In this document: piece after piece, positions 1-64,000 of the stretch
Position numbering within the stretch: the first letter of the stretch is position 1
How the letters are laid out: each line of letters opens with the position of its first letter
Assembly (NCBI GenBank): GCA_963707025.1
Contig: CAVPOM010000004.1
Span: 96,001-160,000 of the forward strand
DNA from: an uncultured Verrucomicrobiae bacterium
GTDB lineage: Bacteria; Verrucomicrobiota; Verrucomicrobiia; Limisphaerales; Palsa-1400
Reading direction: 5' to 3'
Length of the DNA: 64,000 nucleotides
Translations under genes and position numbers: made by a program
Notes under the pieces: model-generated
What the model was told of the DNA's origin: nothing
The model's input: only the letters and a program-made list of their open reading frames with translations
The model's database searches: none

Positions 1-1140
1 CCGGCCGCGCTGATGAGGTTGATCACCCCTCCCGCCAGATTGACCAACCCCCCGTCCTGACCGGCCGTGTTGTTGTTGTAAACATAGAACCCCTCGTTGG
101 TCATGTAGCACGTCCCGGAATTGGTCATGGGAGACCACAAGTACAAATAAGCGCTGGAGGCCGCGCTCATCTGCGCCCCGCTTTGCAGCCACAGCCAGCA
201 ATTGGTGTTGCCGGCATAGCCGTTCTGGCCAATGCTGGAACTGGAACCCGCCAGCAGCATCTGCCCGCCATTCTCCACCGTTACCTGCGCCTCCATAGCC
301 ACCCCGTTCACACTAAGCACCGCCCCGTCAGCCACAAGGAAAGACCCGGACAGGATGCCATTAGTCGCAACGAGCGTCCCCGTCACCGGCAGCGTGTTGG
401 AAAGGGTGCTTCCGTCCACCGTTAAATTGGTGATGGCCCCGCCTTGAAAACCCGGCCCCAACACCACCGTCCCGCCAGCATACTCCAGATGGGCAATCGG
501 GTTGTCCGCCAGGGTGAGCACACCGGTGGTAAATTGATACTGGCCGCCACCGCCCAGCGTCAGACCCGCACCCGCGCTCGTGCCCGGACTGGCGCTGGCC
601 CCGAATTGGATCGTCGTCCCCGCCGCCGCACTGAAATTGCCTGTCAGCGAGCCCAACCCGCTGAAAGACTCGATCCGCAAAGTACCCGCCCCCGCCAGCG
701 TGGCCACCGCGCCCGGGTTGGTCAATTGGTCCATGCTGATGGTGCTGCTCCCGGCGGAAACATTGATCGTCCCCTGGTTCACCAGATAATCAAACCCACT
801 TTCGCCCATGATCCCGGCCGCGCTGATGAGGTTGATCACCCCTCCCGCCAGATTGACCAACCCCCCGTCCTGACCGGCCGTGTTGTTGTTGTAAACATAG
901 AACCCCTCGTTGGTCATGTAGCACGTCCCGGAATTGGTCATGGGAGACCACAAGTACAAATAAGCGCTGGAGGCCGCGCTCATCTGCGCCCCGCTTTGCA
1001 GCCACAGCCAGCAATTGGTGTTGCCGGCATAGCCGTTCTGGCCAATGCTGGAACTGGAACCCGCCGGCAGCATCTGCCCGCCACTCTCCACCGTCACCTG
1101 GGCCTCCACAACCACTCCGTTCACACTAAGCACCGCCCCA
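1..1140. repeat. In-frame intragenic tandem repeat, 813-bp (271-aa) period
   Basis: 1-252 is identical to 814-1065; similarity continues with mismatches to about 327/1140. Confidence 0.95.
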
Positions 1141-1622
1141 TCGGTGACGCCAATTGCCCCGGTGAGCTTTGAGTTCGTCAAACTGAGGATGCCGCCGCTG
1201 TTGATCAGGGCGTTCGTTGCAGTCAGGTTAAAAGTGTTCGCCTGGAGGGTTTGCACGCCCGAGGCCGCGCCGCCAAGGCTCAGATTGCTCAGAGTGACGC
1301 TGACATTGAGGGTGACGGCGTAGGTGCCCGGCGTGGTGACAAGGGCGGTGTCCGCCGCGCCCGGAACCTGGTTTGGACTCCAGTTTGCCGGCACGTTCCA
1401 GTTTCCGCCGCCGGTGTTCGTCCATGTGATGGATGCCGCACGGCTCGCCAGGCTGCCAACCAACAAACTGGCGGCAAACAATGCGATCCCTGACAAACGA
1501 ACGCCCACGAAAAGCCCCGTCCAAACTCTTCGAGGGGTTGGAGACCACGCGATGCGCCGGCCCGGTCTCAACAACCGGGGCGGAAATAAAGGCGCCGGCC
1601 GGCTGTCAGGATTGTTCAACAT
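1..1622 (-). CDS. Large secreted repetitive beta-helix/autotransporter-passenger-like surface protein (3' end runs off window)
   Basis: Not in the ORF track because it is open-ended. Manual translation from ATG 1622 gives a hydrophobic signal-like segment, then ASITWTNTGGGNWNVPANWSPNQVPG and G/N/T/S-rich repeats. The start codon is uncertain. Confidence 0.8.
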   Translation of the reverse strand, partial: MLNNPDSRPAPLFPPRLLRPGRRIAWSPTPRRVWTGLFVGVRLSGIALFAASLLVGSLASRAASITWTNTGGGNWNVPANWSPNQVPGAADTALVTTPGTYAVTLNVSVTLSNLSLGGAASGVQTLQANTFNLTATNALINSGGILSLTNSKLTGAIGVTDGAVLSVNGVVVEAQVTVESGGQMLPAGSSSSIGQNGYAGNTNCWLWLQSGAQMSAASSAYLYLWSPMTNSGTCYMTNEGFYVYNNNTAGQDGGLVNLAGGVINLISAAGIMGESGFDYLVNQGTINVSAGSSTISMDQLTNPGAVATLAGAGTLRIESFSGLGSLTGNFSAAAGTTIQFGASASPGTSAGAGLTLGGGGQYQFTTGVLTLADNPIAHLEYAGGTVVLGPGFQGGAITNLTVDGSTLSNTLPVTGTLVATNGILSGSFLVADGAVLSVNGVAMEAQVTVENGGQMLLAGSSSSIGQNGYAGNTNCWLWLQSGAQMSAASSAYLYLWSPMTNSGTCYMTNEGFYVYNNNTAGQDGGLVNLAGGVINLISAA

Positions 1623-1830
1623 CCAAGCCTTTGTTGAGTGAGTGACGGATGGAAAACAGCGAATTGGCCTCCGGCCTGAAGATTCTCTCCCAAACAGATT
1701 CTATTGACATGGGGATGCGGGAGGCCCGATCATTTTGCAATCGTTTTGTCACGGCATCTGACTGCGAGCAAGTGAACATAGGAAACTGCTGACAAGCATC
1801 AGTTTAATCGCAGGCCTTCCCGTTTGCAAG

Positions 1831-1859
1831 TTGAATCCATTGAATATTACCTGTATAAT
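1831..1859 (+). promoter_or_regulatory. Near-consensus sigma70 promoter
   Basis: TTGAAT-N17-TATAAT; no + strand CDS follows. Confidence 0.5.
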
Positions 1860-1940
1860 GCACCGCAGGGCTATGCCGGGTCGAAAGCCTGTCGCTTAGA
1901 GGGAAAACTCACGTCATCCGGCATTATCCGTTTCCCGGCA

Positions 1941-1979
1941 AAGCCGCTGAACTCGGAGCGTTACCGAGGCGGGCCACCA
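1941..1979 (+). pseudogene. 3' half of a tRNA paralogous to the tRNA-Lys(UUU) at 56806-56879
   Basis: T-arm ctcgg-agcgtta-ccgag, then gcgggcc-a-cca; aligns to 56843-56879 with compensatory T-stem changes. Confidence 0.8.
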
Positions 1980-2746
1980 TTTTGGGGCGTGCCCGGATGC
2001 ACTGCCTCCAGCCGGGGGCGTTTTGGGTGACATTGCCCTTCGACGGGGCTGCCTGGCCAAAGGCGGTCCAGCAAGTCGTGCCGGTACCACGACCAGGATT
2101 CGGCGACGCGAGTCCACCGGCTCCGCGCGCTCCGCTCCGGCAGGGGTTGAGGCCAGGCATCATCTGTCCCCGGCAAGCCGAGGGCCTGAGCCAGCGCCGC
2201 CGCGATCCGGGCGTGACCTTCGGCATTCGCGTGGAAACGGTCCTCGCTCCAGAGTCGCGGGTCGGAGCCGACCGGGTATGCGGCGAAGCCGATGAGACGG
2301 GCGCCGGTGGAAGTAGCGGCCTCGCGGATGGCGTCATTCATGGCCCGGACCCGGGGAGCCAGGAGACGGCCGATCGGCATGACGCCGGTGAGGTCCGGGA
2401 GCGTGAAAGTCAACACGACTGCTTTCCCGCCGATGAGCGCCCCCATCATGCACTCGAGTTCTGCCCGGAGCTTGCTCGCATCAAAACTGCGTTCGAGAAT
2501 ATCATTTGAGCCTGCGAAAACGGTTGCGAGGTCGGGCTTCATGGCGAGCGCTGGTCCAAGCTGCTCCTCGCGGATGTCCCGGGAGCGATTGCCGCGCACA
2601 CCCAGGTTCGCGTAGAGCAACCCGCCCTGCGCTTGCGCCACGCGTTCGGCCAGACGGTTCGCCCAGCCACGGTAACCACCCGCCCCATCCGGGTCTTGGA
2701 GACCTTTGCTATGCATCAATGTATCGCGGCGGCGATTTTTGCGCAT
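1961..2746 (-). pseudogene. SGNH/GDSL hydrolase, N-terminally truncated duplicate of 56818-57654
   Basis: Near-identical to the second copy from GLQDPDGAGG onward but lacks block I (VAIGDSS, catalytic Ser); DRFH motif retained. Confidence 0.85.
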
Positions 2747-2902
2747 GGACGGACGCGCGAGCCGGGTGCTTCCCCAACCCGAATCGTCAGACCGAAATCG
2801 CGAAAAGTTAGCGGCACCATCTCCCTGGCCCGCTCGCAGAGCTGAAATCCCGAATCTTAAGATGACAGGCCAAGCATGAGCGGAAACTCGCCCGATTCCT
2901 GG

Positions 2903-5071
2903 CTATTTCAAAAAAATATCCATTTCCTTGCCCTGCAGCATATCGGCGTAATTGACAAACCATCCGTCAAGCGGTTTGCCGCCGATGGTGATTTTATCAA
3001 TATTCTTGCCTTTGCCTCGTTTTACGATGGTGAACGTCTTGCCATTGCCAAGGGTTATTGCGATCTTATCGAATATCGGCACCGATACGATGTATTCAGG
3101 ATCGGCAGGCGAGTAAGGGTATATGCCAATGGCATTGAAGACATACCATCCCGTCAGAGAACCCTCGTCGTCCATCCCCGGCAAGGCCAGACCTTCGGGA
3201 CCCATGCCAAAGTAATGGGAGAGCAGTTTGGTAAGAACCGCCTGTGATTTCTCCGGCTTGTTTACGAAATAATAGAGGTAAGGATAGTTGAAATCGGGCT
3301 GGTTGCCCATGCAGAACTGCCCGAGAAAACACGACAGATTATCAACCGCATAGCCTTTCCAGGGAACGGTGAAGAGGGCGTCGAGCTTCTGTTCGAAATC
3401 CGCCGGGCTCTTGTAGAGGCTGATCAAGCCCTGCGGGTCCTGGGGCACGAAGAAAGATGCCTCCCAGGCATTGGCCTCGCGGTACATAAACTCGTAGTAG
3501 GGATAATACGGATCGAACGGCGAATACCAGGTTCCATCGGCCAGGCGGCCTCGCATCAGCTCCGTTTCCGGGTCGAATACGTTCTTGTAGTTCTTGCTGC
3601 GCTTCATCATCTGGGTGTAAACATTGGTATCGCCCAGCGCCTTGGCAAGCTGGGCTATGGAATAATCGGAATAGGCAAATTCAAGCGTCTTGGTGGTTCC
3701 GGCGGTGGATTTGGTTTCGGTTACCGGGTGGGCGATGTTGGCTTCGGAAATATAGCCGGCTTCCAGATACTCTTTGTTGTGAGGCCTGGCACGATTACCG
3801 TCGGCCGTGTTGGCATTGTTCAGCATATAGCGGTAGGCCTGCTGGACATCAAAGCCCCTTACGCCACGCAGATACGACCCCGTGATATACGTTGATCCAA
3901 AATCGCCGTGGAACGAGGTGGGCAGAAATCCCGAACGCGCGCTGCCGCGCAGCATGGAGTTGATAATGTCGTTGCTGACATCGGGAAGCAGCATGTCCAG
4001 CAGGACAAGCTGGGTGCGATGGACATCCCACAAAGCAGGACTCGCCAGGCTTTCGGACTCAGCGCCAGCGTCGCTGGAAAGGCTCGGAAACCAGAACTGC
4101 CGGAAGAGGCAGGAGTAGAACAGCTCTTTCTCCTTTGCGGTTCCGCCGGTTACCTGAATTCTGTTGAGAATCGCTTCCCAGCATTGGCCGGCCTCCTGGT
4201 GAACCTGATCGAAGCTTTTGCCGGCAATCTCAGCTTCCAGGTTATGTTTCGCCGCCTCAATACTGGTATAGGAAAGGGCGATCTTTACCTCCAAAGGCTT
4301 GTTTTCATTCTCGAAGCTGATGACGGGGACATCAATCTTGCCCCTGATTCCCCTTTGGCCGCCCGCCCCCTGGCCGGAGCGCGGAACATTGGGCAGGTTG
4401 GGATTGCGCTTGTAAGTGTCAACGCTTTTGATGCGGTGATTCATCACGGCATAAAAACACAAACCACCCTGCCTTCCCGAAACCGCATTGTCGCCCGCCT
4501 GTTGCAAATCCCAACTGCTGCTTCCGCCTCCTGCATGCACCAGGTCGAAGGCCAGTTTCTTCTCTTGTCCGCCCTGATACGTGTATCGGTAATAGGCACA
4601 CCGTCTGCTGGCGGTAAGTTCAGCATTGATTCGGTAGCGCTCCAGGAAAACCTGATAATAGCCGGGGTGGGCCGATTCGTTGGAATGGCTGAAGCTCGAT
4701 GCGAAATCATCGGCGGTGAAGCTGTTGCCTTCCAGCGGCATAACGGGAATGTTCTGTTTTCCCCACTGCGTGTTGCTCGTCTGCGCGAAAGCCTTGATCG
4801 TATTGACTTCGTACTCATATCCGCTGCCGCTGCCGTAGGTGGTGATCGGAACTGCCTGGACCATCGCAAAGGGGACGGTCGCGGCGGGTGCGTTCAGGCC
4901 GTTCCAAGTGCGCCAGGGAGGAACATAGCCGAGGTCGGCGCTGTTGGTCAGAACGGTTGTTCCGAGAAAGGGATTCACATAGTCCTTCGCGGCGCGATTT
5001 CTTTGGGTGAATTCGCTGCAACCGGCTGCAATCGTCATCACCGCTGCAATAAGGGCGTATTTCCGATTCAT
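2903..5071 (-). CDS. GH92 family alpha-mannosidase (lipoprotein signal)
   Basis: YVNPFLGT, AHPGYYQV, TLEFAYSDY, YREANAW, GNQP and PGMDDEGSLTGWYVF motifs; AAGC lipobox. Confidence 0.92.
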   Translation of the reverse strand: MNRKYALIAAVMTIAAGCSEFTQRNRAAKDYVNPFLGTTVLTNSADLGYVPPWRTWNGLNAPAATVPFAMVQAVPITTYGSGSGYEYEVNTIKAFAQTSNTQWGKQNIPVMPLEGNSFTADDFASSFSHSNESAHPGYYQVFLERYRINAELTASRRCAYYRYTYQGGQEKKLAFDLVHAGGGSSSWDLQQAGDNAVSGRQGGLCFYAVMNHRIKSVDTYKRNPNLPNVPRSGQGAGGQRGIRGKIDVPVISFENENKPLEVKIALSYTSIEAAKHNLEAEIAGKSFDQVHQEAGQCWEAILNRIQVTGGTAKEKELFYSCLFRQFWFPSLSSDAGAESESLASPALWDVHRTQLVLLDMLLPDVSNDIINSMLRGSARSGFLPTSFHGDFGSTYITGSYLRGVRGFDVQQAYRYMLNNANTADGNRARPHNKEYLEAGYISEANIAHPVTETKSTAGTTKTLEFAYSDYSIAQLAKALGDTNVYTQMMKRSKNYKNVFDPETELMRGRLADGTWYSPFDPYYPYYEFMYREANAWEASFFVPQDPQGLISLYKSPADFEQKLDALFTVPWKGYAVDNLSCFLGQFCMGNQPDFNYPYLYYFVNKPEKSQAVLTKLLSHYFGMGPEGLALPGMDDEGSLTGWYVFNAIGIYPYSPADPEYIVSVPIFDKIAITLGNGKTFTIVKRGKGKNIDKITIGGKPLDGWFVNYADMLQGKEMDIFLK

Positions 5072-5244
5072 TGTTGTAACTGTTCAGGTCTTTCGTTTAA
5101 CTGGCCGGCAATATGGGGGAATGGGGTGCTTGGGGTCGAGGAAATAGGGCGAAAAACAGTTTCATTTAGGGCTGAACTCTGGTCGGCGGCATGAGGAGAG
5201 CGTGAGCGTGGATCACAGTCTGATCCATGCACGGACGGCAAATT

Positions 5245-5445
5245 GCCCCGGTGGAGTTGGGGCGGTGCGCGGATTGCCGGCGGCCCATCCCGATTGGAGC
5301 CGGTATTTGCTCTCCCGCGAACTGTGCCAAGTGTGGAAGTGGCGCAACCCTGTCGGCCAGATCAGAGACATGGCGTCGCGTTCGCTGCTCCTCAAGCTGG
5401 CGGAACAGGGGTGGGTGGTCCTGCCCGTGTGCCGATGCCATTCGC
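5245..5445 (+). pseudogene. DUF4338-like (IS-associated) protein N-terminal fragment
   Basis: HPDWSRYLLSRELCQVWKWRNPVGQIRDMASRSLLLKL resembles DUF4338 N-termini; no continuation. Boundaries approximate. Confidence 0.6.
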
Positions 5446-5764
5446 CCAACATATCAGAGGGCCCGCGCCGTTTGCTCCAGGGCGCGTTCATTCCTCGAGA
5501 CGGGCGCGCCGGGACCGGCTCCTCGGCCCGTAACGATGGAAACCTCGAAATGCTTGCTGCCAAGCAACAGATCGTTTCCGTGTGAAAATCGGTGCGCTTC
5601 GACATTTTCATGGTCCGGGCTTTACATGGAGGGCGATTTGCCTTTTCCTTTCGAGCATGGCCCAAAATGTGAAAGCGTGCCGGAGTTTGCACGAAGAATC
5701 ACTCAAGGCCCACGAATAAAAGAATTAACGACAACACGTTCCCGGCTTCGACATAACTTCTCCA

Positions 5765-6745
5765 ATGCATTTATTTCTCACGCCTCGGCCGAGTTCCTTT
5801 TCGAACCCAAAACTTCCCGCGACTGAATTCGCCTTGGCGGCAGTGTTGCTGTGCGTCACGACCGTGCGGGCCGCGGCCCAGGCACCCGCCCCCAGCCCGA
5901 TCATCGCCGATGGCGCCCAAGTGGAAAAAGTGGGCAGGGGCTATGGATTCACGGAGGGTTGCACCGCCGACAAGGATGGCAATGTCTTCTTCACTGACCA
6001 GAATCACGAACCGGGCGGCCAGATCCTGCGCTGGTCGGCCGAGGACGGCAAAATCACCGTCTGGCTGGAGCCAACCGGACGGTCCAACGGGGAGCGATTC
6101 GCGCCCAACGGCGATCTGATCACCTGCGCGGACGAGCACAACCAGCTTTGGCGCATTACTCCCGACAAGAAAGTGACTGTCCTGGTCAAGGATTACAAGG
6201 GCAAGCTTTTGGACGGCCCCAACGACGTCTGGGTGTTGCCTAGCGGCGGAATGTATCTGACCGATCCCTACTACCACCGTCCCTGGTGGGGGCCGGAGCA
6301 TGCCTCTCCACAGCAGGACAAGCGGGCCGTTTACTATCTCACGCCCGACGCCAGGACCCTGGCGCGTGTGATTGATGATTTTCAGATGCCCAACGGCATT
6401 GGCGGCACTCCGGACGGGAAGATACTATATGCCGCCGATATCAACGGGCGGAAGACCTGGAAATATGACATTCAGGAGGACGGTTCGCTTAAGAACAAGA
6501 CCCTGTTCTGCAACGCCGGGTCCGATGGCATGACCATGGACAATCAAGGCAATGTTTACTGTACGCAAAGCGGGATTCAGGTTTTCGACAAAACCGGCAG
6601 GCAGATCGAGCGAATTCCCTCCCCGGAAGGCCAGCAGCCGGCCAACATTGCCATTGGGGGCAAGGAACACAACATCCTGTTCATGGCCGCCCGCAACAGT
6701 GTTTACACGTTGAAGTTGAAGGTAAAGAATTGGGACCAAAAGTAA
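5765..6745 (+). CDS. SMP-30/gluconolactonase/LRE family protein
   Basis: GFTEG, GPNDV, PNGI and GSDGMTMD motifs; signal peptide. Confidence 0.92.
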   Translation: MHLFLTPRPSSFSNPKLPATEFALAAVLLCVTTVRAAAQAPAPSPIIADGAQVEKVGRGYGFTEGCTADKDGNVFFTDQNHEPGGQILRWSAEDGKITVWLEPTGRSNGERFAPNGDLITCADEHNQLWRITPDKKVTVLVKDYKGKLLDGPNDVWVLPSGGMYLTDPYYHRPWWGPEHASPQQDKRAVYYLTPDARTLARVIDDFQMPNGIGGTPDGKILYAADINGRKTWKYDIQEDGSLKNKTLFCNAGSDGMTMDNQGNVYCTQSGIQVFDKTGRQIERIPSPEGQQPANIAIGGKEHNILFMAARNSVYTLKLKVKNWDQK

Positions 6746-6809
6746 GAGTATAAAAACCATTTTGGCCGGTTTGGTCAGCGTCGCGTTCGTAGCCGCAGCC
6801 TTCGGAGCA

Positions 6810-6990
6810 GGTGGTCATAACCCGGGGCCGGCTTGAGGCAGTGGGAGCACCTGGCGGCTCTGGATGGGTGCGCCTGGACGGTGATTTCGAGGCAACGAGG
6901 CCGGCCCTCCCGATGGCGTTGGAGTCGGATGTCGTGGAAAACGAATCCGGGAAAAACTTGAATCGCGTTCGGAACGGTCTTAACTTGCGG
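6810..6990 (-). mobile_element. ISL3-family transposase N-terminal remnant
   Basis: QVKTVPNAIQVFPGFVFHDIRL...CSHCLKPAPGYD resembles the ISL3 zinc-finger N-terminus; truncated. Confidence 0.6.
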
Positions 6991-7284
6991 TTGAAAATCC
7001 GGTCTCCTTTTCGAGGGTTGGCGCTGTTTTGCAACTCGCACCTTTCTCGAACTTCCGGGGATCAGCTATTTGCTTTTGCCGCCCCGGACGACCTCGCGCC
7101 GTCTATGGGAGGGGGCGGCGTCTGCCGAACTTCAGTTCGCGCCGCCGCAGATCGCCACGCGTCACGGACTCGTCCGCCTCGCCCATGGGCGCGCCCGCGA
7201 CGTGCGAAAACTTCGTCAATCCGTCAAAAACACTGTCAAAAAAAGCTCGCACAAACCCTGAATTGGCCTTTAATCACAGAGATT

Positions 7285-8400
7285 ATGCCACGGACCCAAA
7301 TATCCAGGCCAGGCCAGGCCGCGCGTTTGGTGCTTTTGGCATGGCTGGCCGCCGTTTGCCTGCTGGCGGGTTGCAAGAGCGCGCCGCCGGGGGTTTTCAA
7401 ATCGGCGAGAGCGGACATCCTCTTCCAGGCGCACACTGCGGCCTTTTACCACGAAGAAAATGGGCTTGCCTGGTACAGAAAGAACACCGAAGGAGGGAAA
7501 GCGGATTATTGGAAGTGGGCGGAGCAGATGGAGATGATGCTGGACGCTTACGAACGCACGGGCAATGCGCAGCAACGGGTGATGTTCACCAAGCTGTTTC
7601 GCGGATTTCTTTTGCAACAGGGCACGAACTGGTCCCGCAATCCGTACAACGATGACATCATGTGGATGGCCATCGCCTGCACCCGGGCGCATCTGCTCAC
7701 CGGCAATCCTGAGTTTCGCGACGTGGCGCGGACGAATTTCGACCTCTGCTATGCGCGGGCGATCTCAACGAACTTGGGCGGCGGCCTTTTGTGGAAGGTG
7801 GGGCTGCAGACCAAAAATGCCTGTGTGAACGGTCCGGGGGCCATCGCGGCTTTTCTGCTGGGCCGGGCGACGGGCGAAAGGTCCTACTTCACCAAGGCCA
7901 CGAACATTTTCCTGTGGGAGCGCGCCACGCTGTTTGATCCGAGGACCGGCCGGATTTCTGACGCCATCGGCGGAGGCGGGCGGGTGAATCGCATGGCGCT
8001 GACCTATAATCAGGGCACCTTTGTCGGGGCGGCGAATTTCCTCGGATACACGAATGAAGCCATGCTGGCATCCACTTTTACGATGAACCAGCTTTGCTTG
8101 GATGGGATGCTGCCCGCGTCGGGAGAGAATGGCGATGGAGGCGGTTTCAATGGCATCGGGGTGCGGTGGATTGTGCGGTTCATGAACGAGCGCAAGGCGC
8201 AGGCCGTCTTTGAACCTTGGTTGCAGAAAAATGCCGATGCTGCGTGGCAAGCCCGCCGTCCGTCGGACAATCTTTCCTGGTGCCGCTGGCCGGAGCCGAC
8301 GCCGGGAGGGCGGAAAGCCTCGTGGGATTGCAGCTCGGCGGTGGTCATCACGCAGTTGGTTCGTCCAACGGCACAGGGCAAGGCGGATCGCCCCAAATGA
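7285..8400 (+). CDS. GH76 family alpha-1,6-mannanase-like lipoprotein
   Basis: YNDDIMW catalytic motif, KNACVNGP, TYNQG; LAGC lipobox. Start reassigned to ATG 7285. Confidence 0.9.
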   Translation: MPRTQISRPGQAARLVLLAWLAAVCLLAGCKSAPPGVFKSARADILFQAHTAAFYHEENGLAWYRKNTEGGKADYWKWAEQMEMMLDAYERTGNAQQRVMFTKLFRGFLLQQGTNWSRNPYNDDIMWMAIACTRAHLLTGNPEFRDVARTNFDLCYARAISTNLGGGLLWKVGLQTKNACVNGPGAIAAFLLGRATGERSYFTKATNIFLWERATLFDPRTGRISDAIGGGGRVNRMALTYNQGTFVGAANFLGYTNEAMLASTFTMNQLCLDGMLPASGENGDGGGFNGIGVRWIVRFMNERKAQAVFEPWLQKNADAAWQARRPSDNLSWCRWPEPTPGGRKASWDCSSAVVITQLVRPTAQGKADRPK

Positions 8401-8552
8401 AGCATCCGATGCGAGACTCAATATTATTATAGTTGGATGAAGCCGTGATGGTTCAAGACTTCACCCGCACGGCGCCAATGATATTTGGCAGCGCGGAGAA
8501 AGGTAATTCATATCAAACAATAATGTTCAATTGGCAAAGGCGCAGACAAATT

Positions 8553-9215
8553 ATGAAAAAATTGTTAACGATCGCCATTGGAATCGTGTTTGCCTTCACG
8601 AGCGTCAACTCCGTCTATTCCCAACAATTGTGGAACCTGGCGAAAGATAACAAAGCCACCTTCGCACTCTCGGTCTGGTTCACCGCACGGAATGTGCGCG
8701 ATTCTCTATCCACGCCGGCCGGGTTGGATAGTGCGGTTACCTGGTGCAAACGTTATGGAGTTACCAAAGTATATCTTGAAGCCTTCGGGAGGGGTCTTTA
8801 TGCGGAGCGCAAGACTCTGGCAGATGCGAAGGCCAGGCTGCTGAAAGAGGGATTCGAAGTGCAGGGCGGTGTCACGACCAGTCAGTTCGGAAAAGACGGT
8901 GTCGGCAATGGGTGGAAGGGCGCCCAATGCTATACCGACAAAGGAACACAGGAAGAACTCCAGCGCATCTTCGAATTCGCCGCCTCCCTGTTCGATGAAA
9001 TCATTATTGACGATTGGTATTTCACGACGTGCCAGTGCGAGGCCTGTGCCGCCGCCCGCGGAAACCAGACCTGGCCGGAGTACTAATCGGGTACAATGCC
9101 TGCTTTAACATGCGCTGGCTGGCAAGTCTGGGCAACGCCGGCGGCGGCTGGTTCGATAGTGGCGGCACGAGAACGACGGTGAATACATACCTGGAGCAGG
9201 CCCGGCATTCTGTGT
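8553..9215 (+). pseudogene. Secreted TIM-barrel/glycoside hydrolase-like protein with internal deletion
   Basis: Signal peptide and FDEIIIDDWYFTTCQC; stop at 9086; an out-of-frame fragment (GGGWFD...TYLEQARHSVL) follows. Confidence 0.55.
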
Positions 9216-9411
9216 TGTCATGCCTGACAAGGATGCGGTGGTGGCCATCACTGCCGACACCGCCGACATGCAAGGCGAATTGAACGCGATTTGGAACAAC
9301 CTGTTTCCCGCATTTCAATCCGGGGCGCTGCCAGAGGATGCGGCCGGACAGGCAAAGCTGAAGCAAGTGATCGCCAATCTGCAAGCCCATCCGGCGAAGA
9401 AGGATAAATAA
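9215..9411 (+). pseudogene. C-terminal fragment of a serine hydrolase (beta-lactamase family-like)
   Basis: VMPDKDAVVAITADTADMQGELNAIWNNLFPA resembles C-termini of that family; no N-terminus. Confidence 0.5.
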
Positions 9412-9437
9412 AATGGAATCTTATTAATCCAATTCTT

Positions 9438-10760
9438 ATGAAACGAAATTCTTTGGTGGTCCTGCTTTTGCTGGCACTGGCACCCGTCGTTCAGGCTGAA
9501 ACTGCCACGGTGCGCGAGCGTTTGCTGCTCGATTTCGGCTGGCGCTTCCACCAGGGCGACCCGGAAGACGCGATCAGCAATGGCACGAACATCTTCGATT
9601 ACCCCGAGCCCGGCACACTCGACAAGACGCGAACGCGGGATCTGATCGCGGCCGCCGACCTGGCGGCGAACCGGGCTGACCCGGTGGCGATCAACCTGGG
9701 TGCCAAGGTTTCGTTTGTCCAGCCTGGTTTCGACGCCCGAAGCTGGCGGGAGCTGGACATCCCGCACGATTGGGCCGTGGAATTGCCGTTCGATCCCCAT
9801 GGCAACGCCGCGCACGGCAAGAAGGATCTCGATCCGAAGAACGGCACGACCATCGGCTGGTATCGGCGCGCCTTCGATCTGGCTCCCGCGGATTCGGGCA
9901 AAGCCGTCTGGCTCGAATTAGATGGGGTTTATCGCAATGCCGTGATCTGGCTCAATGGCCATTGCCTGGGCCGCCACATCAGCGGCTACGGCAGCTCTAT
10001 GTTGGATATTGGCAAGGTAGCAAATTTCGCCGGACGCAACACTTTGGTCGTGCGGGTTGATGCCACACGCTACGAAGGCTGGTTCTACGAAGGGGCGGGA
10101 ATTTACCGCCATGTCTTGCTGGTCAAAGCCAGCCCGCTCCACGTTGCCCACTGGGGCACTTCCGTCACCACCCTCGAAGTGACGGATAGGCAAGCGGTGG
10201 TCAAAGTGGAAACCACCCTCACCAACGATTCGGATACTGCCCGGGTCTGCATGGTGGAAATCCAGATCGTTGAGCCCGACGGCCGGCAGCTCAAGGGGGC
10301 GGGCGCAATTGGCTCCAACGCCGGCCGGAGCCTCTCTCCCGCCGAGATTCCCGCCCACAGCCAGAAAATCATCACGCAGTCCATTGAGGTGCCACAACCG
10401 CAGCTGTGGTCACCTGGGACGCCCCGCCTCTACCACGCGGACATCAGCGTGAAAGAGTGGGCGGGGAGCGTGGTGGACGCATGCGAGACGACCTTCGGCA
10501 TCCGCACATTCCGGTGGGACCCGAACGAGGGCTTTTTTCTCAACGGCAAGCACGTTGAGATTCAGGGCACTTGCAACCATCAGGATCACGCCGGCGTGGG
10601 TATCGCACTGCCGGACCGGATCCAGTCTTTCCGAATCGAGAAGCTCAGGGAAATGGGCGCCAACGCCTACCGGACGGCACATGGTCCACCGACGCCTGAG
10701 TTACTCGACGCCTGCGACCACCTTGGAATGATGGTGATGGACGAGATCCCAGCTATGTAA
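9438..10760 (+). pseudogene. GH2 beta-galactosidase, C-terminally truncated
   Basis: IPHDWAVE, GWYRR, WFYEGAGIYR, GTCNHQDHAGVG, NAYRTAH; ends at MVMDE, before the acid/base NE motif. Confidence 0.85.
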
Positions 10761-10762
10761 GT

Positions 10763-11542
10763 ATGGACGCCACTGGGCGCTACCTGATGATCGCCAACTT
10801 CCAGGGCGGCAGCATCGCCACGTTCGCGCTGGAGCCTGACGGCAGCATTGGCGAGCGCACCGCGTTCGTGCAGCACACTGGCACCAACGTCAATCCAGCT
10901 CATCCCATTCAGGCCCACGCTCACTCAATCCGGGTTGATCCGGCCAACCGGTTTGTCTTGGTGGCGGATCTCGGCTTGGACAAGTTGTTCACTTATCGGC
11001 TGGACTCCATGACTGGCGCGCTCCAGCCAAATGACCCGCCGTTCTCATCTGTGGCGGTGGGATCGGGCCCGCGTCATACCGCCTTTCTTCCCGATGGCCG
11101 CATTGTTTACCTGATCAATCAGATGGCCAGCACCATTATCCGTTTCGGTTGGGATTCAGCTACTGGCGCCCTCACGCAATTTGAGCCCGCTTCCACACTG
11201 CCGGAGGGATTCAAGGGTCAGAACGATACGGCTGAAATTCTCGTGCATCCTGGCGGGAAGTTCATTTACGCCACCAATCGCGGACACAACACGGTGGCAG
11301 TGTTTTCCGTCGAGGGGGAGACGGGGCGCCTGAAGTTGATTCAAGACATCTCGACCCAGGGCAAGACTCCGCGAAACTGTGAATTCGACCCCACTGCCCA
11401 CTGGCTGCTGGTGAGCAATCAAGATAGCAACAACGCGGTCGTCTTCGGCATAGATCCGAACACCGGACGGCTGACCCAGGCTGGGGAACCGATCAAGGTT
11501 TTGTCGCCTTTTTGCGAGCGTTTTCTCCCGGTGGAAAAATGA
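10763..11542 (+). pseudogene. 6-phosphogluconolactonase family protein, N-terminally truncated
   Basis: HAHSI, DLGLD, GSGPRH, YATNRGH, TPRN motifs; starts mid-propeller. Confidence 0.8.
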
Positions 11543-11673
11543 TTCCCAAACGCTATTCTTTAATCCGGCATAAATTGAGCGGTGAAAACAACGGTATTCA
11601 ATCCATTTGTTTGGACAGCCGAAATGGCTGCCCAAGACCGTGCCAAATCCGATGAACCCCGGTTCCAAAAATC

Positions 11674-12780
11674 ATGAATCCAAAACTTCCTTGTTGGCTG
11701 GCGATATCTTCGACCATTGGCCTTTTCGCGATATTAACCGGCTGCCACACCTCTGAAGTGTCTAAGCTGGGCGCGGCGACGCCGTGCATGGCTGTGCTCG
11801 ACCGCTTCACCGCTGCTGATGTGCCGGCAATGGGTCCGGACGAAACTGCTTCGCCAGCCGGTCGTTGGACGAACGGCGTCAAGCCCCCTAATCTTCCGGG
11901 CAACGGCCTGGCGCAACATTCAATGCTCGTGGTTAGTGAAAACTACGATAAAATGTTCCTCGTCAAGGATGGCAAAGTCATCTGGACCTATTCCACTGGC
12001 ACCAGCTTCGAATACAACGATGTCTGGATGCTTTCCAACGGTAATATTCTTTTCTCGCGCATGGAATACGCCGAGGAAATCACACCGGAAAAAAAGGTGG
12101 TGTGGCGTTACGATTGCAGCAAAGCCACCGGCGCCAGTCATACGGAGATTCACACCTGTCAGCCCATTGGCCTGGACAAGGTCATGATCGTGGTGAACGG
12201 CCTGCCGCCGAAATTGAAAATAATCAATACCAGGACCGGGGCCGTGGAAGTGGAGCACGAACTGCCTTTTAGCCAGCCGCCCAACCCCAGTGGCATTCAT
12301 GGGCAGTTCCGCCGGACTCGTGTCACCGCCCATGGAACCTACCTTGTTCCGGTCTTTGGGATGGGCTACGTCGTGGAATACGACAAGAACTTCCAGGAAA
12401 TCTGGAGATACAAAATCAAATCGCCGTGGGCCGCCCTTCGTCTCAAGAACGGCAATACGCTGATCACCGATGAAGCGGACAGCCTGACGCGTGAAGTCAA
12501 TCCCAAGGGCGAGACGATCTGGGAATGCAACACGAAGAAGGACCTGCCTGCGGAATTCCAGTTCAGTTCCGCGCCGCAGAGCTGCACCCGCCTGGCCAAC
12601 GGCAATACCATCTTCACTTCCCGCGGTGACAATGGCAAAGGCCCGCAGCTCATCGAGGTGACCCCGGACAAGAAAGTCGTTTGGGTGTTGCAAGACTGGA
12701 AGACCTTTGATGGCATTAGCGCGGTGCAGATCCTGGACGATCCGGGCATCCCCGAAATCCCCGGGCAATCGGAGCACTGA
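11674..12780 (+). CDS. Beta-propeller lipoprotein (PQQ-like/arylsulfotransferase-like repeats)
   Basis: LTGC lipobox; repeated LxNGNTL and EVTPDKKVVW motifs. Confidence 0.7.
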   Translation: MNPKLPCWLAISSTIGLFAILTGCHTSEVSKLGAATPCMAVLDRFTAADVPAMGPDETASPAGRWTNGVKPPNLPGNGLAQHSMLVVSENYDKMFLVKDGKVIWTYSTGTSFEYNDVWMLSNGNILFSRMEYAEEITPEKKVVWRYDCSKATGASHTEIHTCQPIGLDKVMIVVNGLPPKLKIINTRTGAVEVEHELPFSQPPNPSGIHGQFRRTRVTAHGTYLVPVFGMGYVVEYDKNFQEIWRYKIKSPWAALRLKNGNTLITDEADSLTREVNPKGETIWECNTKKDLPAEFQFSSAPQSCTRLANGNTIFTSRGDNGKGPQLIEVTPDKKVVWVLQDWKTFDGISAVQILDDPGIPEIPGQSEH

Positions 12781-12878
12781 ATCGCCATCGGAAGTGGGGC
12801 GGTTCGAGCGGTGCCTGTACTGCCGAATAACTCGGAGGACCGGGTCAATTTGGACGGAATTCCTTTATGATGGACTAA

Positions 12879-16273
<3,395 letters not shown>

Positions 16274-16377
16274 CCTGGCAAACGGGCTTGTGAATAACAT
16301 GTCAAAGAAATACTTGCAAACGAGTGTAATCTGTTTTTCCCGGAAACCTGCCAGTCAGAATCATGAACTGCGCGCTC

Positions 16378-17710
16378 CTATTTCATGAACTGAATATTGT
16401 AGGCGCGATGGTCTCTGGGGAGTTGCAGCGGTCCGGCTGTCGGTTTGCCGTCCACCACGATTTTAGTCCAACCGGACTGGACCTCGATTGTGAAACGGAT
16501 GCCGGCCAATTCCACATCGTTTAGCGTGAAGTCAATCGTCTTAAACGGTTTCAGGTAAACGTTGTGGGCGTCCATTTTGAGTCCGAGAATGGCCATGAGA
16601 TATTCCCAGCACGATTTGTAGCGGGGATAAGGAGGGAAGCGGGGCGTGTCTTTATTAGGTTCTTCCGGCAGAGTGCGGCTCAACCCGTCGGGACCGGCGG
16701 ATTTGTTCCATTCGCCCACGAAGAGGTGATTGTTGTGCAGGCTCGCTTCCAGCGAATTGAAAACGTCCAATGATTTGGCTTCGTCGCCAACATTCGCCAG
16801 CAGCGAGGCCAGCTCTTCCTGCGGGCCAAACCAAGCGGTCCGGGCATGATAGCCGGCCTGCATTTCTGGCTGGTGGCCGGGCCTCATGCCATTAGCCCAG
16901 CCGCGAAAACCCTTTCCCGGATCGTCAATGAGATTGTTAGTGAAGAGAGTGTGGAGCGCGGCGGAAACTTTTTCCTGAGGCAGCACACTCTCTGCTCGCG
17001 GATCCAGGAGCGTGAGCCATTTGCCGAAGAGCTGGTCGTTGAATGTGTCCTGCCCGTCGGTGCGTCTGAGGGCATCCGGGTTTTCGCTGCGGTTGGTGGG
17101 AACAAAAAAAGTGTTCCAGTAATTTCCATCCTTGTTCCAGAGCAACTCGTCCAGGCTCTGTCGCGCCTTGGGCAACATTTCCCCGGCAGGCAGCCCCTCG
17201 ATGACAGACGGCTGATGCAGCGTTCGCGACATCTGGTCCAGGCTGTAAAGCCCATAGACCCACATCACACTCACATAAGAGTTGACGCCGGGCATGTGCC
17301 AGATGTCGTAAGATTGATTGCCTTCGCGGTTGTGGAGTAGATATTGGTAATTATCGGCTTCGTAAACACGGTTGGCGGCCAGGGTGGCCAGCGGCAAACC
17401 TTTGGCCAGCCAATCCGCATCGTTGAACCACAATGAATCGCGATAAACACGGCCGATAAAGGTCGGTTCTTCCGCATAATCCGAGCTGTCATTCCACAAA
17501 GAGTGCCAGACGAATCCGGCCCTGCTCCCGCTGGTGGGAATCACCTTGAAGAATTGATCCATGTCCATTCGCTCCAGCTCGGGCCAGTTGATCATGTAAA
17601 GCCAGTTGTTATAGACGCAAACATCCATCGTATTAACCCAGCCGTGAGGAACTTCCTGCTCAAGAAAATATGGGTCGTCCGTCAGGATGGTCGAGGTGCA
17701 GACCGAACAT
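16378..17710 (-). pseudogene. GH116-like (alpha/alpha)6 glycoside hydrolase, C-terminal part
   Basis: NTMDV, NQSYDIW, LWNKDGNYW and DQLFGKW motifs; no credible N-terminus. Confidence 0.55.
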
Positions 17711-17904
17711 AGCGACGAGAACCATAGCCGCTTGCAGGCGGGGGGAACGTTGTAACCCGACACGATTTCAGCAAGCTTACATCGATTCCATTGCAGGAAG
17801 TTCCAAGACCAGCACTACCGCAGGAGGTTTGGCACTCGGTGGTTTTAGAAATAAATGATCGGATGGCGCGAATGCAGCGCCTGTGGCGACCCTGATCCGT
17901 CCCG

Positions 17905-18603
17905 TTACGGAACTTTGGCGCCACGGACGATTTCCACGGGAATCCACATGTGCTTCATCAGCGCGCTTTCAATTTTGAAGCCCGCCTTTTCCAGGGCCAC
18001 CCGCACATAGATGGGGCGGCAGTCAAGAAAGTTCGGGAAGTGTTCATGCGTCCATTCAAAAGCACCGACCAGCGGGTCATGTTTGGCGTCTTTGGACATG
18101 CCCACCACCACGATGCGCCCACCCGGCCGCAGAACGCGCTTGCACTCGCGCAACGTCGTCGGGATATCCGGCGTGTCGAACAATTCCAGCGTAAAGCTCA
18201 TGAAGACCGCGTCCATGCTGTTGGCCTCGTAAGGAAGTTGCGTCGCGTCAGCGCAGCGCAGCCGGGCGCGTTCGAGGAGCTTGGACTTGGCGAGGTTCGC
18301 TTTTGCCCGCAGAAGCATTTTGTCCGACAAATCGAGGCCGAATACCATGCCTGTCGGTCCGACGGCTTTCGCGAGGGCCACGAGGCTGTGTCCAGTGCCG
18401 AAGCCGATTTCCAAAACGCTTTCCCCGGCGCGCATGCGCAACAACTCCAATCCCGCCTTGCGCATGGGGGCTTCGCTGCGTTCGGACAGCAAATCATAGA
18501 CGCGACTGATTTTGTTGTAAAACGCCCTGGTCTGGTCTTTCGATTGGAAAACTCTCAGAACGGGGGCAGGACTGGTTTTGCGGGTCGAGTTCATATAGAT
18601 CAT
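17905..18603 (-). CDS. Class I SAM-dependent methyltransferase (UbiE-like)
   Basis: VLEIGFGTG, GLDLS, RVLRPGG; start overlaps the ClC stop (TAATG). Confidence 0.88.
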   Translation of the reverse strand: MIYMNSTRKTSPAPVLRVFQSKDQTRAFYNKISRVYDLLSERSEAPMRKAGLELLRMRAGESVLEIGFGTGHSLVALAKAVGPTGMVFGLDLSDKMLLRAKANLAKSKLLERARLRCADATQLPYEANSMDAVFMSFTLELFDTPDIPTTLRECKRVLRPGGRIVVVGMSKDAKHDPLVGAFEWTHEHFPNFLDCRPIYVRVALEKAGFKIESALMKHMWIPVEIVRGAKVP

Positions 18604-20477
18604 TAAGCGGACAGCGTTGGATCGAACGGACTGCGCTTCCGTTTCATTCCTTGCAAGCGGCCGGCCCGTCCCTCCTTGGCCGTTTCCAAAGCGGACCAGA
18701 GTCCTGAGCGGGTAATCAGCCCGATGGGGCAATCGGGTTTCTCACGCGTCACGACTGGCAAATTGCCGACATCCTTGGCGGCAAATCGCTTCAGAACGGT
18801 GAAAAGGTCTTCATCCGGAAAAGCCGTGGACCCATCGCGAGACATGATGTCCTTGACCTGCACTTTTTGACGCTCCGTCTCGGCGACCCGATGGATGGCC
18901 AAGAGCGTAACCCGTCCGGACAACTTGTTCTGCGCCACCACCGGCAAGCTGGCCAAGCCATAATCTCCCATCAAACTCATGGCGTCGCTCACGGACGCGT
19001 TCGCGTTCACATAGACCGGCATGTGAATCATGACATCGGCGGTCTTGACACGATGCAGCACAATCGGCTCGAACTCGTCGGCATGGAAAGGGGAGTCGAG
19101 ACGGCTGTTGACCTGGGCGGGAAAGATCGTTCGTTTCCCTGAAAGAATAAACGCCGTGACCACGGCGAACATGGCCGGGCCTAACAGCCCATAACCGCCG
19201 GTCATCTCGGAAATCATGATGATCGTGGATATGGGAGCTTTGGCGGCGGCGGCAAAGAAAGCAATCATTCCGACGATCGCATAAGTGCCCGGATGCGGCA
19301 CCGCGGATGGAAAGAGATAGGCGGCCCCATAACCAAACGCGCCGCCAAACATGCCGCCGGTGACCACGCACGGGCCGAATATGCCTCCCGAATTGCCTGA
19401 GCCTAACGTTAAGGACGCACCCACGATTTCAGCAACCGCCGCCAGCAACAGCATGAGCGGCGGCAACAACTGCAGGTCTTGGGATATGGCAAATTGGGCC
19501 CACCCATAGCCGGTTCCAATCACTGAAGGAACCAGGAGACCGATCATGCCGGTGCAAAAACCGCCAATGGCTGCGGCCGCCCACAGAGGGAAACGCTTAA
19601 AGAACTTTTCGAGTTGAAAATAGACCATGAACAAGAACCGCGCCAATAGAGCGCAGCCGACCCCCAACAGCGCATACAGGATCAAAGTCCACGGGTGATC
19701 GAACTGCGTCGCCTGCGGCGGGGGGGTGAATACGGGCTGAAATCCTACGGCGGCTCCGACAATGGAGTAGCCGACGACGGCAGCGATCAAAGCGGGCACC
19801 AAAGCCTCAACTTCGAAATCCTCCTTGTAAAAAATCTCCGCGGCAATGATGGCCCCGGCCAGCGGGGCCTTGAAAATCGCGGCAATGCCGGCACCCAGCC
19901 CTGCAGCCAGGGCAAGGTTCCGTTCCCGCGCAGATAGTTTCAGTAGGTTGGCAATGCTGGCGGCGGCGGAGGCTCCGATCTGGGCAATCGGTCCTTCCCG
20001 TCCAGAAGTGAGACCTCCGCCGATGGTGATGGCCGAAGTGATCAGCTTGAAGATCGAGGTCTTGAAGTTGAGCTTTTCGCTGTTGTGGAACGCCCGAATC
20101 GCGGCATTCGTGCCAATTCCTGCGGTCTGCGGAGCGAATTTCCAGGTGAGAAAGCCACCCACCAAGCCGGCCGCGGTTGTGACCAGGGGGAGCATCCAGG
20201 GACGGCTCATGTGAAATGGATACTGGCTCATACCCCCTTCTCCGCCTGGGAGCGGAGGAATGTATCCAACCAGAGTGCCGAGCACGAAATGCTTGACCAA
20301 GTTGATGCACCAGAGCAGCGCCAACGCCCCCAGGCCGGCCCCGACGCCAATCAGAATACCGATGAGCCCCATTTCCGAAGATAGGTGGCCCCTTCTCCCA
20401 TTTCCGGGATCTGCCTTAAACCAGGCCGTTGAGCTATCCGTTTCCACATAATTGAATTCGATGAACAGCACTGTCAT
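18603..20477 (-). CDS. ClC chloride channel/antiporter with two CBS domains
   Basis: GREGP, GIFGP and AAAAKAPIS motifs; C-terminal CBS pair. Confidence 0.93.
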   Translation of the reverse strand: MTVLFIEFNYVETDSSTAWFKADPGNGRRGHLSSEMGLIGILIGVGAGLGALALLWCINLVKHFVLGTLVGYIPPLPGGEGGMSQYPFHMSRPWMLPLVTTAAGLVGGFLTWKFAPQTAGIGTNAAIRAFHNSEKLNFKTSIFKLITSAITIGGGLTSGREGPIAQIGASAAASIANLLKLSARERNLALAAGLGAGIAAIFKAPLAGAIIAAEIFYKEDFEVEALVPALIAAVVGYSIVGAAVGFQPVFTPPPQATQFDHPWTLILYALLGVGCALLARFLFMVYFQLEKFFKRFPLWAAAAIGGFCTGMIGLLVPSVIGTGYGWAQFAISQDLQLLPPLMLLLAAVAEIVGASLTLGSGNSGGIFGPCVVTGGMFGGAFGYGAAYLFPSAVPHPGTYAIVGMIAFFAAAAKAPISTIIMISEMTGGYGLLGPAMFAVVTAFILSGKRTIFPAQVNSRLDSPFHADEFEPIVLHRVKTADVMIHMPVYVNANASVSDAMSLMGDYGLASLPVVAQNKLSGRVTLLAIHRVAETERQKVQVKDIMSRDGSTAFPDEDLFTVLKRFAAKDVGNLPVVTREKPDCPIGLITRSGLWSALETAKEGRAGRLQGMKRKRSPFDPTLSA

Positions 20478-20811
20478 TGCAAAGTTCGGCCGACATCATA
20501 ATGAAAGCGGGCTTCAAATAAACGGATTAAATCAAAATGTCTCTCGGTCCGTTTGCCAGGGGACGGTCCACCGCCGAGCTGTTTTCCTGGGATGGACGGA
20601 ACTAGTCTCCGACCGGCAGCGCGCGCGTGGGCGGCGGAGGGCTTCCGGCCTGCCATTGCCACCAACCTGCCGCCACCAACTTCTCTCCCGCGTAGCCCGC
20701 CACATCCCAGGGATCTCCCGCGGTCCACATGATGTGTGGCCCGATTATCTCAAACAGCACCGACCACCCCGCCCAATGCGCCGCGATTTCTCCGACCCTT
20801 TCTTCTTGCGT

Positions 20812-20837
20812 TGTAAGGTCGTGCCGCCAACCGCGAC
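20812..20837 (+). promoter_or_regulatory. Putative ECF sigma promoter for the DUF1223 gene
   Basis: TGTAAG-N14-CGCGAC; same motif and spacing at 25809-25834 (-) and 26649-26674 (+). Confidence 0.8.
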
Positions 20838-20921
20838 AAATCTGCATGAGTTGAACGCTCGAAAGGCTTCACCCGCGCCGGCCAAAAACGATTTCCGCGC
20901 GTTAGGTGATTACTTTAATGC

Positions 20922-21683
20922 ATGAATCCAGTGCGCTATATTATTTTAGGAGTACTCGCGGGCATCGCGACCGAGGCCGCGCCCATCCAATTTCAGAGTC
21001 CCGAGCGGCAGGTGGCGCTGGTGGAGCTTTACACCTCCGAAGGGTGCCGCAGTTGCCCGCCGGCCGAGTCGTGGTTGAGCGGGCTGAAAGAAAAACCCGG
21101 TCTCTGGAACGAGTTTGTGCCCGTCGCTTTTCATGTGGATTATTGGAACTATCTCGGTTGGCGCGACAAATGGTCCAGCAAGCAGTATTCTGATCGTCAA
21201 CGCGATTATGCCGGACTTTGGGGCAGCGAGAATATTTACACGCCTGAGTTTGTTCTTAATGGTCAGGAGTGGCGCAACTGGCTTGGCCTGAGAGGCGCTC
21301 CCGGTTTGGCTGGAACCAGAATCGGCATCCTCCAGGTTACCTCTGAGGACACAAATCACTGGCAGGTAAATTTTAGACCTGAAGCCGCCGTTACAACCGC
21401 TCTCGAAGTCAATGCCGGCCTTTTGGCCAGCGGATTGGTTTCCGACGTGAAGGCTGGAGAAAACGCGGGGCGCCGTTTACAACACGATTTTGCGGTGCTC
21501 AAGCTCATCAAACAGCCGCTCGCCGGCAAGGACGGCGAGTACCATGGTGCTTTCACAATGACCGGCGGGCAGAATTCGCCGGAAGGAATTTTGGCGCTGG
21601 CCGTTTGGGTCACTCGCAGCGGAACTCTTGAGCCTGTGCAATCGGTTGGCGGCTGGCTGGTGCCGCCGGCGAAAGTCAAATGA
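20922..21683 (+). CDS. DUF1223 secreted thioredoxin-fold protein
   Basis: VELYTSEGCRSCPPA, FHVDYWNYLGWRD, YTPE; signal peptide. Confidence 0.92.
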   Translation: MNPVRYIILGVLAGIATEAAPIQFQSPERQVALVELYTSEGCRSCPPAESWLSGLKEKPGLWNEFVPVAFHVDYWNYLGWRDKWSSKQYSDRQRDYAGLWGSENIYTPEFVLNGQEWRNWLGLRGAPGLAGTRIGILQVTSEDTNHWQVNFRPEAAVTTALEVNAGLLASGLVSDVKAGENAGRRLQHDFAVLKLIKQPLAGKDGEYHGAFTMTGGQNSPEGILALAVWVTRSGTLEPVQSVGGWLVPPAKVK

Positions 21684-22151
21684 GAAGGGCGTGATTTCTT
21701 GGCCGTCCTCGCCGCTTCGAGGACTTTGGACGGTTCAAGGCGCACCTTGAAATCGGGATTAACGTGGACGAAACAGATGACTCCCTTGGTATTGACAACA
21801 AAAACTGCCGGATGAGGAAGGATATGGTTGCGGTTGCCCGTGGCGGCATCCAGATCCACGTTGTGAGTTTTCATCGCTTCGAGAGTGGCGTCGTCCACTT
21901 TGTAGGAGATGCCGAATGCCTTGACGGCCTTGGCATCGCTGTCGGAAAGCAGCGTGTAGTCGAGTTTGTCTTTCTGCATGGTTTCGCGCAGCTTGCTCGG
22001 CTGATCCATGCTGATGGCAATCAACTTTATGCCTTCCTTGGTCAGGTCGTTCGTGATGCTGGTAAGTGCCTGGTGAGCTGGACCCCTATTTTTAGACCAC
22101 AGGTAAGTTTCGATTTTTGCCGGTTTGCTGTAGATAAGAAAGAGCAGACTT

Positions 22152-22442
22152 ATGAAAGCAAAATGGAAAAGACACAGTGCGGCCTTCAAGGCCAAAGTGG
22201 GATTCGAAGCCCTGGTGGGGCTGAAGACGGTCGCGCAATTGGCGCGAGAGTATGCGGTGCATCCGGCGCAGGTCACGCAGTGGCGGGCGACGATTCGGGA
22301 TCACATGCCCGAATTGTTTGAGCCCGGGCAACCCCGCACGGAGGATCAGGAACAGTTGATTGCCCAACTGCATGAGAAGATTGGCCAACTGACGGTGGAC
22401 TTGGACTGGCTTAAAAAAAAGTCCAGGCAACTGGGGCTTTAA
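22152..22442 (+). CDS. IS3 transposase OrfA
   Basis: HSAAFKAKV HTH, IGQLTVDLDWLKKK; A8G slippery run at 22413-22421. Confidence 0.92.
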   Translation: MKAKWKRHSAAFKAKVGFEALVGLKTVAQLAREYAVHPAQVTQWRATIRDHMPELFEPGQPRTEDQEQLIAQLHEKIGQLTVDLDWLKKKSRQLGL

Positions 22443-22474
22443 CATGTTTAATCGCTCCCGATCCGCAGCTCAGC

Positions 22475-23329
22475 GTGCGGCGCCAGTGCGAGCTGCTGGC
22501 GGTGTGCCGTGGCAGTTATTATTACCAGTGCTGTCCGGAGACAGAGGAGAACCTGGCGCTGATGCGGCGGTTGGACCAGATGCATTTGGACCACCCGGTT
22601 TATGGCAGCCGCAAACTGACCGTGCTGTTGCGCCGGGAGGGTTTGACCATCAATCGCAAACGGGTGGTGCGGCTGCTGCGGTTGATGGGGATCGAGGCGA
22701 TTTACGCCAAGCCCAAGACGAGTCTGCGGGAGATGGGGCACCAGATTTATCCGTATCTGTTACGCAATTTGGCAGTGACGGGACCGGATCAGGTTTGGTG
22801 TTCGGACATTACGTATGTGCCTATGGCAACTGGGTTTATGTATTTGGTGGCGGTGATGGATTGGTGGAGTCGTTACGTGCTGGGATGGCGCTTGAGCAAC
22901 ACGTTGGAGGCGGACTTTTGTGTGGACGCTTGGGAGGCGGCGTTGCGGGCGGGGCGTCAGGCGCCGTTGATTTCCAATACCGACCAGGGATCGCAGTTCA
23001 CCTCCCCGATGTTTATCGATGCGGTGGAATCGGCGGGGGTGGACGTGAGCATGGACGGACGGGGTCGCTGGATGGACAACCGGTTTATCGAGCGGCTGTG
23101 GCGGAGCGCCAAGTATGAGGACATTTATTTGCAAGACTATGGCGACGGGTTGGCGGCAGGGCGCGGACTGGGCCGGTGGTTTGACGGCTACAACCGGGAA
23201 CGACCGCACCAGGCGTTGGGCTATGCGACGCCGGCGGACGCGTATTTTGATCCCGGCACGCATGGAGCCCAACCGGCCAAATGGGAAGCGATGCAACCTG
23301 CCAGAGGCAGGAGCGATCGCAGCACTTGA
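22475..23329 (+). CDS. IS3 transposase OrfB (DDE core), -1 frame relative to OrfA
   Basis: WCSDITY, NTDQGSQF, DNRFIERLWRS; frame is open back to the slippery site. Confidence 0.92.
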   Translation: MRRQCELLAVCRGSYYYQCCPETEENLALMRRLDQMHLDHPVYGSRKLTVLLRREGLTINRKRVVRLLRLMGIEAIYAKPKTSLREMGHQIYPYLLRNLAVTGPDQVWCSDITYVPMATGFMYLVAVMDWWSRYVLGWRLSNTLEADFCVDAWEAALRAGRQAPLISNTDQGSQFTSPMFIDAVESAGVDVSMDGRGRWMDNRFIERLWRSAKYEDIYLQDYGDGLAAGRGLGRWFDGYNRERPHQALGYATPADAYFDPGTHGAQPAKWEAMQPARGRSDRST

Positions 23330-23852
23330 CAGAGAGGCAGGCGGCAGGAAAAGGCTTGAAATCAGACCGCCTGCGGCGGTAGAGTTGAGAACCCTAAGAA
23401 AACGGAGAGGGAGGACGGGCAGTGCTCCGCATCGCTCGTTCTCTCTTTTCGAAAGGGTTTTGAAACACGGAATGAACAGTAGTCAACTACAATTAGTAAT
23501 GACAGCAATCGGCAAAAGTCGCGCTTATTTCATGCGCTCCGTGGTCTAAAGGATGGGGTCCACCTCATGGAGATGGGCGTTGCAAAACGGGCACCAACCG
23601 CCGCGATAAAACACCAGCACGGCGGGTTTGTCTGAAACGAGCTTTCGGAGGCGCACTTCCTTGTCTTCCACCGTGCGTAAAGTCACATCGGGAATCGAAT
23701 CACCGACTTTTAGGGCGGAGGGAATGATTGCAGCGCGCGACAGCAGGGCGCCTGCCAGCAGAATGCAGAATATTGTTTTCATGGGTATTTGAGTTTCTGT
23801 TTTGAATAGGGAGAACTTTTGTCTCAATTCTGACCAAAGGTTGTGTCGTTGT

Positions 23853-24599
23853 TCAGCTTTGAGCCATGCCGCCATCAACCAGCAGTTCCGTGCCGGTCAC
23901 GAAGCTGGCATCAGGCGACGCGAGAAATGCGACCGCCTTGGCGATTTCGCCGGGTTGACCAATCCGGGCGAGCGGAACTTGGGCAACAATCGCTCCGCCC
24001 ATTTCCTGAACGGCGGCCTCTGGCAAACCCATCTTGCCAAAAATCGGCGTGGCAACCGGACCTGGGCTGACCACGTTGACGCGAATCTTACGGCTCGCAA
24101 CTTCAAGCGCCAGAGTCTTGACAAGGTTGTTTAACGCGGCTTTGCCCGCCGCGTAGATGCTCGCTCCCGGCATCCCGAAATGCGCCACGCTGGAGGATGT
24201 GAACACGACCGACGCTCCCTCGGTGAGCAACGGCATGGCGTACTTGGCGGTGAAATAAGCGCCCTTAAAATTCGTGTTGGTCATTTCATCGAAAAGCTCC
24301 TCGGTGGATTCCGCCAATGGCGCGAACTTCGCGATGCCCGCATTGGCAAACAGGATGTCTATGTGTCCGACTTTTTCGCGAATGGTTTGGAACACGCGCT
24401 CGATGTCCGCAATGCGTGACACATCGGCGACCAAGCCGAGCGTATCGCCGCCGAGTTCCCTGGCCGCAGACGCGACGGCCTCCGGTTTGCGCCCGATGAT
24501 GATGACCTGCGCGCCCTCCTGTTTTAATTCGTGAGCGGTGGCGAGGCCAATGCCGCTGTTCCCGCCGGTGATGACGGCTACTTTATTTTGGAGTTTCAT
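23853..24599 (-). CDS. SDR family oxidoreductase
   Basis: ITGGNSGIG, NAG, YAAGK. Confidence 0.95.
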   Translation of the reverse strand: MKLQNKVAVITGGNSGIGLATAHELKQEGAQVIIIGRKPEAVASAARELGGDTLGLVADVSRIADIERVFQTIREKVGHIDILFANAGIAKFAPLAESTEELFDEMTNTNFKGAYFTAKYAMPLLTEGASVVFTSSSVAHFGMPGASIYAAGKAALNNLVKTLALEVASRKIRVNVVSPGPVATPIFGKMGLPEAAVQEMGGAIVAQVPLARIGQPGEIAKAVAFLASPDASFVTGTELLVDGGMAQS

Positions 24600-24658
24600 G
24601 ATGTTTTCGCTGATTGATGTCTGGTTTGAATGATTATTTCAAGCTGTTGTCGTCAGAT

Positions 24659-25732
24659 TCAGTCCCGCAGCACATGGCAGGTGTAGCCGCCAGGATGTTT
24701 GACGAGATACTTTTGATGATATTCCTCCGCCGGGTAAAATGTCGTTGCCGCAGTAATCTCCGTCGTGATCGGCCGGTTGAATTTGCCCGACTTGTCCCAG
24801 CGCGTCTTCACGCGTTCGGCAGTCTGTTTCTGTTCGGCGCTCGTGTAGAAAATGGCCGAGCGATATTGCGTGCCCGCGTCGTTGTGCTGCCGGTTCAGCG
24901 TTGTCGGGTCGTGCATGCGAAAGAAATAATCCAGCAAAGACTCGTAGCTGAGCCGGGTGGAATCGAACACCACCTGAATTGATTCCGCATGGCCAGTGGC
25001 GCCGGTGCAAACATCCTCGTATGTCGGGTCCGGCGTCGCGCCCCCGGTGTAACCGACCGTCGTTTTGATGACACCGGGGATCTTGCGAATGATTTCCTCC
25101 ATGCCCCAAAAGCAACCACCCGCCAGGATAGCCGTTTCATGCGCCGGGGCCTTGATGACACCTGTTTTGACAAACGGCTCAAGATATTGGCCGTAGCCGG
25201 CTTGGTCCATGTCGTCCACCGGAATAAATTTCAGCGCGGCGGAATTGATGCAGTAACGCAAGCCGTTCGCGCCCGGCCCGTCGTCGAACACATGGCCGAG
25301 ATGCGAGTCCGCCACGCTCGAGCGGATCTCGGTCCGCACCATGCCCAGGGTGGAATCCTTTTTCTCGACGACAGCGCCGCTTTGCAGTGGCTGGGTGAAA
25401 CTCGGCCAGCCCGTGCCGGAATCAAACTTGTCCAGCGAACTGAACAACGGCTGGCCCGAAACCACGTCCACGTAGAGGCCGGGCTTATGATTGTCCCAAT
25501 ACGCGTTATGGAACGGCGGTTCCGTGCCGGATTGTTGGGTGACCGCGAACTGTTCGGAGGACAGCTTCTTTTTCAACTCCGCCAGATCCGGTTTCTTGAA
25601 ATCCTGCATATGTTCTGGTTCGTAGGTTGAAATCTCGGCCGGCTGCGCGCGCCCCTGGCGCGCCACAACGGCGAGACCGACCGCCAATAAGGCCGCCGCC
25701 GCCGCCACGGCTGCAGTTTTAATTGAGGGCAT
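24659..25732 (-). CDS. msrAB: Bifunctional methionine sulfoxide reductase MsrB-MsrA, exported
   Basis: GTGWPSF and RYCINS (MsrB); GGCFWG and AEEYHQKY (MsrA); N-terminal signal-like segment. Confidence 0.95.
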
Positions 25733-25808
25733 AGGCTTTCCAATTATTCAGTTTCACTTTCATTTAATGCTCTTGGCGCCAGAACTCCAATCCGCGCCCT
25801 AAACATGA

Positions 25809-25834
25809 GTCGCGCGGCCCGCTGAAAGCTTACA
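25809..25834 (-). promoter_or_regulatory. Putative ECF sigma promoter for msrBA
   Basis: Minus strand reads TGTAAG-ctttcagcgggccg-CGCGAC. Confidence 0.8.
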
Positions 25835-25921
25835 GAGGAAAATGAAAAGGCGTTGGTCTGCCTTCCACGGGCCAAAGCTGGGAGAGTTTGCTTTTCCCGC
25901 ATGAATCATTAGATTTTACCC

Positions 25922-26572
25922 GTGAACGCGGACAAAAATTCAACCGCAAGCCAGGCGTTGCCTCGAGAAAGCGCTCTCGCGGCTCCAGCCCTGTCCGACC
26001 CAGAGCGGTGGGTGGAACTTCACGGCGATTACCTTTTCAGGTACGCCATGATGCGCCTGCGCGACCCCAGCAAGGCGGAAGATGCTGTCCAGGAAACCTT
26101 TCTCGCCGCGCTAAAAGGAGGCAAGAGTTTCGCCGGACGGTCGGCGGAGAAGAGTTGGCTGGTCGGTATTCTTAAAAACAAGATTTCCGATTATTATCGC
26201 AAAGCCAGCCGCGAAACCTCGTTCACAGACCTGGAGTTTTACTCGGACGAAGAGAGTGACCGCTTTGTCGCGGACGGCCTGTTCAAAGACAGTTGGATTC
26301 ACGAACTCGGCCCGCAGGAGTGGTCTAGTCCCGGCGCCAGTCTGGACAGCGAGGTGTTTTGGCAGACTTTTCGCGATTGCTCGAGCAAACTGCCAAAGAA
26401 CGTCGGGACTGTATTCACTTTGCGGGAGGTTGATGGCATCGAGAGCAGGGAGATTTGTGCAATGCTGAACATTTCCGAGAGCAATCTTTGGGTGATGCTG
26501 CATCGCGCCCGCATGGCCTTGCGCCGCTGCCTGGAAACGAACTGGTTTGGAAAAAGGGACCCGCAGGAATGA
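25922..26572 (+). CDS. ECF RNA polymerase sigma factor
   Basis: AEDAVQETF, WLVGILKNKISD, NLWVMLHRARMALRRCLE. Confidence 0.95.
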   Translation: MNADKNSTASQALPRESALAAPALSDPERWVELHGDYLFRYAMMRLRDPSKAEDAVQETFLAALKGGKSFAGRSAEKSWLVGILKNKISDYYRKASRETSFTDLEFYSDEESDRFVADGLFKDSWIHELGPQEWSSPGASLDSEVFWQTFRDCSSKLPKNVGTVFTLREVDGIESREICAMLNISESNLWVMLHRARMALRRCLETNWFGKRDPQE

Positions 26573-26648
26573 AATTTGGCCAGGCACATCGCCCGGCGCC
26601 CGCGAGATGCGCGAGGCGGGTGAATCAAAAAGACGAAAAAAATCGGCT

Positions 26649-26674
26649 TGTAAGGTCTGTCCTTTTGGCGCGAC
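26649..26674 (+). promoter_or_regulatory. Putative ECF sigma promoter for msrP-msrQ-anti-sigma
   Basis: TGTAAG-gtctgtccttttgg-CGCGAC. Confidence 0.8.
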
Positions 26675-26810
26675 CCATCCTGGACAGTTAAACCTGAACA
26701 ACAAAAACGAAAGAAACGAAAACAAGCTTATGAAATTAACACCGTGTCGGGTATGGACATGCCGGCACGCCCCGCTCAATAATTGATGGCCTTTGCTTTT
26801 GACTGATTTC

Positions 26811-27788
26811 GTGAACGATTCAAACAAAATATTGGCCCGTGAGATAACCGACCCCGGGGTTTACTTTAATCGCCGGAAATTCATCCGCGCGGGCATCCTT
26901 TCGGCCAGCGCCGTGGCTACCGGGTTGGTCTATCGGCGTCTCAATCATGCCGCGACGGGTACTGTTGACACGCCCTTGATCCAGGGACTGACAGCGCCCG
27001 CCGCGGCGGGGGATGCCGCCGGCTTTCGCGCCACCGATGCGGAGACCTCCCTCCAGAACATCACGCATTACAACAATTTCTATGAATTCTCGACCGACAA
27101 GGAAGGAGTCGCAGCGGCGTCGGCCAAATTTGAGACTAAAAGCTGGCGGGTGTCGGTTGAGGGCTTGGTGAGAAAGTCCAAGGTTTTCGACCTCGACGAA
27201 TTGTTGAAAATCAGTCCGCCCGAGGAACGAATTTACCGAATGCGTTGCGTGGAAGCATGGTCCATGGTCATTCCGTGGGTTGGTTTTTCGCTGTCTAAAC
27301 TTCTCAATGTGGTGGAGCCGACCAGCGATGCGAAGTATGTCGCCTTCGAGACTCTGCTGGACCCTCAGCGCCTGCCGGGACAACGCAGTGATGTGCTCGA
27401 CTGGCCTTATGTCGAGGGTTTGAGAATGGATGAGGCTATGCACCCGTTGACCCTGCTGGCCAGCGGGCTGTATGGGCGGGAATTGCCGCCCCAAGACGGC
27501 GCCCCGATCCGGCTGGTGGTGCCATGGAAGTACGGTTTCAAGGGGATCAAATCCATTGTCAAGATCAAGCTGGTGCCGACACAACCCCGCACGACCTGGA
27601 GCGCGCAGGCTCCGAATGAATACGGTTTCTACGCCAACGTGAACCCGCAGGTGGACCATCCCCGCTGGAGCCAGGCGACGGAACAGCGGATCGGCGAATC
27701 GGGGCGCCGTCCCACGCTGATGTTCAACGGCTACGCCGAACAAGTCGCCGGTTTATACAGCGGGATGGATCTGCGCGCGAATTTCTGA
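26811..27788 (+). CDS. msrP: Protein-methionine-sulfoxide reductase catalytic subunit MsrP
   Basis: Tat motif [36 protein letters not shown]. Start is 26793 or 26811. Confidence 0.96.
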
Positions 27789-27803
27789 CCGGAACACCAC
27801 GCC

Positions 27804-29513
27804 GTGAAAGACAACGACATTCGTTTCGCCAAGTTATTGGTGCTCGTCAATGCCGGCGTGCCGTTGGCCTTGCTGGGCTGGGATGCAGTGCATCACAAGC
27901 TGGGGGCTAACCCGGTCAATTTCGCGATCCTCACGACCGGCATGCTCGCGCTGGTTTTTTTGATCCTGACGTTATTGGTGACACCGTTGCGAAAAATCAC
28001 CGGCTGGAACTGGCTTATTTTCTCGCGGCGCACGCTCGGCCTCTACGCCTTTTTCTACGCCTCCCTGCACTTCCTGATCTTCTTCAGCCTCGACCGCTCG
28101 TTCAGCGTTTCCAGCACGTTGTCTGAAATGGTCAAGCGCAAATACCTGATCGTGGGAATCACCGGCCTCCTGGCCATGGTGCCGCTGGCCCTCACTTCCA
28201 CCAACGCCATGATCAAACGCCTGGGCGGCAAACGCTGGCGGGCGCTGCATCGGCTCGCTTATGTGGCCGCCATTGCGGGGGTGCTCCATTACTACATGCA
28301 GGTGAAGGCCGATGTGCGCCAGCCGCTCGCCTTTGCGGCAGTGCTGCTGGTCCTCTTCGCCTGCCGGCTCATTCCCAACCGCCTCCGCCGTGAGCCGGCG
28401 CCGGTGACCGCCGCCGCCAAGCCGAACCACTGGTCCGGCACGTTGCGCGTGGCGCGCATCGTCAACGAAACACCCGACGTTCGCACCTTCCGCCTCGCCT
28501 CGCCCGACGGCCATCGTCTCCCGTTCCAACATCTGCCCGGTCAGTACCTCGTGCTTTCCTTGCAGATTGACGGGAAAAGGGTCAACCGCACTTATACGAT
28601 CGCTTCTTCCCCGTCCCGTCCCGACTACTGCGAAATCACCGTCAAGCGCGAGGAAAACGGCCTCGCTTCGCGCCACCTTCATGACACCCTTCGCGAAGGC
28701 GACCTGCTCAATGTTTCCGCTCCCGCCGGTCGTTTCACCTTCGACGGCACGCAGTCCAACCGCATCGTGCTCATCGCCGGAGGCGTGGGCATTACGCCGC
28801 TGATGTCCATTTTGCGCTACCTGACCGATCAGAGTTGGAAAGGCGACATCCACTTCCTTTATAGCGCCAAATCTCCACAAGACATCATTTTCCACCAAGA
28901 ACTCGATGGTCTCCAAAGGGGGTTTCCGAACCTCCACCTCCACATCACTCTCACGCGGGCCGAAGGAACCAACTGGGACGGGCGAAAGGGGCGTATCACC
29001 TGCGAAATCCTGAGGCAAACCATACCCGATCTCGCCGGGGGGCCCGTCTATATTTGCGGACCCACCCCCATGATGGAACCAACCATCCAAATACTTCGCG
29101 AGTTGGGCGTTCCCGCGGAGCAAATCAAGTCCGAGGCGTTTGTCGCCGCGAAACGAGCCGAGACCGTCCTGGCATCCTCGGATTCCCCGGCAGCTCCAAC
29201 GCCGTCCGCGACCGGTGCGCTTTCATCAACCTCGCCGGCTGGCGATAAGACAGTCCCCATCTTGACCTTCGCGCGGTCGGTGAAGTCCGCTCCTCTGACA
29301 ACGGAGAAAACGCTGCTGGAAATAGCGGAAGAGGCCGGTATCAACATAGACTTCGAATGCCGCTCCGGGATTTGCGGCCGGTGCAAGACCCGGCTCCTGG
29401 CCGGTTCCGTCAACATGGAAGTCCAGGATGCCCTGGACGACGAGGACAAATCGGAAAAAGTCATTCTGCTCTGCCAGGCCAGGTCCACCGGGAACGCGAC
29501 CATCGAAGCATGA
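27804..29513 (+). CDS. msrQ: MsrQ heme-binding membrane domain fused to FAD/NAD(P)-binding FNR domain and [2Fe-2S] ferredoxin
   Basis: RRTLGL..YASLHF and LHRLAY..LHY (MsrQ); RTYTIASS, AGGVGITP and YICGP (FNR); CRSGICGRC...LLC (ferredoxin). Confidence 0.92.
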   Translation: MKDNDIRFAKLLVLVNAGVPLALLGWDAVHHKLGANPVNFAILTTGMLALVFLILTLLVTPLRKITGWNWLIFSRRTLGLYAFFYASLHFLIFFSLDRSFSVSSTLSEMVKRKYLIVGITGLLAMVPLALTSTNAMIKRLGGKRWRALHRLAYVAAIAGVLHYYMQVKADVRQPLAFAAVLLVLFACRLIPNRLRREPAPVTAAAKPNHWSGTLRVARIVNETPDVRTFRLASPDGHRLPFQHLPGQYLVLSLQIDGKRVNRTYTIASSPSRPDYCEITVKREENGLASRHLHDTLREGDLLNVSAPAGRFTFDGTQSNRIVLIAGGVGITPLMSILRYLTDQSWKGDIHFLYSAKSPQDIIFHQELDGLQRGFPNLHLHITLTRAEGTNWDGRKGRITCEILRQTIPDLAGGPVYICGPTPMMEPTIQILRELGVPAEQIKSEAFVAAKRAETVLASSDSPAAPTPSATGALSSTSPAGDKTVPILTFARSVKSAPLTTEKTLLEIAEEAGINIDFECRSGICGRCKTRLLAGSVNMEVQDALDDEDKSEKVILLCQARSTGNATIEA

Positions 29514-29818
29514 ACCGGATCCTTAACATTTTGAAAACCCTCCTCCGCGGGGTTGGCGCGCTTTCCCCCACTTGCAAGCAGGCCGCTCAACTACAGTCGG
29601 TTGCGCTTGATCGCACGCTTACGCCTGTGGAAAGGTTCGGATTACGCTTTCACCTCCTCTTCTGCAAATGGTGCCGCGCCTATGGCAAACAGATAAAGTT
29701 CCTGAGCGCGGCGGCCAAAGAGCACGCATCAGACGATGACCAACCTTCACCCCATCTGGCCCTTTCATCTGAAGCCCGCGAGCGTATCAAACGAAGTCTG
29801 CAATCAGGCAAAGAATAA
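29510..29818 (+). CDS. zf-HC2 zinc-binding anti-sigma factor
   Basis: TCKQA...HLLFCKWC (HxxxCxxC); ATGA overlap with the msrQ fusion. Confidence 0.85.
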   Translation: MNRILNILKTLLRGVGALSPTCKQAAQLQSVALDRTLTPVERFGLRFHLLFCKWCRAYGKQIKFLSAAAKEHASDDDQPSPHLALSSEARERIKRSLQSGKE

Positions 29819-29856
29819 TTACCTTCATAATTTTTTCGGCAACGATTCGCGTCTGC

Positions 29857-30290
29857 TTATTTGTGTGGCGCAACTTTCCGGATCTCCTGTTCCGCCTGCA
29901 CCCAGTCCTGAACCGCGTGGCCGTCGTGGCGGCCTTCCTGCTCATATAATTCATAGGCTCGCTTGGCGATCTGCGGGGTCAAATCGGGCGATGTCTTGGT
30001 TTTGGCAGGATCAAGAATTCGATAGGCGAGTATTTTCACGCGGTCATTCACGAGGAACCACACGAGCGCATAGCCCCACACGAACCCGGCCCAACCCCAG
30101 CCCAGGGGCGTCATGAACAGCCCGTAAACTGCGATCAACGTTGCCACGATTTGCGTGCCGACCACCGCCACCCATAGAACCCGCGCGGGGCGTATGGACC
30201 AGAACGGGCCGCGCGCGCGCGTCAGGAAAATCGTCAAATGTCCCGCCACGGACAGCTTCAGATACATCAGCGTTTGGATGTGCGCGTCCA
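29857..30290 (-). pseudogene. C-terminal fragment of a P-type H+-efflux ATPase with DUF2934-like tail
   Basis: QTLMYLKLSVAGHLTIFLTR..GPFW; IAKRAYELYEQEGR..DWVQAE. Confidence 0.8.
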
Positions 30291-30419
30291 CAGAAAACAA
30301 CACGGCGCAGGCATCTCACCTGCGCCCTACAGTTGCCAGAGCACGCTTAGAACTGGTCGCAGGTCGGGAAGCCTGGCGAAGCCTTCACAAACCGTCGCTA
30401 ACTCAACATACCATTCTCG

Positions 30420-30865
30420 TCAGGACCTCAGGATTTCGAACAGCCTCGAAAAAGTGTTCCAGTTGCGGATGGTGATGGATCCGCCGAATTGCTTCTCAAG
30501 TTGGCCCAAGAAGCCAATCGTCCGCATAATTCTCCGGTAAAGACCGAAGACGAATCTTCCTCGAATTGCGACGATCCTGACCACCCAGTCCTCGACGGGC
30601 GGGAGATTGAGCGGGAAGGCAGGCAGGACACGCGGCCGTTTGGCCAGAATGCCGACGAAGCGAACTATGTCCGGCCCGCAAGGTTCTCCCGCATAAGATT
30701 CTGCCGAGACCAGGCGGACGATATCACTTCCTGAACAGATCATCGCCTGGGTTTCGAAGGAAGGACGGCGTCGGATCTCCAGGCGCAACTTTGCCTGGCT
30801 GATCGGCTTCCGAACGACAAAGGTTCCAGTGGCGCCAACGCTCATTACGCCGAGTTGGGCCACGC
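30420..30865 (-). pseudogene. DUF1697 family fragment
   Basis: SVGATGTFVV and TIRNWNT motifs; N-terminus missing. Confidence 0.7.
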
Positions 30866-30869
30866 GAGT

Positions 30870-31852
30870 CACCATTTTGAGCCGCTCCGAAGAGAGCGCG
30901 CGACGGCTGGCAAACCTGGCGAACTTTCGCGCCGCGGCACTGGGTTGCGAACTCGAATGCGAAGCGGCAGCCACAACCTGGGAAGAAGCGGATCTCGAAG
31001 AACACATTGCGAAATGCCTGGCCGCGCCTGGTTCTTCACGCGGCCAGTTTCCAATCCCCATGGCCCAAGGACGACGCCGATTCGCTCTGGCGCAAGGCCA
31101 TGCGTCAGCATGGGTTCGGCCTGACCACCGCTCTCCAGGCCGTGCTGGCCTTTCGCGTCGCGCGCGCCACGCACGCAGGCGCGCGCGGCGCGGCTTTTGT
31201 GAATTGTTGCTACCCGGACGCCGTCAATCCCCTGCTGGCGCAGGCGAAAATCCCCGTGACTTGCGGCGCCGGCAATGTCTCCATCATCGCCGCATTGTGG
31301 CGCTCCCGCGTGCGGTCCGCTGCGCCGGTGCGCATCCTGGCGCATCACGCGCACCTGATGCAGCTTGCCCGGCCCGGCACCGGCGACGGCGTCCTGCCGC
31401 GAGTCTGGGTCGGCGAAAAGGAATGTGACCGCGTTCGCGAGGTTTTGGGCAGCCTGCAGTTCCCGGAGGGTAAGGCGATGAATCATCTGACGGGAGCAGT
31501 AACCGCGACTCTGGCGCAGGCGTTGCTTGGCAAACGCGCGGTCCACACAAACGCGCCCGGTCCGTCCGGTTGGGTGGGCGGCTATCCTGTCGTGGTCCAT
31601 TCAGGCAAGGCAGCGCTCGACCTTCCGCGCGGCCTCTCGCCATCGCAAGCCCGGGCCTTCAACGAGGAAGCTCAACTCGCCGAAGGCATTGTGTCCATCG
31701 GCAGGGAAGGATTGCGCTACACGGAAGCCCTCGCGACGGAATTGCGCCTTTGCGGCAGCCAATTCGCGGAAGGCTTTGGGGTTGACAAAGTTGAGGAGGC
31801 CGCGCGAGACCTGCAAGAAGTTCGATTCCGTATGGGGGGCAACGCGCCTTGA
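30870..31852 (+). pseudogene. Uncharacterised dehydrogenase-like protein, N-truncated and frameshifted near 31015
   Basis: ASFQSPW, VNCCYPDAVNP, GAGNV, GGYPV; upstream part lies in another frame. Confidence 0.45.
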
Positions 31853-31977
31853 ACGTTGGAATCAGCCCAGATCGGGCTGGAAAAACGACTTGCAAACCTG
31901 TGGAGAGGGTGGAGAATTACACAAAGGATCCATGCTGTTTCAATCGAGGTCTTGAAGGGCACATCACGAAACAATGT

Positions 31978-33138
31978 ATGAGAAAAAGTCAATCAGTCGC
32001 TCATCTGTCTTTGGCATTGCTCGTTAGTCTCTTCTCGGGTTGCGCGACCGAATCACATCAAGGCGTCAGGTCGGGAACCGTTGCCTACGCGGGCTTGCGT
32101 TTGACAGTCGAGCTGCGGGACGGTTCGCGCGTTGCCGGCACCAGCAAGGACAATCACTGTGAATTCAAGTCCGAGATCCTGGGCAAACTGAAACTGCCCT
32201 TGCAAAAAGTCCGGTTCGTTGAGTCGGCAGGCTCGACAGTCAATACCAATCTCGTCAAACTGACCACGGCCGACGGCGATACGCTGGCGGTGAAATTCGT
32301 CACCAAGGAAATCCGAATGGCTACGACCCATGGGGAGGTCAGGCTGCCGGTGGGCCTGATCAAAAGCTTGCGGGTATCGGCGGCTGGCCGGATCGGGCGG
32401 CCCAAGGAGGGGCTGGTCGGCCTTTGGTCCGGCGAGGGAAATGCGGTGGATTCCATCGGCGGCAACAACGGGGTTCTCCGCAATGTCAGCTTTACGGACG
32501 GGGTGGTGGGCAGGGCGTTTACATTTGCGCCTGAAAACTTCCCGGATGGCACCTACACGGGCGTGATGATTCCCGACCAGCCCGCCTATGCCTTGACCCA
32601 CTCCTTAACCGTTGATGCCTGGGTGCGCCCGCGCGGAGCTGGCTGCGTCGTCCTTTTCCGGGGCGATCATCGTCCGGGCTTGGATCCTTACACGCTCTCC
32701 ATGCAGGGCAAGGACACCCTTCTATTCCAGATTTGCGGCCCAAAAGGCGATTCGGATTTGGCTAATGTTGAAACGAAGCTGGGTTATTGTGTGTGGACTC
32801 ATGTGGCGGCAGTTCTGGATGGCGACGCCGGAATGATGATATTATACACAAACGGGGTGATGGCGGCGCAGGCCGCAACGCGGGTCCGGCCGTTTGGTGA
32901 GTTGCTCCCGGACATGTCCCCTGGCCTCGGCATTGGCAACGTCAACGACGGTGGAAACAACTTTCCGTTCGTTGGTGACCTGGACGAGGTCGGGCTGTAT
33001 AACCGGGCCTTGTCGGCGGAGGAAGTGAACGCGATTTATTCTGAAAACTCCGCCCAGGCCGGGGGCTACGCGGCGCCGCTGCCGCCGCGAAATGCAATTC
33101 CCAACAAGGCGCGCCCAAACCTGCTTACCGTTCGGTGA
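31978..33138 (+). CDS. LamG/concanavalin-A-like domain lipoprotein
   Basis: FSGC lipobox; WTHVAAV, LYTNG, FVGDLDEVGLYNRALS. Confidence 0.85.
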   Translation: MRKSQSVAHLSLALLVSLFSGCATESHQGVRSGTVAYAGLRLTVELRDGSRVAGTSKDNHCEFKSEILGKLKLPLQKVRFVESAGSTVNTNLVKLTTADGDTLAVKFVTKEIRMATTHGEVRLPVGLIKSLRVSAAGRIGRPKEGLVGLWSGEGNAVDSIGGNNGVLRNVSFTDGVVGRAFTFAPENFPDGTYTGVMIPDQPAYALTHSLTVDAWVRPRGAGCVVLFRGDHRPGLDPYTLSMQGKDTLLFQICGPKGDSDLANVETKLGYCVWTHVAAVLDGDAGMMILYTNGVMAAQAATRVRPFGELLPDMSPGLGIGNVNDGGNNFPFVGDLDEVGLYNRALSAEEVNAIYSENSAQAGGYAAPLPPRNAIPNKARPNLLTVR

Positions 33139-34290
33139 TTTGGACGAGGCCGGATTGGGTTAATAGTTAAGCACTTCGGCTGCAGTTCTAGAACGTCCGG
33201 CTGCGGGGGAAAGCCCCATTTCGGAGTGTCCGAAGCGGGCGAAGGAGTGATTTTCAGCAGGAGGCAGCCGTGGCGTGGGATGACCGCAGCAAATTCGCCT
33301 TTGGCCTTGCCGAGGTCTCTTTGCCGCCATACGTCGCGCACTTTCTGCTGTCCGGTCAAACCAAGCTCAGACCATTTGGCGGTCACTTTCACCGGCATCT
33401 CATTCAGGTTGAATAGCCCCACCGCCTTGGAGCCGTCCTCCAACGGGCGCGCCCAGACTTGCCAGGCGCCGTTTGGGGATTGGCACACTGTCCGAGCACC
33501 CATGCCCAGCGCGTCCTGGTGGATGGCCAGCACCTCGTCGTTGCAGAGCAGGCCGACCGTGAAATCGTCGGCTTTTGCGAGATCGCATCCGAGGATCAAG
33601 GGCGAAGGGTAAAGTGTCCAAAGGGTAAAATGAGTCAGCTGCTCGGCGGGCGAAAGTTTGGACTCGTGCTGCGGTTCAAAAGTCCATCCTACGACGCCGA
33701 CCACGAGCATGTCGGGATCGTTCCAGTGGCCCGGCGGCGAAAGGGGACAAATCAACATCGGAGCCTCTCGGTCCGGGATGGAAACCGATGGCGGAAACCT
33801 GGGGCCAATGGTCGCGAATGTCGCTGGTGGTGCGCCAGGAATTGCCGCCGACGTCGGGGTTGGCCCCCCATTCCCACACATTGCCATTTCCGTATTGACA
33901 GATGCTGAAGACGATGTCGCGGGGGGCCTGGTTGAGGACGGCGCGCATTACCTTGTAAGGCTTCTTCAATCCGTCCAGGCCGTTCGTCTCCGCCCGGTAG
34001 CTGCACCAATCGTACTTGAGATAATCCACGCCCCACGAGCACCACTGCATTACGTCTTTCTCCTCGTGGCGAAAGCTGGCTTCCAGGCCCTGGCAGGTGG
34101 TCGGGCCGGGGCTGCTGTAAATGCCAAATTTGAGGCCCAGGCTGTGGATGTAATCACCCAGCGCCTTCATGTCGGGAAATTTTTTGTTGGGAATGAAATG
34201 GCCCTCCTCGTCGCGGGCCGGCCCTTCGTACAAGGCGTCGCCCTGACGCGGGCTGCGCTCCCAGCCGTCATCGAGAACTTCATTGATGTC
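33135..34290 (-). pseudogene. GH27 alpha-galactosidase, N-truncated and frameshifted near 33780
   Basis: LDDGW, KFPDMKALGDYIH, DYLKYDWC, WRTTSDI; then PGHWNDPDMLVVG in another frame. Confidence 0.9.
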
Positions 34291-34319
34291 ATGGGCACCA
34301 CGAGCAAGGTGCTGTTTGT

Positions 34320-34880
34320 TTAACTGCGGCGTGCCTGCTGTGGTCTCTTTCGCGCTGATACGGCACATGTTCCGCCCAAAAGAAGGTCTCTTCCCACTTG
34401 TCAATGTCTGGAAGCAACTTCGGCGGCGCCATCTTCCGGAGCCGCAGAAAAAACTCCCTTTTAAGATCCACCAGGCTGGCGTCGCCATCCGGTTCGGTGC
34501 CGGCGGCGAGCAGCACGGTGGTTTGCTCTTCTTCGCCGTCCGAGTTGCGGCGAATCGAATCATGGAGGAAGAGCAGTTCGCGGCTTCGCCGTGTTCCTTC
34601 GATCACGGAATTGATCGCCGACCGAATGTAGTGCAGGAAAGCGCCTTTGGTTCGAACCTGCCCGATCCTTGGCCGGCGGCCCCGTTCGCCTTTCATGATT
34701 CCGCGGAGTATTGACAGCAATGCCTTCTGCACGGCGTCTTCCCCTGAAACCCGGCTGCGGGAGGTCCGCCCCAGGCGGCGTTCGGCAAATTCGGCCAGGT
34801 GATTAGGATCCGCGGCGGTGAGTTGGTGCAATTGTTCCAGGGTGAGTGCCCGGATTTGACCGGGGCGCGCGGAGTTTCAG
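34320..34880 (-). pseudogene. Hypothetical sigma-region-2-like protein fragment
   Basis: EDAVQKALLSIL...FLHYIRSAINS weakly resembles sigma region 2; both ends look disrupted. Confidence 0.3.
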
Positions 34881-35064
34881 CTGCCCGAGAAAAAGCCAGA
34901 CGGAAGTTGGAGAGTCATGGTCTGGCGCCTACCCAAGGAGCCGGGGGGATTCGGAGACATTGCGATAGACCCCAATGGCCGAGTTACAAATTATTATCGT
35001 GGATACTGAACCGAGGCGGCGAAAAAGCCCTTGAATGCCTCAAGAACCCTGATATGAATAATGC

Positions 35065-35415
35065 ACCTTGGAGTGGCCGTTCCAGATTGCAGTCCCGGAG
35101 CGGCTGGGCTTGGACATGGTGGCGATGGCGGATCACCAGAAGCTGATGCTGGCCCGGCAACAGGCCGCCCAAAGGGCTTCCCAGCAAATCCACCAAGGCG
35201 TCGAAAGATTCGTGGCCGATTGCGTGGCTGCGCTCCGGGAACAGACCGCTCAACTCTGCGAGGACATGCTGCAAAGCATTAACGGGAGCGAGACGGGGGT
35301 TCACCAGAAAACATTGAATTGCCTCGTCCGGTTCATTGACGAATTCAAACAAATGAACTTTGTCAATGACACCGAGATGGAGCGGCGGTTGCAGGCGGTG
35401 CGCCAGGAACTCCTG
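35065..35415 (+). pseudogene. DUF3150-like protein fragment
   Basis: FVADCVAALREQTAQLCEDML..GVHQKTLNCLVRFIDEFKQMNF; truncated at both ends. Confidence 0.55.
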
Positions 35416-36540
35416 GGCAGTGAGACGCCAGGGGAGCACGCTGAGGGCGCTGACCGTCAAAATGGCTGCCGTGGCCAGGACCATGCGCTTGGTGGAATTC
35501 GATTTGATAAGTTTCATAGCATTTAATCTCTTGGCTAACATTTCCTTTGTTTCGGTCAGCCCCAAGGTGACCGAAAAGGGTTCGCGGCGCTTCAAGAGGT
35601 TGAGGGCGGCGACGCCGACGAGCATGTCGCCGTAGGCGGCGGCGGGCACGCGGGTCATGCGGACAACCATTTCATCGCAGGCCATTTCCTGGGTAAGTCG
35701 CCATTCCCGGCGGACCAGCCATAATAGGGGATGGAAGAAGAACAGGCTTTCGCCGGCCACGGCGAGCCAAATCCACCACAAATCAGATCGTTTTATATGC
35801 GCCATTTCGTGCGCGATCATCAGGCGCATTTTCGACAAGCTGGATCCGGAAACCAGGGCGGATGGCAGGACAATGACCGGCCGCCAGATTCCCAGAAGCA
35901 AAGGACTGCAAATGGCCTCGCTCATCAGCAAAGATGGGACGGCGGACAGGCGGAAAGAGCAGGCCAATTCGGCGGCACATTGCAGCAGGGACGAGTCGGC
36001 CACTGGCGAGCAAGCGCACCGGAGACGACGGGCACGCCGCGAGCCGCGCCACGCGCAGAGGCCAAAGGCGGCGACGCCCAGGGCCCAAACAAGCATCAGC
36101 CAGGCGGCGGCGTTGGGCAGGATGCGAAGGGCCGGGGCGGAAGAGGGTTGGCGTGGAGGGGCGGGCGGTTCGGCGGTGGCGGCGGGCGGGGCCGGCGTCA
36201 ATTGTGGTTGCGCGGGAACGGAAAATGCGGGCGATGGGAGATCAAGATTAGGAAGCGAAGGAAGCAAGTCGGCGAACTGCGCCGGAGGCGACAGTGGCGC
36301 GGTGTTGGCCGGGAGCAGAGGCAAGTCAATGGGCGTGGCCAAAAGCAACGCGACGAGGAGTTTCAAATAGGCCAGGCGCCAGAGCCATGACTTGGCGCGG
36401 GCTGGAAGCCGATGGAAGACGCGGCAGACCGCCCAAACCAGGAGCAAGGCGAGACTTCCCTGCCAGGTCGCGCGCCATACGGCGGCCAGCCAGGAGTCGG
36501 CGAGCGGGTTGAGATGCAGAATCCAGGTGTTCATGGTCAT
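35410..36540 (-). pseudogene. BlaR1/M56 family metallopeptidase sensor, C-terminal domain lost
   Basis: AHEMAHIKR, FFFHPLLW, EMACD. After the last TM (PWRLTAQE) the frame reads antisense through the DUF3150-like fragment to 34984. Confidence 0.85.
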
Positions 36541-36938
36541 TTCGCGGGTTTGTCGCGCTCCAGTTCCGCCACCAGATCGCGAAGTTCGGCAACTTCCCCG
36601 GCGCTGAGTTTGCCTTCGTGCGTCAGGTAGGCGACGAAGGGCGAGAGCGAACCTCCCAGGGTGCGCTCGACAAATTCGCGCACCAGGGAGCGTAGCAATT
36701 CGGCCCTGGGCACGCTTGGGGAATACTGGAAAATGCCGTTGATCTTGCGACGCTTGAGATAGCCCTTTTTGCGCAACCGCTCCATCACGTTCAGGACGGT
36801 GGTGCGGACGTGGCCTTTGGTGGCGGACACATACTCGGCCACGTCGCGAACACTGACCGGGTGGTGATCGGAGACGTAGCGGAGAATCTCCATTTCGGCG
36901 CGCCCGATATTGGGCGGGTTGTCGGCGGTGGTTCTCAT
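36537..36938 (-). CDS. BlaI/MecI/CopY family transcriptional repressor
   Basis: AEMEILRYV, TTVLNVMERLRKKG; coupled to the M56 gene. Confidence 0.93.
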   Translation of the reverse strand: MRTTADNPPNIGRAEMEILRYVSDHHPVSVRDVAEYVSATKGHVRTTVLNVMERLRKKGYLKRRKINGIFQYSPSVPRAELLRSLVREFVERTLGGSLSPFVAYLTHEGKLSAGEVAELRDLVAELERDKPAK

Positions 36939-36988
36939 ATTCTGACGATAACTGTCGTCAGAATAGCGCAGACGATAACTGTCGTCAA
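36939..36988 (-). promoter_or_regulatory. Double palindromic operator overlapping the blaI-like promoter
   Basis: Two copies of GACGATAACTGTCGTCA (36944-60, 36971-87); minus strand has TTGACG-N17-TATTCT. Confidence 0.85.
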
Positions 36989-37213
36989 GGGGTTTTTTCA
37001 GGAATTTTTCAATGGGCCGCTAATGGGTGGGCCGGGGGAAATTTCCGATTCTTAATCCTAATCCTACCCATGAACCTGCCAGGTTCACGGAAACAGTGCG
37101 GGGTCTTCTCCTTCGGACCGGATCGTTGCTGACAGCGCAAGGCAATCAATTCATTGGCTGACTTGATCCCGGACACATCTTCTTCATCGAGCCCTTTGCG
37201 CTACGTATGCGTG

Positions 37214-37296
37214 AAGGGCTTTTTCATTTTCAGCAGTTGACAACCATCAACCGAAAGTAAAACATCATGGCCGATTACTTCACCAGGTTCAGTGTG
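37214..37296 (+). repeat. Diverged direct repeat of 38185-38268 (leader, RBS and first 10 codons of the 38239 gene)
   Basis: aagggc..caaccatcaac.gaaag..aaca.catggccgatta.ttcac occurs at both sites. Confidence 0.85.
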
Positions 37297-37330
37297 ATCG
37301 TGTTCCGACGTGCTCGCTGATCCCTTCCAG

Positions 37331-38149
37331 CTAATTGGGGTTCGTGGCATGAGCGCGCAACCAAACCAAATCCGGGTTGTTCGGCGACACAGCGAGGAAT
37401 TCATGCTTTACGACCGCAACACCCGATTGCTGGCTGGCAAGAACCTCCGGACTTCGCCACCGATGAATTTCCGCGTGGCCATCCGCAAAAGTGACCGCGC
37501 CAGACCCGGCGTGATAACCGGCCGGGACATTTGCCAACTGCGGAACCACCATGTCTATCACAAAATAGCCGTCATCAACACTGTCGTCCCGCTCCTCCAC
37601 GAAAACCAGCGCAGCGCTGGGAGAAAGAACGACCAAGTCTGCGCACTTCCAAAACAACTGATAACCCTGGTTCCAAAATGTGCTGTTATATCCCATCCAA
37701 CCGCTCATGGATATGGTGCGCACCAGCGGAAAATAGCCATTGCCTTCCTTGACCATGAGTCTGCTCGCCGGGCAGCGATACAATTTCGCCGACGTCGTAT
37801 AAGGTCCGAGCGATGCCCATTGCGGATCGGTCAGCAGAACAGTGTTCGTGTTGTCCGTATTGTCCGACTGGCGGGGATCCAACCACCCCGTCACCCAGTT
37901 CGAATTTCCGCGGATGGATCCGGCTGCCCCCGCCTCACTCAGCCAATTGTTGCCCGCGATATAATCATTATTGTCATTCTCATACATGTGCCAGGCATTC
38001 TGCACCTGTTTCAAGTTGCTCATGCAATAAAGGGCATCCGCTCTGGCCTTTGCCCCGGCCAGAGTGGGAAGCAACAGGGCGGCGAGAATGGCGATGATGG
38101 TAATCACCACCAATAGCTCGATCAAGGTGAATCCTGCGTCTTTGTTCAA
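37331..38149 (-). CDS. Prepilin-type N-terminal cleavage/methylation protein with H-X9-DG motif
   Basis: [36 protein letters not shown]. Confidence 0.92.
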
Positions 38150-38238
38150 GGTGAATTATTCATATCAGATTTCTCGATACAGGCAAGGGCCTTTTGATTT
38201 TCGACAGTCACAACAACCATCAACAGAAAGGAAACACC

Positions 38239-38661
38239 ATGGCCGATTATTTCACTAAATTCAGCGTGCCCTTGCCCCTGCCCAATGAAGCCGCACAACG
38301 GTACGCGCTTGACCTGGATGCCAACGCCAGACGCGTCGTGCAATGCGATGCATCTGCCGAAAAACTTCCCGCCTCCGTCCTGGAGGTGATCGAAGACTGG
38401 CTCTTCGAGACGGACCCCGAAAATGCCGATGGCAAATGGGGCCTGTGGCTGCACTCCGATTATGGCGGCATCGCTGCGGTTTGTGCCTTCGTCCAGCATT
38501 TGTTGGAGAAGTTTGATCCAGAAGGCCGGGTGGCCTTCGAGTGGTCGAATGATTGCAGCAAACCGCGCCTGGACGCCTATGGCGGCGGGGCCGCCCTCAT
38601 CACCGCAAAGGAAATCAAAACCATGAACACGTCAGATTGGCTGCGCCAACACGCCGCCTGA
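38239..38661 (+). CDS. Hypothetical protein (mobile-element type)
   Basis: Strong RBS; MADYFTKFS...WSNDCSKPRLDAYGGGA. Confidence 0.7.
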   Translation: MADYFTKFSVPLPLPNEAAQRYALDLDANARRVVQCDASAEKLPASVLEVIEDWLFETDPENADGKWGLWLHSDYGGIAAVCAFVQHLLEKFDPEGRVAFEWSNDCSKPRLDAYGGGAALITAKEIKTMNTSDWLRQHAA

Positions 38662-38688
38662 CACCGTGTTCCCAACCCCGGATCAACC

Positions 38689-39171
38689 ATGCCCAAATTC
38701 GTCTGTTCGTATGCCCATGACATTGCCTGTTTTGCGGACTTTGCCGTGGAGGCCAAAAGCGAGAAGGCCGCCCTGCGTCAAATCAGGAAGGCTCTGCGCG
38801 AAGGCAAATTCGAGAACGTGGAAGCCACTCCCGCCTGGGAGAATGGCAGCACCAATGAGCGGGTCTTTGTCCAGGGTGTGGCAACGGAACATTCGACCGA
38901 CACCACCCTAGAACAACTGGTCGGACAGGAGCACATCTTCAGTACGCACACCCACCGTTGCATTCGCTGCGACAAGTCTGTTGAGGAAGCCGCCATAGAG
39001 GGACCGCTCTGCCGGCCTTATTTCATCAAATCATCAACCCAAGAAAGGAAAAACAATGAGTCACTTCACTCAAATAAAAACGCAAATCAAAGACATCACA
39101 GCCCTCCGTTCCGCGTGTCAGGAGTTGGGATTGGCCCTGCTCCAAAACGCCCAGGCCCGGGGCTATTATGA
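38689..39171 (+). CDS. Hypothetical protein (3' end uncertain, overlaps next gene)
   Basis: In the operon run; HxCxxC near the C-terminus; possible lost stop. Confidence 0.55.
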   Translation: MPKFVCSYAHDIACFADFAVEAKSEKAALRQIRKALREGKFENVEATPAWENGSTNERVFVQGVATEHSTDTTLEQLVGQEHIFSTHTHRCIRCDKSVEEAAIEGPLCRPYFIKSSTQERKNNESLHSNKNANQRHHSPPFRVSGVGIGPAPKRPGPGLL

Positions 39172-39433
39172 AAACAAAACCAAGGGCGATTTTGTCATCC
39201 GGCTCAAAGGCCCGTATGACATCGCCGTCAACAAACAACCGGACGGCACCTTTGGCCTGACGGCGGATCTTTGGGAAGGTCATGTGGAAGAGGAGGTTGG
39301 AAAAGATTACGGCAGACTCCTCCAGCTTTACGGGGTTCACAAGGCCACGATTGAAGCCAGGAAAAAGGGGCTGTCTGTGCTTCGGCGCCCACAACAAAAC
39401 GGCTCCATCAAACTCGTTCTCACGGGGGTGTAA
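39056..39433 (+). CDS. DUF1257 (Ycf35-like) protein
   Basis: MSHFTQIKTQIKD, YDIA, ADLW, LLQLY. Confidence 0.88.
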   Translation: MSHFTQIKTQIKDITALRSACQELGLALLQNAQARGYYENKTKGDFVIRLKGPYDIAVNKQPDGTFGLTADLWEGHVEEEVGKDYGRLLQLYGVHKATIEARKKGLSVLRRPQQNGSIKLVLTGV

Positions 39434-39628
39434 ATGAACAAAACAATCGAAATCATCATATCGGCTTCGGGAGAAATCCAGATTGACGCCGTGGGATTCA
39501 AAGGCCCGGATTGCGAACAAGCCACCCAGTTCCTGGAAGAGGCGCTGGGGGTGGTCGGGCAAAAAAGGAAGAAACCCGAATATCACCAATCGGCCCGAAA
39601 AACCAATCAACAAAGGCTTGGCGGATGA
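39434..39628 (+). CDS. DUF2997 protein
   Basis: GFKGPDCEQATQFLEEALG...KPEY. Confidence 0.88.
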   Translation: MNKTIEIIISASGEIQIDAVGFKGPDCEQATQFLEEALGVVGQKRKKPEYHQSARKTNQQRLGG

Positions 39629-39894
39629 AAAAACCGCCACTCGTTCGCGGCGAATACAGCGGCCATGGGTATGAGGTGTGGATTGGCGGCCGGGTCGTTT
39701 ATTCGGCCGGAAACCATGTCCACGATTCCACTCAACCGGCCATGTGTGAACACGACCGCCTGCCACTGCGCACCATCCGCAAGTTCCGCATCAAGACGAC
39801 CCGCGAGATCGCCACCGAGCGAGGCGGCCGGTTTGGCGGGGTGGCCTCGATCAGTTCCCACTGCATTGAAGCCGGCAAAGGAACCCCGAAATGA
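39625..39894 (+). CDS. Hypothetical protein, 3' end disrupted by IS remnant
   Basis: ATGA-coupled to the DUF2997 gene. Confidence 0.5.
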   Translation: MKKPPLVRGEYSGHGYEVWIGGRVVYSAGNHVHDSTQPAMCEHDRLPLRTIRKFRIKTTREIATERGGRFGGVASISSHCIEAGKGTPK

Positions 39895-39980
39895 CTTTGC
39901 CATTTGTCGGTCCGATACGTCGGCAGGCCGGCCCCGTAGCGCGCCAGCGCCAGCATGGTGCCGACGCTCGGGTCGTATAT
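39845..39980 (-). mobile_element. IS66-like transposase internal fragment
   Basis: YDPSVGTMLALARYGAGLPTYR..WQSHFGVPLPASMQWELI. Confidence 0.6.
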
Positions 39981-39986
39981 CAAGTG

Positions 39987-42149
39987 CTATCGTGCGGCCG
40001 GAGCGGGCGCGGGAGCGGATGGGAAGTCAGGCCAGCCTCCGGCATCCTTGACCCAATTGATGATGCGGCCCGTCCCGTCGCGCACTTCGCGCACGAGTCG
40101 TTCGTCCACGGCGTCGCGACGCGGCAGGACGGTGCCGGCTTCCTTAAGCACGCGCTCATAGGCGGCCAGCGCCGGCTCGGTGGTGACGGGCGGGGCGGGA
40201 AACGGCTTGGGGGCGCCGACGATTTCCCGCTCAAAATAATATCCCATCCCCCGCCAGTTGTTCTGGTTCACCTGCGGCTCCCCTTCCAGAATATTATTGG
40301 TGACGAACAACGATCCCGGCATCACCACCGCCGCGCCGTCGTGGAAGAGCCGGCGTTCTTGCGTGGTGGAAGGCCCCGTCTTCAGGTAGTTGGCCACGTA
40401 ATTGACGCGATCGAACTCCCCATAGGCCGAGGTATCTCCCCAATCGTAGATGACATTGTTTCGGAAATCGGCATCCACCGCGCCTTGGAAGCGGACGTTG
40501 CGGCTTTGGTTGTGGGCGAAGAGATTGTGCTGCCAGGTCACGCGGCATCCTCCCGCAATGGAGGCGTAGCCGTGGCCGGCGAAGTTGAGACTTTCTCCCA
40601 GAATGCACCATTGCACGGTGATGAGGTCGCTCATTTTGGTCACCGACAGGATTTTTGTGGTGGACCAGCTCAGCGAGAGGTGGTCGGCAATGCAGTTTTT
40701 GGAACCGTCGGTGAAATAAAGCGCATGCTCGCCGTCCCCGCCTTGATAGCTCACATTCTTGTCGTCCAGAAGAACCCCGTCGTCGCCAACCCGGACGCGG
40801 AAGTAGCGCAGAACCACATCGTGCGTCCGCACTTCGATTCCATGATTGCGGAGCATGATGCCGGCCCCAGGGGCGTTTTGACCATCAATGGATAAGAACG
40901 GCCTTTTGATGACGAGCGTGGATTTCAAGGGAATCACGCCACCAACTCGGAAAATGATGGTGCGCGGCCCGGATGTCTCGACCGCCTGGCGCAAACTGGC
41001 GGGCCCGGAGTCGTTGAGGTTGTCCACAAAAAGAGTCTTGCCGCCCCTGCCACCGGGGGTAAAGGCGCCGAACCCTTCGGCTCCCGGAAAGGCGGGTTCG
41101 CCGGCGATTTCTGCGGAAAGAGGATAAAGCGGGTGCTCGAGCCAGAGCGGTTTCGGAATTTCGGGAATCGGCCGCGCGTGGGTCACCGGCGCGTACGTTG
41201 CATATTCACTCTTGTTTACCAACACCAAGTCATTGTGCTGCGCGCCGCCGCGATAGGTCAGTTGCCAGCGATAGGCATGCCCCTGGTATTGCGCTGAGAT
41301 TTCGCTGCCTTCGGGCAGATTATCGAAGGTCCCTTGAATCGGGACGTGAGTTGAAACCAAGGTAACGTCATCGCGGGGCGGAATGGCATTCAGACCGATC
41401 TCCAGGCGGCAATGGCTTTGGGCGTCTTTGATTATTCGCAGCCCAGAGCGACGGGACTGAATGGTGACGGGGGTGACGCCGTGTTCATCGAGCGCAAATG
41501 AGAGCGTGGAAAGGCCGGAATGCCCGTTGGGGTCAGCCTTGCCTATGATGTAAACATAGTCAAAGACATGAATGGCGGTAGCGCGCGAGCCTTCGATCGC
41601 CAAAAGCGAATCGGCACCCCAGCCGACGCCGATGGTTAAGGTCCGGCCAACGAAGCTGCCGCCTTGAATGCGCAGAGCGGCCTTGGGCCCGTGGCCGGGA
41701 ACCCCATCGGCCGCGCCGACAAATACATCCATGACGCAATGCATGGCCCCGTTTTTGAGGACGAATTCCCCTTCCCCGCCGGTGTATTCACCCACGCGCA
41801 ACGAATCCTGCATGAGGATGAGTTGGCCGCCGTCCACGTCGACCCTGGCGTGGTCGTGGGCATCCAAACCCACCTCCAAATCGCCAGCCAGATGAATGCC
41901 GGCGGGCACCAGCACGATGCTGTTGCCGTGGACTCGCGCTCTTTGCATCGGGGTGGGCAAGCCATCCGACCAATGCGCCGCATCAGCCCAGTCCCCTGTG
42001 CCGGCAGTCCAGTCGGTGGAATATTTGGTTTCTTGCGCGTGCAAGAGAAAGGTGGCGGGGCCTAAAATGAGCGTGCCCAAGATCAAGAATTTGATGCCAT
42101 CGAGGGCGACGGATAAAAGGCGGGCCAGCATGAGCCGACCATGCACCAC
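39987..42149 (-). CDS. Pectate lyase (PL1-like) with N-terminal beta-helix-like extension
   Basis: AFPGAEGFG, GGRGG, IADHLSLSW, ITVQWCI, DFRNNVIYDWG. Confidence 0.88.
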   Translation of the reverse strand: MVHGRLMLARLLSVALDGIKFLILGTLILGPATFLLHAQETKYSTDWTAGTGDWADAAHWSDGLPTPMQRARVHGNSIVLVPAGIHLAGDLEVGLDAHDHARVDVDGGQLILMQDSLRVGEYTGGEGEFVLKNGAMHCVMDVFVGAADGVPGHGPKAALRIQGGSFVGRTLTIGVGWGADSLLAIEGSRATAIHVFDYVYIIGKADPNGHSGLSTLSFALDEHGVTPVTIQSRRSGLRIIKDAQSHCRLEIGLNAIPPRDDVTLVSTHVPIQGTFDNLPEGSEISAQYQGHAYRWQLTYRGGAQHNDLVLVNKSEYATYAPVTHARPIPEIPKPLWLEHPLYPLSAEIAGEPAFPGAEGFGAFTPGGRGGKTLFVDNLNDSGPASLRQAVETSGPRTIIFRVGGVIPLKSTLVIKRPFLSIDGQNAPGAGIMLRNHGIEVRTHDVVLRYFRVRVGDDGVLLDDKNVSYQGGDGEHALYFTDGSKNCIADHLSLSWSTTKILSVTKMSDLITVQWCILGESLNFAGHGYASIAGGCRVTWQHNLFAHNQSRNVRFQGAVDADFRNNVIYDWGDTSAYGEFDRVNYVANYLKTGPSTTQERRLFHDGAAVVMPGSLFVTNNILEGEPQVNQNNWRGMGYYFEREIVGAPKPFPAPPVTTEPALAAYERVLKEAGTVLPRRDAVDERLVREVRDGTGRIINWVKDAGGWPDFPSAPAPAPAAR

Positions 42150-42369
42150 TGGGGCATTTCGTGCAAGCAGAAGGACAACCTCAGCGGAGATTCCGCAGAT
42201 TCTTTATCGCGCCAAACCGGAAGTGGAAACCCCGCCGAACACCTGAGAAATTCTTCAAGATGGCCGAAGTCATGACCGTTAAAAAAATTTGCCAATTTGT
42301 GGAGCAGGCAGGAAATTACAAAAAAGGCGCACGCTGGTCGTGGGCCAGAAAACAAATTGGAAATCTCAA

Positions 42370-45300
42370 ATGAGCCCCTTCACAGACAGGGCGGCATTTC
42401 GGCTATCATCGTTCATTATTCTGGCGGTCGCCGCCCTGGGCTTGTCCACGCCCCGCACCGTGGTTGCCGGCTCCGCCCCCGCCATCACCACCCAGCCTCG
42501 GAACCAGACGAACTTGTCGAGCGCAAACGCGATCTTTAAGGTCGTCGCCAGCGGACAAACCCCATTGTTTTATCAATGGTCCTTCAACGGAACGAACCTG
42601 GTGGACAGCGCTCATATCGGCGGCGCAACCACCGCAACTTTGGTTGTCAGCAACGTGACTGATGGTGAGGCGGGAAATTATCTTGTCCACGTGTCCAACA
42701 GCCACGGCAGCGCAGCCAGTTCCAACGCAACGCTCACGGTGGTGATTCCGGCGTCTATCACCAGCCCGCCGGCCAGCCAGTCAGTGTTGGTGGGAAGCAA
42801 TGCGACTTTCACGGCGTCGGCGACCGGCACCGCGCCGTTGAGCTATCTGTGGCACTTCAACGGCGCCCCGCTGGTGGATGGCGGGCGGGTGAGCGGTTCT
42901 GCCACGACAAATTTGAACTTGTCGAATATCCAAACCAACGATGCCGGCTCCCATCAGTTGGTCGTGACCAACAACTACGGAAGCGCGACCAGCGCGGTGG
43001 CGGTCTTGACCGTGCTCGTTCCCCCATTCATCGCCAAGCAACCATCAAACCAGGTTGGCATACTCGCCAGCAGTGCGATATTTACAGTCGCTGCCGGTGG
43101 CACCACTCCGTTGGGCTATCAATGGAATTTCAATGGAAGCCCCCTTGCAGACGGCGGACAAATCAGCGGCGCGGCCACGACAAATCTGACGATTTCAAAC
43201 CTCCAATTCACTAACAGCGGCAGTTACGTTTTGATCATGACCAACCCGGTCGGCTCAGTGACCAGCGCGGTGGCGGTTTTGACGGTGGGTGTGCCGCCTG
43301 CCATCGTCCAGCAGCCGGTCAACCAGGTCGCGCAATGGGGTGCGGCTGCCAGCTTCAGTGTCGTCGCCACCGGAACGGAGCCGCTGAGTTATCAATGGAC
43401 TTTCAACGGCACGAATCTCGCCGGCGCGACCAACTCCGTTTTTCTCCTCAGCAACCTCCAGCCGTCGCAGGCCGGAAATTACGCCGTGACGATTACCAAT
43501 GACTTTGGCTCGTTCGTCAGTTCCAACGCAACCTTGACGGTAAACCTGGCGGCGCCCGGCGTGCCGTTCATTGCTGGTTTCAGCCCGCTCATGGCCTACC
43601 CCGGCGCCACGGTCACCATCACTGGCACCAATTTCAGTTCCGTCGCCGGCAGCAACACCGTCTATTTCGGCGCGGTGCAGGCGGCGGTGCTTTCGGCCAG
43701 CGTGACCAATCTCGTCGTGACCGTTCCCCTCGGCGCGACGTTCAGCCCCATCACCGAAACGGTCGGCGGTCTGACCGCTTATGCCAACGCGCCGTTCCTG
43801 CCCACATTCTTCAGCAGTGGCATCTTTACCAACACCTCCTTGGGGCCGCAGATTGTTCTGCCCGCTGGCAGCGGCCCCAACAAGGTGGTGATTGCGGACC
43901 TAGATGGTGACGGGAAGCCGGATTTGATTGTGGCCAACGACTACGGCAACACCATTTCGTTGTATCGGAACATCAGCACCAATGGTTCTTTGACAACCGC
44001 TTCGTTTGCGCCCCCGGTCACTTTGGTGACGCCGCCGGGGAGCTACAGCCCCTACGGTTTGGTCGTGGCAGACGTGGATGGCGACGGCAAGCCAGACATC
44101 ATCGTGTCCGACTACAACCAGTCCCTGGTGTCAGTTTACCGGAACACGAGCACGCCGAGCAACTTCAGTTCCAACTCGTTCGCCACCCGGGTGGATTTTG
44201 CGACGGGTATCAATCCCCAAGGCGTTGAAGTCAGGGACCTGGATGGGGACGGCAAACCCGATCTCCTGGTGGCCAACTCAGGTGACGGGACGGTTTCCCT
44301 TTTCCGCAACACGGGCGTGGTCGGCAGTCTAACCACCAATTTATTCGCGCCGCGGGTGGACATTGCCACCGGCGCCGGTTGCGACCATGTGGCGGTGGCC
44401 GACTTGGACGGCGACGGCCTGCCGGACATCGTCACGGCCAATAATGGGGCCGGCACCTTGTCCGTGCTCCGCAACCTCGGCACACCCGGCAGCCTCACTG
44501 CCAGTTCCTTTGCTCCTGCGGTAAACATCCCCGTCTTGAGCGAACCGGTCCAGTTGGCCATCGGCGATCTGGATGGCGACGGCAAACCGGACATCATCGT
44601 GACCTTCTATCTGCCAGAGACCACCGTCTCGGTGCTTCGCAATATCAGCACCGTCGGCAGCCTGACCACCAATTCGTTTGCGGCTCGGGTGGATTTTCCG
44701 CTGGGTGGCCGGGGCCACACGCCGGCCCTCGCCGATTTGGACGGCAGCGGCAAACCGGATCTGGCGGTGGTCACCGAATTAAGCAGCCTGCTTTCCATTT
44801 TCCGCAACGTGAGCACGCCCGGCAGTTTTACGAGCAGCTCATTGGCGCCGCGGATTGACTTTGCCACGGGTTACAACGCCTGGGGCGCGGCGATGGGCGA
44901 TCTGGACGGCGATGGCCGGCCAGACATCGTCTTTGCCAACACTTACGACAACACCATCTCGATTTATCAAAACGAAGTGCCCTTCGGCGGCCCGCCCGTC
45001 ATCAGCGCGTCGCCGGCCAATTCGTTGGTTCCGCTGAACGGCACGGTGCAACTCACGGGAACCGTCATTGGCCAGTCGCCGTTGAGTTATCAATGGTATT
45101 TCAGCGGCACCAACCTGACGGACAACGGACGCGTCACCGGCTCGGCCACCGGCACGTTGAGCATTTCCAACGCGCTGTTTTCCGACGCGGGCAGTTATTA
45201 TTTCGTGGTCACCAATTCCCTCGGCGCGGCGACCAGTTCGGTGGCCGTCGTCACAGTTTTGGTTCCGCAAACGATTACCTTGCAGCCAACGAACCAGACG

Positions 45301-47082
45301 GTGCTGCAAGGCTCGAACGTCACCTTTGCCAGCGCAGCGACTGGCGACGCGCCATTGGGTTACCAATGGCTTTTTAACGGAACGCCATTGGCAGACGGCG
45401 GTTCCATTTCCGGTTCCGCCACTGTCAGTTTAATCGTCTCAAATTTCCAGCCTGCAAATTTGGGCAATTACACTGTGGTCGTCACCAACCTCGTCGGTTC
45501 CGTCACCAGTGCCATTGCCACCGTCACCATTCTCAATCCGCTGATTGCCACACAACCGCGAAGCCAATCCGTGTTAGGCGGTGCGACAGTCAACTTCAGT
45601 GTGACTGCCACCGGCCAGCAACCGCTGGCGTGGCAATGGCAGTTCAATGGAACCAATTTGCCGGGTGCCACGAACAACCCCCTGGTGTTGAGCAACGTGC
45701 TCGTCAGCCAGTCGGGACTTTACTCCGTCGTCGTCACCAATTTCTACGGCATGGCCGTCAGTTCCAACGTCACGCTCACTGTGTTGCCGCTGCTCATCAC
45801 CACCCAACCGGCCAATCAAATCGCGTGGCCGAACGGCTTCGCCACGTTCAAAGTCAACGTCTCGGGCCAGCCGCCCTTTGGCTTTGACTGGCAGTGCAAC
45901 GGCGTGGATGTTCCCGGAACATGGACTAATGTGCTGACGCTGACCAACGTGCAACCGCAGCAATTTGGGACTTGCCACGTCATCGTCAGCAACGCTTACG
46001 GCAGTGTTGCCAGCAGCAATGCGACTTTGTCGTTTTCGCAAGTGGCAGTTTGGGGCGGGAACTCGGGAGAAACCAACCTTACGGCCGGTTTGACCAATAT
46101 CATTGCCATCGCTGGCGGCGGCTATGAGCGGATGGACTGTCTGGCGCTAAGGAGCAACGGCATGGCCATTCATTGGCCGGCTACGAATATCACCGCCGTT
46201 ACCACCAACATCCTGGCTATCGCCGGCGGTGGCGGTCAGGGGCCGCCTTTCCTGGTGCTGGAGCGCAACGGCACGGTGGCGGAATGGTTGGTGGATGATA
46301 TTATCGAGCCACTCTCCGGCCTCACCAACAGCGTTGCCATCGCTCCCTGCATTTACGCGCCTTTCGCCTTGAGGACTAACGGCACACTGGTGGGCGGTAA
46401 TTCGCCCGGCACCGCCCAAGGGCTGGGAACGCTAACCAATATTATAAATGCCGTTGCGATTTCCGAAGGCTCCGGTTTCAGCATGGCGTTAAAAGCTGAT
46501 CGCACCGTGACCGCTTGGGGAAGCAACAATTACGGACAAACCAACGTCCCGGCGGGTTTGAGCAACGTCATTGCCATCGCCGCCGGCTATTGTCATGGCC
46601 TCGCGCTCAAGAGCGACGGCACAGTCACGGCTTGGGGCCTCAATAGTTACGGCCAAACCAACGTCCCTCCCGGCTTGAGCAACGTCGTCGCGATTGCGGC
46701 CGGGATATACCACAGCCTGGCGTTGCTGGCCAATGGCACTGTCGTGGCGTGGGGTTACAACTTCTACGGCCAGACCAACGTGCCGTCCGGTCTGACCAAC
46801 GTTATCACCATCGCCGCAGGCGCGTATCACAGCATGGCATTGATCGGCAACGGCCCGCCGGTTTCAAGCGCGCTCCTGGCGGGCCCGAATGTCGGCACAA
46901 ATGGCTTCAGTCTTTCCCTGCCAAGCCAGAGCGGCCGGGTCTATGTTCTGCAATATGAGAACTCGTTGTCTGACACCAGCTGGAATTCCCTGCCGCCCGT
47001 GCCGGGCAACGGCGGTACGCTGCTCCTGACGGACCCATCCCCCGCCAACCAGCAACGCTTCTACCGCGTCCAAAGGTGGTAG
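42370..47082 (+). CDS. Large surface protein with Ig-like repeats, IPT/TIG, FG-GAP/VCBS propeller and RCC1-like repeats
   Basis: Repeated PLSYQWxFNG Ig motifs, DLDGDGKPD repeats, AIAAGxxHSLAL..WGxNxYGQTNVP repeats, terminal RFYRV. Confidence 0.9.
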   Translation: MSPFTDRAAFRLSSFIILAVAALGLSTPRTVVAGSAPAITTQPRNQTNLSSANAIFKVVASGQTPLFYQWSFNGTNLVDSAHIGGATTATLVVSNVTDGEAGNYLVHVSNSHGSAASSNATLTVVIPASITSPPASQSVLVGSNATFTASATGTAPLSYLWHFNGAPLVDGGRVSGSATTNLNLSNIQTNDAGSHQLVVTNNYGSATSAVAVLTVLVPPFIAKQPSNQVGILASSAIFTVAAGGTTPLGYQWNFNGSPLADGGQISGAATTNLTISNLQFTNSGSYVLIMTNPVGSVTSAVAVLTVGVPPAIVQQPVNQVAQWGAAASFSVVATGTEPLSYQWTFNGTNLAGATNSVFLLSNLQPSQAGNYAVTITNDFGSFVSSNATLTVNLAAPGVPFIAGFSPLMAYPGATVTITGTNFSSVAGSNTVYFGAVQAAVLSASVTNLVVTVPLGATFSPITETVGGLTAYANAPFLPTFFSSGIFTNTSLGPQIVLPAGSGPNKVVIADLDGDGKPDLIVANDYGNTISLYRNISTNGSLTTASFAPPVTLVTPPGSYSPYGLVVADVDGDGKPDIIVSDYNQSLVSVYRNTSTPSNFSSNSFATRVDFATGINPQGVEVRDLDGDGKPDLLVANSGDGTVSLFRNTGVVGSLTTNLFAPRVDIATGAGCDHVAVADLDGDGLPDIVTANNGAGTLSVLRNLGTPGSLTASSFAPAVNIPVLSEPVQLAIGDLDGDGKPDIIVTFYLPETTVSVLRNISTVGSLTTNSFAARVDFPLGGRGHTPALADLDGSGKPDLAVVTELSSLLSIFRNVSTPGSFTSSSLAPRIDFATGYNAWGAAMGDLDGDGRPDIVFANTYDNTISIYQNEVPFGGPPVISASPANSLVPLNGTVQLTGTVIGQSPLSYQWYFSGTNLTDNGRVTGSATGTLSISNALFSDAGSYYFVVTNSLGAATSSVAVVTVLVPQTITLQPTNQTVLQGSNVTFASAATGDAPLGYQWLFNGTPLADGGSISGSATVSLIVSNFQPANLGNYTVVVTNLVGSVTSAIATVTILNPLIATQPRSQSVLGGATVNFSVTATGQQPLAWQWQFNGTNLPGATNNPLVLSNVLVSQSGLYSVVVTNFYGMAVSSNVTLTVLPLLITTQPANQIAWPNGFATFKVNVSGQPPFGFDWQCNGVDVPGTWTNVLTLTNVQPQQFGTCHVIVSNAYGSVASSNATLSFSQVAVWGGNSGETNLTAGLTNIIAIAGGGYERMDCLALRSNGMAIHWPATNITAVTTNILAIAGGGGQGPPFLVLERNGTVAEWLVDDIIEPLSGLTNSVAIAPCIYAPFALRTNGTLVGGNSPGTAQGLGTLTNIINAVAISEGSGFSMALKADRTVTAWGSNNYGQTNVPAGLSNVIAIAAGYCHGLALKSDGTVTAWGLNSYGQTNVPPGLSNVVAIAAGIYHSLALLANGTVVAWGYNFYGQTNVPSGLTNVITIAAGAYHSMALIGNGPPVSSALLAGPNVGTNGFSLSLPSQSGRVYVLQYENSLSDTSWNSLPPVPGNGGTLLLTDPSPANQQRFYRVQRW

Positions 47083-47342
47083 CGCCGGAATCCAGTTTCC
47101 AACGAGAACCAAAGGATGCCTTACTGCACAGCCCGCAGAATCCCGTTCGCGAAACACAGGGTCGCTGTGCCGGTTGTGAACAGCCTTGTAATTTAATCTC
47201 GAAACACCCAGCCTCGGCGGCCACTTCCCGCTCTTGAACTTGCTATCAATGCAGCCATGAATTCTCAACTCGGCCTGGGAAACAACCGTGGACGCTCAGA
47301 CGGGTACTTCACTGCTTCTGGCCAAGTTCCATAAAACAATTG

Positions 47343-48792
47343 CACAGCCATCCCACAGGAAATTGGAAAAAAGTGTTGGCTTGACCATTTGAACCTGCCA
47401 CAAGGCAGGCATGAAAAACAAAAAAATCAAACCGACACGGTCCCGGTTTAACGTTTTGCGCCAGATTTGCAATCTCATTCCTGCGCATGAAGTCTCCAAA
47501 ATAGCGCGGGAGACCGGGCTCTGGATAAGTCGCGCACCTTCAGTCCGTGGAGTCACACGGTCAGTTTGCTGGACGCGCAACTCACCCATTGCATCGGACT
47601 CAACGATCTGTGCGACTCGCTGCAATTGCATTCCGGGCCGCTGTCCACTTTGCGCGGCGCCAGCGCCCCCAGCCGCAACGGCCTCTCCCACGCCAACCGG
47701 GAGCGTCCGGCCCAGATGGCCGAACAACTCTTCTGGCGGGTCCTGGAGCATTTGAAAGCACAGACGCCCGGCTTTGCCGCGGGCCAGCGCCGTGGCCCCG
47801 CCTTCCGTTTCAAGATGCCCATCCATGTGATTGATAGCACGACCATGGAACTGGTGGCCAACTGCCTGGACTGGGCCAAGCACCGCCGGCGCAAGGCCGC
47901 CGCCAAAACCCATATGCGGTTGAATCTGCAGAATCTTTTGCCCGGTTTTGTCATTGTGGACACTGCCGCCGAGCACGACAACCGACGGGCGCGGGAACTG
48001 TGCGCCGACTTGAAGAGCGGCGAAATCGCCTTGTTCGACAAGGGTTATGTGGACTTCGGCCACTTGCGGGATTTGGACGGGCGCGGGGTCTTTTGGGTGA
48101 CGCGGGCCAAGGAGAACATGGGCTATGAGGTGGTGCGGAAAATGCCCGCCTCCAGAGACCCGAAGATTTTGCGCGACGAAGTGATCGTCCTGAGCAACGA
48201 GAACAAACCCGCGCCGGAGTTGATGCGCCGGGTGGTGGCGCTGGTCGAGATTGATGGAGAGGAACGGGAAATGACCTTCCTGACCAACAACCTGGAGTGG
48301 AGTCCGCGCAGCGTGGCCGACCTTTACCGCTGCCGCTGGCAGATCGAAGTCTTCTTCAAACAAATCAAGCAGACCTTGCAGTTGGCGGATTTTCTGGGCC
48401 ACAACGCCAACGCCGTGCGCTGGCAGGTGTGGACGGCGCTGTTGACCTACGTGCTGTTGCGCTACCTCAGTCACCTCTCCAACTGGGCGCACAGCTTCAC
48501 CCGGCTGTTCACGATTTTGCGGGCGGCGCTCTGGGAGAAATATGATCTGCTCAATTTGCTGGCGTGCTATGGGACAGCAGGCGGCAGCTTTCGCCACTTG
48601 GCGCGGCCCGAGCAGGCGTATTTCCCCGGCTTCCAATAAAGCTATGGGACAGCACACGCGCCCAAACAGGCGCATACCAAACCCAAAAGCCAAACTCGGA
48701 AAAATCAAAATCTCATTTTACCCCGAAGACCAATTAAACCCTTGCAAATGAACAGGTCAGCACCAGACTTTTCCCCTTATGAGACGGGTGTG
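47343..48792 (+). mobile_element. IS4-family element (1450 bp); transposase 47411-48639 frameshifted near 47520
   Basis: IRs cacagccatcccaca / cacacccgtctcata; 9-bp target duplication AAACAATTG (47334-42, 48793-801); IDSTT, FDKGY, YRCRWQIEVFFK. Confidence 0.93.
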
Positions 48793-49021
48793 AAACAATT
48801 GCATAAGAACTGGCGGTTGATGCCGGCAACCGTCCAGGAGCCCCTATAAAAGGCCGCCCTCTCCGCCTTGGTGGCGAACGCCTTCGGATCAAACAAACGC
48901 CTGCAAGGCCCGTTTACGCTCAAAACTTGGTGTAATTTCAAACCTTGGCGCCGGGAACAACCAGTCCTCACCGCAGTTCTGTAAAACATTATTCACAGAA
49001 CTTTATACACATGAAAAATCC

Positions 49022-49261
49022 ATGAATACAACAAATCACGTCATGACCTTCGCGGCGGACGGTACAGCCCGCTGCCTCTGGACCGAAGCGGTGCCACTTC
49101 ATCAACTTGGCAGGCTGGATGTTCACCGCGCCAGCCAAGTCGAATTCAATACGTCCAAGCAGGTGTGGGAAGCGCGTCTGACATCCAATCCGGGTGCTGT
49201 CGCCTTCGCGCATCCATCAAGGGAAACCTGCCTGCAATGGGAACGGGAGGCGTTGCGATGA
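49022..49261 (+). CDS. Small hypothetical protein of the AAA module
   Basis: CLWTEAVPLHQLGRLDVHRASQVEFN; coupled to the next gene. Confidence 0.7.
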   Translation: MNTTNHVMTFAADGTARCLWTEAVPLHQLGRLDVHRASQVEFNTSKQVWEARLTSNPGAVAFAHPSRETCLQWEREALR

Positions 49262-49551
49262 AATCCATCACCGTTCACCGGCTGTCACTCCAATTTGACG
49301 CCGGCCAAATCACGCACGGCACTCCCGAAGAACAGGCGGCCCAAGCCATTGTGCTAATCAACGCGGTCCTGCAACGAGAACCGTTTGGCCTGGCCGCCCA
49401 ACTCATCGCCACCCGGGATGAGATTAAGGTCGAATCGGCTGCCGAGTCGCCATGCGAAGCCTGCGATGGCGTGGGGTGGCGGCAATTCAATGTCGGCAAC
49501 GATGAATCGCCCCAATACGAAATTCAGCGCTGCGACGCCTGTGAGCGATAG
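49258..49551 (+). CDS. Hypothetical protein with CxxC...CxxC
   Basis: ATGA overlap; CEACDG...RCDAC. Confidence 0.6.
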   Translation: MKSITVHRLSLQFDAGQITHGTPEEQAAQAIVLINAVLQREPFGLAAQLIATRDEIKVESAAESPCEACDGVGWRQFNVGNDESPQYEIQRCDACER

Positions 49552-49633
49552 CACGGCGACCAAGCCGCGAGGGAGGCCGCTGCCAGGGCACCTGAATCCT
49601 CCATAACCACTCAAAGAAAGGAGAACACGAACT

Positions 49634-49870
49634 ATGCAAATGGCGCGAACCACTAGTGAGACCATTCACGGCAATCCCGGAGAGCGACGTATCCTGCCCG
49701 CCAACACCCTGGTCGTAATTGTCCCAGCCATCAATCTCCCGCCGGACAGCCCGATCAAGTATTGGGCCTATCCTGTCGAGGGTCACCCCTGGCCAGCCGA
49801 GACCGAGGCATGGGCGGAGGACGTTGGTGCTGGCCTGGGTGCCGATGATGTGGCCTTGGTCAATAAATGA
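49634..49870 (+). CDS. Small hypothetical protein
   Basis: RBS aaggag upstream; in the operon run. Confidence 0.55.
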   Translation: MQMARTTSETIHGNPGERRILPANTLVVIVPAINLPPDSPIKYWAYPVEGHPWPAETEAWAEDVGAGLGADDVALVNK

Positions 49871-50205
49871 AAGGCAAAAACACTTCAACCACCAACATGA
49901 GCAAGATCATCAGCAAAGTCTGGACCTTTCCATCCGACAGCAATCCCAACGTCAGTTACGAAACCTTGCGGTATGCGGATGGCACAACCTCCTGCAACTG
50001 CGAGGGCTGGACCCGTCGTGTGGCCGCCGATGGCAGCCGCTCGTGCAAACATACACGTTTCGTGGATATGGGCACGGCGGATCAAAGCTGCACGGCCACA
50101 CACAATTACGAAAGTCACCAACCACAACAAAAGGAGCAAATACATCATGCCAAAAATCACATCTGCCAAATCCCCAAACTCGGACATCGCAAAATCTCCG
50201 TCTGA
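49867..50205 (+). CDS. SWIM-like zinc-finger protein
   Basis: SCNCEGW...SCKH (CxC...CxH). Confidence 0.7.
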   Translation: MKGKNTSTTNMSKIISKVWTFPSDSNPNVSYETLRYADGTTSCNCEGWTRRVAADGSRSCKHTRFVDMGTADQSCTATHNYESHQPQQKEQIHHAKNHICQIPKLGHRKISV

Positions 50206-51706
50206 GATGAAGGGAAGAATCATAAACCACATCCGGGCCGGCTACCCGGGGCTTTATCTGGTTTCCCATGAGGAACAGAGGGTCAACCTCGAAATGAAAT
50301 CCATCGCCCGGGAACTCAAATACAACCTGGTTCTCTGGAGCGCGGTGGACGGCCTGGTGGACACCGCAAAGAACACCGCCACCGCCGCCAACGATCCCCT
50401 GGAAGCAGTATTGGCCATCCGGGATATGAAGGAGAAGACGATCATCCTGTTGCGGGATTTTCATTTGTTCCTCCAGGATCCCAACCCCATCCTGATCCGG
50501 CAATTAAAGGACGTGTTGCAGGAGGCCAAGACCAAATTCAAGACCCTGATTATTCTGGGTTGCCGGTTGTGCTTGCCTCCTGAGCTTGAGCGCGAACTGA
50601 CCGTCATCGAAATTGCCCTGCCCGGAAAAGAGGAACTGCGGGTTGTCCTCACCGGCATCATGGAATCGGCCGGCATCAAATCCATGGAGCAGGAAACCAG
50701 GGAGAAGGCGATTGATGCTGCTTCCGGGTTGACCACCATTGAAGCGGAAAATGCATTTGCCCTGTCCGTGGTGGAATCGAAGGGAATAAACCCGGAGATT
50801 GTGGCCAGGGAGAAAGCCCAGGCGGTGAAGAAGAACGGACTCCTGGAACTGGTCGAAGCCAAGGATTCGCTGGAATCCATTGGCGGGCTGGACGTGTTGA
50901 AGGAGTGGTTATTAAAGAGGAGAAATGCCTTCAGCCAAAAAGCCATTGAATACGGCCTGCCAACACCCAAGGGCGTGCTCATTATCGGAATTCCGGGGAC
51001 CGGCAAATCGTTGACGGCCAAAGCCACCGCTAAAGTCTTCGGCGTTCCCCTGCTGAAATTGGACGCCGGCAGGATCTTCGCCGGTCTGGTCGGTCAAAGC
51101 GAATCCAACCTCCGCTCCGTCATCCAAACCGCAGAGGCCATCGCGCCCTGCTGCCTCTGGATTGAGGAATTGGAGAAGGGTTTTGCCGGGAGCAAAAGTT
51201 CAGGATCAACCGATGGCGGCACCTCGGCCCGGGTGTTCGGCAGTTTCATCAGTTGGATGCAGGAAAAGAAAAGTCCTGTCTTCGTGGTGGCTACAGCCAA
51301 TGACGTGTCCCAATTGCCGCCGGAAATGCCGAGGAAGGGGAGGTTCGATGAATTGATGTTCGTGGATCGGCCCAATCAGAATGAACGGGATGCGATCTGC
51401 GGCATTCAGATCCGGAAATATGCACGCAATCCTTCGGACTTTGACCTGGTGCAATTGGCCAGAGTGACGGAGGGGCTGACGGGCAGTGAGATTGAAAGTG
51501 TGTTTGCAGATTCGTTGTACCTGGCTTTTGACAGTGACCGGGAGCCTGGAGATTTGGACGTGGCACATATTCTCACGGAGTTTGTGCCGCTGTCCAAACT
51601 GATGGCGGAGCAAATCACCGGGTTGAGGAACTGGGCGAAGGGGAGGGCGCGGTTGGCCACGTCAACGCAGGAGGTGGGAGGGGGTCCCAGGAGAATTGCC
51701 GCCTGA
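50147..51706 (+). CDS. Ycf46-like AAA+ ATPase
   Basis: HEEQR N-domain, LLRDFH, IGGLDVLKEWL, Walker A GIPGTGKS, RKGRFDE; Walker B reads WIEE. Confidence 0.9.
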   Translation: MPKITSAKSPNSDIAKSPSEMKGRIINHIRAGYPGLYLVSHEEQRVNLEMKSIARELKYNLVLWSAVDGLVDTAKNTATAANDPLEAVLAIRDMKEKTIILLRDFHLFLQDPNPILIRQLKDVLQEAKTKFKTLIILGCRLCLPPELERELTVIEIALPGKEELRVVLTGIMESAGIKSMEQETREKAIDAASGLTTIEAENAFALSVVESKGINPEIVAREKAQAVKKNGLLELVEAKDSLESIGGLDVLKEWLLKRRNAFSQKAIEYGLPTPKGVLIIGIPGTGKSLTAKATAKVFGVPLLKLDAGRIFAGLVGQSESNLRSVIQTAEAIAPCCLWIEELEKGFAGSKSSGSTDGGTSARVFGSFISWMQEKKSPVFVVATANDVSQLPPEMPRKGRFDELMFVDRPNQNERDAICGIQIRKYARNPSDFDLVQLARVTEGLTGSEIESVFADSLYLAFDSDREPGDLDVAHILTEFVPLSKLMAEQITGLRNWAKGRARLATSTQEVGGGPRRIAA

Positions 51707-51719
51707 TGAGGCGGGAAAG

Positions 51720-51749
51720 GAGTCCGCCTTCGGGCGGGCTCTTTTCTTT
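51720..51749 (+). terminator. Rho-independent terminator
   Basis: gagtccgcc-ttcg-ggcgggctc followed by ttttcttt. Confidence 0.85.
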
Positions 51750-51841
51750 AGGTGCGAGGCGAGGGTTACATTGGCGCGGGTTCTACCAATGCTGCCCATA
51801 ATCTTCTTGATAGTCGCAGGCGGCAGTATTATCCTATCCCC

Positions 51842-52201
51842 ATGAGATACGGGATCTTGCTAACGCTGTTGATGCTTGCCGGCTGCGTCCATATCCATCA
51901 ATCCAGCGGCATGGCCCGCAAGGAGCAGATTCAGGCGCATCTCAAGGACCAACTCCACTGCCAATGGCTCGAACTCCACGAGGACGGCGACCAACGCTTT
52001 GCAGGATTCGGAAAAAATGGCTCCGGAGAATTCACGATTGAGGTGACCCGCCAAGGAGACACGCTGACTTTTCGCGGCGTTTATCGTCCCCCAAGCAACG
52101 GTTCATTTAGCGGCACCGCCTCATGGAGCCGGCAAGTGGATTCGACCTTCGGTTTTCACAGGGCCAGCGATTCATTCCAGAATTCCCTGGGCGGTCCGTA
52201 A
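51842..52201 (+). CDS. Hypothetical lipoprotein
   Basis: LAGC lipobox. Confidence 0.65.
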   Translation: MRYGILLTLLMLAGCVHIHQSSGMARKEQIQAHLKDQLHCQWLELHEDGDQRFAGFGKNGSGEFTIEVTRQGDTLTFRGVYRPPSNGSFSGTASWSRQVDSTFGFHRASDSFQNSLGGP

Positions 52202-52403
52202 GCCATTTCTACACATACGAAACCCTGGCCATGAAACAATGGGGAGCCAGGCGGGCTCTTTTTTAGATGTCCGGTGATTTTCATTCCTGCAACTCGTCCA
52301 GAGCCACCAGTCGCCGGCGCACGCTGGTATTGCCACAACGTCCGTATGCGGCTGGGCTTCCACGTGTAGTTTCCAGCCCTCGGTTACGAAATCATAGCAG
52401 GAT

Positions 52404-53722
52404 CACAAGCCTCCGGTCATTAGTCCCACAACATCAACTGGTTATGACTATTGCTAGGATTATTTTGAGATTGGGTTTGTGTAACCAGTTGTGCCAGAGG
52501 GATTTGCTCAAAAACGTTCACGCTCAAAATCTGTAGGATTTGGGACAAGCTCAACTCCAGCCTAAGTTCCTTGCGAACGATAGCCACCAGCACGTAAACG
52601 CAGATGGCGATCCAGACTTGCGTCTTGACCGCGTTGTCCGTCGTGCCGAAAAAGTGTTTGATCCGCAGGTTTTGCTTGATCCACTTGAAGAACAATTCCA
52701 CCTGCCAGCGGCATTTGTAGAGTTGGGCGATAATAAGGGCGGGCAAGTCAAAGTTATTAGTCAAGAATACCAATATCTTCCCGTCCTTCGGATCTCTATA
52801 ACTGACCCGGCGCAAGCGGTCCGGGTAATGCGCCACGCTTTGGGGCAGACTCAGCCACACGATGTGGTCGCTGCGCACGCCCGTGCTTTTGTCCACCGGA
52901 CGGGACTCCAACCGGTTGAGTTGTACGCCGGCTTTGGTGCGGGTGACAAAGAACGCCCCCGCCAGTTCAAAGCCATAGAGCCGTCGAAAATCCACGTAGG
53001 CGCGATCCATCACATAGAAGGCCCCCGGCTCGGGAATCAATTCGTCCAGCACGCGCACGTCGGCCTGTGTTCCCTCGGTAATCGAGATCATCGTCGGAAT
53101 CGGGCCGCGCAAATCCAGCAGCGTGTGGAGCTTGATCGCGGCCTTGGTAGAGCGAAATCGCGCCTAGGGGAACAAGCTCAGGCAAAGATCAATCGTGGTG
53201 GAATCCAAGGCGTAAACGGTTTGCTCCAACTCGACGGCGAGCGGTTCGTTGGCGTAAAGACGGCGGGCGCGCGCGATGAGCCGTTGCGCCAGGTCGGCGT
53301 AGATGCGCCAGTCGCGCGCGCCGTCGGCGTCGGCCAGGGTGCTATGCGCCACGGTCGAACGGAAACCCATCCGATAGAGTTGGTCTGGCCGCGAGCGCAG
53401 GCAGACTTCGATGTCCGCCAAGCTTTCCCGATAAGTGATCTGAGCGAAGGCCATAGCCAGGAACTGATCCCAACATGGGAAGCTACAAACCTTGTAGTTT
53501 CCATCGTAGCGATTGACACAGCGACGAAATTGTTCGGGATGTATCCACTCGGTCAGTTGCGAAAAAATCAATTTTCCAGTGAGCATGGTGCCAGTTTGGC
53601 ATCATGGCTGCTGCGGAGAATGACAAAACAAAGTTCAAATCGCTCACATCATTTTTCATGCGCATGTGGTTCCCATTGCGCATTTTACAACTGGCGACGT
53701 TCTCCGTGACCGGATGACAGTG
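52404..53722 (-). mobile_element. IS4-family element (DUF4372-type transposase 53586-52420) inactivated by a TAG at 53164-53166
   Basis: IRs cacaagcctccggtca / cactgtcatccggtca; LFP*ARFR; MDRAY, YKCRWQVELFFKW; no clear target duplication. Confidence 0.9.
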
Positions 53723-53900
53723 ATGTCCCAACGATGTTGGCTCATTGTCACAGCAAGCGCAACAGTTTCTTCCGCAAGGACAGGTCGCGCCCGCCACGGC
53801 CTTTCAGTTCAAATAACCCAAATTGACTCCTTAGAGCCACCACCAGGCAAAAAAATCTGAATGGTTTTGGCTGTCGTACTCACTTCGGGCCCAACTACCG

Positions 53901-54221
53901 TTACAACGTCCTCTTCCCTTCCGCCCTGGCCCTCGCCCATCTCGCCCGGACCGCCGCTGCAAGTTTGGCCCTGGTTGCTGGACTGCTGCGCCGATCCTTC
54001 TTTTTGGAAACCTTCACCCTAGCCCAACGTGCCCTGGCCCCGGCCGCAATCGCCGCCCTTCCCGCCGCACTCAATCGCCTCTTGCTTTTCTTGGCCGCTT
54101 TTGCCATTGCCGAGCGTATCTTCCGCGCCCGCGCCAGAGCCTTAATGAGTTTACGCTTGTGGGCGGCGGTCATGTGATAATTGCGTTTGGCTGGAGTTGG
54201 CACCTCGGCTGGACTGGACAC
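53901..54221 (-). CDS. Basic Lys/Arg/Ala-rich histone-like protein (likely N-truncated)
   Basis: Repeats LSAAGRAAIAAGARARWA and SSPATRAKLAAAVRARWA. Confidence 0.6.
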   Translation of the reverse strand: MSSPAEVPTPAKRNYHMTAAHKRKLIKALARARKIRSAMAKAAKKSKRRLSAAGRAAIAAGARARWARVKVSKKKDRRSSPATRAKLAAAVRARWARARAEGKRTL

Positions 54222-54235
54222 GGCGACTTCTCCAG

Positions 54236-54687
54236 TATTTGGCCGCGCAATAGAGCGAAATCATCGGCAGACCGACAAGCCCTGCGCGAGAGCTGACGTT
54301 GATAATCAAGCCGCTCTTGTTCCGCCGGAAATGCGGCAACAGCGCCCGCGTGACATCCATCACGCCGAAGACGTTGACATTGAATTGTTCCTGAACCTTT
54401 TCGCGCGAAATCCCCTCGAAGATGCCGAAAAGGCTAAAGCCAGCGTTGTTGATCAAAGCGTCAATCCGGCCGAACCGCCCCATCCCGTCCGCGACGGCCG
54501 CGTCAATGCTCTCTCGATCCTGCACATCCAGTCGTGTGACCAATATGCCAGGCAGGCGGGCCAATTCCGAATCCGCCGCCGGCTGGCGCATGGTGGCAAT
54601 GACGTTCCAGTCGTTACCTGCAAAGACCCTGGCCGCCGCCAGGCCAATACCGGAGGACGCTCCCGTGATCAGAACTGTTTTCTTCAT
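54236..54687 (-). pseudogene. SDR oxidoreductase, C-terminally truncated
   Basis: ITGASSGIG, NNAG; SDR similarity ends at YCAAK. Confidence 0.85.
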
Positions 54688-54760
54688 GCACCCCCATCGT
54701 CTCAAGCTTTCACGCAAAAAGCGAATCGCAGGCGCTGGAGCACGGACCACCAATTTCAAC

Positions 54761-54836
54761 GCTCCCGTAGCTCAATCACCAGAGCGCGACGCTTCGAACG
54801 TCGAAGATGAGGGTGAGAGTCCTTCCGGGAGTGCCA
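54761..54836 (+). tRNA. tRNA-Arg(UCG)
   Basis: Acceptor gctcccg/cgggagt-g-cca; anticodon arm cgacg-cttcgaa-cgtcg; T-loop TGAGAGT. Confidence 0.85.
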
Positions 54837-54842
54837 ATTCAG

Positions 54843-54919
54843 GCCGCGTTAGCCCAACTACCAGAGGCGCCCCGCTTAGGACGGGGAGGTTGGGGGTGGA
54901 AATCCCTCACGCGGCACCA
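54843..54919 (+). tRNA. tRNA-Leu(UAG), short variable region
   Basis: gccgcgt/acgcggc-a-cca; ccccg-cttagga-cgggg; T-loop TGGAAAT. Confidence 0.85.
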
Positions 54920-54923
54920 CTTT

Positions 54924-54997
54924 GCTCCCGTAGCCCAAAGCAGAGGCGACGGGCTTAAACCCCGTGCAGTGTCAGTGCAAATCTGACCGGGAGCACC
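54924..54997 (+). tRNA. tRNA-Leu(UAA), short variable region
   Basis: gctcccg/cgggagc-a-cc; acggg-cttaaac-cccgt; gtcag-tgcaaat-ctgac. CCA incomplete and abuts the next gene. Confidence 0.85.
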
Positions 54998-55073
54998 CGC
55001 GTGTAGCCCAATTAGCAGAGGCGTCCTGCTCAAACCGGGGAGGTTGCAGGTGCAAGTCCTGTCACGCGGACCA
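54997..55073 (+). tRNA. tRNA-Leu(CAA), short variable region
   Basis: ccgcgtg/cacgcgg-a-cca; tcctg-ctcaaac-cgggg; gcagg-tgcaagt-cctgt. Confidence 0.85.
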
Positions 55074-55077
55074 ATTT

Positions 55078-55165
55078 GGAATGTCAACCGGACACGCGAG
55101 CCGGGCCTGTTTGCTAAACAGTGCGTGCCCTCGGGCAAGTGGCGCAAGTCCACGGCATTCCGCCA
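55078..55165 (+). tRNA. tRNA-Ser(GCU) with 8/4 acceptor/T-stem fold
   Basis: ggaatgtc/ggcattcc-g-cca; loop ttgctaa; V-arm tgccc-tc-gggca; gtgg-cgcaagt-ccac. Confidence 0.8.
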
Positions 55166-55173
55166 TTTTCTGC

Positions 55174-55265
55174 GCGCGCGTAGTTCAAAGTCGAACGGTC
55201 CGTCTTATAAACGGAGTCGCACTAGATGAGTGCCCAGGTCCGGAGCTTACCGGACGCGCGCACCA
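55174..55265 (+). tRNA. tRNA-Ile(UAU)-anticodon tRNA with long variable arm
   Basis: gcgcgcg/cgcgcgc-a-cca; tccgt-cttataa-acgga; V-arm gcact-agatg-agtgc; 6-nt T-loop. Confidence 0.75.
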
Positions 55266-55318
55266 TTTCCAATCACCGTGGTGTTCTCCAGCAATACGTC
55301 AGAATCGTCAAAAGCCCC

Positions 55319-56419
55319 TTAATGCTGATCACCAGTGTTCGTCGAACCTGAATCTTGGACGGGCGCAGGAAGTTTTTGAAGGAAGCTCTCAAGATCAGGA
55401 ACAAGCGTGTTCGCACTCTGTTCGTCGAGAAGAACTCGTAAGGTATAACCTCTCGCAGCTTCATCAAGGTAACGTCGCATCTCAGTGTTCGGCTGGTTGA
55501 ACAATTTCAAAGCCCGGCGTAGGACTGGCGCAGCGTTGGCATCCTTAGCGATTAACAAAGCATGTGCGTAATAGAAAATGCCCCAGTAATCCGTGTGGTT
55601 CCATCCACCAGCTCCGAAGTCGTCCAACCACTTTCCCAGACGGTCGCGGACGTCAGGAACGACCGACATATCTCCAACCTGCACCAGACACAGAGCGTCA
55701 TCCGGTTCATGAGATCGTTCATACTCTTTGCGTATTGTGGCTTTCGCCTCGCTGTTATTGATATGGATCAAGTAGTTCAATGCACCCTGCCGGAGGTACC
55801 AATCGCCGCCGCCATCGGCCTCAATATAGTGTTCAGCATCCGGCATCGCCCTTTGATCACCAATTTTGCCGAGTGCTACGAAGACCTCCTCCTTCACGCG
55901 CCATGCAGACCCTTCCCAGGAATACTGGTGTCGGAGGATTCTCAGCAAAACGTCAGCGCTGTCCTTTGCACGAAGGGTCCCAAGAGTTTCAATCTGCGAA
56001 TCGTATTCGATTAAGGTCAGGTCGGTCCACACGGACTCCAAGTCCTTTTGCAATACTGGGGCAGCACGCAAATCTCCCAGTTTCTGCAACGCGCGACAGA
56101 TGGCCTCCTTTGTATTGTGGTTATTCCCGCACGCTGTGTATGCTCGACAAAGGTTTGCCACCCGGTCGCGCTGCTTTTGGGCGAGTACGCCATTTAATGC
56201 GTCAGGTGTGTTGAAAAACCACAGCGTTGGTAGAATTTGAACAAGTTCGTCGTATCCACCGTCTCCAGCCTCAACCAAGGCGGTCACCTTTTCCTTCTCC
56301 CTGGCGATGCGTTGGTGCCGGCGGTGGTTGCTCAACGACTCCAGAGCATCGGGCAGAACTAGAAGCGTCAGCAACGCGACCAAGATGCTCCAAACCCAAA
56401 ATCAACGTGTCAGTTTCAT
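55319..56419 (-). pseudogene. HEAT/PBS-lyase repeat membrane-anchored protein with in-frame TGA at codon 6
   Basis: MKLTR*FWVWSILVALL; ALGKIGDQRAMP and ALQKLGDLRAAP repeats. Could restart at TTG 56383. Confidence 0.65.
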
Positions 56420-56565
56420 GGTGGTCTGTGATAAGAGCGTAACTATTCCAAAGCTGAAATGCACGCGTCATCGCGGAGCCTCGGTCCAAGAAGCCGTTTC
56501 AAATCACTGAACGCGAAACAGCTCCAGCGGCCTCGCGAAGTGCATTTAGCCGGTGAAAGAGCATC

Positions 56566-56637
56566 CGCAGTCGAACCAGCGTTCAGGCAGGCGTCATAAG
56601 CCAGTCGAGCCCAGGGCAGCACTGGGGACTGCGACCA
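56566..56637 (+). tRNA. tRNA with CAU anticodon (Met or Ile2), degenerate D-arm
   Basis: cgcagtc/gactgcg-a-cca; loop gtcataa; cccag-ggcagca-ctggg. Confidence 0.65.
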
Positions 56638-56642
56638 TTTTC

Positions 56643-56714
56643 GCCTCCATGCAGCAACCTGCGGATTTCTTTTGTAAGGAAATCTAGCCGGAGCATCCCC
56701 GGCTGGAGGCTCCA
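56643..56714 (+). tRNA. tRNA-Thr(UGU), reduced D-arm
   Basis: gcctcca/tggaggc-t-cca; tttct-tttgtaa-ggaaa; gccgg-agcatcc-ccggc. Confidence 0.7.
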
Positions 56715-56722
56715 CAGATTTT

Positions 56723-56799
56723 GCTCGCGTAGTCCAACAGCAGAGACACGACGTCGAGAACGTCGCCAGTGTCCCGACTCGTCGGGACCGCGAGCACCA
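56723..56799 (+). tRNA. tRNA-Leu(GAG), short variable region, aberrant T-loop
   Basis: gctcgcg/cgcgagc-a-cca; cgacg-tcgagaa-cgtcg (C33); gtccc-gactcgtc-gggac. Confidence 0.7.
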
Positions 56800-56805
56800 G
56801 TTCTT

Positions 56806-56879
56806 GGTCTGCAAGCATTAAAGTGATGCAACTGCCTTTTGAGCCGTTGAACCGGGAGCGTTACCCGGGCGGGCCACCA
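56806..56879 (+). tRNA. tRNA-Lys(UUU)
   Basis: ggtctgc/gcgggcc-a-cca; gcat-taaagtg-atgc; loop cttttga; ccggg-agcgtta-cccgg; one anticodon-stem mismatch. Confidence 0.75.
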
Positions 56880-57654
56880 TTTGGGCCGTGCCAAGATGCA
56901 CCGCCTCCAGCCGGGGACGTTTTGGGTGAAATTGCCCTTCGACGGGGCTGCCCGGCCAAAGGCGGTCCAGCAAGTGGTGCCGGCACCACGACCAGGATTC
57001 GGCCATGCGAGCCCAACGGCTCCGTGCGTTCCGCTCCGGCATGGGCTGCTGCCAGGCATCATCCGTCCCCGGCAAGCCGAGGGCCTGGGCCAGCGCCGCC
57101 GCGATCCGGGCGTGGCCTTCGGCGTTCACATGGAAACGGTCCTCGCTCCAGAGTCGCGGGTCGGAGCCAACCGGGTATGCGGCGAAGTCAATGAGGCGGG
57201 CGCCGGTGGAAGCTGCGGCCTCGCGGATGGTGTCATTCATGGCCCGGACCCGGGGAGCCAGGAGACGGCCGATCGGCATGACGCCGGTGAGGTCCGGGAG
57301 CGTGAAAGTCAACACGACTGCTTTCCCGCCGACGAGCGCCCCCAGCATGCACTCGAGTTCTGCCCGCAGCTTGGCAGCATCGAAACTGCGTTCGAGGATG
57401 TCATTCGAGCCCGCGAAAACCGTCGCGAGGTCGGGCTTCATTGCACGCGCTGGTCCAAGCTGCTCCTCGCGGATTTCCCGGGAGCGCTTGCCGCGCACAC
57501 CCAGGTTAGCGTAGAGCAACCCGCCCTGCGCTTGCGCCACGCGCTCTGCCAGACGGTTCGCCCAGCCACGGTAACCGCCCGCCCCATCCGGGTCTTGGAG
57601 CCCCTCGGTGGAACTGTCGCCGATCGCGACGTAGCGATCGAATCGGAGCGTCAT
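56818..57654 (-). CDS. SGNH/GDSL hydrolase
   Basis: VAIGDSSTEG, NLGVRG, GSND, DRFH; 3' end overlaps tRNA-Lys antisense. Confidence 0.9.
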   Translation of the reverse strand: MTLRFDRYVAIGDSSTEGLQDPDGAGGYRGWANRLAERVAQAQGGLLYANLGVRGKRSREIREEQLGPARAMKPDLATVFAGSNDILERSFDAAKLRAELECMLGALVGGKAVVLTFTLPDLTGVMPIGRLLAPRVRAMNDTIREAAASTGARLIDFAAYPVGSDPRLWSEDRFHVNAEGHARIAAALAQALGLPGTDDAWQQPMPERNARSRWARMAESWSWCRHHLLDRLWPGSPVEGQFHPKRPRLEAVHLGTAQMVARPGNAPGSTAQKAVASL

Positions 57655-57759
57655 GACGATATTGTGCGGGATGGCAACGGGGCACGTCTATGTGAACTTG
57701 AAGAAGATGCATTTTCAAACCGGCGGATTTACCCCGTTTTCGGACCGCCACTGACATTT

Positions 57760-57834
57760 TGCCGGGTCGTCTAATTCGTAGGACACTGCCCTTTGAAGGC
57801 GCTTATGTTGGTGCAAATCCAGCCCCGGCAGCCA
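57760..57834 (+). tRNA. tRNA-Gln(UUG)
   Basis: tgccggg/cccggca-g-cca; loop ctttgaa; gttgg-tgcaaat-ccagc. Confidence 0.8.
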
Positions 57835-57839
57835 ATTTT

Positions 57840-57913
57840 CGCCCGGTGGTGAAATAGGATCACGTCCGGCCTACACCCGGAAATCGAGGGGGCAGAACCT
57901 TCCCGGGCGACCA
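57840..57913 (+). tRNA. tRNA-Val(UAC)
   Basis: cgcccgg/ccgggcg-a-cca; tccgg-cctacac-ccgga (C33); gaggg-ggcagaa-ccttc. Confidence 0.78.
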
Positions 57914-57914
57914 T

Positions 57915-57989
57915 TGCCTCGTTGCATAATCAGGAGTGCGCCGGTCTCTGACACCGGAAGACCTGGAGCAAAACCAGGCGAGGCAGCCA
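57915..57989 (+). tRNA. tRNA-Gln(CUG)
   Basis: tgcctcg/cgaggca-g-cca; ccggt-ctctgac-accgg; cctgg-agcaaaa-ccagg. Confidence 0.82.
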
Positions 57990-58046
57990 ATTTCATCGTG
58001 AACCCTAATCCCGACCGGCGGGGGTCGAATCGAAATAAATCATTTT

Positions 58047-58091
58047 TATCTTGTTTTTATGATAAACCTTATTTATCCTGTTTACATGATA
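58047..58091 (+). promoter_or_regulatory. Two HipB-type operators
   Basis: TATC-N10-GATA at 58047-64 and 58074-91, matching the geometry of the E. coli hip operator TATCC-N8-GGATA. Confidence 0.75.
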
Positions 58092-58336
58092 TGACGGACT
58101 ACCCGATCAAAACGCCGCAACAGCTTGGCTCTGTGCTCCAAGGATATCGGAGGGAGCAGAGACTGACCCAACAGGCGGTCGGAGCCAAAGTGGGGCTCGC
58201 GCAAAACGCCGTTTCGCAAATTGAGGCCGACCCGGGGAGCGCCGGATTGGCGCGAATCTTCAAGTTATTGGCCGCCCTCGATCTTGAACTTGTCGTGCGG
58301 CCGAGGAAAGCAAACGCACGCCAGTCAGACTGGTGA
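58091..58336 (+). CDS. hipB: HipB-like XRE HTH antitoxin
   Basis: TPQQLG, LTQQAVGAKVGLAQNAVSQIE, terminal W. Confidence 0.9.
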   Translation: MTDYPIKTPQQLGSVLQGYRREQRLTQQAVGAKVGLAQNAVSQIEADPGSAGLARIFKLLAALDLELVVRPRKANARQSDW

Positions 58337-58339
58337 CGT

Positions 58340-59668
58340 ATGGGCAGGCGTCGAAAGTCCCGCTCCCTCTCCGTGTGGATGAACGGGGAGAAGGTTGGTG
58401 ATTGGCGTGTGGCGGCCACCGGCCAGGAATTCCTCTACGCGGAGAGATGGCTCTCCTCTCCTGCCGCCAGACCCATTTCGCTGTCGTTGCCGTTGCGCCC
58501 TTCCCAAGAACCGTATCGCGATGGCGTGGAAGCATTCTTCGATAATCTGCTGCCTGATAATCGTCAAATCCGCGAGCGAATCCAGCGCCGATTCAATACC
58601 CGGTCGGTTGGGGCGTTCGACCTGTTGCAAGAAATAGGGCGGGATTGTGTTGGCGCGTTGCAATTGATGCCGGAAGACGAGCCACCGCCCGGCATACAGC
58701 AAATCACTGGCGAGCGCCTGACACCAACCGGAGTCGAGCAACTTCTATCCGGGACCTTGGCCCCGACGTTCCATGAAGCAGAGGCGGATGAGGACGCCTT
58801 CCGGATTTCGTTGGCGGGAGCGCAAGAAAAGACGGCGCTGTTGTGGCACAAAGGCGCCTGGCTGCGGCCGACGCATGCGACCCCCACAACGCATATTCTC
58901 AAGCTCCCCATGGGGATCAACACCCAGGGAATTGATCTTTCAACGTCGGTGGAAAACGAATGGCTATGCGCGCAAATAGCAGAGGCGTATGGCATCGAGG
59001 TGGCGAAATGCCGGATCGAAACGTTTGGCCAGTACAAGACACTCGTCGTGGAGCGGTTTGATCGGAGGCTGGCCCCTGATCGGACGTGGCATCTGCGATT
59101 ACCGCAGGAGGACCTTTGCCAGGCGACCACCACGCCCCCGGCACTGAAATACGAGAGCGATGGCGGCCCAGGCATTGCTGTCGTCATGGACCTGTTGCTG
59201 GGTTCGGAGCGAGCGGTTGAGGATCGCCGGGATTTTATGCGCACCCAATTGGTATTCTGGATGCTGGCGGCGATCGACGGCCACGCCAAAAACTTCAGCC
59301 TGTTTATTCTGCCGGGCGGTGCGTATCGGCTGACGCCGCGATATGACATTATGTCCGCCTATCCAATTCTGGGGCACGGCCGCGGCAAGTTGGCGCCGGA
59401 CAAGATCCGAATGGCCATGGCCGTAACGGGGAAGAGTCGTCATTATCGGTGGAAAGAAATTCACGCTCGGCACTGGATCGATACGGCGAGGCGCCAGGGA
59501 CTTGGAGATATGGAGCAAATTATGTCGGATGTGATCGCACGGACACCGGCGGCGATTGACCTGGTGCGCAACATGGTGCCGAGGGGATTTCCTGCTCAGA
59601 TTGCCGAGGCAATACTCGGCGGAATTGAAACGCGCGCAGAACAGCTCAATGCGGAGTTGTCGGACTAA
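58340..59668 (+). CDS. hipA: HipA Ser/Thr kinase toxin
   Basis: ISLAGAQEK, VERFDR, QEDLCQA, DGHAKNFS, LTPRYD. Confidence 0.95.
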   Translation: MGRRRKSRSLSVWMNGEKVGDWRVAATGQEFLYAERWLSSPAARPISLSLPLRPSQEPYRDGVEAFFDNLLPDNRQIRERIQRRFNTRSVGAFDLLQEIGRDCVGALQLMPEDEPPPGIQQITGERLTPTGVEQLLSGTLAPTFHEAEADEDAFRISLAGAQEKTALLWHKGAWLRPTHATPTTHILKLPMGINTQGIDLSTSVENEWLCAQIAEAYGIEVAKCRIETFGQYKTLVVERFDRRLAPDRTWHLRLPQEDLCQATTTPPALKYESDGGPGIAVVMDLLLGSERAVEDRRDFMRTQLVFWMLAAIDGHAKNFSLFILPGGAYRLTPRYDIMSAYPILGHGRGKLAPDKIRMAMAVTGKSRHYRWKEIHARHWIDTARRQGLGDMEQIMSDVIARTPAAIDLVRNMVPRGFPAQIAEAILGGIETRAEQLNAELSD

Positions 59669-59703
59669 ATTCGCATTCAACAAAGATCAAACACCGGAGA
59701 AGG

Positions 59704-60966
59704 TCAGGGACCGGGTACGGCCAGGCTGTCATGCAGAATTAAAACAAGGTCGTCTGCGTCATTCGGTTCGGGGATGACCCAACGCGAACCGGCAACCAGT
59801 TTGGGGACGGCGTTATTGCCGTTCTGGATGGTCTGGCCATAAATCTGAATGGAGGTTTGCATATACCGGGCGATCCAGGGGTCGGCCCAAGCGGCGTCGA
59901 ATTTCCCCCGGCCGACCAGTTCGGCCGCTTTGGCCCTGGCGGCGTCGAGGCTTCGCGGCTGCCAGCGGTCACCGGACTCAAACGAGAACATCCAGCGGTC
60001 GAAGCCAGGAAAGGCATCGCGTTTGGCCACCCAAACCGCCAGGCCAACCCTGGCCAGTTCGCAGGAGTCCTTGAATTCATCCACGTTCCGGGGAACAAAA
60101 GGGTTGCAGTTGGTGTTCAACGGCGCCGGACACAGCACAAAGGCCAGCTTGCCGCCGTAGCGGCGAATTACCCCGTCGAGCATCAAATGCAATTGCTGGC
60201 AATGGGGGCATTGATAATCAAAGAGCAGGTTGACGACATAGGGCGCGTCGGGCGAACCGACCACCGGCGCGGCGTGCGGATCAATGGCGGTCAGGTTCTC
60301 CTGCGACTCGCCGCCGCGATAGACGGCCTTGGGAGTGAAGGCGACTTGGCCTGCCGCCAGGATACCGGCCAAGGCCAGACCAACCAGGGCTGGGCCGATC
60401 GTGGCCAAACGGCCGATCACCGCGCCCGTTGTGGCATTCGGCGCAGTTGGCGCCGCAGCCCCGCCGTCTGGTCCCAGCGCGGGATTCGTCGGCGCAACGT
60501 CGGTTGAACCATCGTCGAATTGCATGGGCGCTCGCCAGATTACCAAAGCTGCCAGCAGGAGGCCGGTGATGTGCGTGGCCATGCAATACGGGCAGAAGGC
60601 CCCAATGACCCATTTCTGCACGATGGTGAACCACACGGCACTTCCGGCTGCCGCCCCGGCCAGAACTAACATAGCGCGCCAAGCCAGCCGCCGGAGCGGT
60701 GCCGCCGTGGCCGGACTAATGAAAAAGCTGGCCAACAACAGCGCCAGGTACGCCCCTTCCGCCAGACCGCTGACGGGCAACACCCCGCCGATTGCCGACC
60801 ACCGGCTGTTGAGCACTTTGTCGCACGGGCTCCCGCCCCCGCAGCCGATGACCGACCCGCCAAGTAGGTAATGCCAGCCCAGATAGCCGCTCAACGCCAG
60901 TGCCAGCAGGTTCAATCCCGTCAAGACCCAGCGCCAACAGGGCCAGGACCGACGAAAACGAGTCAT
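59704..60966 (-). CDS. VKOR domain fused to DsbA/thioredoxin domain
   Basis: GCGGGSPCDKVLNSRWS, FCPYCM (VKOR); FDYQCPHC (DsbA). Confidence 0.9.
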   Translation of the reverse strand: MTRFRRSWPCWRWVLTGLNLLALALSGYLGWHYLLGGSVIGCGGGSPCDKVLNSRWSAIGGVLPVSGLAEGAYLALLLASFFISPATAAPLRRLAWRAMLVLAGAAAGSAVWFTIVQKWVIGAFCPYCMATHITGLLLAALVIWRAPMQFDDGSTDVAPTNPALGPDGGAAAPTAPNATTGAVIGRLATIGPALVGLALAGILAAGQVAFTPKAVYRGGESQENLTAIDPHAAPVVGSPDAPYVVNLLFDYQCPHCQQLHLMLDGVIRRYGGKLAFVLCPAPLNTNCNPFVPRNVDEFKDSCELARVGLAVWVAKRDAFPGFDRWMFSFESGDRWQPRSLDAARAKAAELVGRGKFDAAWADPWIARYMQTSIQIYGQTIQNGNNAVPKLVAGSRWVIPEPNDADDLVLILHDSLAVPGP

Positions 60967-61120
60967 TTCTTCGTAAGGAACCAAAGTTCCGATCCTTTCG
61001 AGCGTTAGTTTCACAGAGAAACCGAAAGCTCCGCAGCACACCTTCGAGCCGCGGAGCCTTGGTCTGTGTTGTCCGGGACGGTTCGAGCTACTGCCGTTTA
61101 ATTCAGTTCCACAACCGTGC

Positions 61121-64000
61121 TCACGGAGTTCTCCTGGAATACTGGTTGGGCGCACCGGGCGTGGGACCGCTGCCGCCGAGCTGCGCCCCGCTGGCGTGCG
61201 CCTTGGTCAATGCAGCGGCGAGGGTGATGCCGGAGCCGGACACCTGAGCACCCACCGCGTGCGCAATGGCGAGCGGTGCGGCAACCGTGATTGAGACGCC
61301 GCCAAAGCCGCCCCGACCACCGCGGCCACCGCGGCCACCGCCGGTGACGGAGGCGACCAACGCCGTCTCAAGGTTTGTGCCACTGTCAATGGTGATGGTC
61401 TGGCCGGCGCCAAAGCCCGCCGCGCTGGCGACAGGGATAACGGTCGCGCCCACCTCGGTGCCAGTGCCGACCGTGCTGGCGCCCGGCGTGCCAACCGTCG
61501 CGATGACGACGGTCTCGCGGTTCGCGCCCGTGTCAATAGTAATCTTCTGGCCGGCGGCAAAGTCTCCCAGGCTGGCGACTTTGATATTGTTCGCGCCGGC
61601 GGCTGAAGAGGCCACCAAGGTGATGGCGGTCTGCATCAGGAAATCGCGGCAGTTGCTGCCGGAGTCGGCGCCGTCCGGAAAGCGGCCCGCGCTCCTCATG
61701 GGCGCGCCGGCGGTCGGACCGCCCCGCCCGCCGAAGCCCCCTCTGCCCCCGCCGGGCGCAGGCGCGAAGCATCCCCCGGATCCGGCACCGCCTTGGTAAC
61801 CCTCGGCGGACCAGGGGTCAACGAGGCCACCGTAATTGAGGCTGTCCACGACCAGGCTGGCGGCGTCACGCAGCACCATGCTGCCGGCGCTTGGGGAGAG
61901 AGCGGGCCCGCCAAACCACTGGTTGGGTGCCGGAGGCCCTTGGTAGCCCGCGGTCGTGACTGCGGGGTCACGCACCACCGCATCACTCGCGTGGTCTTTG
62001 GCCAGGGGGCGCTCGATCGTGATGCCGGTGCCGAGCGGCTGAAGGGGCTCGATTGCTCGAATGGGCAAAAGCCGTCGCCGGCTTGAAGCTGATCCCCGTT
62101 CCCCTGACGCTGAAGGGCATGTTGTTCGCATGGTTGAACTTCAGCGGGGCGGCCAGTTCGATCGTGCCCTGACCCCCTCCGCCACGTCCGCCGCGACCGC
62201 CACCGACCGCCGCCCGCGTGTCAACCCGCGTGACCGTGACAATCTCAATTCCGTGGTCCTTGCTGTCAATGTCCAACGTGATCTTGTCGCCGACTGAAAT
62301 ATTAGCGGCGTTCCTCACCCGGATGGCGGTGTCGCCAGCTTTCGCTTCCGCCGCCAGGGCGGTTTGCGTGCCCGGCTTGCCGACCTCAGTAACCGTGACC
62401 ACCTCGTACTTTTCCACGTCCCTCCCGACAGCGGGATAAGTGGCACCGTAACCGATGCCGATCTTCTCGCCAACCTCGACCGCGAAGCCGCCACCGCCAC
62501 CGAAACCCCCGCCACCGCCGGTGTAAGGCACGCTGGTCGAGCCGGCGGGAATCGTGATCACCGGTCCGTCGGGGAGGGGCTGCCACAGCGTCGTGCTGTT
62601 GCCTGCCGCCGTCCCGAGGCTGGCGATCTTGCGGGTTTCCACGCCGGAGCCGGTGTCAATTTCAATCGTATCACCGGCCGACATGCCGCTCGTGCTTCTG
62701 ACGTAGAGGGTGGTATCACCCTTGTGCGCGAGAACCGCCAGCCCGGAGTTGGCCAAGCCGAGCAGGTAGAAGCTTTTGCCCGCGAGTTTCGTTCCAGACG
62801 GGATCTGCACCGACGAGAAGATGGCCTGCTGGGCGGCGTGCTCGGTCAGTGTCCAGCCGGAGATGTCCACGGAGCTGGCGCCAGCGTTGTAGAGCTCGAT
62901 GAAGGAGTTCGCCGGGTCAACAGCAAACTCATTGATCTTGATCGGGCTGACGTTCCGCACCTTCTCGACCATTTTCTCGGATTGCGCCCGGCCGCTGGTC
63001 GGCTCGTCCACGAGGCGTTGGCGACCAGGTCGCCATTGAAGGCCGCCCGCGCCGAGGTGATCTTGAAGGTCGCGCTCACGCTCGCCCCCGGCGCGACCGG
63101 ATCCGGGAACGTCTTTGAGGTCCCAGAGGCGCCGGAGACCACGGAGGTCCACCCTTTGGGCGCGGCAATGCTCAACTTGACTCCCACGGCGGGCGCCCCT
63201 GTGGCATTCGTGAAAGTCACGGTGGTGTCCTGCGAGGACCCCGGTGAGAACGTCTGGAGTCCCGGCGGCGTGGTCGCTGCCGACGCCGGCGCCAGGCTTA
63301 GCGTCGGCACGTCGTACTTGGCAGCCACAACATTGGCCTGCACCTTCTGGTCGGTGGCGTCCGTCGGGAAAGTCCCTCCGGCCGTCATCGCGCCTTCATA
63401 GAAGGTGCCCTGCGAGCCGTTGCTGTTGTCGCCGCCGTTGCCCAGGAGGATGGCTCCCTGCTTGCGCATCGGGTCATAGGAGTTGTTGACGCGGGGTCCG
63501 GTCGAACATGACTTTCAGCTCGCCGCTCCGCGCGTCGCCGCCCATGGAGGTCCAGTGGTGCGGTTCGCCCTTGGCCATCGCGGTGACGAATCGCCAGTTG
63601 ATGATTGGCAGGCCTGGACAGTTTCTCGATCCATCCGGGTTGACACAACCCACCAGATTGTTTTCCTGGTCGGTCATGATCCACGGGCCGGGGGCGGGGC
63701 CGCGATACCAGTTGCCGGCGCTGCCGTAGTAGGTGGTTTCCATGGTGCCGTTCCCGTCGTCGCGGCTGTCCGTCTCGGCGTTCCCGTAGTCGAAGCAGCA
63801 GCCGCCGTTGTAGTGATGGCCGTTCACGACCCAATACTGCCCCTCCGCCTGATCGTCCACTGCCGTGCCGTGCGCGTTATTCCAGCGCAGGCCCATGCCC
63901 GGCGCGATGAAGACGCCGTAGGCCTTGTGGCCCATGATCCTTATCGGCGCCCAATCGGCGACCGGGACGTTGTTAAACCCACCCAAGGCATGGCCGCTGA
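61121..64000 (-). pseudogene. GH54 alpha-L-arabinofuranosidase B with NEW3-like and lamin-tail-like domains; at least 3 frameshifts; 5' end off window
   Basis: GGCCFDYGNAE, DQENNL, KQGAILLGNGGDNS..GTFYEG, IKINEF..FIELYN. Pieces change frame near 63500, 62990 and 62050-61985. Confidence 0.85.

What the first reader, a model, noticed from the sequence alone, without database searches (positions are those of the whole stretch)
54761..57989. Array of 13 non-canonical tRNA genes split by two antisense genes and ending at hipBA
Seen: 13 same-strand cloverleafs, mostly with encoded CCA and short T-rich spacers, in three blocks: Arg-UCG, Leu-UAG, Leu-UAA, Leu-CAA, Ser-GCU, Ile-UAU | CAU, Thr-UGU, Leu-GAG, Lys-UUU | Gln-UUG, Val-UAC, Gln-CUG. 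Several anticodons read A-ending codons that should be rare in a GC-rich host. Known: tRNA arrays occur on phages, plasmids and islands, including a stress-induced cryptic operon in Anabaena. Inference: this is an accessory, partly eroding alternative tRNA set that standard annotation may score poorly.
Basis: partly seen in the sequence, partly recalled or inferred. Interest (0 to 1): 0.85.

Follow-up and report, generated by a model that had tools for sequence, protein, structure and literature searches.

The report
Spare tRNA gene array, odd shapes
This is a real cluster of 13 extra tRNA genes with conserved but unusual shapes, one copy of a phage-related spare tRNA set common in Verrucomicrobia that usually sits among RNA-repair genes; its position next to hipBA is peculiar to this genome.

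Summary
Rfam and default ARAGORN 5. The other six (GCU, UAU, CAU, UGU, GAG, UUU) are shown by homologues that keep the anticodon and change stems compensatorily (95-99% of cells paired, 0 of 500 shuffles as high). The genome is a Verrucomicrobiota assembly with two more such arrays. The same unit order recurs in 51 of 63 related loci and partly on viral contigs. The odd shapes are conserved designs, not decay: G55 T-loops without the D-loop GG, four class-I "Leu" tRNAs, an 8/4 tRNA-Ser(GCU), a tRNA(UAU) with an invariant extra arm, and CAU/UGU tRNAs with tetraloop D-arms and 7-bp anticodon stems. Only two units (GAG, UAU) carry private T-arm lesions. Elsewhere the family is flanked by Rsr/SPFH/SIR2 upstream and HNH/RtcB downstream. 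This copy lacks those genes. It is split by a private HEAT gene and a recurrent GDSL gene, and hipBA occurs beside no other array. Best reading: a long tRNA array (L-array) serving as a stand-by decoding set. The kind is published; this body plan was not found in print, though this scan has met the family repeatedly on other DNA.

The parts
54151..54687 (-). Short-chain dehydrogenase fragment (about 178 aa from the ATG at 54687; the ORF listing runs to 54759). It is duplicated together with block 1 from, or to, the C8 array.
   Evidence: Pfam adh_short E 1.7e-38, covering profile positions 1-153 of 195. 80% DNA identity of 54236-55258 to C8:73688-74734. The C8 copy is split over two frames.
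54697..54753 (+). Possible decayed 3' part of an upstream tRNA-Lys(CUU) unit (weak).
   Evidence: Alignment with the Lys-CUU units that precede U01 in C2 and in G030. Only patches and the ...ACCACCAATTT end are kept, and the state is shared with the C8 copy.
54761..54836 (+). U01 tRNA-Arg(UCG), G73, CCA; T-loop UGAGAGU.
   Evidence: ARAGORN; RF00005 54.7 bits; 0 private deviations against 32 homologues.
54843..54919 (+). U02 class-I tRNA with Leu anticodon UAG, A73, CCA; D-loop ..ACC.. with T-loop UGGAAAU.
   Evidence: ARAGORN 77 nt; RF00005 47.4 bits; the genome's housekeeping Leu tRNAs are 84-88 nt.
54924..54997 (+). U03 class-I tRNA with Leu anticodon UAA, A73; ends ACC and shares C54997 with U04.
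   Evidence: ARAGORN and RF00005 51.9 bits; about 80% identical to the 75-nt tRNA-Leu(taa) of Streptomyces phages.
54997..55073 (+). U04 class-I tRNA with Leu anticodon CAA, A73, CCA.
   Evidence: ARAGORN and RF00005 46.5 bits. The triad UAG-UAA-CAA stands in the same order on viral contig L171.
55078..55165 (+). U05 tRNA-Ser(GCU) with 8-bp acceptor and 4-bp T stem (8/4), long variable arm, G73, CCA.
   Evidence: 57 sequences, 98.1% of cells paired, 16 of 27 pairs with compensatory change, 0/500 shuffles as high. Pair 8:84 is CG in 55, AU in 1. Missed by Rfam and ARAGORN.
55174..55265 (+). U06 tRNA(UAU), 7/5 cloverleaf plus an invariant extra arm GCACU-AGAUG-AGUGC, A73, CCA. This copy has a 6-nt T-loop (1-nt deletion).
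   Evidence: 38 sequences, 98.6% paired, 12 of 26 pairs compensatory, 0/500 shuffles. In the extra-arm helix 4 of 5 pairs never vary. T-stem pair 49:65 is UA in 22, CG in 16. Deletion and 3 private deviations. ARAGORN calls it only at -ps90.
55319..56383 (-). HEAT-repeat protein gene (354 aa), a private insertion between U06 and U07.
   Evidence: Pfam HEAT_2 E 5.4e-10. tblastn finds it only in the window's own loci. No contig of 4 runs covers 55372-56491.
56566..56637 (+). U07 tRNA(CAU), A73, CCA. No nucleotides 8-9, 4-bp D stem with tetraloop, 7-position anticodon stem with an A.A, T-loop GGCAGCA.
   Evidence: 29 sequences, 98.6% paired, 8 of 22 pairs compensatory, 0/500 shuffles.
56643..56714 (+). 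U08 tRNA-Thr(UGU), G1-C72, C2-G71, U73, CCA. 4-bp D stem with tetraloop, 7-bp anticodon stem, 2-nt variable region.
   Evidence: 33 sequences, 95.3% paired, 11 of 22 pairs compensatory, 0/500 shuffles, with my hand-drawn structure.
56723..56799 (+). U09 class-I tRNA with Leu anticodon GAG, A73, CCA. This copy has an aberrant T arm (6-bp stem, 6-nt loop).
   Evidence: The 7 orthologues keep T arms of the family's type (5-bp stem with a UGC... loop, e.g. GUCAG-UGCAAGU-CUGAC). The window has 5 private deviations, the most of the 8 sequences.
56806..56879 (+). U10 tRNA-Lys(UUU), A73, CCA. Long D stem, 6-bp anticodon stem, T-loop AGCGUUA. This copy has G37 and one stem mismatch.
   Evidence: ARAGORN -ps90; alignments of 18 and 74 homologues; its motif recovered 105 stretches in the genome collection.
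56818..57654 (-). GDSL/SGNH hydrolase gene inserted between U10 and U11. Its last ~20 codons run antisense over U10.
   Evidence: Pfam Lipase_GDSL_2 E 3.1e-29. The same gene sits at the same site at 11 other places. A 92% paralogue at window 1942-2704 lacks the tail.
57760..57834 (+). U11 tRNA-Gln(UUG), U1-A72, G2-C71, G73, CCA.
   Evidence: ARAGORN and RF00005 47.4 bits.
57840..57913 (+). U12 tRNA-Val(UAC), A73, CCA; T-loop GGCAGAA.
   Evidence: RF00005 41.7 bits at the E-value threshold only; 0 private deviations against 52 homologues.
57915..57989 (+). U13 tRNA-Gln(CUG), U1-A72, G73, CCA; T-loop AGCAAAA.
   Evidence: RF00005 46.4 bits; ARAGORN -ps90.
58091..59668 (+). hipB (58091-58336) and hipA (58340-59668). 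A neighbour, not part of the conserved element.
   Evidence: Pfam HTH_3; HipA_C E 1.6e-51 plus Couple_hipA. Found in 0 of 164 other array loci.

Best explanation
The stretch is one of three copies in this Verrucomicrobiota genome of a conserved, horizontally spreading, phage-related long tRNA gene array (an 'L-array'). Its 13 genes encode chargeable, decoding tRNAs built on a non-standard body plan. I infer that they act as a stand-by tRNA pool. In this view the pool keeps translation going when the housekeeping tRNAs are damaged or limiting (tRNA-cleaving toxins, translational stress, phage conflict), together with the Rsr and RtcB RNA-repair genes that flank the array in most relatives and flank the C8 copy here. 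Shown: the genes are real and their structures are under purifying selection. Their order is conserved. The anticodon and discriminator base agree with the standard code in 13 of 13 units. The elbow is systematically recoded. The Rsr/RtcB/HNH synteny holds across the family. The family reaches viral contigs. Inferred: expression, charging, use on the ribosome, and the back-up role. This particular copy is a secondary, rearranged one. It has lost the flanking repair genes, has been split by two antisense insertions, and has two units with private T-arm lesions. hipBA is a chance neighbour.
For: Reality and selection: 7 RF00005 hits. For the four units tested formally, 95.3-98.6% of cells are paired against 84.7-93.4% in shuffles (0/500 as high) and 23-54% in slid controls, with 8-16 compensatory pairs each. 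Anticodons are invariant in the alignments. Eleven of 13 units have no more private deviations than typical orthologues. Coherent identity: the discriminators are G73 Arg; A73 for the four Leu anticodons; G73 Ser; A73 UAU; A73 CAU; U73 Thr; A73 Lys; G73 for both Gln; A73 Val. These equal those of the genome's housekeeping isoacceptors. Both Gln units have U1-A72 and G2-C71. Thr has G1-C72 and C2-G71. UAU has C4-G69 and U12-A23 invariant in 38 of 38. Ser has G2-C71 and R4-Y69. All match the bacterial identity sets tabulated in PMC9976931 (passages). Family: matches in 22, 21 and 32 of 61 related genomes for blocks 1, 2 and 3. There are 63 genome-collection loci with at least 3 units, and the order is strictly ascending in 51. 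Synteny: HNH 19/19 downstream on the same strand, RtcB 18/19 downstream, SIR2 18/18 upstream antisense, Rsr 15/16 upstream, SPFH 10/11 upstream; 44 of 63 loci hold at least one of these. The genome's only RtcB and only Rsr flank the C8 array. Recoded elbow: 23 of 23 array tRNAs have G55 and 22 of 23 lack the D-loop GG, against T55 in 43 of 45 and GG in 43 of 45 housekeeping tRNAs. Phage link: viral contigs with 16-24 tRNAs per 12 kb carry the U10 motif, the class-I Leu triad or the UAU extra arm. Weak hint of expression: contigs in three metatranscriptome runs from three studies (88-99% alike, so from relatives) span U01+U02, U05-U06, U11+U12 and U12+U13. Published precedent: the Anabaena L-array is induced by translational stress, 23 of its 26 tRNAs are charged, and HNH and rtcB are neighbours or co-regulated (PMC8421152, abstract and passages).
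Against: There is no direct evidence that these tRNAs are processed, charged or used. The RNA-library contigs may derive from contaminating DNA and come from relatives. E. coli LeuRS depends on G18:U55, G19-C56 and U54:A58 (PMC9976931), which are exactly the contacts altered here, so charging of the four class-I Leu units by the host enzyme is uncertain. Some minor identity pairs are not met: C3-G70 instead of G3-C70 in both Gln and in Val, U4-A69 in Thr, A4-U69 in CAU. This copy has none of Rsr, RtcB, HNH or SIR2 beside it, no promoter-like site upstream of any block, two antisense insertions, and lesions in U06 and U09. It could therefore be silent and redundant with the C2 and C8 copies. 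Mukai et al. found that some irregular tRNAs are charged yet not used in translation (PMC5389517, section 16).
Confidence: 0.6

Rival explanations
1. The RNAs are tRNA-shaped but do not decode. They would serve as decoys or sponges for tRNA-targeting nucleases, or as ligands or substrates of the Rsr/RtcB machinery (Y-RNA-like), so that anticodon loops and acceptor ends are kept for recognition by toxins or repair enzymes and not by the ribosome.
For: The elbow that ribosome, RNase P, the CCA enzyme and several synthetases read is recoded in 23 of 23 array tRNAs. The family is embedded between Rsr and RtcB. Sub-threshold YrlA/Y-RNA matches lie next to Rsr inside the C8 array. The Anabaena authors themselves raise a sponge role (PMC8421152, passage). 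Mukai et al. found irregular tRNAs that were charged but not used, and allo-tRNA(UAU) species inactive in E. coli (PMC5389517).
Against: Discriminator and acceptor identity pairs track the anticodon in 13 of 13 units, which a decoy for anticodon nucleases would not need. The three arrays together approach a full isoacceptor set. Elbow changes look compensatory and not destructive, for example ACC in the D-loop with GG in the T-loop of U02.
Confidence: 0.2
2. This particular copy is a silent, decaying duplicate: a fragment of the functional C8-type island that was copied with a dehydrogenase fragment, lost its promoter-proximal part and repair genes, and is being broken up by insertions.
For: 80% identity of 54236-55258 to C8, including a truncated SDR gene. 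There is a possible decayed Lys-CUU remnant upstream. Two antisense genes lie inside the array. U09 has an aberrant T arm and U06 a T-loop deletion. U03 lacks the final A of CCA. No Rsr, RtcB or HNH is nearby. No promoter-like site lies upstream of any block.
Against: Eleven of 13 units show 0-2 deviations at columns conserved in at least 90% of homologues, like their orthologues. The GDSL insertion at the same site is kept at 11 other places, so a split array is tolerated over long times. All helices of the other units are intact.
Confidence: 0.15
3. The array is functionally coupled to hipBA. For example, it would buffer translation against the HipA kinase, or be regulated by HipB.
For: hipB starts 102 bp after U13 on the same strand. 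Mukai et al. report allo-tRNA genes near toxin-antitoxin systems (PMC5389517).
Against: HipA and HipB were found in none of 164 other loci that carry members of the family. In relatives the position after U13 is taken by HNH and RtcB. No unit has a Glu or Trp anticodon; these belong to the known targets of HipA-type kinases (recalled, not from a call).
Confidence: 0.03

Closest known systems
[quoted passage not shown] PCC 7120 (Santamaria-Gomez et al. 2021, PMC8421152; abstract and passages read)
   Same: Same-strand, densely packed supernumerary tRNA genes that duplicate housekeeping anticodons. Patchy distribution and horizontal spread. An HNH endonuclease gene beside the array, and rtcB in the neighbourhood. 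Verrucomicrobia is named among the phyla with such arrays.
   Different: Here HNH lies downstream (19/19), whereas it is reported upstream in cyanobacteria. Rsr, SPFH and an antisense SIR2 are further conserved neighbours. Nearly all tRNAs have a recoded elbow and several have irregular architectures. This copy has 13 units, is interrupted by two genes, and lacks HNH and RtcB.
tRNA array units (Tran et al. 2016, PMC4758250; Morgado & Vicente 2018, PMC5966550; M. avium plasmids, PMC12803027; search listing and abstracts only)
   Same: [quoted passage not shown]
   Different: The published threshold (at least 20 tRNA genes, at least 2 per kb) is not reached by this copy (13 units in 3.2 kb including two protein genes). 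Those surveys rest on standard tRNA finders, which miss 6-8 of the units here.
(8/4) tRNA-Ser, allo-tRNAs and 'polycistrons of irregular tRNAs' (Mukai et al. 2017, PMC5389517; abstract, passages, section 16 and supplement searches)
   Same: U05 has the 8-bp acceptor and 4-bp T stem, long variable arm and G73 of an (8/4) tRNA-Ser. The array is a run of irregular 7/5 and 8/4 tRNAs. A long-armed tRNA with anticodon UAU is present. A toxin-antitoxin pair is adjacent.
   Different: U06 is 7/5, not 8/4 or 9/3 (pair 49:65 covaries). It has A73, and five motifs from this array are absent from their supplementary sequence tables. The D arms are not all Sec-like. The published examples are from Acidobacteria, Clostridia, Proteobacteria and phages.
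Rsr (Ro60) - Y RNA - RtcB RNA-repair operons (Chen et al. 2014, PMC4201824, passages; Hughes et al. 2020, PMC7790460, abstract only)
   Same: In relatives and in the C8 copy, Rsr and RtcB bracket the RNA genes, and tRNA-like RNAs lie next to Rsr.
   Different: Here the RNA genes between them are full cloverleaf tRNAs with anticodons, in arrays of a dozen or more, and not one or two Y RNAs. No RtcA or RtcR was seen. The window's copy has neither Rsr nor RtcB.
Phage tRNA clusters, e.g. Streptomyces phage Karimac (MH590599.1, annotation read) and jumbo phages with RtcB and TROVE proteins (PMC7824862, passages)
   Same: Class-I 75-nt tRNA-Leu(taa) about 80% identical to U03, and tRNA-Ile(tat). Viral contigs carry the Leu UAG-UAA-CAA triad and the UAU extra arm. 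tRNA sets are combined with RNA ligases as counter-defence.
   Different: The window has no phage structural genes. Most phage relatives keep the canonical TTC T-loop (TTC-type in 12/16, 3/3, 9/16, 3/6 and 22/24 calls of five viral loci).

Membership tests
L-array / tRNA array unit | Many tRNA genes, same orientation, close enough to be co-transcribed (Tran et al.: at least 20 genes, at least 2 per kb). | tested here: not met
   13 same-strand units in 3229 bp, in blocks of 6, 4 and 3 separated by antisense genes. Density is met within the blocks but the count of 20 is not. Related arrays and the C2 and C8 copies are longer.
L-array / tRNA array unit | Supernumerary: duplicates anticodons of a dispersed housekeeping set. 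| tested here: met
   11 of 13 anticodons also occur in canonical stand-alone tRNAs. UAU and Ser-GCU have no canonical counterpart in this 88%-complete assembly.
L-array / tRNA array unit | Patchy distribution and horizontal spread. | tested here: met
   Present in 21-32 of 61 relatives, often in several copies. Related units occur on IMG/VR viral contigs. A tree-based test of transfer was not done.
L-array / tRNA array unit | HNH endonuclease gene beside the array; rtcB in the neighbourhood. | tested here: inconclusive
   Family: HNH in 19 and RtcB in 19 of 63 loci. This copy has neither. The genome's only RtcB lies beside the C8 array.
L-array / tRNA array unit | Silent normally, induced by translational stress; tRNAs charged. 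| not testable with these tools
   Only contigs from RNA libraries of relatives are available.
(8/4) tRNA-Ser / allo-tRNA (Mukai 2017), for U05 | 12-bp acceptor branch split 8/4. | tested here: met
   Pair 8:84 is CG in 55, AU in 1 of 57. The T stem has 4 pairs. A fifth T-stem pair would be an A.G mismatch in the window.
(8/4) tRNA-Ser / allo-tRNA (Mukai 2017), for U05 | Long variable arm and G73 or U73 (Ser identity). | tested here: met
   The variable-arm helix has 4 of 5 pairs compensatory. The position before CCA is G in the window (G55162) and G in 54 of the 57 aligned sequences by my reading of the alignment.
(8/4) tRNA-Ser / allo-tRNA (Mukai 2017), for U05 | Sec-like D arm (long stem, tetraloop). 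| tested here: not met
   The D stem has 4 bp and a 9-nt loop.
allo-tRNA(UAU) (Mukai 2017), for U06 | 8/4 or 9/3 acceptor branch. | tested here: not met
   T-stem pair 49:65 covaries (UA in 22, CG in 16), giving 7/5. Position 8 is always U.
allo-tRNA(UAU) (Mukai 2017), for U06 | Sequence kinship with the published set. | tested here: not met
   Five motifs from this array are absent from the supplementary tables. The listed UAU examples start GGAGGG and have U73.
Rsr - Y RNA - RtcB repair operon | Rsr and RtcB genes adjacent to the RNA genes. | tested here: not met
   None occurs among the 17 window ORFs scanned between 39987 and 63152. The feature is met by the C8 copy and by 15 (Rsr) and 19 (RtcB) of 63 related loci.
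HipBA toxin-antitoxin | HTH antitoxin followed by a HipA kinase (Couple_hipA + HipA_C). | tested here: met
   The pair is real, but a link to the array is not conserved.

The most novel reading that the evidence does not exclude
The array encodes a deliberately 'orthogonal' tRNA body plan. The elbow is recoded (G55 with A in place of G18). Leu tRNAs are stripped of the long arm. Ser is rebuilt as 8/4. CAU and UGU tRNAs have tetraloop D-arms and 7-bp anticodon stems. An AUA reader is marked by an invariant, GAU-tipped extra arm that travels with the UAU anticodon across unrelated tRNA bodies in bacteria and phages. On this reading the plan makes a full decoding set invisible to toxins and sensors that read the standard tRNA shape, and independent of enzymes that act on U55 and G18. 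Phages would use it as a counter-defence kit, and Verrucomicrobia would have domesticated it together with Rsr and RtcB. The extra arm would be a dedicated identity or modification handle for reading AUA without lysidine.
Probability: 0.3. Interest if true: 0.85.

Novelty: new variant of a known kind. Interest (0 to 1): 0.6.

Why it matters
Long accessory tRNA arrays are known, but their purpose is settled in only one organism. This family shows that a whole second tRNA set can be kept for long evolutionary times on a body plan that breaks several near-universal tRNA rules, while the identity elements for the standard code are retained. It also shows that the set is physically tied to RNA-repair genes. 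That makes three questions testable: how much of the canonical tRNA elbow translation really needs, whether spare tRNAs are a defence against tRNA-cleaving toxins, and what the UAU extra arm is for. In practice, standard tRNA finders miss 6-8 of these 13 genes, so tRNA counts in Verrucomicrobiota genomes and their phages are underestimates.

Tried and rejected
ARAGORN at -ps80 and -ps70 gave 16 and 31 calls, mostly spurious or antisense. None placed GCU, CAU, UGU or GAG correctly.

The 123-aa ORF antisense to block 2 (56443-56814) 'matches' 61 loci only because the tRNAs under it are conserved. The frames break, so it is not a gene.

An 8/4 reading of U06 was considered after a first small alignment. 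It was rejected when pair 49:65 proved to covary.

Kinship of U06 with the published allo-tRNA(UAU) was rejected.

A conserved link to hipBA was rejected.

Encoded CCA as a mark of the array was rejected, because housekeeping tRNAs have it too.

The promoter and terminator scan gave nothing above shuffles.

PADLOC gave no defence-system assignment for SIR2, SPFH, c238, Rsr or HipA. It gave only an Upx-like protein downstream of some arrays and weak HNH matches.

The HEAT gene region 55372-56491 had no cover in any of the 4 runs laid. This says nothing about its expression.

No run held half or more of the stretch's words. The shares of 0.05-0.13 come from relatives, so no habitat or strain claim is made.

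The plasmid search gave only two single-tRNA matches.

Relaxed ARAGORN found no canonical Ser-GCU or Ser-GGA gene. With 88% completeness this is not evidence that the array supplies the only AGY reader.

Literature searches for the recoded elbow, for a long-armed tRNA-Ile(UAU) in phages, and for Rsr/RtcB with tRNA arrays or Verrucomicrobia found no description of this body plan. The library lacks most subscription journals, and I could not find Burroughs & Aravind 2016 in it.

Full report
OBSERVATION.

Default ARAGORN finds 5 tRNAs in the whole window, all of them here: Arg-tcg, Leu-tag, Leu-taa, Leu-caa and Gln-ttg. Rfam RF00005 gives 6 hits at gathering score. On 54400-58400 at E<=10 it gives 7 hits at 41.7-54.7 bits, adding Val-UAC, and nothing for the other six units. 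ARAGORN at -ps90 adds UAU (55174-55265), UUU (56806-56879) and CUG. Lower thresholds give only noise.

Reading the sequence gives these refined limits:
- U01 54761-54836
- U02 54843-54919
- U03 54924-54997
- U04 54997-55073
- U05 55078-55165
- U06 55174-55265
- U07 56566-56637
- U08 56643-56714
- U09 56723-56799
- U10 56806-56879
- U11 57760-57834
- U12 57840-57913
- U13 57915-57989

Twelve of the 13 units encode CCA and are followed by short T-rich spacers. U03 ends ACC and shares a base with U04.

The two genes that split the array are a HEAT-repeat protein (55319-56383, minus strand) and a GDSL hydrolase (56818-57654, minus strand). HipB and HipA follow U13, and a short-chain dehydrogenase fragment precedes U01.

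ARE THE UNDETECTED UNITS REAL? The window is G000:C4:96001-160000 of a 6.96-Mb, 18-contig, 60% G+C assembly. The array has paralogues on C2 (106063-107947) and C8 (72274-74734) at 76-97% identity, unit by unit.

Blocks 1, 2 and 3 find matches in 22, 21 and 32 of 61 genomes searched, own genome included. A 19-base pattern from U10 finds 105 stretches in the species-genome collection.

Alignments of distinct homologues gave the results below. In every case 0 of 500 shuffles reached the observed pairing.

| Unit | Sequences | Cells paired | Paired in shuffles | Pairs with compensatory change |
|---|---|---|---|---|
| U06 (UAU) | 38 | 98.6% | 84.7% | 12 of 26 |
| U05 (GCU) | 57 | 98.1% | 89.5% | 16 of 27 |
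| U07 (CAU) | 29 | 98.6% | 93.4% | 8 of 22 |
| U08 (UGU) | 33 | 95.3% | 89.7% | 11 of 22 |

Sliding the 3' partners by 1-3 columns drops pairing to 23-54% in all four. The tool warns that related sequences can beat shuffles without structure, and that three of the structures came from the same alignments. The slid controls and the number of compensatory pairs nevertheless leave little doubt. The anticodon triplets are invariant in these alignments. U10 (18 and 74 homologues) and U09 (7 homologues) behave likewise.

WHAT KIND OF tRNAs? Several architectures are irregular but conserved.

(i) U02, U03, U04 and U09 carry the Leu anticodons UAG, UAA, CAA and GAG. They are 74-77 nt long with a 4-5-nt variable region, whereas the genome's five stand-alone Leu tRNAs are 84-88 nt.

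(ii) U05 is a Ser(GCU) tRNA with an 8-bp acceptor and a 4-bp T stem. Pair 8:84 is CG in 55 and AU in 1 of 57 sequences. It also has a 6-bp bulged anticodon stem, a freely covarying long arm and G73.

(iii) U06 is a normal 7/5 cloverleaf, with pair 49:65 being UA in 22 and CG in 16 sequences. It carries an extra arm, GCACU-AGAU(G/C)-AGUGC. In that arm's helix 4 of 5 pairs never vary, although every other helix covaries.

(iv) U07 and U08 have no or one linker nucleotide after the acceptor, a 4-bp D stem closed by a tetraloop, a 7-position anticodon stem and a 2-3-nt variable region.

(v) U10 has a long D stem and a 6-bp anticodon stem.

(vi) The elbow is changed throughout. I took the ARAGORN-called tRNAs of this genome that end in CCA. 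Of the array members on C2, C4 and C8, 23 of 23 have G at T-loop position 55 and 22 of 23 lack GG in the D-loop region. Of the others, 43 of 45 have T55 and 43 of 45 have GG. The two exceptions at position 55 are tRNA-Sec (a register effect) and a stand-alone array-type tRNA-Glu(CUC) at C7:240632. In U02 the D-loop reads ..ACC.. and the T-loop UGGAAAU, which looks like a swapped 19:56 pair.

DO THEY LOOK CHARGEABLE? The discriminator base of each of the 13 units equals that of the genome's housekeeping tRNAs for the amino acid named by the anticodon:
- Arg: G73
- the four Leu anticodons: A73
- Ser: G73
- UAU: A73
- CAU: A73
- Thr: U73
- Lys: A73
- both Gln: G73
- Val: A73

Further bacterial identity elements listed by Giege and Eriani (PMC9976931, table and passages) are present:
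- Both Gln units have U1-A72 and G2-C71.
- Thr has G1-C72 and C2-G71.
- Ser has G2-C71, R4-Y69 and the long arm.
- UAU has C4-G69 and U12-A23 (38 of 38 each) plus A35, U36, A37 and A38.

Not met are G3-C70 (Gln, Val), G4-C69 (Thr) and U4-A69 (Met). The same review reports that E. coli tRNA-Leu stays active without its long arm. It also reports that leucylation needs G18:U55, G19-C56 and U54:A58, the contacts altered here. Charging of the class-I Leu units is therefore plausible but open.

FAMILY, HOST AND CONTEXT. Record titles of the 80 loci fetched with the U10 pattern are mostly Verrucomicrobiota MAGs (Verrucomicrobiia, Limisphaerales, Pedosphaera, 'subdivision 3'). A few bins are labelled Acidobacteria, Saccharimonadales, Klebsiella or Bifidobacteriaceae. 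Several of those carry units 95-99% identical to the window's, which suggests mis-binned contigs. Five loci are chance matches without any unit.

In 63 loci with at least three units, the unit order is strictly ascending in 51. In many relatives the three blocks abut without the two antisense genes.

Clustering the ORFs of these loci and scanning representatives with Pfam gave a recurrent frame.

| Gene | Loci (of 63) | Placement |
|---|---|---|
| Rsr/Ro60 | 15 | upstream, same strand, in 15 of 16 genes |
| SPFH/Band-7 | 11 | upstream in 10 of 11 |
| 238-aa protein of no family | 10 | upstream in 10 of 10 |
| CobB-like SIR2 | 17 | upstream and antisense in 18 of 18 |
| HNH endonuclease | 19 | downstream, same strand, in 19 of 19 |
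| RtcB | 19 | downstream in 18 of 19 |

Forty-four of the 63 loci hold at least one of Rsr, SPFH, SIR2, HNH or RtcB. Only 40 loci have 2.5 kb of upstream DNA and only 49 have 2.5 kb downstream, so these counts are lower bounds.

In this genome the only TROVE gene (C8:77875-78828) and the only RtcB gene (C8:65465-66538) both flank the C8 array. That array also holds a metallophosphoesterase, SIR2, a Kinase-PolyVal protein and an Upx-like protein.

THIS COPY. The window's copy has none of these neighbours. HipA and HipB occur in 0 of 164 other loci held, so the hipBA adjacency is private. The HEAT gene is also private. The GDSL gene, in contrast, sits between U10 and U11 at 11 other places. Its last ~20 codons run over U10 and are missing from the 92% paralogue at window 1942-2704.

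LINK TO PHAGES. Block 1 matches 23 Streptomyces phage records through U03 alone, at about 80%. In phage Karimac the match is an annotated 75-nt tRNA-Leu(taa), lying near a tRNA-Ile(tat) in a tRNA-rich region.

Five IMG/VR contigs of 51-120 kb hold the U10 pattern, and ARAGORN finds 3-24 tRNAs in their 9-12-kb loci. One of them (L171) has 75-78-nt Leu tag-taa-caa genes in the window's order, partly with the G55 loop.

The U06 extra-arm pattern occurs on 10 viral contigs of 11-406 kb. Nine of these are tRNAs with anticodon UAU whose acceptor, D and T arms are unrelated to U06, and several have ordinary TTC loops. The arm therefore travels with the anticodon and not with the body. Read as a 7-nt loop, it shows GAU at its tip in 36 of 38 sequences of alignment A1, by my count.

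EXPRESSION. No run holds much of the stretch (shares of at most 0.13). I laid three metatranscriptome runs from three studies and one DNA run at 88% likeness or more. The RNA-library contigs cover the tRNA blocks and the GDSL gene. Some span neighbouring units: U01+U02, U05-U06, U11+U12 and U12+U13. Joints skip exactly the GDSL insertion. These contigs come from relatives and DNA carry-over cannot be excluded, so this is a hint and no more.

EROSION. I counted the window's departures at columns that at least 90% of the homologues share. Eleven units have 0-2, which is like their orthologues. U09 has 5, all in a rebuilt T arm and the most among 8 sequences. U06 has 3, including a unique 1-nt T-loop deletion; only 3 of 33 homologues have as many. 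U10 has a private G37 and one stem mismatch. A patchy similarity upstream of U01 may be the remains of the tRNA-Lys(CUU) that precedes U01 in C2 and in G030.

CODONS. Eight of the 13 anticodons start with U. Their A-ending codons are rare for UUA (2% of Leu), CUA (1%), AUA (10% of Ile), CGA (7%), GUA (7%) and ACA (7%). They are not rare for AAA (53%) or CAA (37%). The sample was 2489 long ORFs.

COMPARISON WITH PRINT. Santamaria-Gomez et al. (PMC8421152; abstract and passages) define L-arrays and list Verrucomicrobia among the phyla that have them. They find an HNH gene and rtcB in the neighbourhood or co-regulated. They show stress induction and charging of 23 of 26 tRNAs in Anabaena, and they discuss both back-up and sponge roles.

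Mukai et al. (PMC5389517) describe (8/4) tRNA-Ser, allo-tRNA(UAU), polycistrons of irregular tRNAs and their nearness to toxin-antitoxin genes.

Chen et al. (PMC4201824) describe tRNA-like Y RNAs beside Rsr. They warn that tandem tRNAs can mimic YrlA in searches, which bears on the sub-threshold YrlA hits in the C8 array.

Iyer et al. (PMC7824862) note that jumbo phages combine tRNA sets with RtcB and, rarely, TROVE proteins.

My searches found no description of the G55 elbow, the class-I Leu tRNAs, the tetraloop-D/7-bp-stem type or the UAU extra arm. The library does not hold most subscription journals.

EARLIER NOTES OF THIS SCAN. The same family has been reported before on other DNA, including another piece of this genome. 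Those notes cover arrays with an A18/G55 elbow beside RtcB or HNH, and a phage and array tRNA-Ile(UAU) with a GAU-tipped arm. I reached the G55 count and the extra-arm result from my own calls, and they agree.

VERDICT. The stretch is a secondary, rearranged copy of a conserved, phage-related accessory tRNA array. Its irregular shapes are maintained by selection.

Membership in the L-array kind is well supported at family level. The function as a stand-by decoding set linked to RNA repair is an inference, with confidence about 0.6. Its rivals are a non-decoding decoy role (0.2), silence of this particular copy (0.15) and a hipBA link (0.03).

Noticed in passing
G000:C8:72274-81806 (locus L002:6283-16059, minus strand): This is the genome's main array island. 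tRNAs lie upstream. Next come sub-threshold YrlA and Deinococcus Y-RNA matches (38.8-43.4 bits against gathering scores of 69-80) at L002:13365-14005. After these come Rsr (L002:11129-12907), a metallophosphoesterase, an antisense CobB-like SIR2 with a ~118-aa N-terminal extension, an SDR fragment, more tRNAs, a Kinase-PolyVal protein, an Upx-like 1517-aa protein and, further on, the only RtcB. The Y-RNA hits may be true Y RNAs or tandem-tRNA artefacts.
   Followed up: partly
L174-L183 (IMG/VR contigs); window 55216-55233: The extra arm of U06 recurs on tRNA(UAU) genes of 9 viral contigs whose other arms are unrelated. Some of these have canonical TTC T-loops. The arm is a module tied to the UAU anticodon.
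   Followed up: partly
G000:C7:240632-240706 (minus strand): A stand-alone tRNA-Glu(CUC) with the array-type T-loop (UGCGAUU) and no GG in the D-loop lies outside any array. It is the only Glu-CUC gene ARAGORN finds in the assembly.
   Followed up: no
whole genome G000: Relaxed ARAGORN finds no canonical tRNA-Ser(GCU) or tRNA-Ser(GGA), although AGC and UCC are each about 31-32% of Ser codons. The only Ser-GCU genes seen are the 8/4 units of the three arrays. The assembly is 88% complete, so this may be a gap.
   Followed up: partly
window 1942-2704: A 92% identical paralogue of the GDSL gene that sits inside the array lies 52 kb upstream in the same window. It lacks the C-terminal tail that overlaps U10.
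   Followed up: no
window 49973-51706 and G000:C9:424292-425971: The AAA+ ATPase gene upstream of the array has a 95% identical paralogue on contig C9. The three ORFs after it (51752-53709) have no Pfam family.
   Followed up: no
L086, L078, L096, L097, L100, L115, L135: Contigs carrying this array are binned into MAGs labelled Saccharimonadales, Bifidobacteriaceae, Klebsiella or Pseudomonadales. Some of their units are 95-99% identical to the window's. This is probably mis-binning of a multi-copy or mobile element.
   Followed up: no
L066-L139 (loci): the genes c238, c303, c611, c629, c687: Several conserved neighbours of the array family have no Pfam, PADLOC or NCBIfam match. Examples are the 238-aa protein next to SPFH (10 loci) and a 687-aa protein between HNH and RtcB (3 loci).
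   Followed up: no

Follow-up and report, generated by a model that had tools for sequence, protein, structure and literature searches.

A verrucomicrobial array of spare tRNA genes with a coupled A18/G55 swap, predicted to build a GNR-type elbow

The window analysed here, a 64,000-nucleotide stretch from an uncultured Verrucomicrobiae bacterium, contains 13 tRNA genes on one strand between positions 54761 and 57989 (Table 1), parted into groups of six, four and three by cargo ORFs of 1.3 and 0.9 kb. A preliminary description of this DNA had placed the array start at 54813, 52 bases downstream of the true one; its list of T-loops was accurate, as all 12 loops that it quoted are present, in the place and order given. 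G55 is found in 12/13 genes, TTC in none, and none of the 13 D-loops carries G18G19; the GG of the Val-TAC and Gln-CTG D-loops is G19G20 following A18. No gene keeps both members of the G18 and U55 contact pair. Purine 57 is present in 11 of the 12 G55 genes and U54-A58 in 5 of 12 T-loops, and the thirteenth gene, Leu-GAG, lacks a normal T-arm and is likely a pseudogene. Leu(UAG) is the orthologue of an array Leu(CAG) with an altered wobble base, and the C18 of Gln(UUG) is conserved within its gene lineage.

Table 1. Coordinates of the tRNA array in the window and of the genes within and beside it.
Feature	Position	Strand	Remarks
SDR cargo gene, antisense, 3'-truncated	54151..54687	-	similarity to intact sibling array ends at 54236
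tRNA-Arg(UCG)	54761..54836	+	A18 C19, G55 A56; 19:56 mismatch common to close homologues
tRNA-Leu(UAG)	54843..54919	+	short variable arm; A18 C19, G55 G56; 19:56 swapped
tRNA-Leu(UAA)	54924..54998	+	short variable arm; A18 G19, G55 C56; CCA not encoded
tRNA-Leu(CAA)	54997..55073	+	short variable arm; A18 G19, G55 C56
tRNA-Ser(GCU)	55078..55165	+	C54 G55 C56; C18, A18 in most homologues (private change)
UAU-anticodon tRNA (Ile by anticodon)	55174..55265	+	long variable arm; A18 G19; T-loop one base short (private deletion)
HEAT-repeat protein ORF, 354 aa	55319..56383	-	antisense cargo interrupting the array
tRNA-Met(CAU)-like gene	56565..56637	+	G54 G55 C56, G58
tRNA-Thr(UGU)	56643..56714	+	short D-loop with private G-to-A change; A54 G55 C56
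tRNA-Leu(GAG)	56723..56799	+	short arm; A18 G19 retained; REP-like palindrome in place of T-arm
tRNA-Lys(UUU)	56806..56879	+	A18 G19, A54 G55 C56, U58; G37, A37 in 9/9 homologues shown
GDSL/SGNH hydrolase ORF, 278 aa	56818..57654	-	antisense cargo, also in some homologous arrays
tRNA-Gln(UUG)	57760..57834	+	C18 G19, G55 C56; private anticodon-stem mismatch
tRNA-Val(UAC)	57840..57913	+	A18 G19, G54 G55 C56, G58
tRNA-Gln(CUG), final array gene	57915..57989	+	A18 G19, A54 G55 C56
hipB-hipA toxin-antitoxin pair	58090..59668	+	occupies the place of the HNH gene in intact arrays; hipB start approximate

Gene finders miss such tRNAs: ARAGORN detects 5 of the 13, and 7 score above the gathering threshold of Rfam RF00005 (41.7-54.7 bits). 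A loop-blind cloverleaf finder written for this analysis recovers 10, and Ser-GCT, Met-CAT and Thr-TGT were identified by eye and then confirmed via homologues and folding. By RF00005, the finder, or homology and folding, the window genes have the acceptor, D, anticodon and T stems of the canonical cloverleaf. TTCRA is found in 0/26 ARAGORN calls within the three arrays of this genome compared with 46/51 calls outside them, which indicates that the G55 pattern is not chance. One of the five exceptions outside arrays is a tRNA-Glu(CUC) with A18/G55 and the other four look, on our own reading, like false calls; 46/47 credible tRNAs outside arrays have TTC. Twelve of the 13 window anticodons recur in canonical genes at other places in the genome and only UAU is extra. 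The idea that the array is the sole source of Ser(GCU) was rejected since contig C12 carries a canonical Ser(GCU) gene at its end.

The window holds just the 3' half of a larger conserved array. Its 5' break is marked at 54236, where likeness to an intact sibling ends, both the leader and the HNH gene are missing, and 6/13 genes carry private lesions. Intact homologous arrays have 20-24 genes by a strict finder, with cargo gaps there too. Scanning 51500-58500 for promoters gave 5 sites compared with 2.7 ± 1.6 in shuffles, none of them immediately upstream of the array, and three metatranscriptomes contained 5-6% of the words; the contigs that match come from relatives and cover an IS element more deeply than the tRNA genes, which speaks neither for nor against expression. 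Having lost its leader, the window copy is likely silent and decaying and, being truncated, is the least informative member of the family. That it is a leaderless, decaying 3' half had been overlooked in the preliminary description.

Intact sibling arrays are preceded by a 56-codon leader that uses all 20 amino acids and by a terminator/antiterminator. Across siblings and relatives the leader is 56-57 codons long in 13/13 cases and contains all 20 amino acids in 12/13 (39-47 codons, where 3,351 background windows reach 41 at most), though against base shuffles the all-20 count of a single leader does not by itself reach significance (P 0.06-0.36), and the leaders are related to one another. 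Ten terminator pairs are kept in 11/11, a three-way compensatory change is common to terminator and antiterminator, and the leader ORF lies over an antiterminator that excludes the terminator. This arrangement, absent from the window and with a leader that has no Rfam family, is predicted to be a ribosome-stalling sensor. An HNH gene follows both sibling arrays and 13/20 fetched loci of relatives, RNA-repair genes neighbour the sibling arrays, and Ro60 and Y RNAs accompany the arrays.

We evaluated the relationship between positions 18 and 55 in 1,683 unique array tRNAs from 166 loci, with position 18 classed by a D-loop GG/AG rule. The combinations were GG/U55 in 751, AG/G55 in 777, GG/G55 in 11 and AG/U55 in 4, so that intermediates account for 15/1,543 classed genes. 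The 49-55 apparent A18/U55 genes obtained when position 18 was assigned from the D-loop only were false, being mislabelled AGG loops. The coupling holds gene by gene, as 420/439 genes in 42 mixed loci are concordant compared with 260 ± 9 (maximum 297) in within-locus permutations. Exceptions to A18 exist: C18 is conserved in Gln-UUG and Leu-UAA, and Pro-UGG has no A18. Among 116 loci with at least six tRNAs, part of them picked for G55, 36 are without any G55 and 34 have G55 only. Whole phage-like arrays bear A18/G55, and G55 is common to all homologous arrays of the window copy.

Stem pair types that depart from the consensus mostly still pair (362/397, 271 of them by double change), indicating selection on structure. 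The nearest canonical tRNA is of the same amino acid for 141/291 array tRNAs, where 19 would be expected; isotype identity is kept, indicating that each isotype switched separately. In a nearest-neighbour test the nearer gene of 139/852 G55 tRNAs was a U55 one sharing their anticodon, which is no more than suggestive of a repeated origin of the swap. A two-T-arm pattern occurs in 3/301 genomes across the phylum, a figure that is not a prevalence because the pattern fails to pick up the arrays of this very genome, and array matches were found in 22/61 genomes (incomplete assemblies), several with 2-3 divergent copies; BLAST against cultured phages and plasmids returned short tRNA matches only.

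The neighbouring contact also covaries. C56, retained in 819/881 G55 array tRNAs, is accompanied by an AG D-loop in 771/819; G56 goes with AC in 16/20 and with AG in none, and A56 goes with AT in 16/37 and with AC in 10. The window Leu genes follow the same rule, with C19/G56 in Leu-TAG and G19/C56 in Leu-TAA and Leu-CAA, and the compensatory 19:56 swap that the preliminary description had suspected among them is real. Its remark that Arg does not fit is correct for the C19/A56 mismatch of the window Arg-TCG and less so for the family, since 12/17 listed non-C56 Arg-TCG genes can pair 19:56, as judged by eye. Its central suggestion, an A18-G55-type elbow, is supported by the 18:55 covariation, and neither finding that it had named as fatal to that elbow, normal TTC loops in homologues or a lack of covariation between 19 and 56, appeared. 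Its argument that one shared substitution is not random decay agrees with G55 being present in all homologous arrays, coupled to A18 and accompanied by compensated stems.

Other positions are kept less evenly. R57 is present in 634/635 G55 array tRNAs, and U54-A58 in 433/635 compared with 643/669 U55 tRNAs (55% versus 97% in another count), with 54:58 in G55 tRNAs being U-A, A-U, G-G, C-A, A-A or C-C. D-loop U16/17 and U20 are rarer in G55 tRNAs (36% and 24% versus 64% and 43%), which also depart at U8 (76%), A14 (83%), U33 (79%) and the 15:48 pair (54%); for these last four, general relaxation fits as well as design.

The swap is not confined to arrays. The single-copy everyday tRNA-Glu(CUC) of relatives is A18/G55 at 18 and G18/U55 at 12 of 30 loci, with no intermediates, and of 51 genomes with a match, 34 have TGC in its T-loop and 17 have TTC. 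Two copies, L552 and L555, differ only at positions 18 and 55, a natural pair that makes the function of pseudouridine 55 directly testable.

The canonical elbow consists of G18-Psi55, G19-C56, U54-A58 and R57 (PMC4810234, PMC7912444, PMC10424219); G18 and U55 are counted with the best-conserved nucleotides of tRNA (PMC10424219), and no tRNA modification is described as more universal than pseudouridine 55, which TruB makes on a 53-GUUYRANYC-61 consensus (PMC7912444). None of the 13 window T-arms fits this consensus, in keeping with the TruB half of the earlier suggestion that the elbow needs neither TruB nor TrmA; the TrmA half is beside the point, as neither TrmA nor TrmFO was found over the cut-off in the host genome (88% complete). 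The G55 fold would be stable without TruB action.

We think it rather probable, judging from sequence comparisons, that the window preserves, in these 13 genes, the 3' half of a long spare-tRNA array in which coupled A18/G55 builds a GNR-type elbow without pseudouridine 55, induced in siblings by the leader upon stalling. G55-N56-R57 would make the turn, A18 would insert between R57 and 58 and touch G55, and G19-C56 would keep the outer face unaltered for RNase P and the ribosome. In intact siblings the 56-codon leader would keep the terminator shut while ribosomes run; ribosome stalling would let transcription pass the terminator and release a burst of spare tRNAs, coinciding with an inability to make modifying enzymes, for which a TruB-free elbow would be suited. 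Several observations count against this explanation: host truB is intact, Y-RNA-like genes within the same arrays keep TTC, about one in ten G55 tRNAs (93/881) have neither AG nor GG, an everyday gene, Glu(CUC), switches, which indicates that the swap requires no stress context, and the stress-induced Anabaena array is canonical in 24/25 ARAGORN calls, so G55 is not required for induction under stress.

The swap might instead evade nucleases by removing the U54-U55 target of T-loop-cutting tRNases and T-arm readers, such that the spare set would survive an attack on the everyday pool. This seems unlikely to us: most known anticodon nucleases read elsewhere than the T-arm, and the window array has no linked nuclease gene. 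A known T-loop-cutting tRNase does cut between the conserved thymidine and pseudouridine (PMC9086364), whole phage-like arrays carry the swap, Ro60 and Y RNAs travel with the arrays, the predicted leader would respond to tRNA loss, and positions 54 and 58 also vary; yet the exposed G19-C56 face on which elbow readers stack (PMC4810234) is mostly kept (C56 in 819/881), which weakens the suggestion of the preliminary description that the elbow might evade elbow-reading nucleases, and the Anabaena operon tRNAs were those cleaved (PMC8421152), though they are mostly canonical. It is still less likely that A18-G55 is an equally good elbow of no advantage that reached fixation through compensatory drift, selection on the arrays being weak, and was then spread by homogenisation. 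The flipping of everyday Glu(CUC) across families (TGC 34, TTC 17 of 51), the relaxation of array tRNAs at other conserved positions and the existence of mixed arrays are consistent with drift, but intermediates are nearly absent (15/1,543), the arrays are bimodal (36 without G55 and 34 with only G55 of 116 loci, part of them picked for G55), and, with isotype identity kept, about 30 genes would each need a separate valley crossing.

A driver at the level of DNA, in which G55 destroys the T-arm target of SegB-type homing endonucleases or integrases and A18 is the repair at the level of RNA, appears very improbable. SegB recognises GGTTCRANTCC in tRNA genes (PMC2330249), such a site is absent from the window, and the HNH gene follows both sibling arrays and 13/20 fetched loci; however, a perfect site is kept in Y-RNA-like elements of at least 14/21 array loci and in the host's everyday tRNA genes, and arrays of canonical type, that of Anabaena among them, are flanked by the same HNH family. 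Decay, with the genes as pseudogenes and G55 a product of chance or a mutational artefact, is hardly credible. The window copy is leaderless with private lesions in 6/13 genes, and there decay accounts for those lesions only; for the family it is refuted as the cause of G55, which is present in all homologous arrays and coupled to A18, while stems show compensatory change and the TTC elements of the same arrays are untouched.

A18/G55, which recurs across hundreds of related genes, is likely to be an alternative, functional means of locking the tRNA fold. More tentatively, full sets in bacteria and large phages could represent a second natural tRNA architecture with an A18-G55 GNR T-loop, independent of T-arm enzymes, immune to T-loop attack and held as an emergency pool behind a pan-codon attenuator, a possibility that we consider doubtful. 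A18/G55 sets together with the everyday Glu gene would show that G18/U55 owes its conservation less to structural need than to enzyme recognition or history, and A18/G55 tRNAs could serve as modification-independent scaffolds for engineering.

The sibling leaders resemble trpL and hisL, the leader-peptide transcription attenuators of amino-acid operons, in that a short leader is translated and overlaps the antiterminator strand with its end, an intrinsic terminator lying downstream; unlike these, the sibling leader draws on every amino acid and controls tRNA genes, and it is missing from the window copy. Array tRNAs share with the canonical tRNA the cloverleaf, G53-C61, R57, usually G19-C56 and an encoded CCA, but have A18/G55 rather than G18/U55, a variable 54:58 and no TruB consensus. 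The Steinberg group reportedly selected suppressor tRNAs with randomised D and T loops, which may include A18/G55 pairs, and the pair itself may be known already from artificial tRNAs. A search that included term look-ups in the available text of PMC8421152, PMC4758250, PMC5389517, PMC6409571, PMC7912444 and PMC10424219 found no published G55/A18 tRNA set; the terms G55 and A18 are absent from that of the last two. Outside tRNA, T-loops of the G-clamp or GNR type are the common form, in which that G binds an intercalated base (the UA_handle paper of Jaeger et al., PMC2615604). Array tRNAs resemble this motif of rRNA, riboswitches and the AMP aptamer in having G at loop position 2 and a purine at position 4, as found for G55 and R57 above, and the outside base read by the clamp G would correspond to the 18:55 covariation; the G-G closing pair of the AMP aptamer is a precedent for the G-G of array T-loops (PMC2615604). 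The motif was described for non-tRNA RNAs, with tRNA-Phe as the U-clamp case (PMC2615604), whereas in array tRNAs it is a prediction.

The type example of tRNA L-arrays is the trn operon of Anabaena/Nostoc sp. PCC 7120 (Santamaria-Gomez et al. 2021, PMC8421152). L-arrays are characterised as silent in growing cells, inducible by translational stress, and patchily distributed with horizontal spread. The window copy is supernumerary, as 12/13 anticodons repeat the everyday set, and has neither short spacing, being interrupted by the two cargo ORFs (the L-array limit for Verrucomicrobia is 459 bp; PMC8421152 supplement), nor an HNH neighbour. In the Anabaena operon, too, many redundant tRNA genes lie clustered on one strand, with short-arm Leu tRNAs and an HNH gene homologous to the array HNH (E 6e-14); that operon type is patchy among relatives, as the arrays related to the window copy, with matches in 22/61 genomes, may also be. 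Its control is ascribed to promoter direct repeats (PMC8421152), whereas the window siblings have a predicted leader-peptide attenuator, and its tRNAs are TTC/GG apart from Glu(CUC) and Ile(GAU), unlike the window set, which is all non-TTC with G55 in 12/13. The available text of PMC8421152 makes no mention of the T-loop, D-loop or G55. Ile(GAU) of that operon is A18/G55, and this tRNA is reported to be aminoacylated in vivo with an odd gel mobility (PMC8421152; gene order from the supplement).

The exchange of the canonical elbow G18/U55 (D-loop GG, T-loop TTC) for A18/G55 (D-loop AG, with G at T-loop position 55) is real. The 12 T-loops quoted in the preliminary description match the window sequence exactly, and across the 13 tRNA genes, of which ARAGORN detects five and Rfam seven, there is no TTC and no D-loop with G18G19. 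For 12 of the 13 anticodons the host genome also has a canonical gene. The Leu(UAG) gene is an orthologue of Leu(CAG), differing by a single wobble change. Two antisense ORFs, HEAT-repeat and GDSL, keep the three blocks of genes apart; antisense cargo genes (Sir2-like, SDR, GDSL, HEAT-repeat) lie at recurring inter-tRNA positions in L002, L003, L028 and other array loci.

Features of the window (G000:C4:96001-160000), the host genome and fetched loci (L002, an array locus; L003, a sibling array of the host genome; L001, Anabaena)
Feature	Location	Strand	Remarks
13 tRNA genes, three blocks	window 54761-57989	+	
Block 1		+	Arg-UCG, Leu-UAG, Leu-UAA, Leu-CAA, Ser-GCU, UAU (Ile by anticodon)
Block 2		+	Met-CAU, Thr-UGU, Leu-GAG, Lys-UUU
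Block 3		+	Gln-UUG, Val-UAC, Gln-CUG
UAU-anticodon tRNA	window 55174-55265		long variable arm, kept across these arrays; amino acid uncertain; private lesion: T-loop short by one base
Short-variable-arm Leu tRNAs	window 54843-55073, 56723-56799		common to Anabaena operon too
Leu-GAG T-arm	window 56771-56788		private lesion: swapped for REP-like palindrome
Ser			private lesion: position 18 altered
Thr			private lesion: D-loop altered
Lys			private lesion: position 37 altered
Gln-UUG			private lesion: anticodon stem altered
Insertion sequence, 1.45 kb	window 47343-48794		dozens of near-identical genome copies; 470-aa ORF, no Pfam or NCBIfam match
IS4-like transposase	window 52420-53586		split over two ORFs
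Small dispersed repeat	window 53901-54200		adjoins the array's cut point
Array leader	L002 14740-15480; L003 16220-16900; 11 more loci	- (L002, L003)	conserved
Y-RNA-like element	L003 ~9190-9270, and homologues	- (L003)	conserved, non-standard tRNA-like; between Gly(UCC) and Lys(CUU); canonical TTC T-arm despite sitting inside G55 arrays
Ro60 gene and several YrlA-like RNAs	L003 11132-14005	-	inside sibling array; RNAs retain TTC; Ro60 also in further relatives' arrays
Host tRNA-Glu(CUC)	G000:C7:240632-240706 (host contig C7)		stand-alone everyday gene
Ile(GAU), final gene of Anabaena trn operon	L001, NC_003273.1 ~49836-49907		A18/G55, G54/G58

The host genome provides its own controls. Its two other arrays, on contigs C2 and C8, are all G55, and TTCRA occurs in none of the 26 calls within host arrays versus 46 of 51 calls elsewhere; the five calls outside the arrays that lack it are tRNA-Glu(CUC) and four that are likely false. 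Y-RNA-like genes within the arrays retain TTC, so local mutation bias is absent. All-G55 arrays also occur in two named Verrucomicrobia records (L057, L079).

The window's gene order is that found in the 3' half of a conserved array of relatives (22 of 61 genomes match), and likeness to the C8 sibling ends at 54236, within a truncated SDR gene. The leader of intact arrays is absent from the window, and an orphan 5' half was not found in the host genome (88% complete). Downstream lies hipBA, at the place occupied by an HNH gene in both siblings and in 13 of 20 fetched loci. Private lesions, judged by eye against at most nine homologues per gene, affect six of the 13 tRNA genes; G55 predates the decay of this copy. 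The REP-like palindrome family has 53 copies in the host genome, and in L002 and L039, two other array loci, such a palindrome stands in place of the Thr(UGU) D-arm; a hairpin is maintained each time. On two points the window copy falls short of the definition of an L-array, a long redundant tRNA gene cluster, with which the siblings largely agree, and we therefore class it as what is left of an L-array-like element.

The coupling of positions 18 and 55 was examined with a purpose-built cloverleaf finder whose score comes from the stems and ignores elbow bases; it requires Y33 and R37 and tolerates no more than one mismatch in any stem. Its input comprised relatives' arrays, loci retrieved by an elbow-blind Leu D-stem pattern and loci chosen for G55; position 18 was never a selection criterion. 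Loci with at least four tRNAs scoring >=56 and having 7-base T-loops were kept, duplicates removed and redundant loci (L004-L023) excluded. The resulting 1,683 tRNAs from 166 loci, totals that are not prevalences because part of the loci were chosen for G55, comprise 751 GG/U55, 777 AG/G55, 11 GG/G55, 4 AG/U55 and 16 GG/C55, with 124 showing neither motif. Within the 42 loci of mixed type, 420 of 439 genes are concordant versus 260 +/- 9 (maximum 297) after within-locus permutation of position 55. The cleanest example is single-copy tRNA-Glu(CUC), matched in 51 of 61 genomes (TGC 34, TTC 17): the 30 loci in which position 18 was checked (L552-L581) divide into 18 A18/G55 and 12 G18/U55 with none mixed, the genes in L552 and L555 differ solely at bases 18 and 55, and the flips are possibly few events because related genomes are not independent. 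Selected artificial tRNAs may contain an A18/G55 pair.

A compensatory exchange at 19:56 had also been proposed from the window. G55 tRNAs with C56 have D-loop AG in 771 of 819 cases and those with G56 have AC in 16 of 20 and AG in none; thus 19:56 covaries, imperfectly where position 56 is A (n=37; AT 16, AC 10). Arg had been set apart as not fitting, and the window Arg gene is indeed mismatched at 19:56, a mismatch common to close homologues; 12 of the 17 Arg-UCG genes listed can pair. R57 is retained in 634 of 635 G55 tRNAs. The 54:58 constraint is released, and the position pair itself covaries (U-A 433, A-U 61, G-G 56, C-A 42, A-A 26, C-C 11). Exceptions to A18 follow lineage, with C18 in Gln-UUG and Leu-UAA, and Pro-UGG lacking A18.

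Of 397 non-consensus stem pair types in the arrays of relatives, 362 remain able to pair, 271 via a double change; the nearest canonical tRNA has the gene's own amino acid for 141 of 291 array genes versus 19 expected, and CCA is encoded in 95% of array tRNAs. Against their being working tRNAs count further deviations at U8, A14, U33 and 15:48. The Anabaena operon has two A18/G55 genes, Ile(GAU) and Glu(CUC), and the Ile(GAU) tRNA is reported to be charged in vivo, with aberrant gel mobility (PMC8421152). T-loops are built from a U-A handle and a UNR or GNR turn; the usual form is a G-clamp touching the intercalated base, tRNA-Phe is the U-clamp case, and an AMP aptamer T-loop is closed by G-G (PMC2615604). 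G55-N56-R57 clamping A18 would be consistent with a G-clamp T-loop. The G19-C56 face, which RNase P, the L1 stalk and T-boxes recognise (PMC4810234), is probably mostly unaltered in the swapped tRNAs.

None of the 13 window T-arms matches the TruB consensus, truB is present in the host genome, and no TrmFO or TrmA scores above cut-off there, the sole family member scoring as RlmD. We favour independence from T-arm modification as the motive for the swap and regard the whole account, this motive included, as moderately probable. The freed U54-A58 and scarcer D-loop uridines agree with such independence, and a tRNA set produced in a burst at translation failure, or moved between hosts, would benefit from an enzyme-free elbow. 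The Glu(CUC) flips speak in favour of a neutral swap between equivalent elbows, but the uniformity across whole arrays puts this reading under strain. Evasion of T-loop-cutting tRNases is a possible motive; escape from SegB-type endonucleases is unlikely because the arrays retain perfect sites and the same HNH family also flanks canonical arrays.

Intact arrays start with a leader, assigned to no Rfam family, in which a promoter-like region is followed by an ORF, an antiterminator/terminator and a structured stretch whose final motif we take to be boxA-like. The ORF is 56-57 codons long in every one of the 13 distinct copies, and its end overlaps the 5' strand of the antiterminator, 26-30 bases upstream of the intrinsic terminator; ten terminator and nine antiterminator pairs are kept in all 11 copies aligned, and one compensatory change is three-way. 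Of the 13 leaders, 12 use all 20 amino acids and 39-47 codons; the 3,351 coding windows taken for comparison average 29.6 codons and reach 41 at most. Compared with base shuffles, 10 of the 13 leaders have a high codon count (P <=0.022), but the amino-acid count alone is not significant. A running ribosome would favour termination and a stalled one read-through into the tRNA array, and intact arrays are predicted to be leader-gated, stall-responsive sets. Both such arrays and G-clamp T-loops are known separately; literature searches, with partial coverage of the relevant papers, found no G-clamp T-loops across whole tRNA sets. The predicted gating parallels, by a different route, the way in which stress induces the Anabaena operon (PMC8421152).
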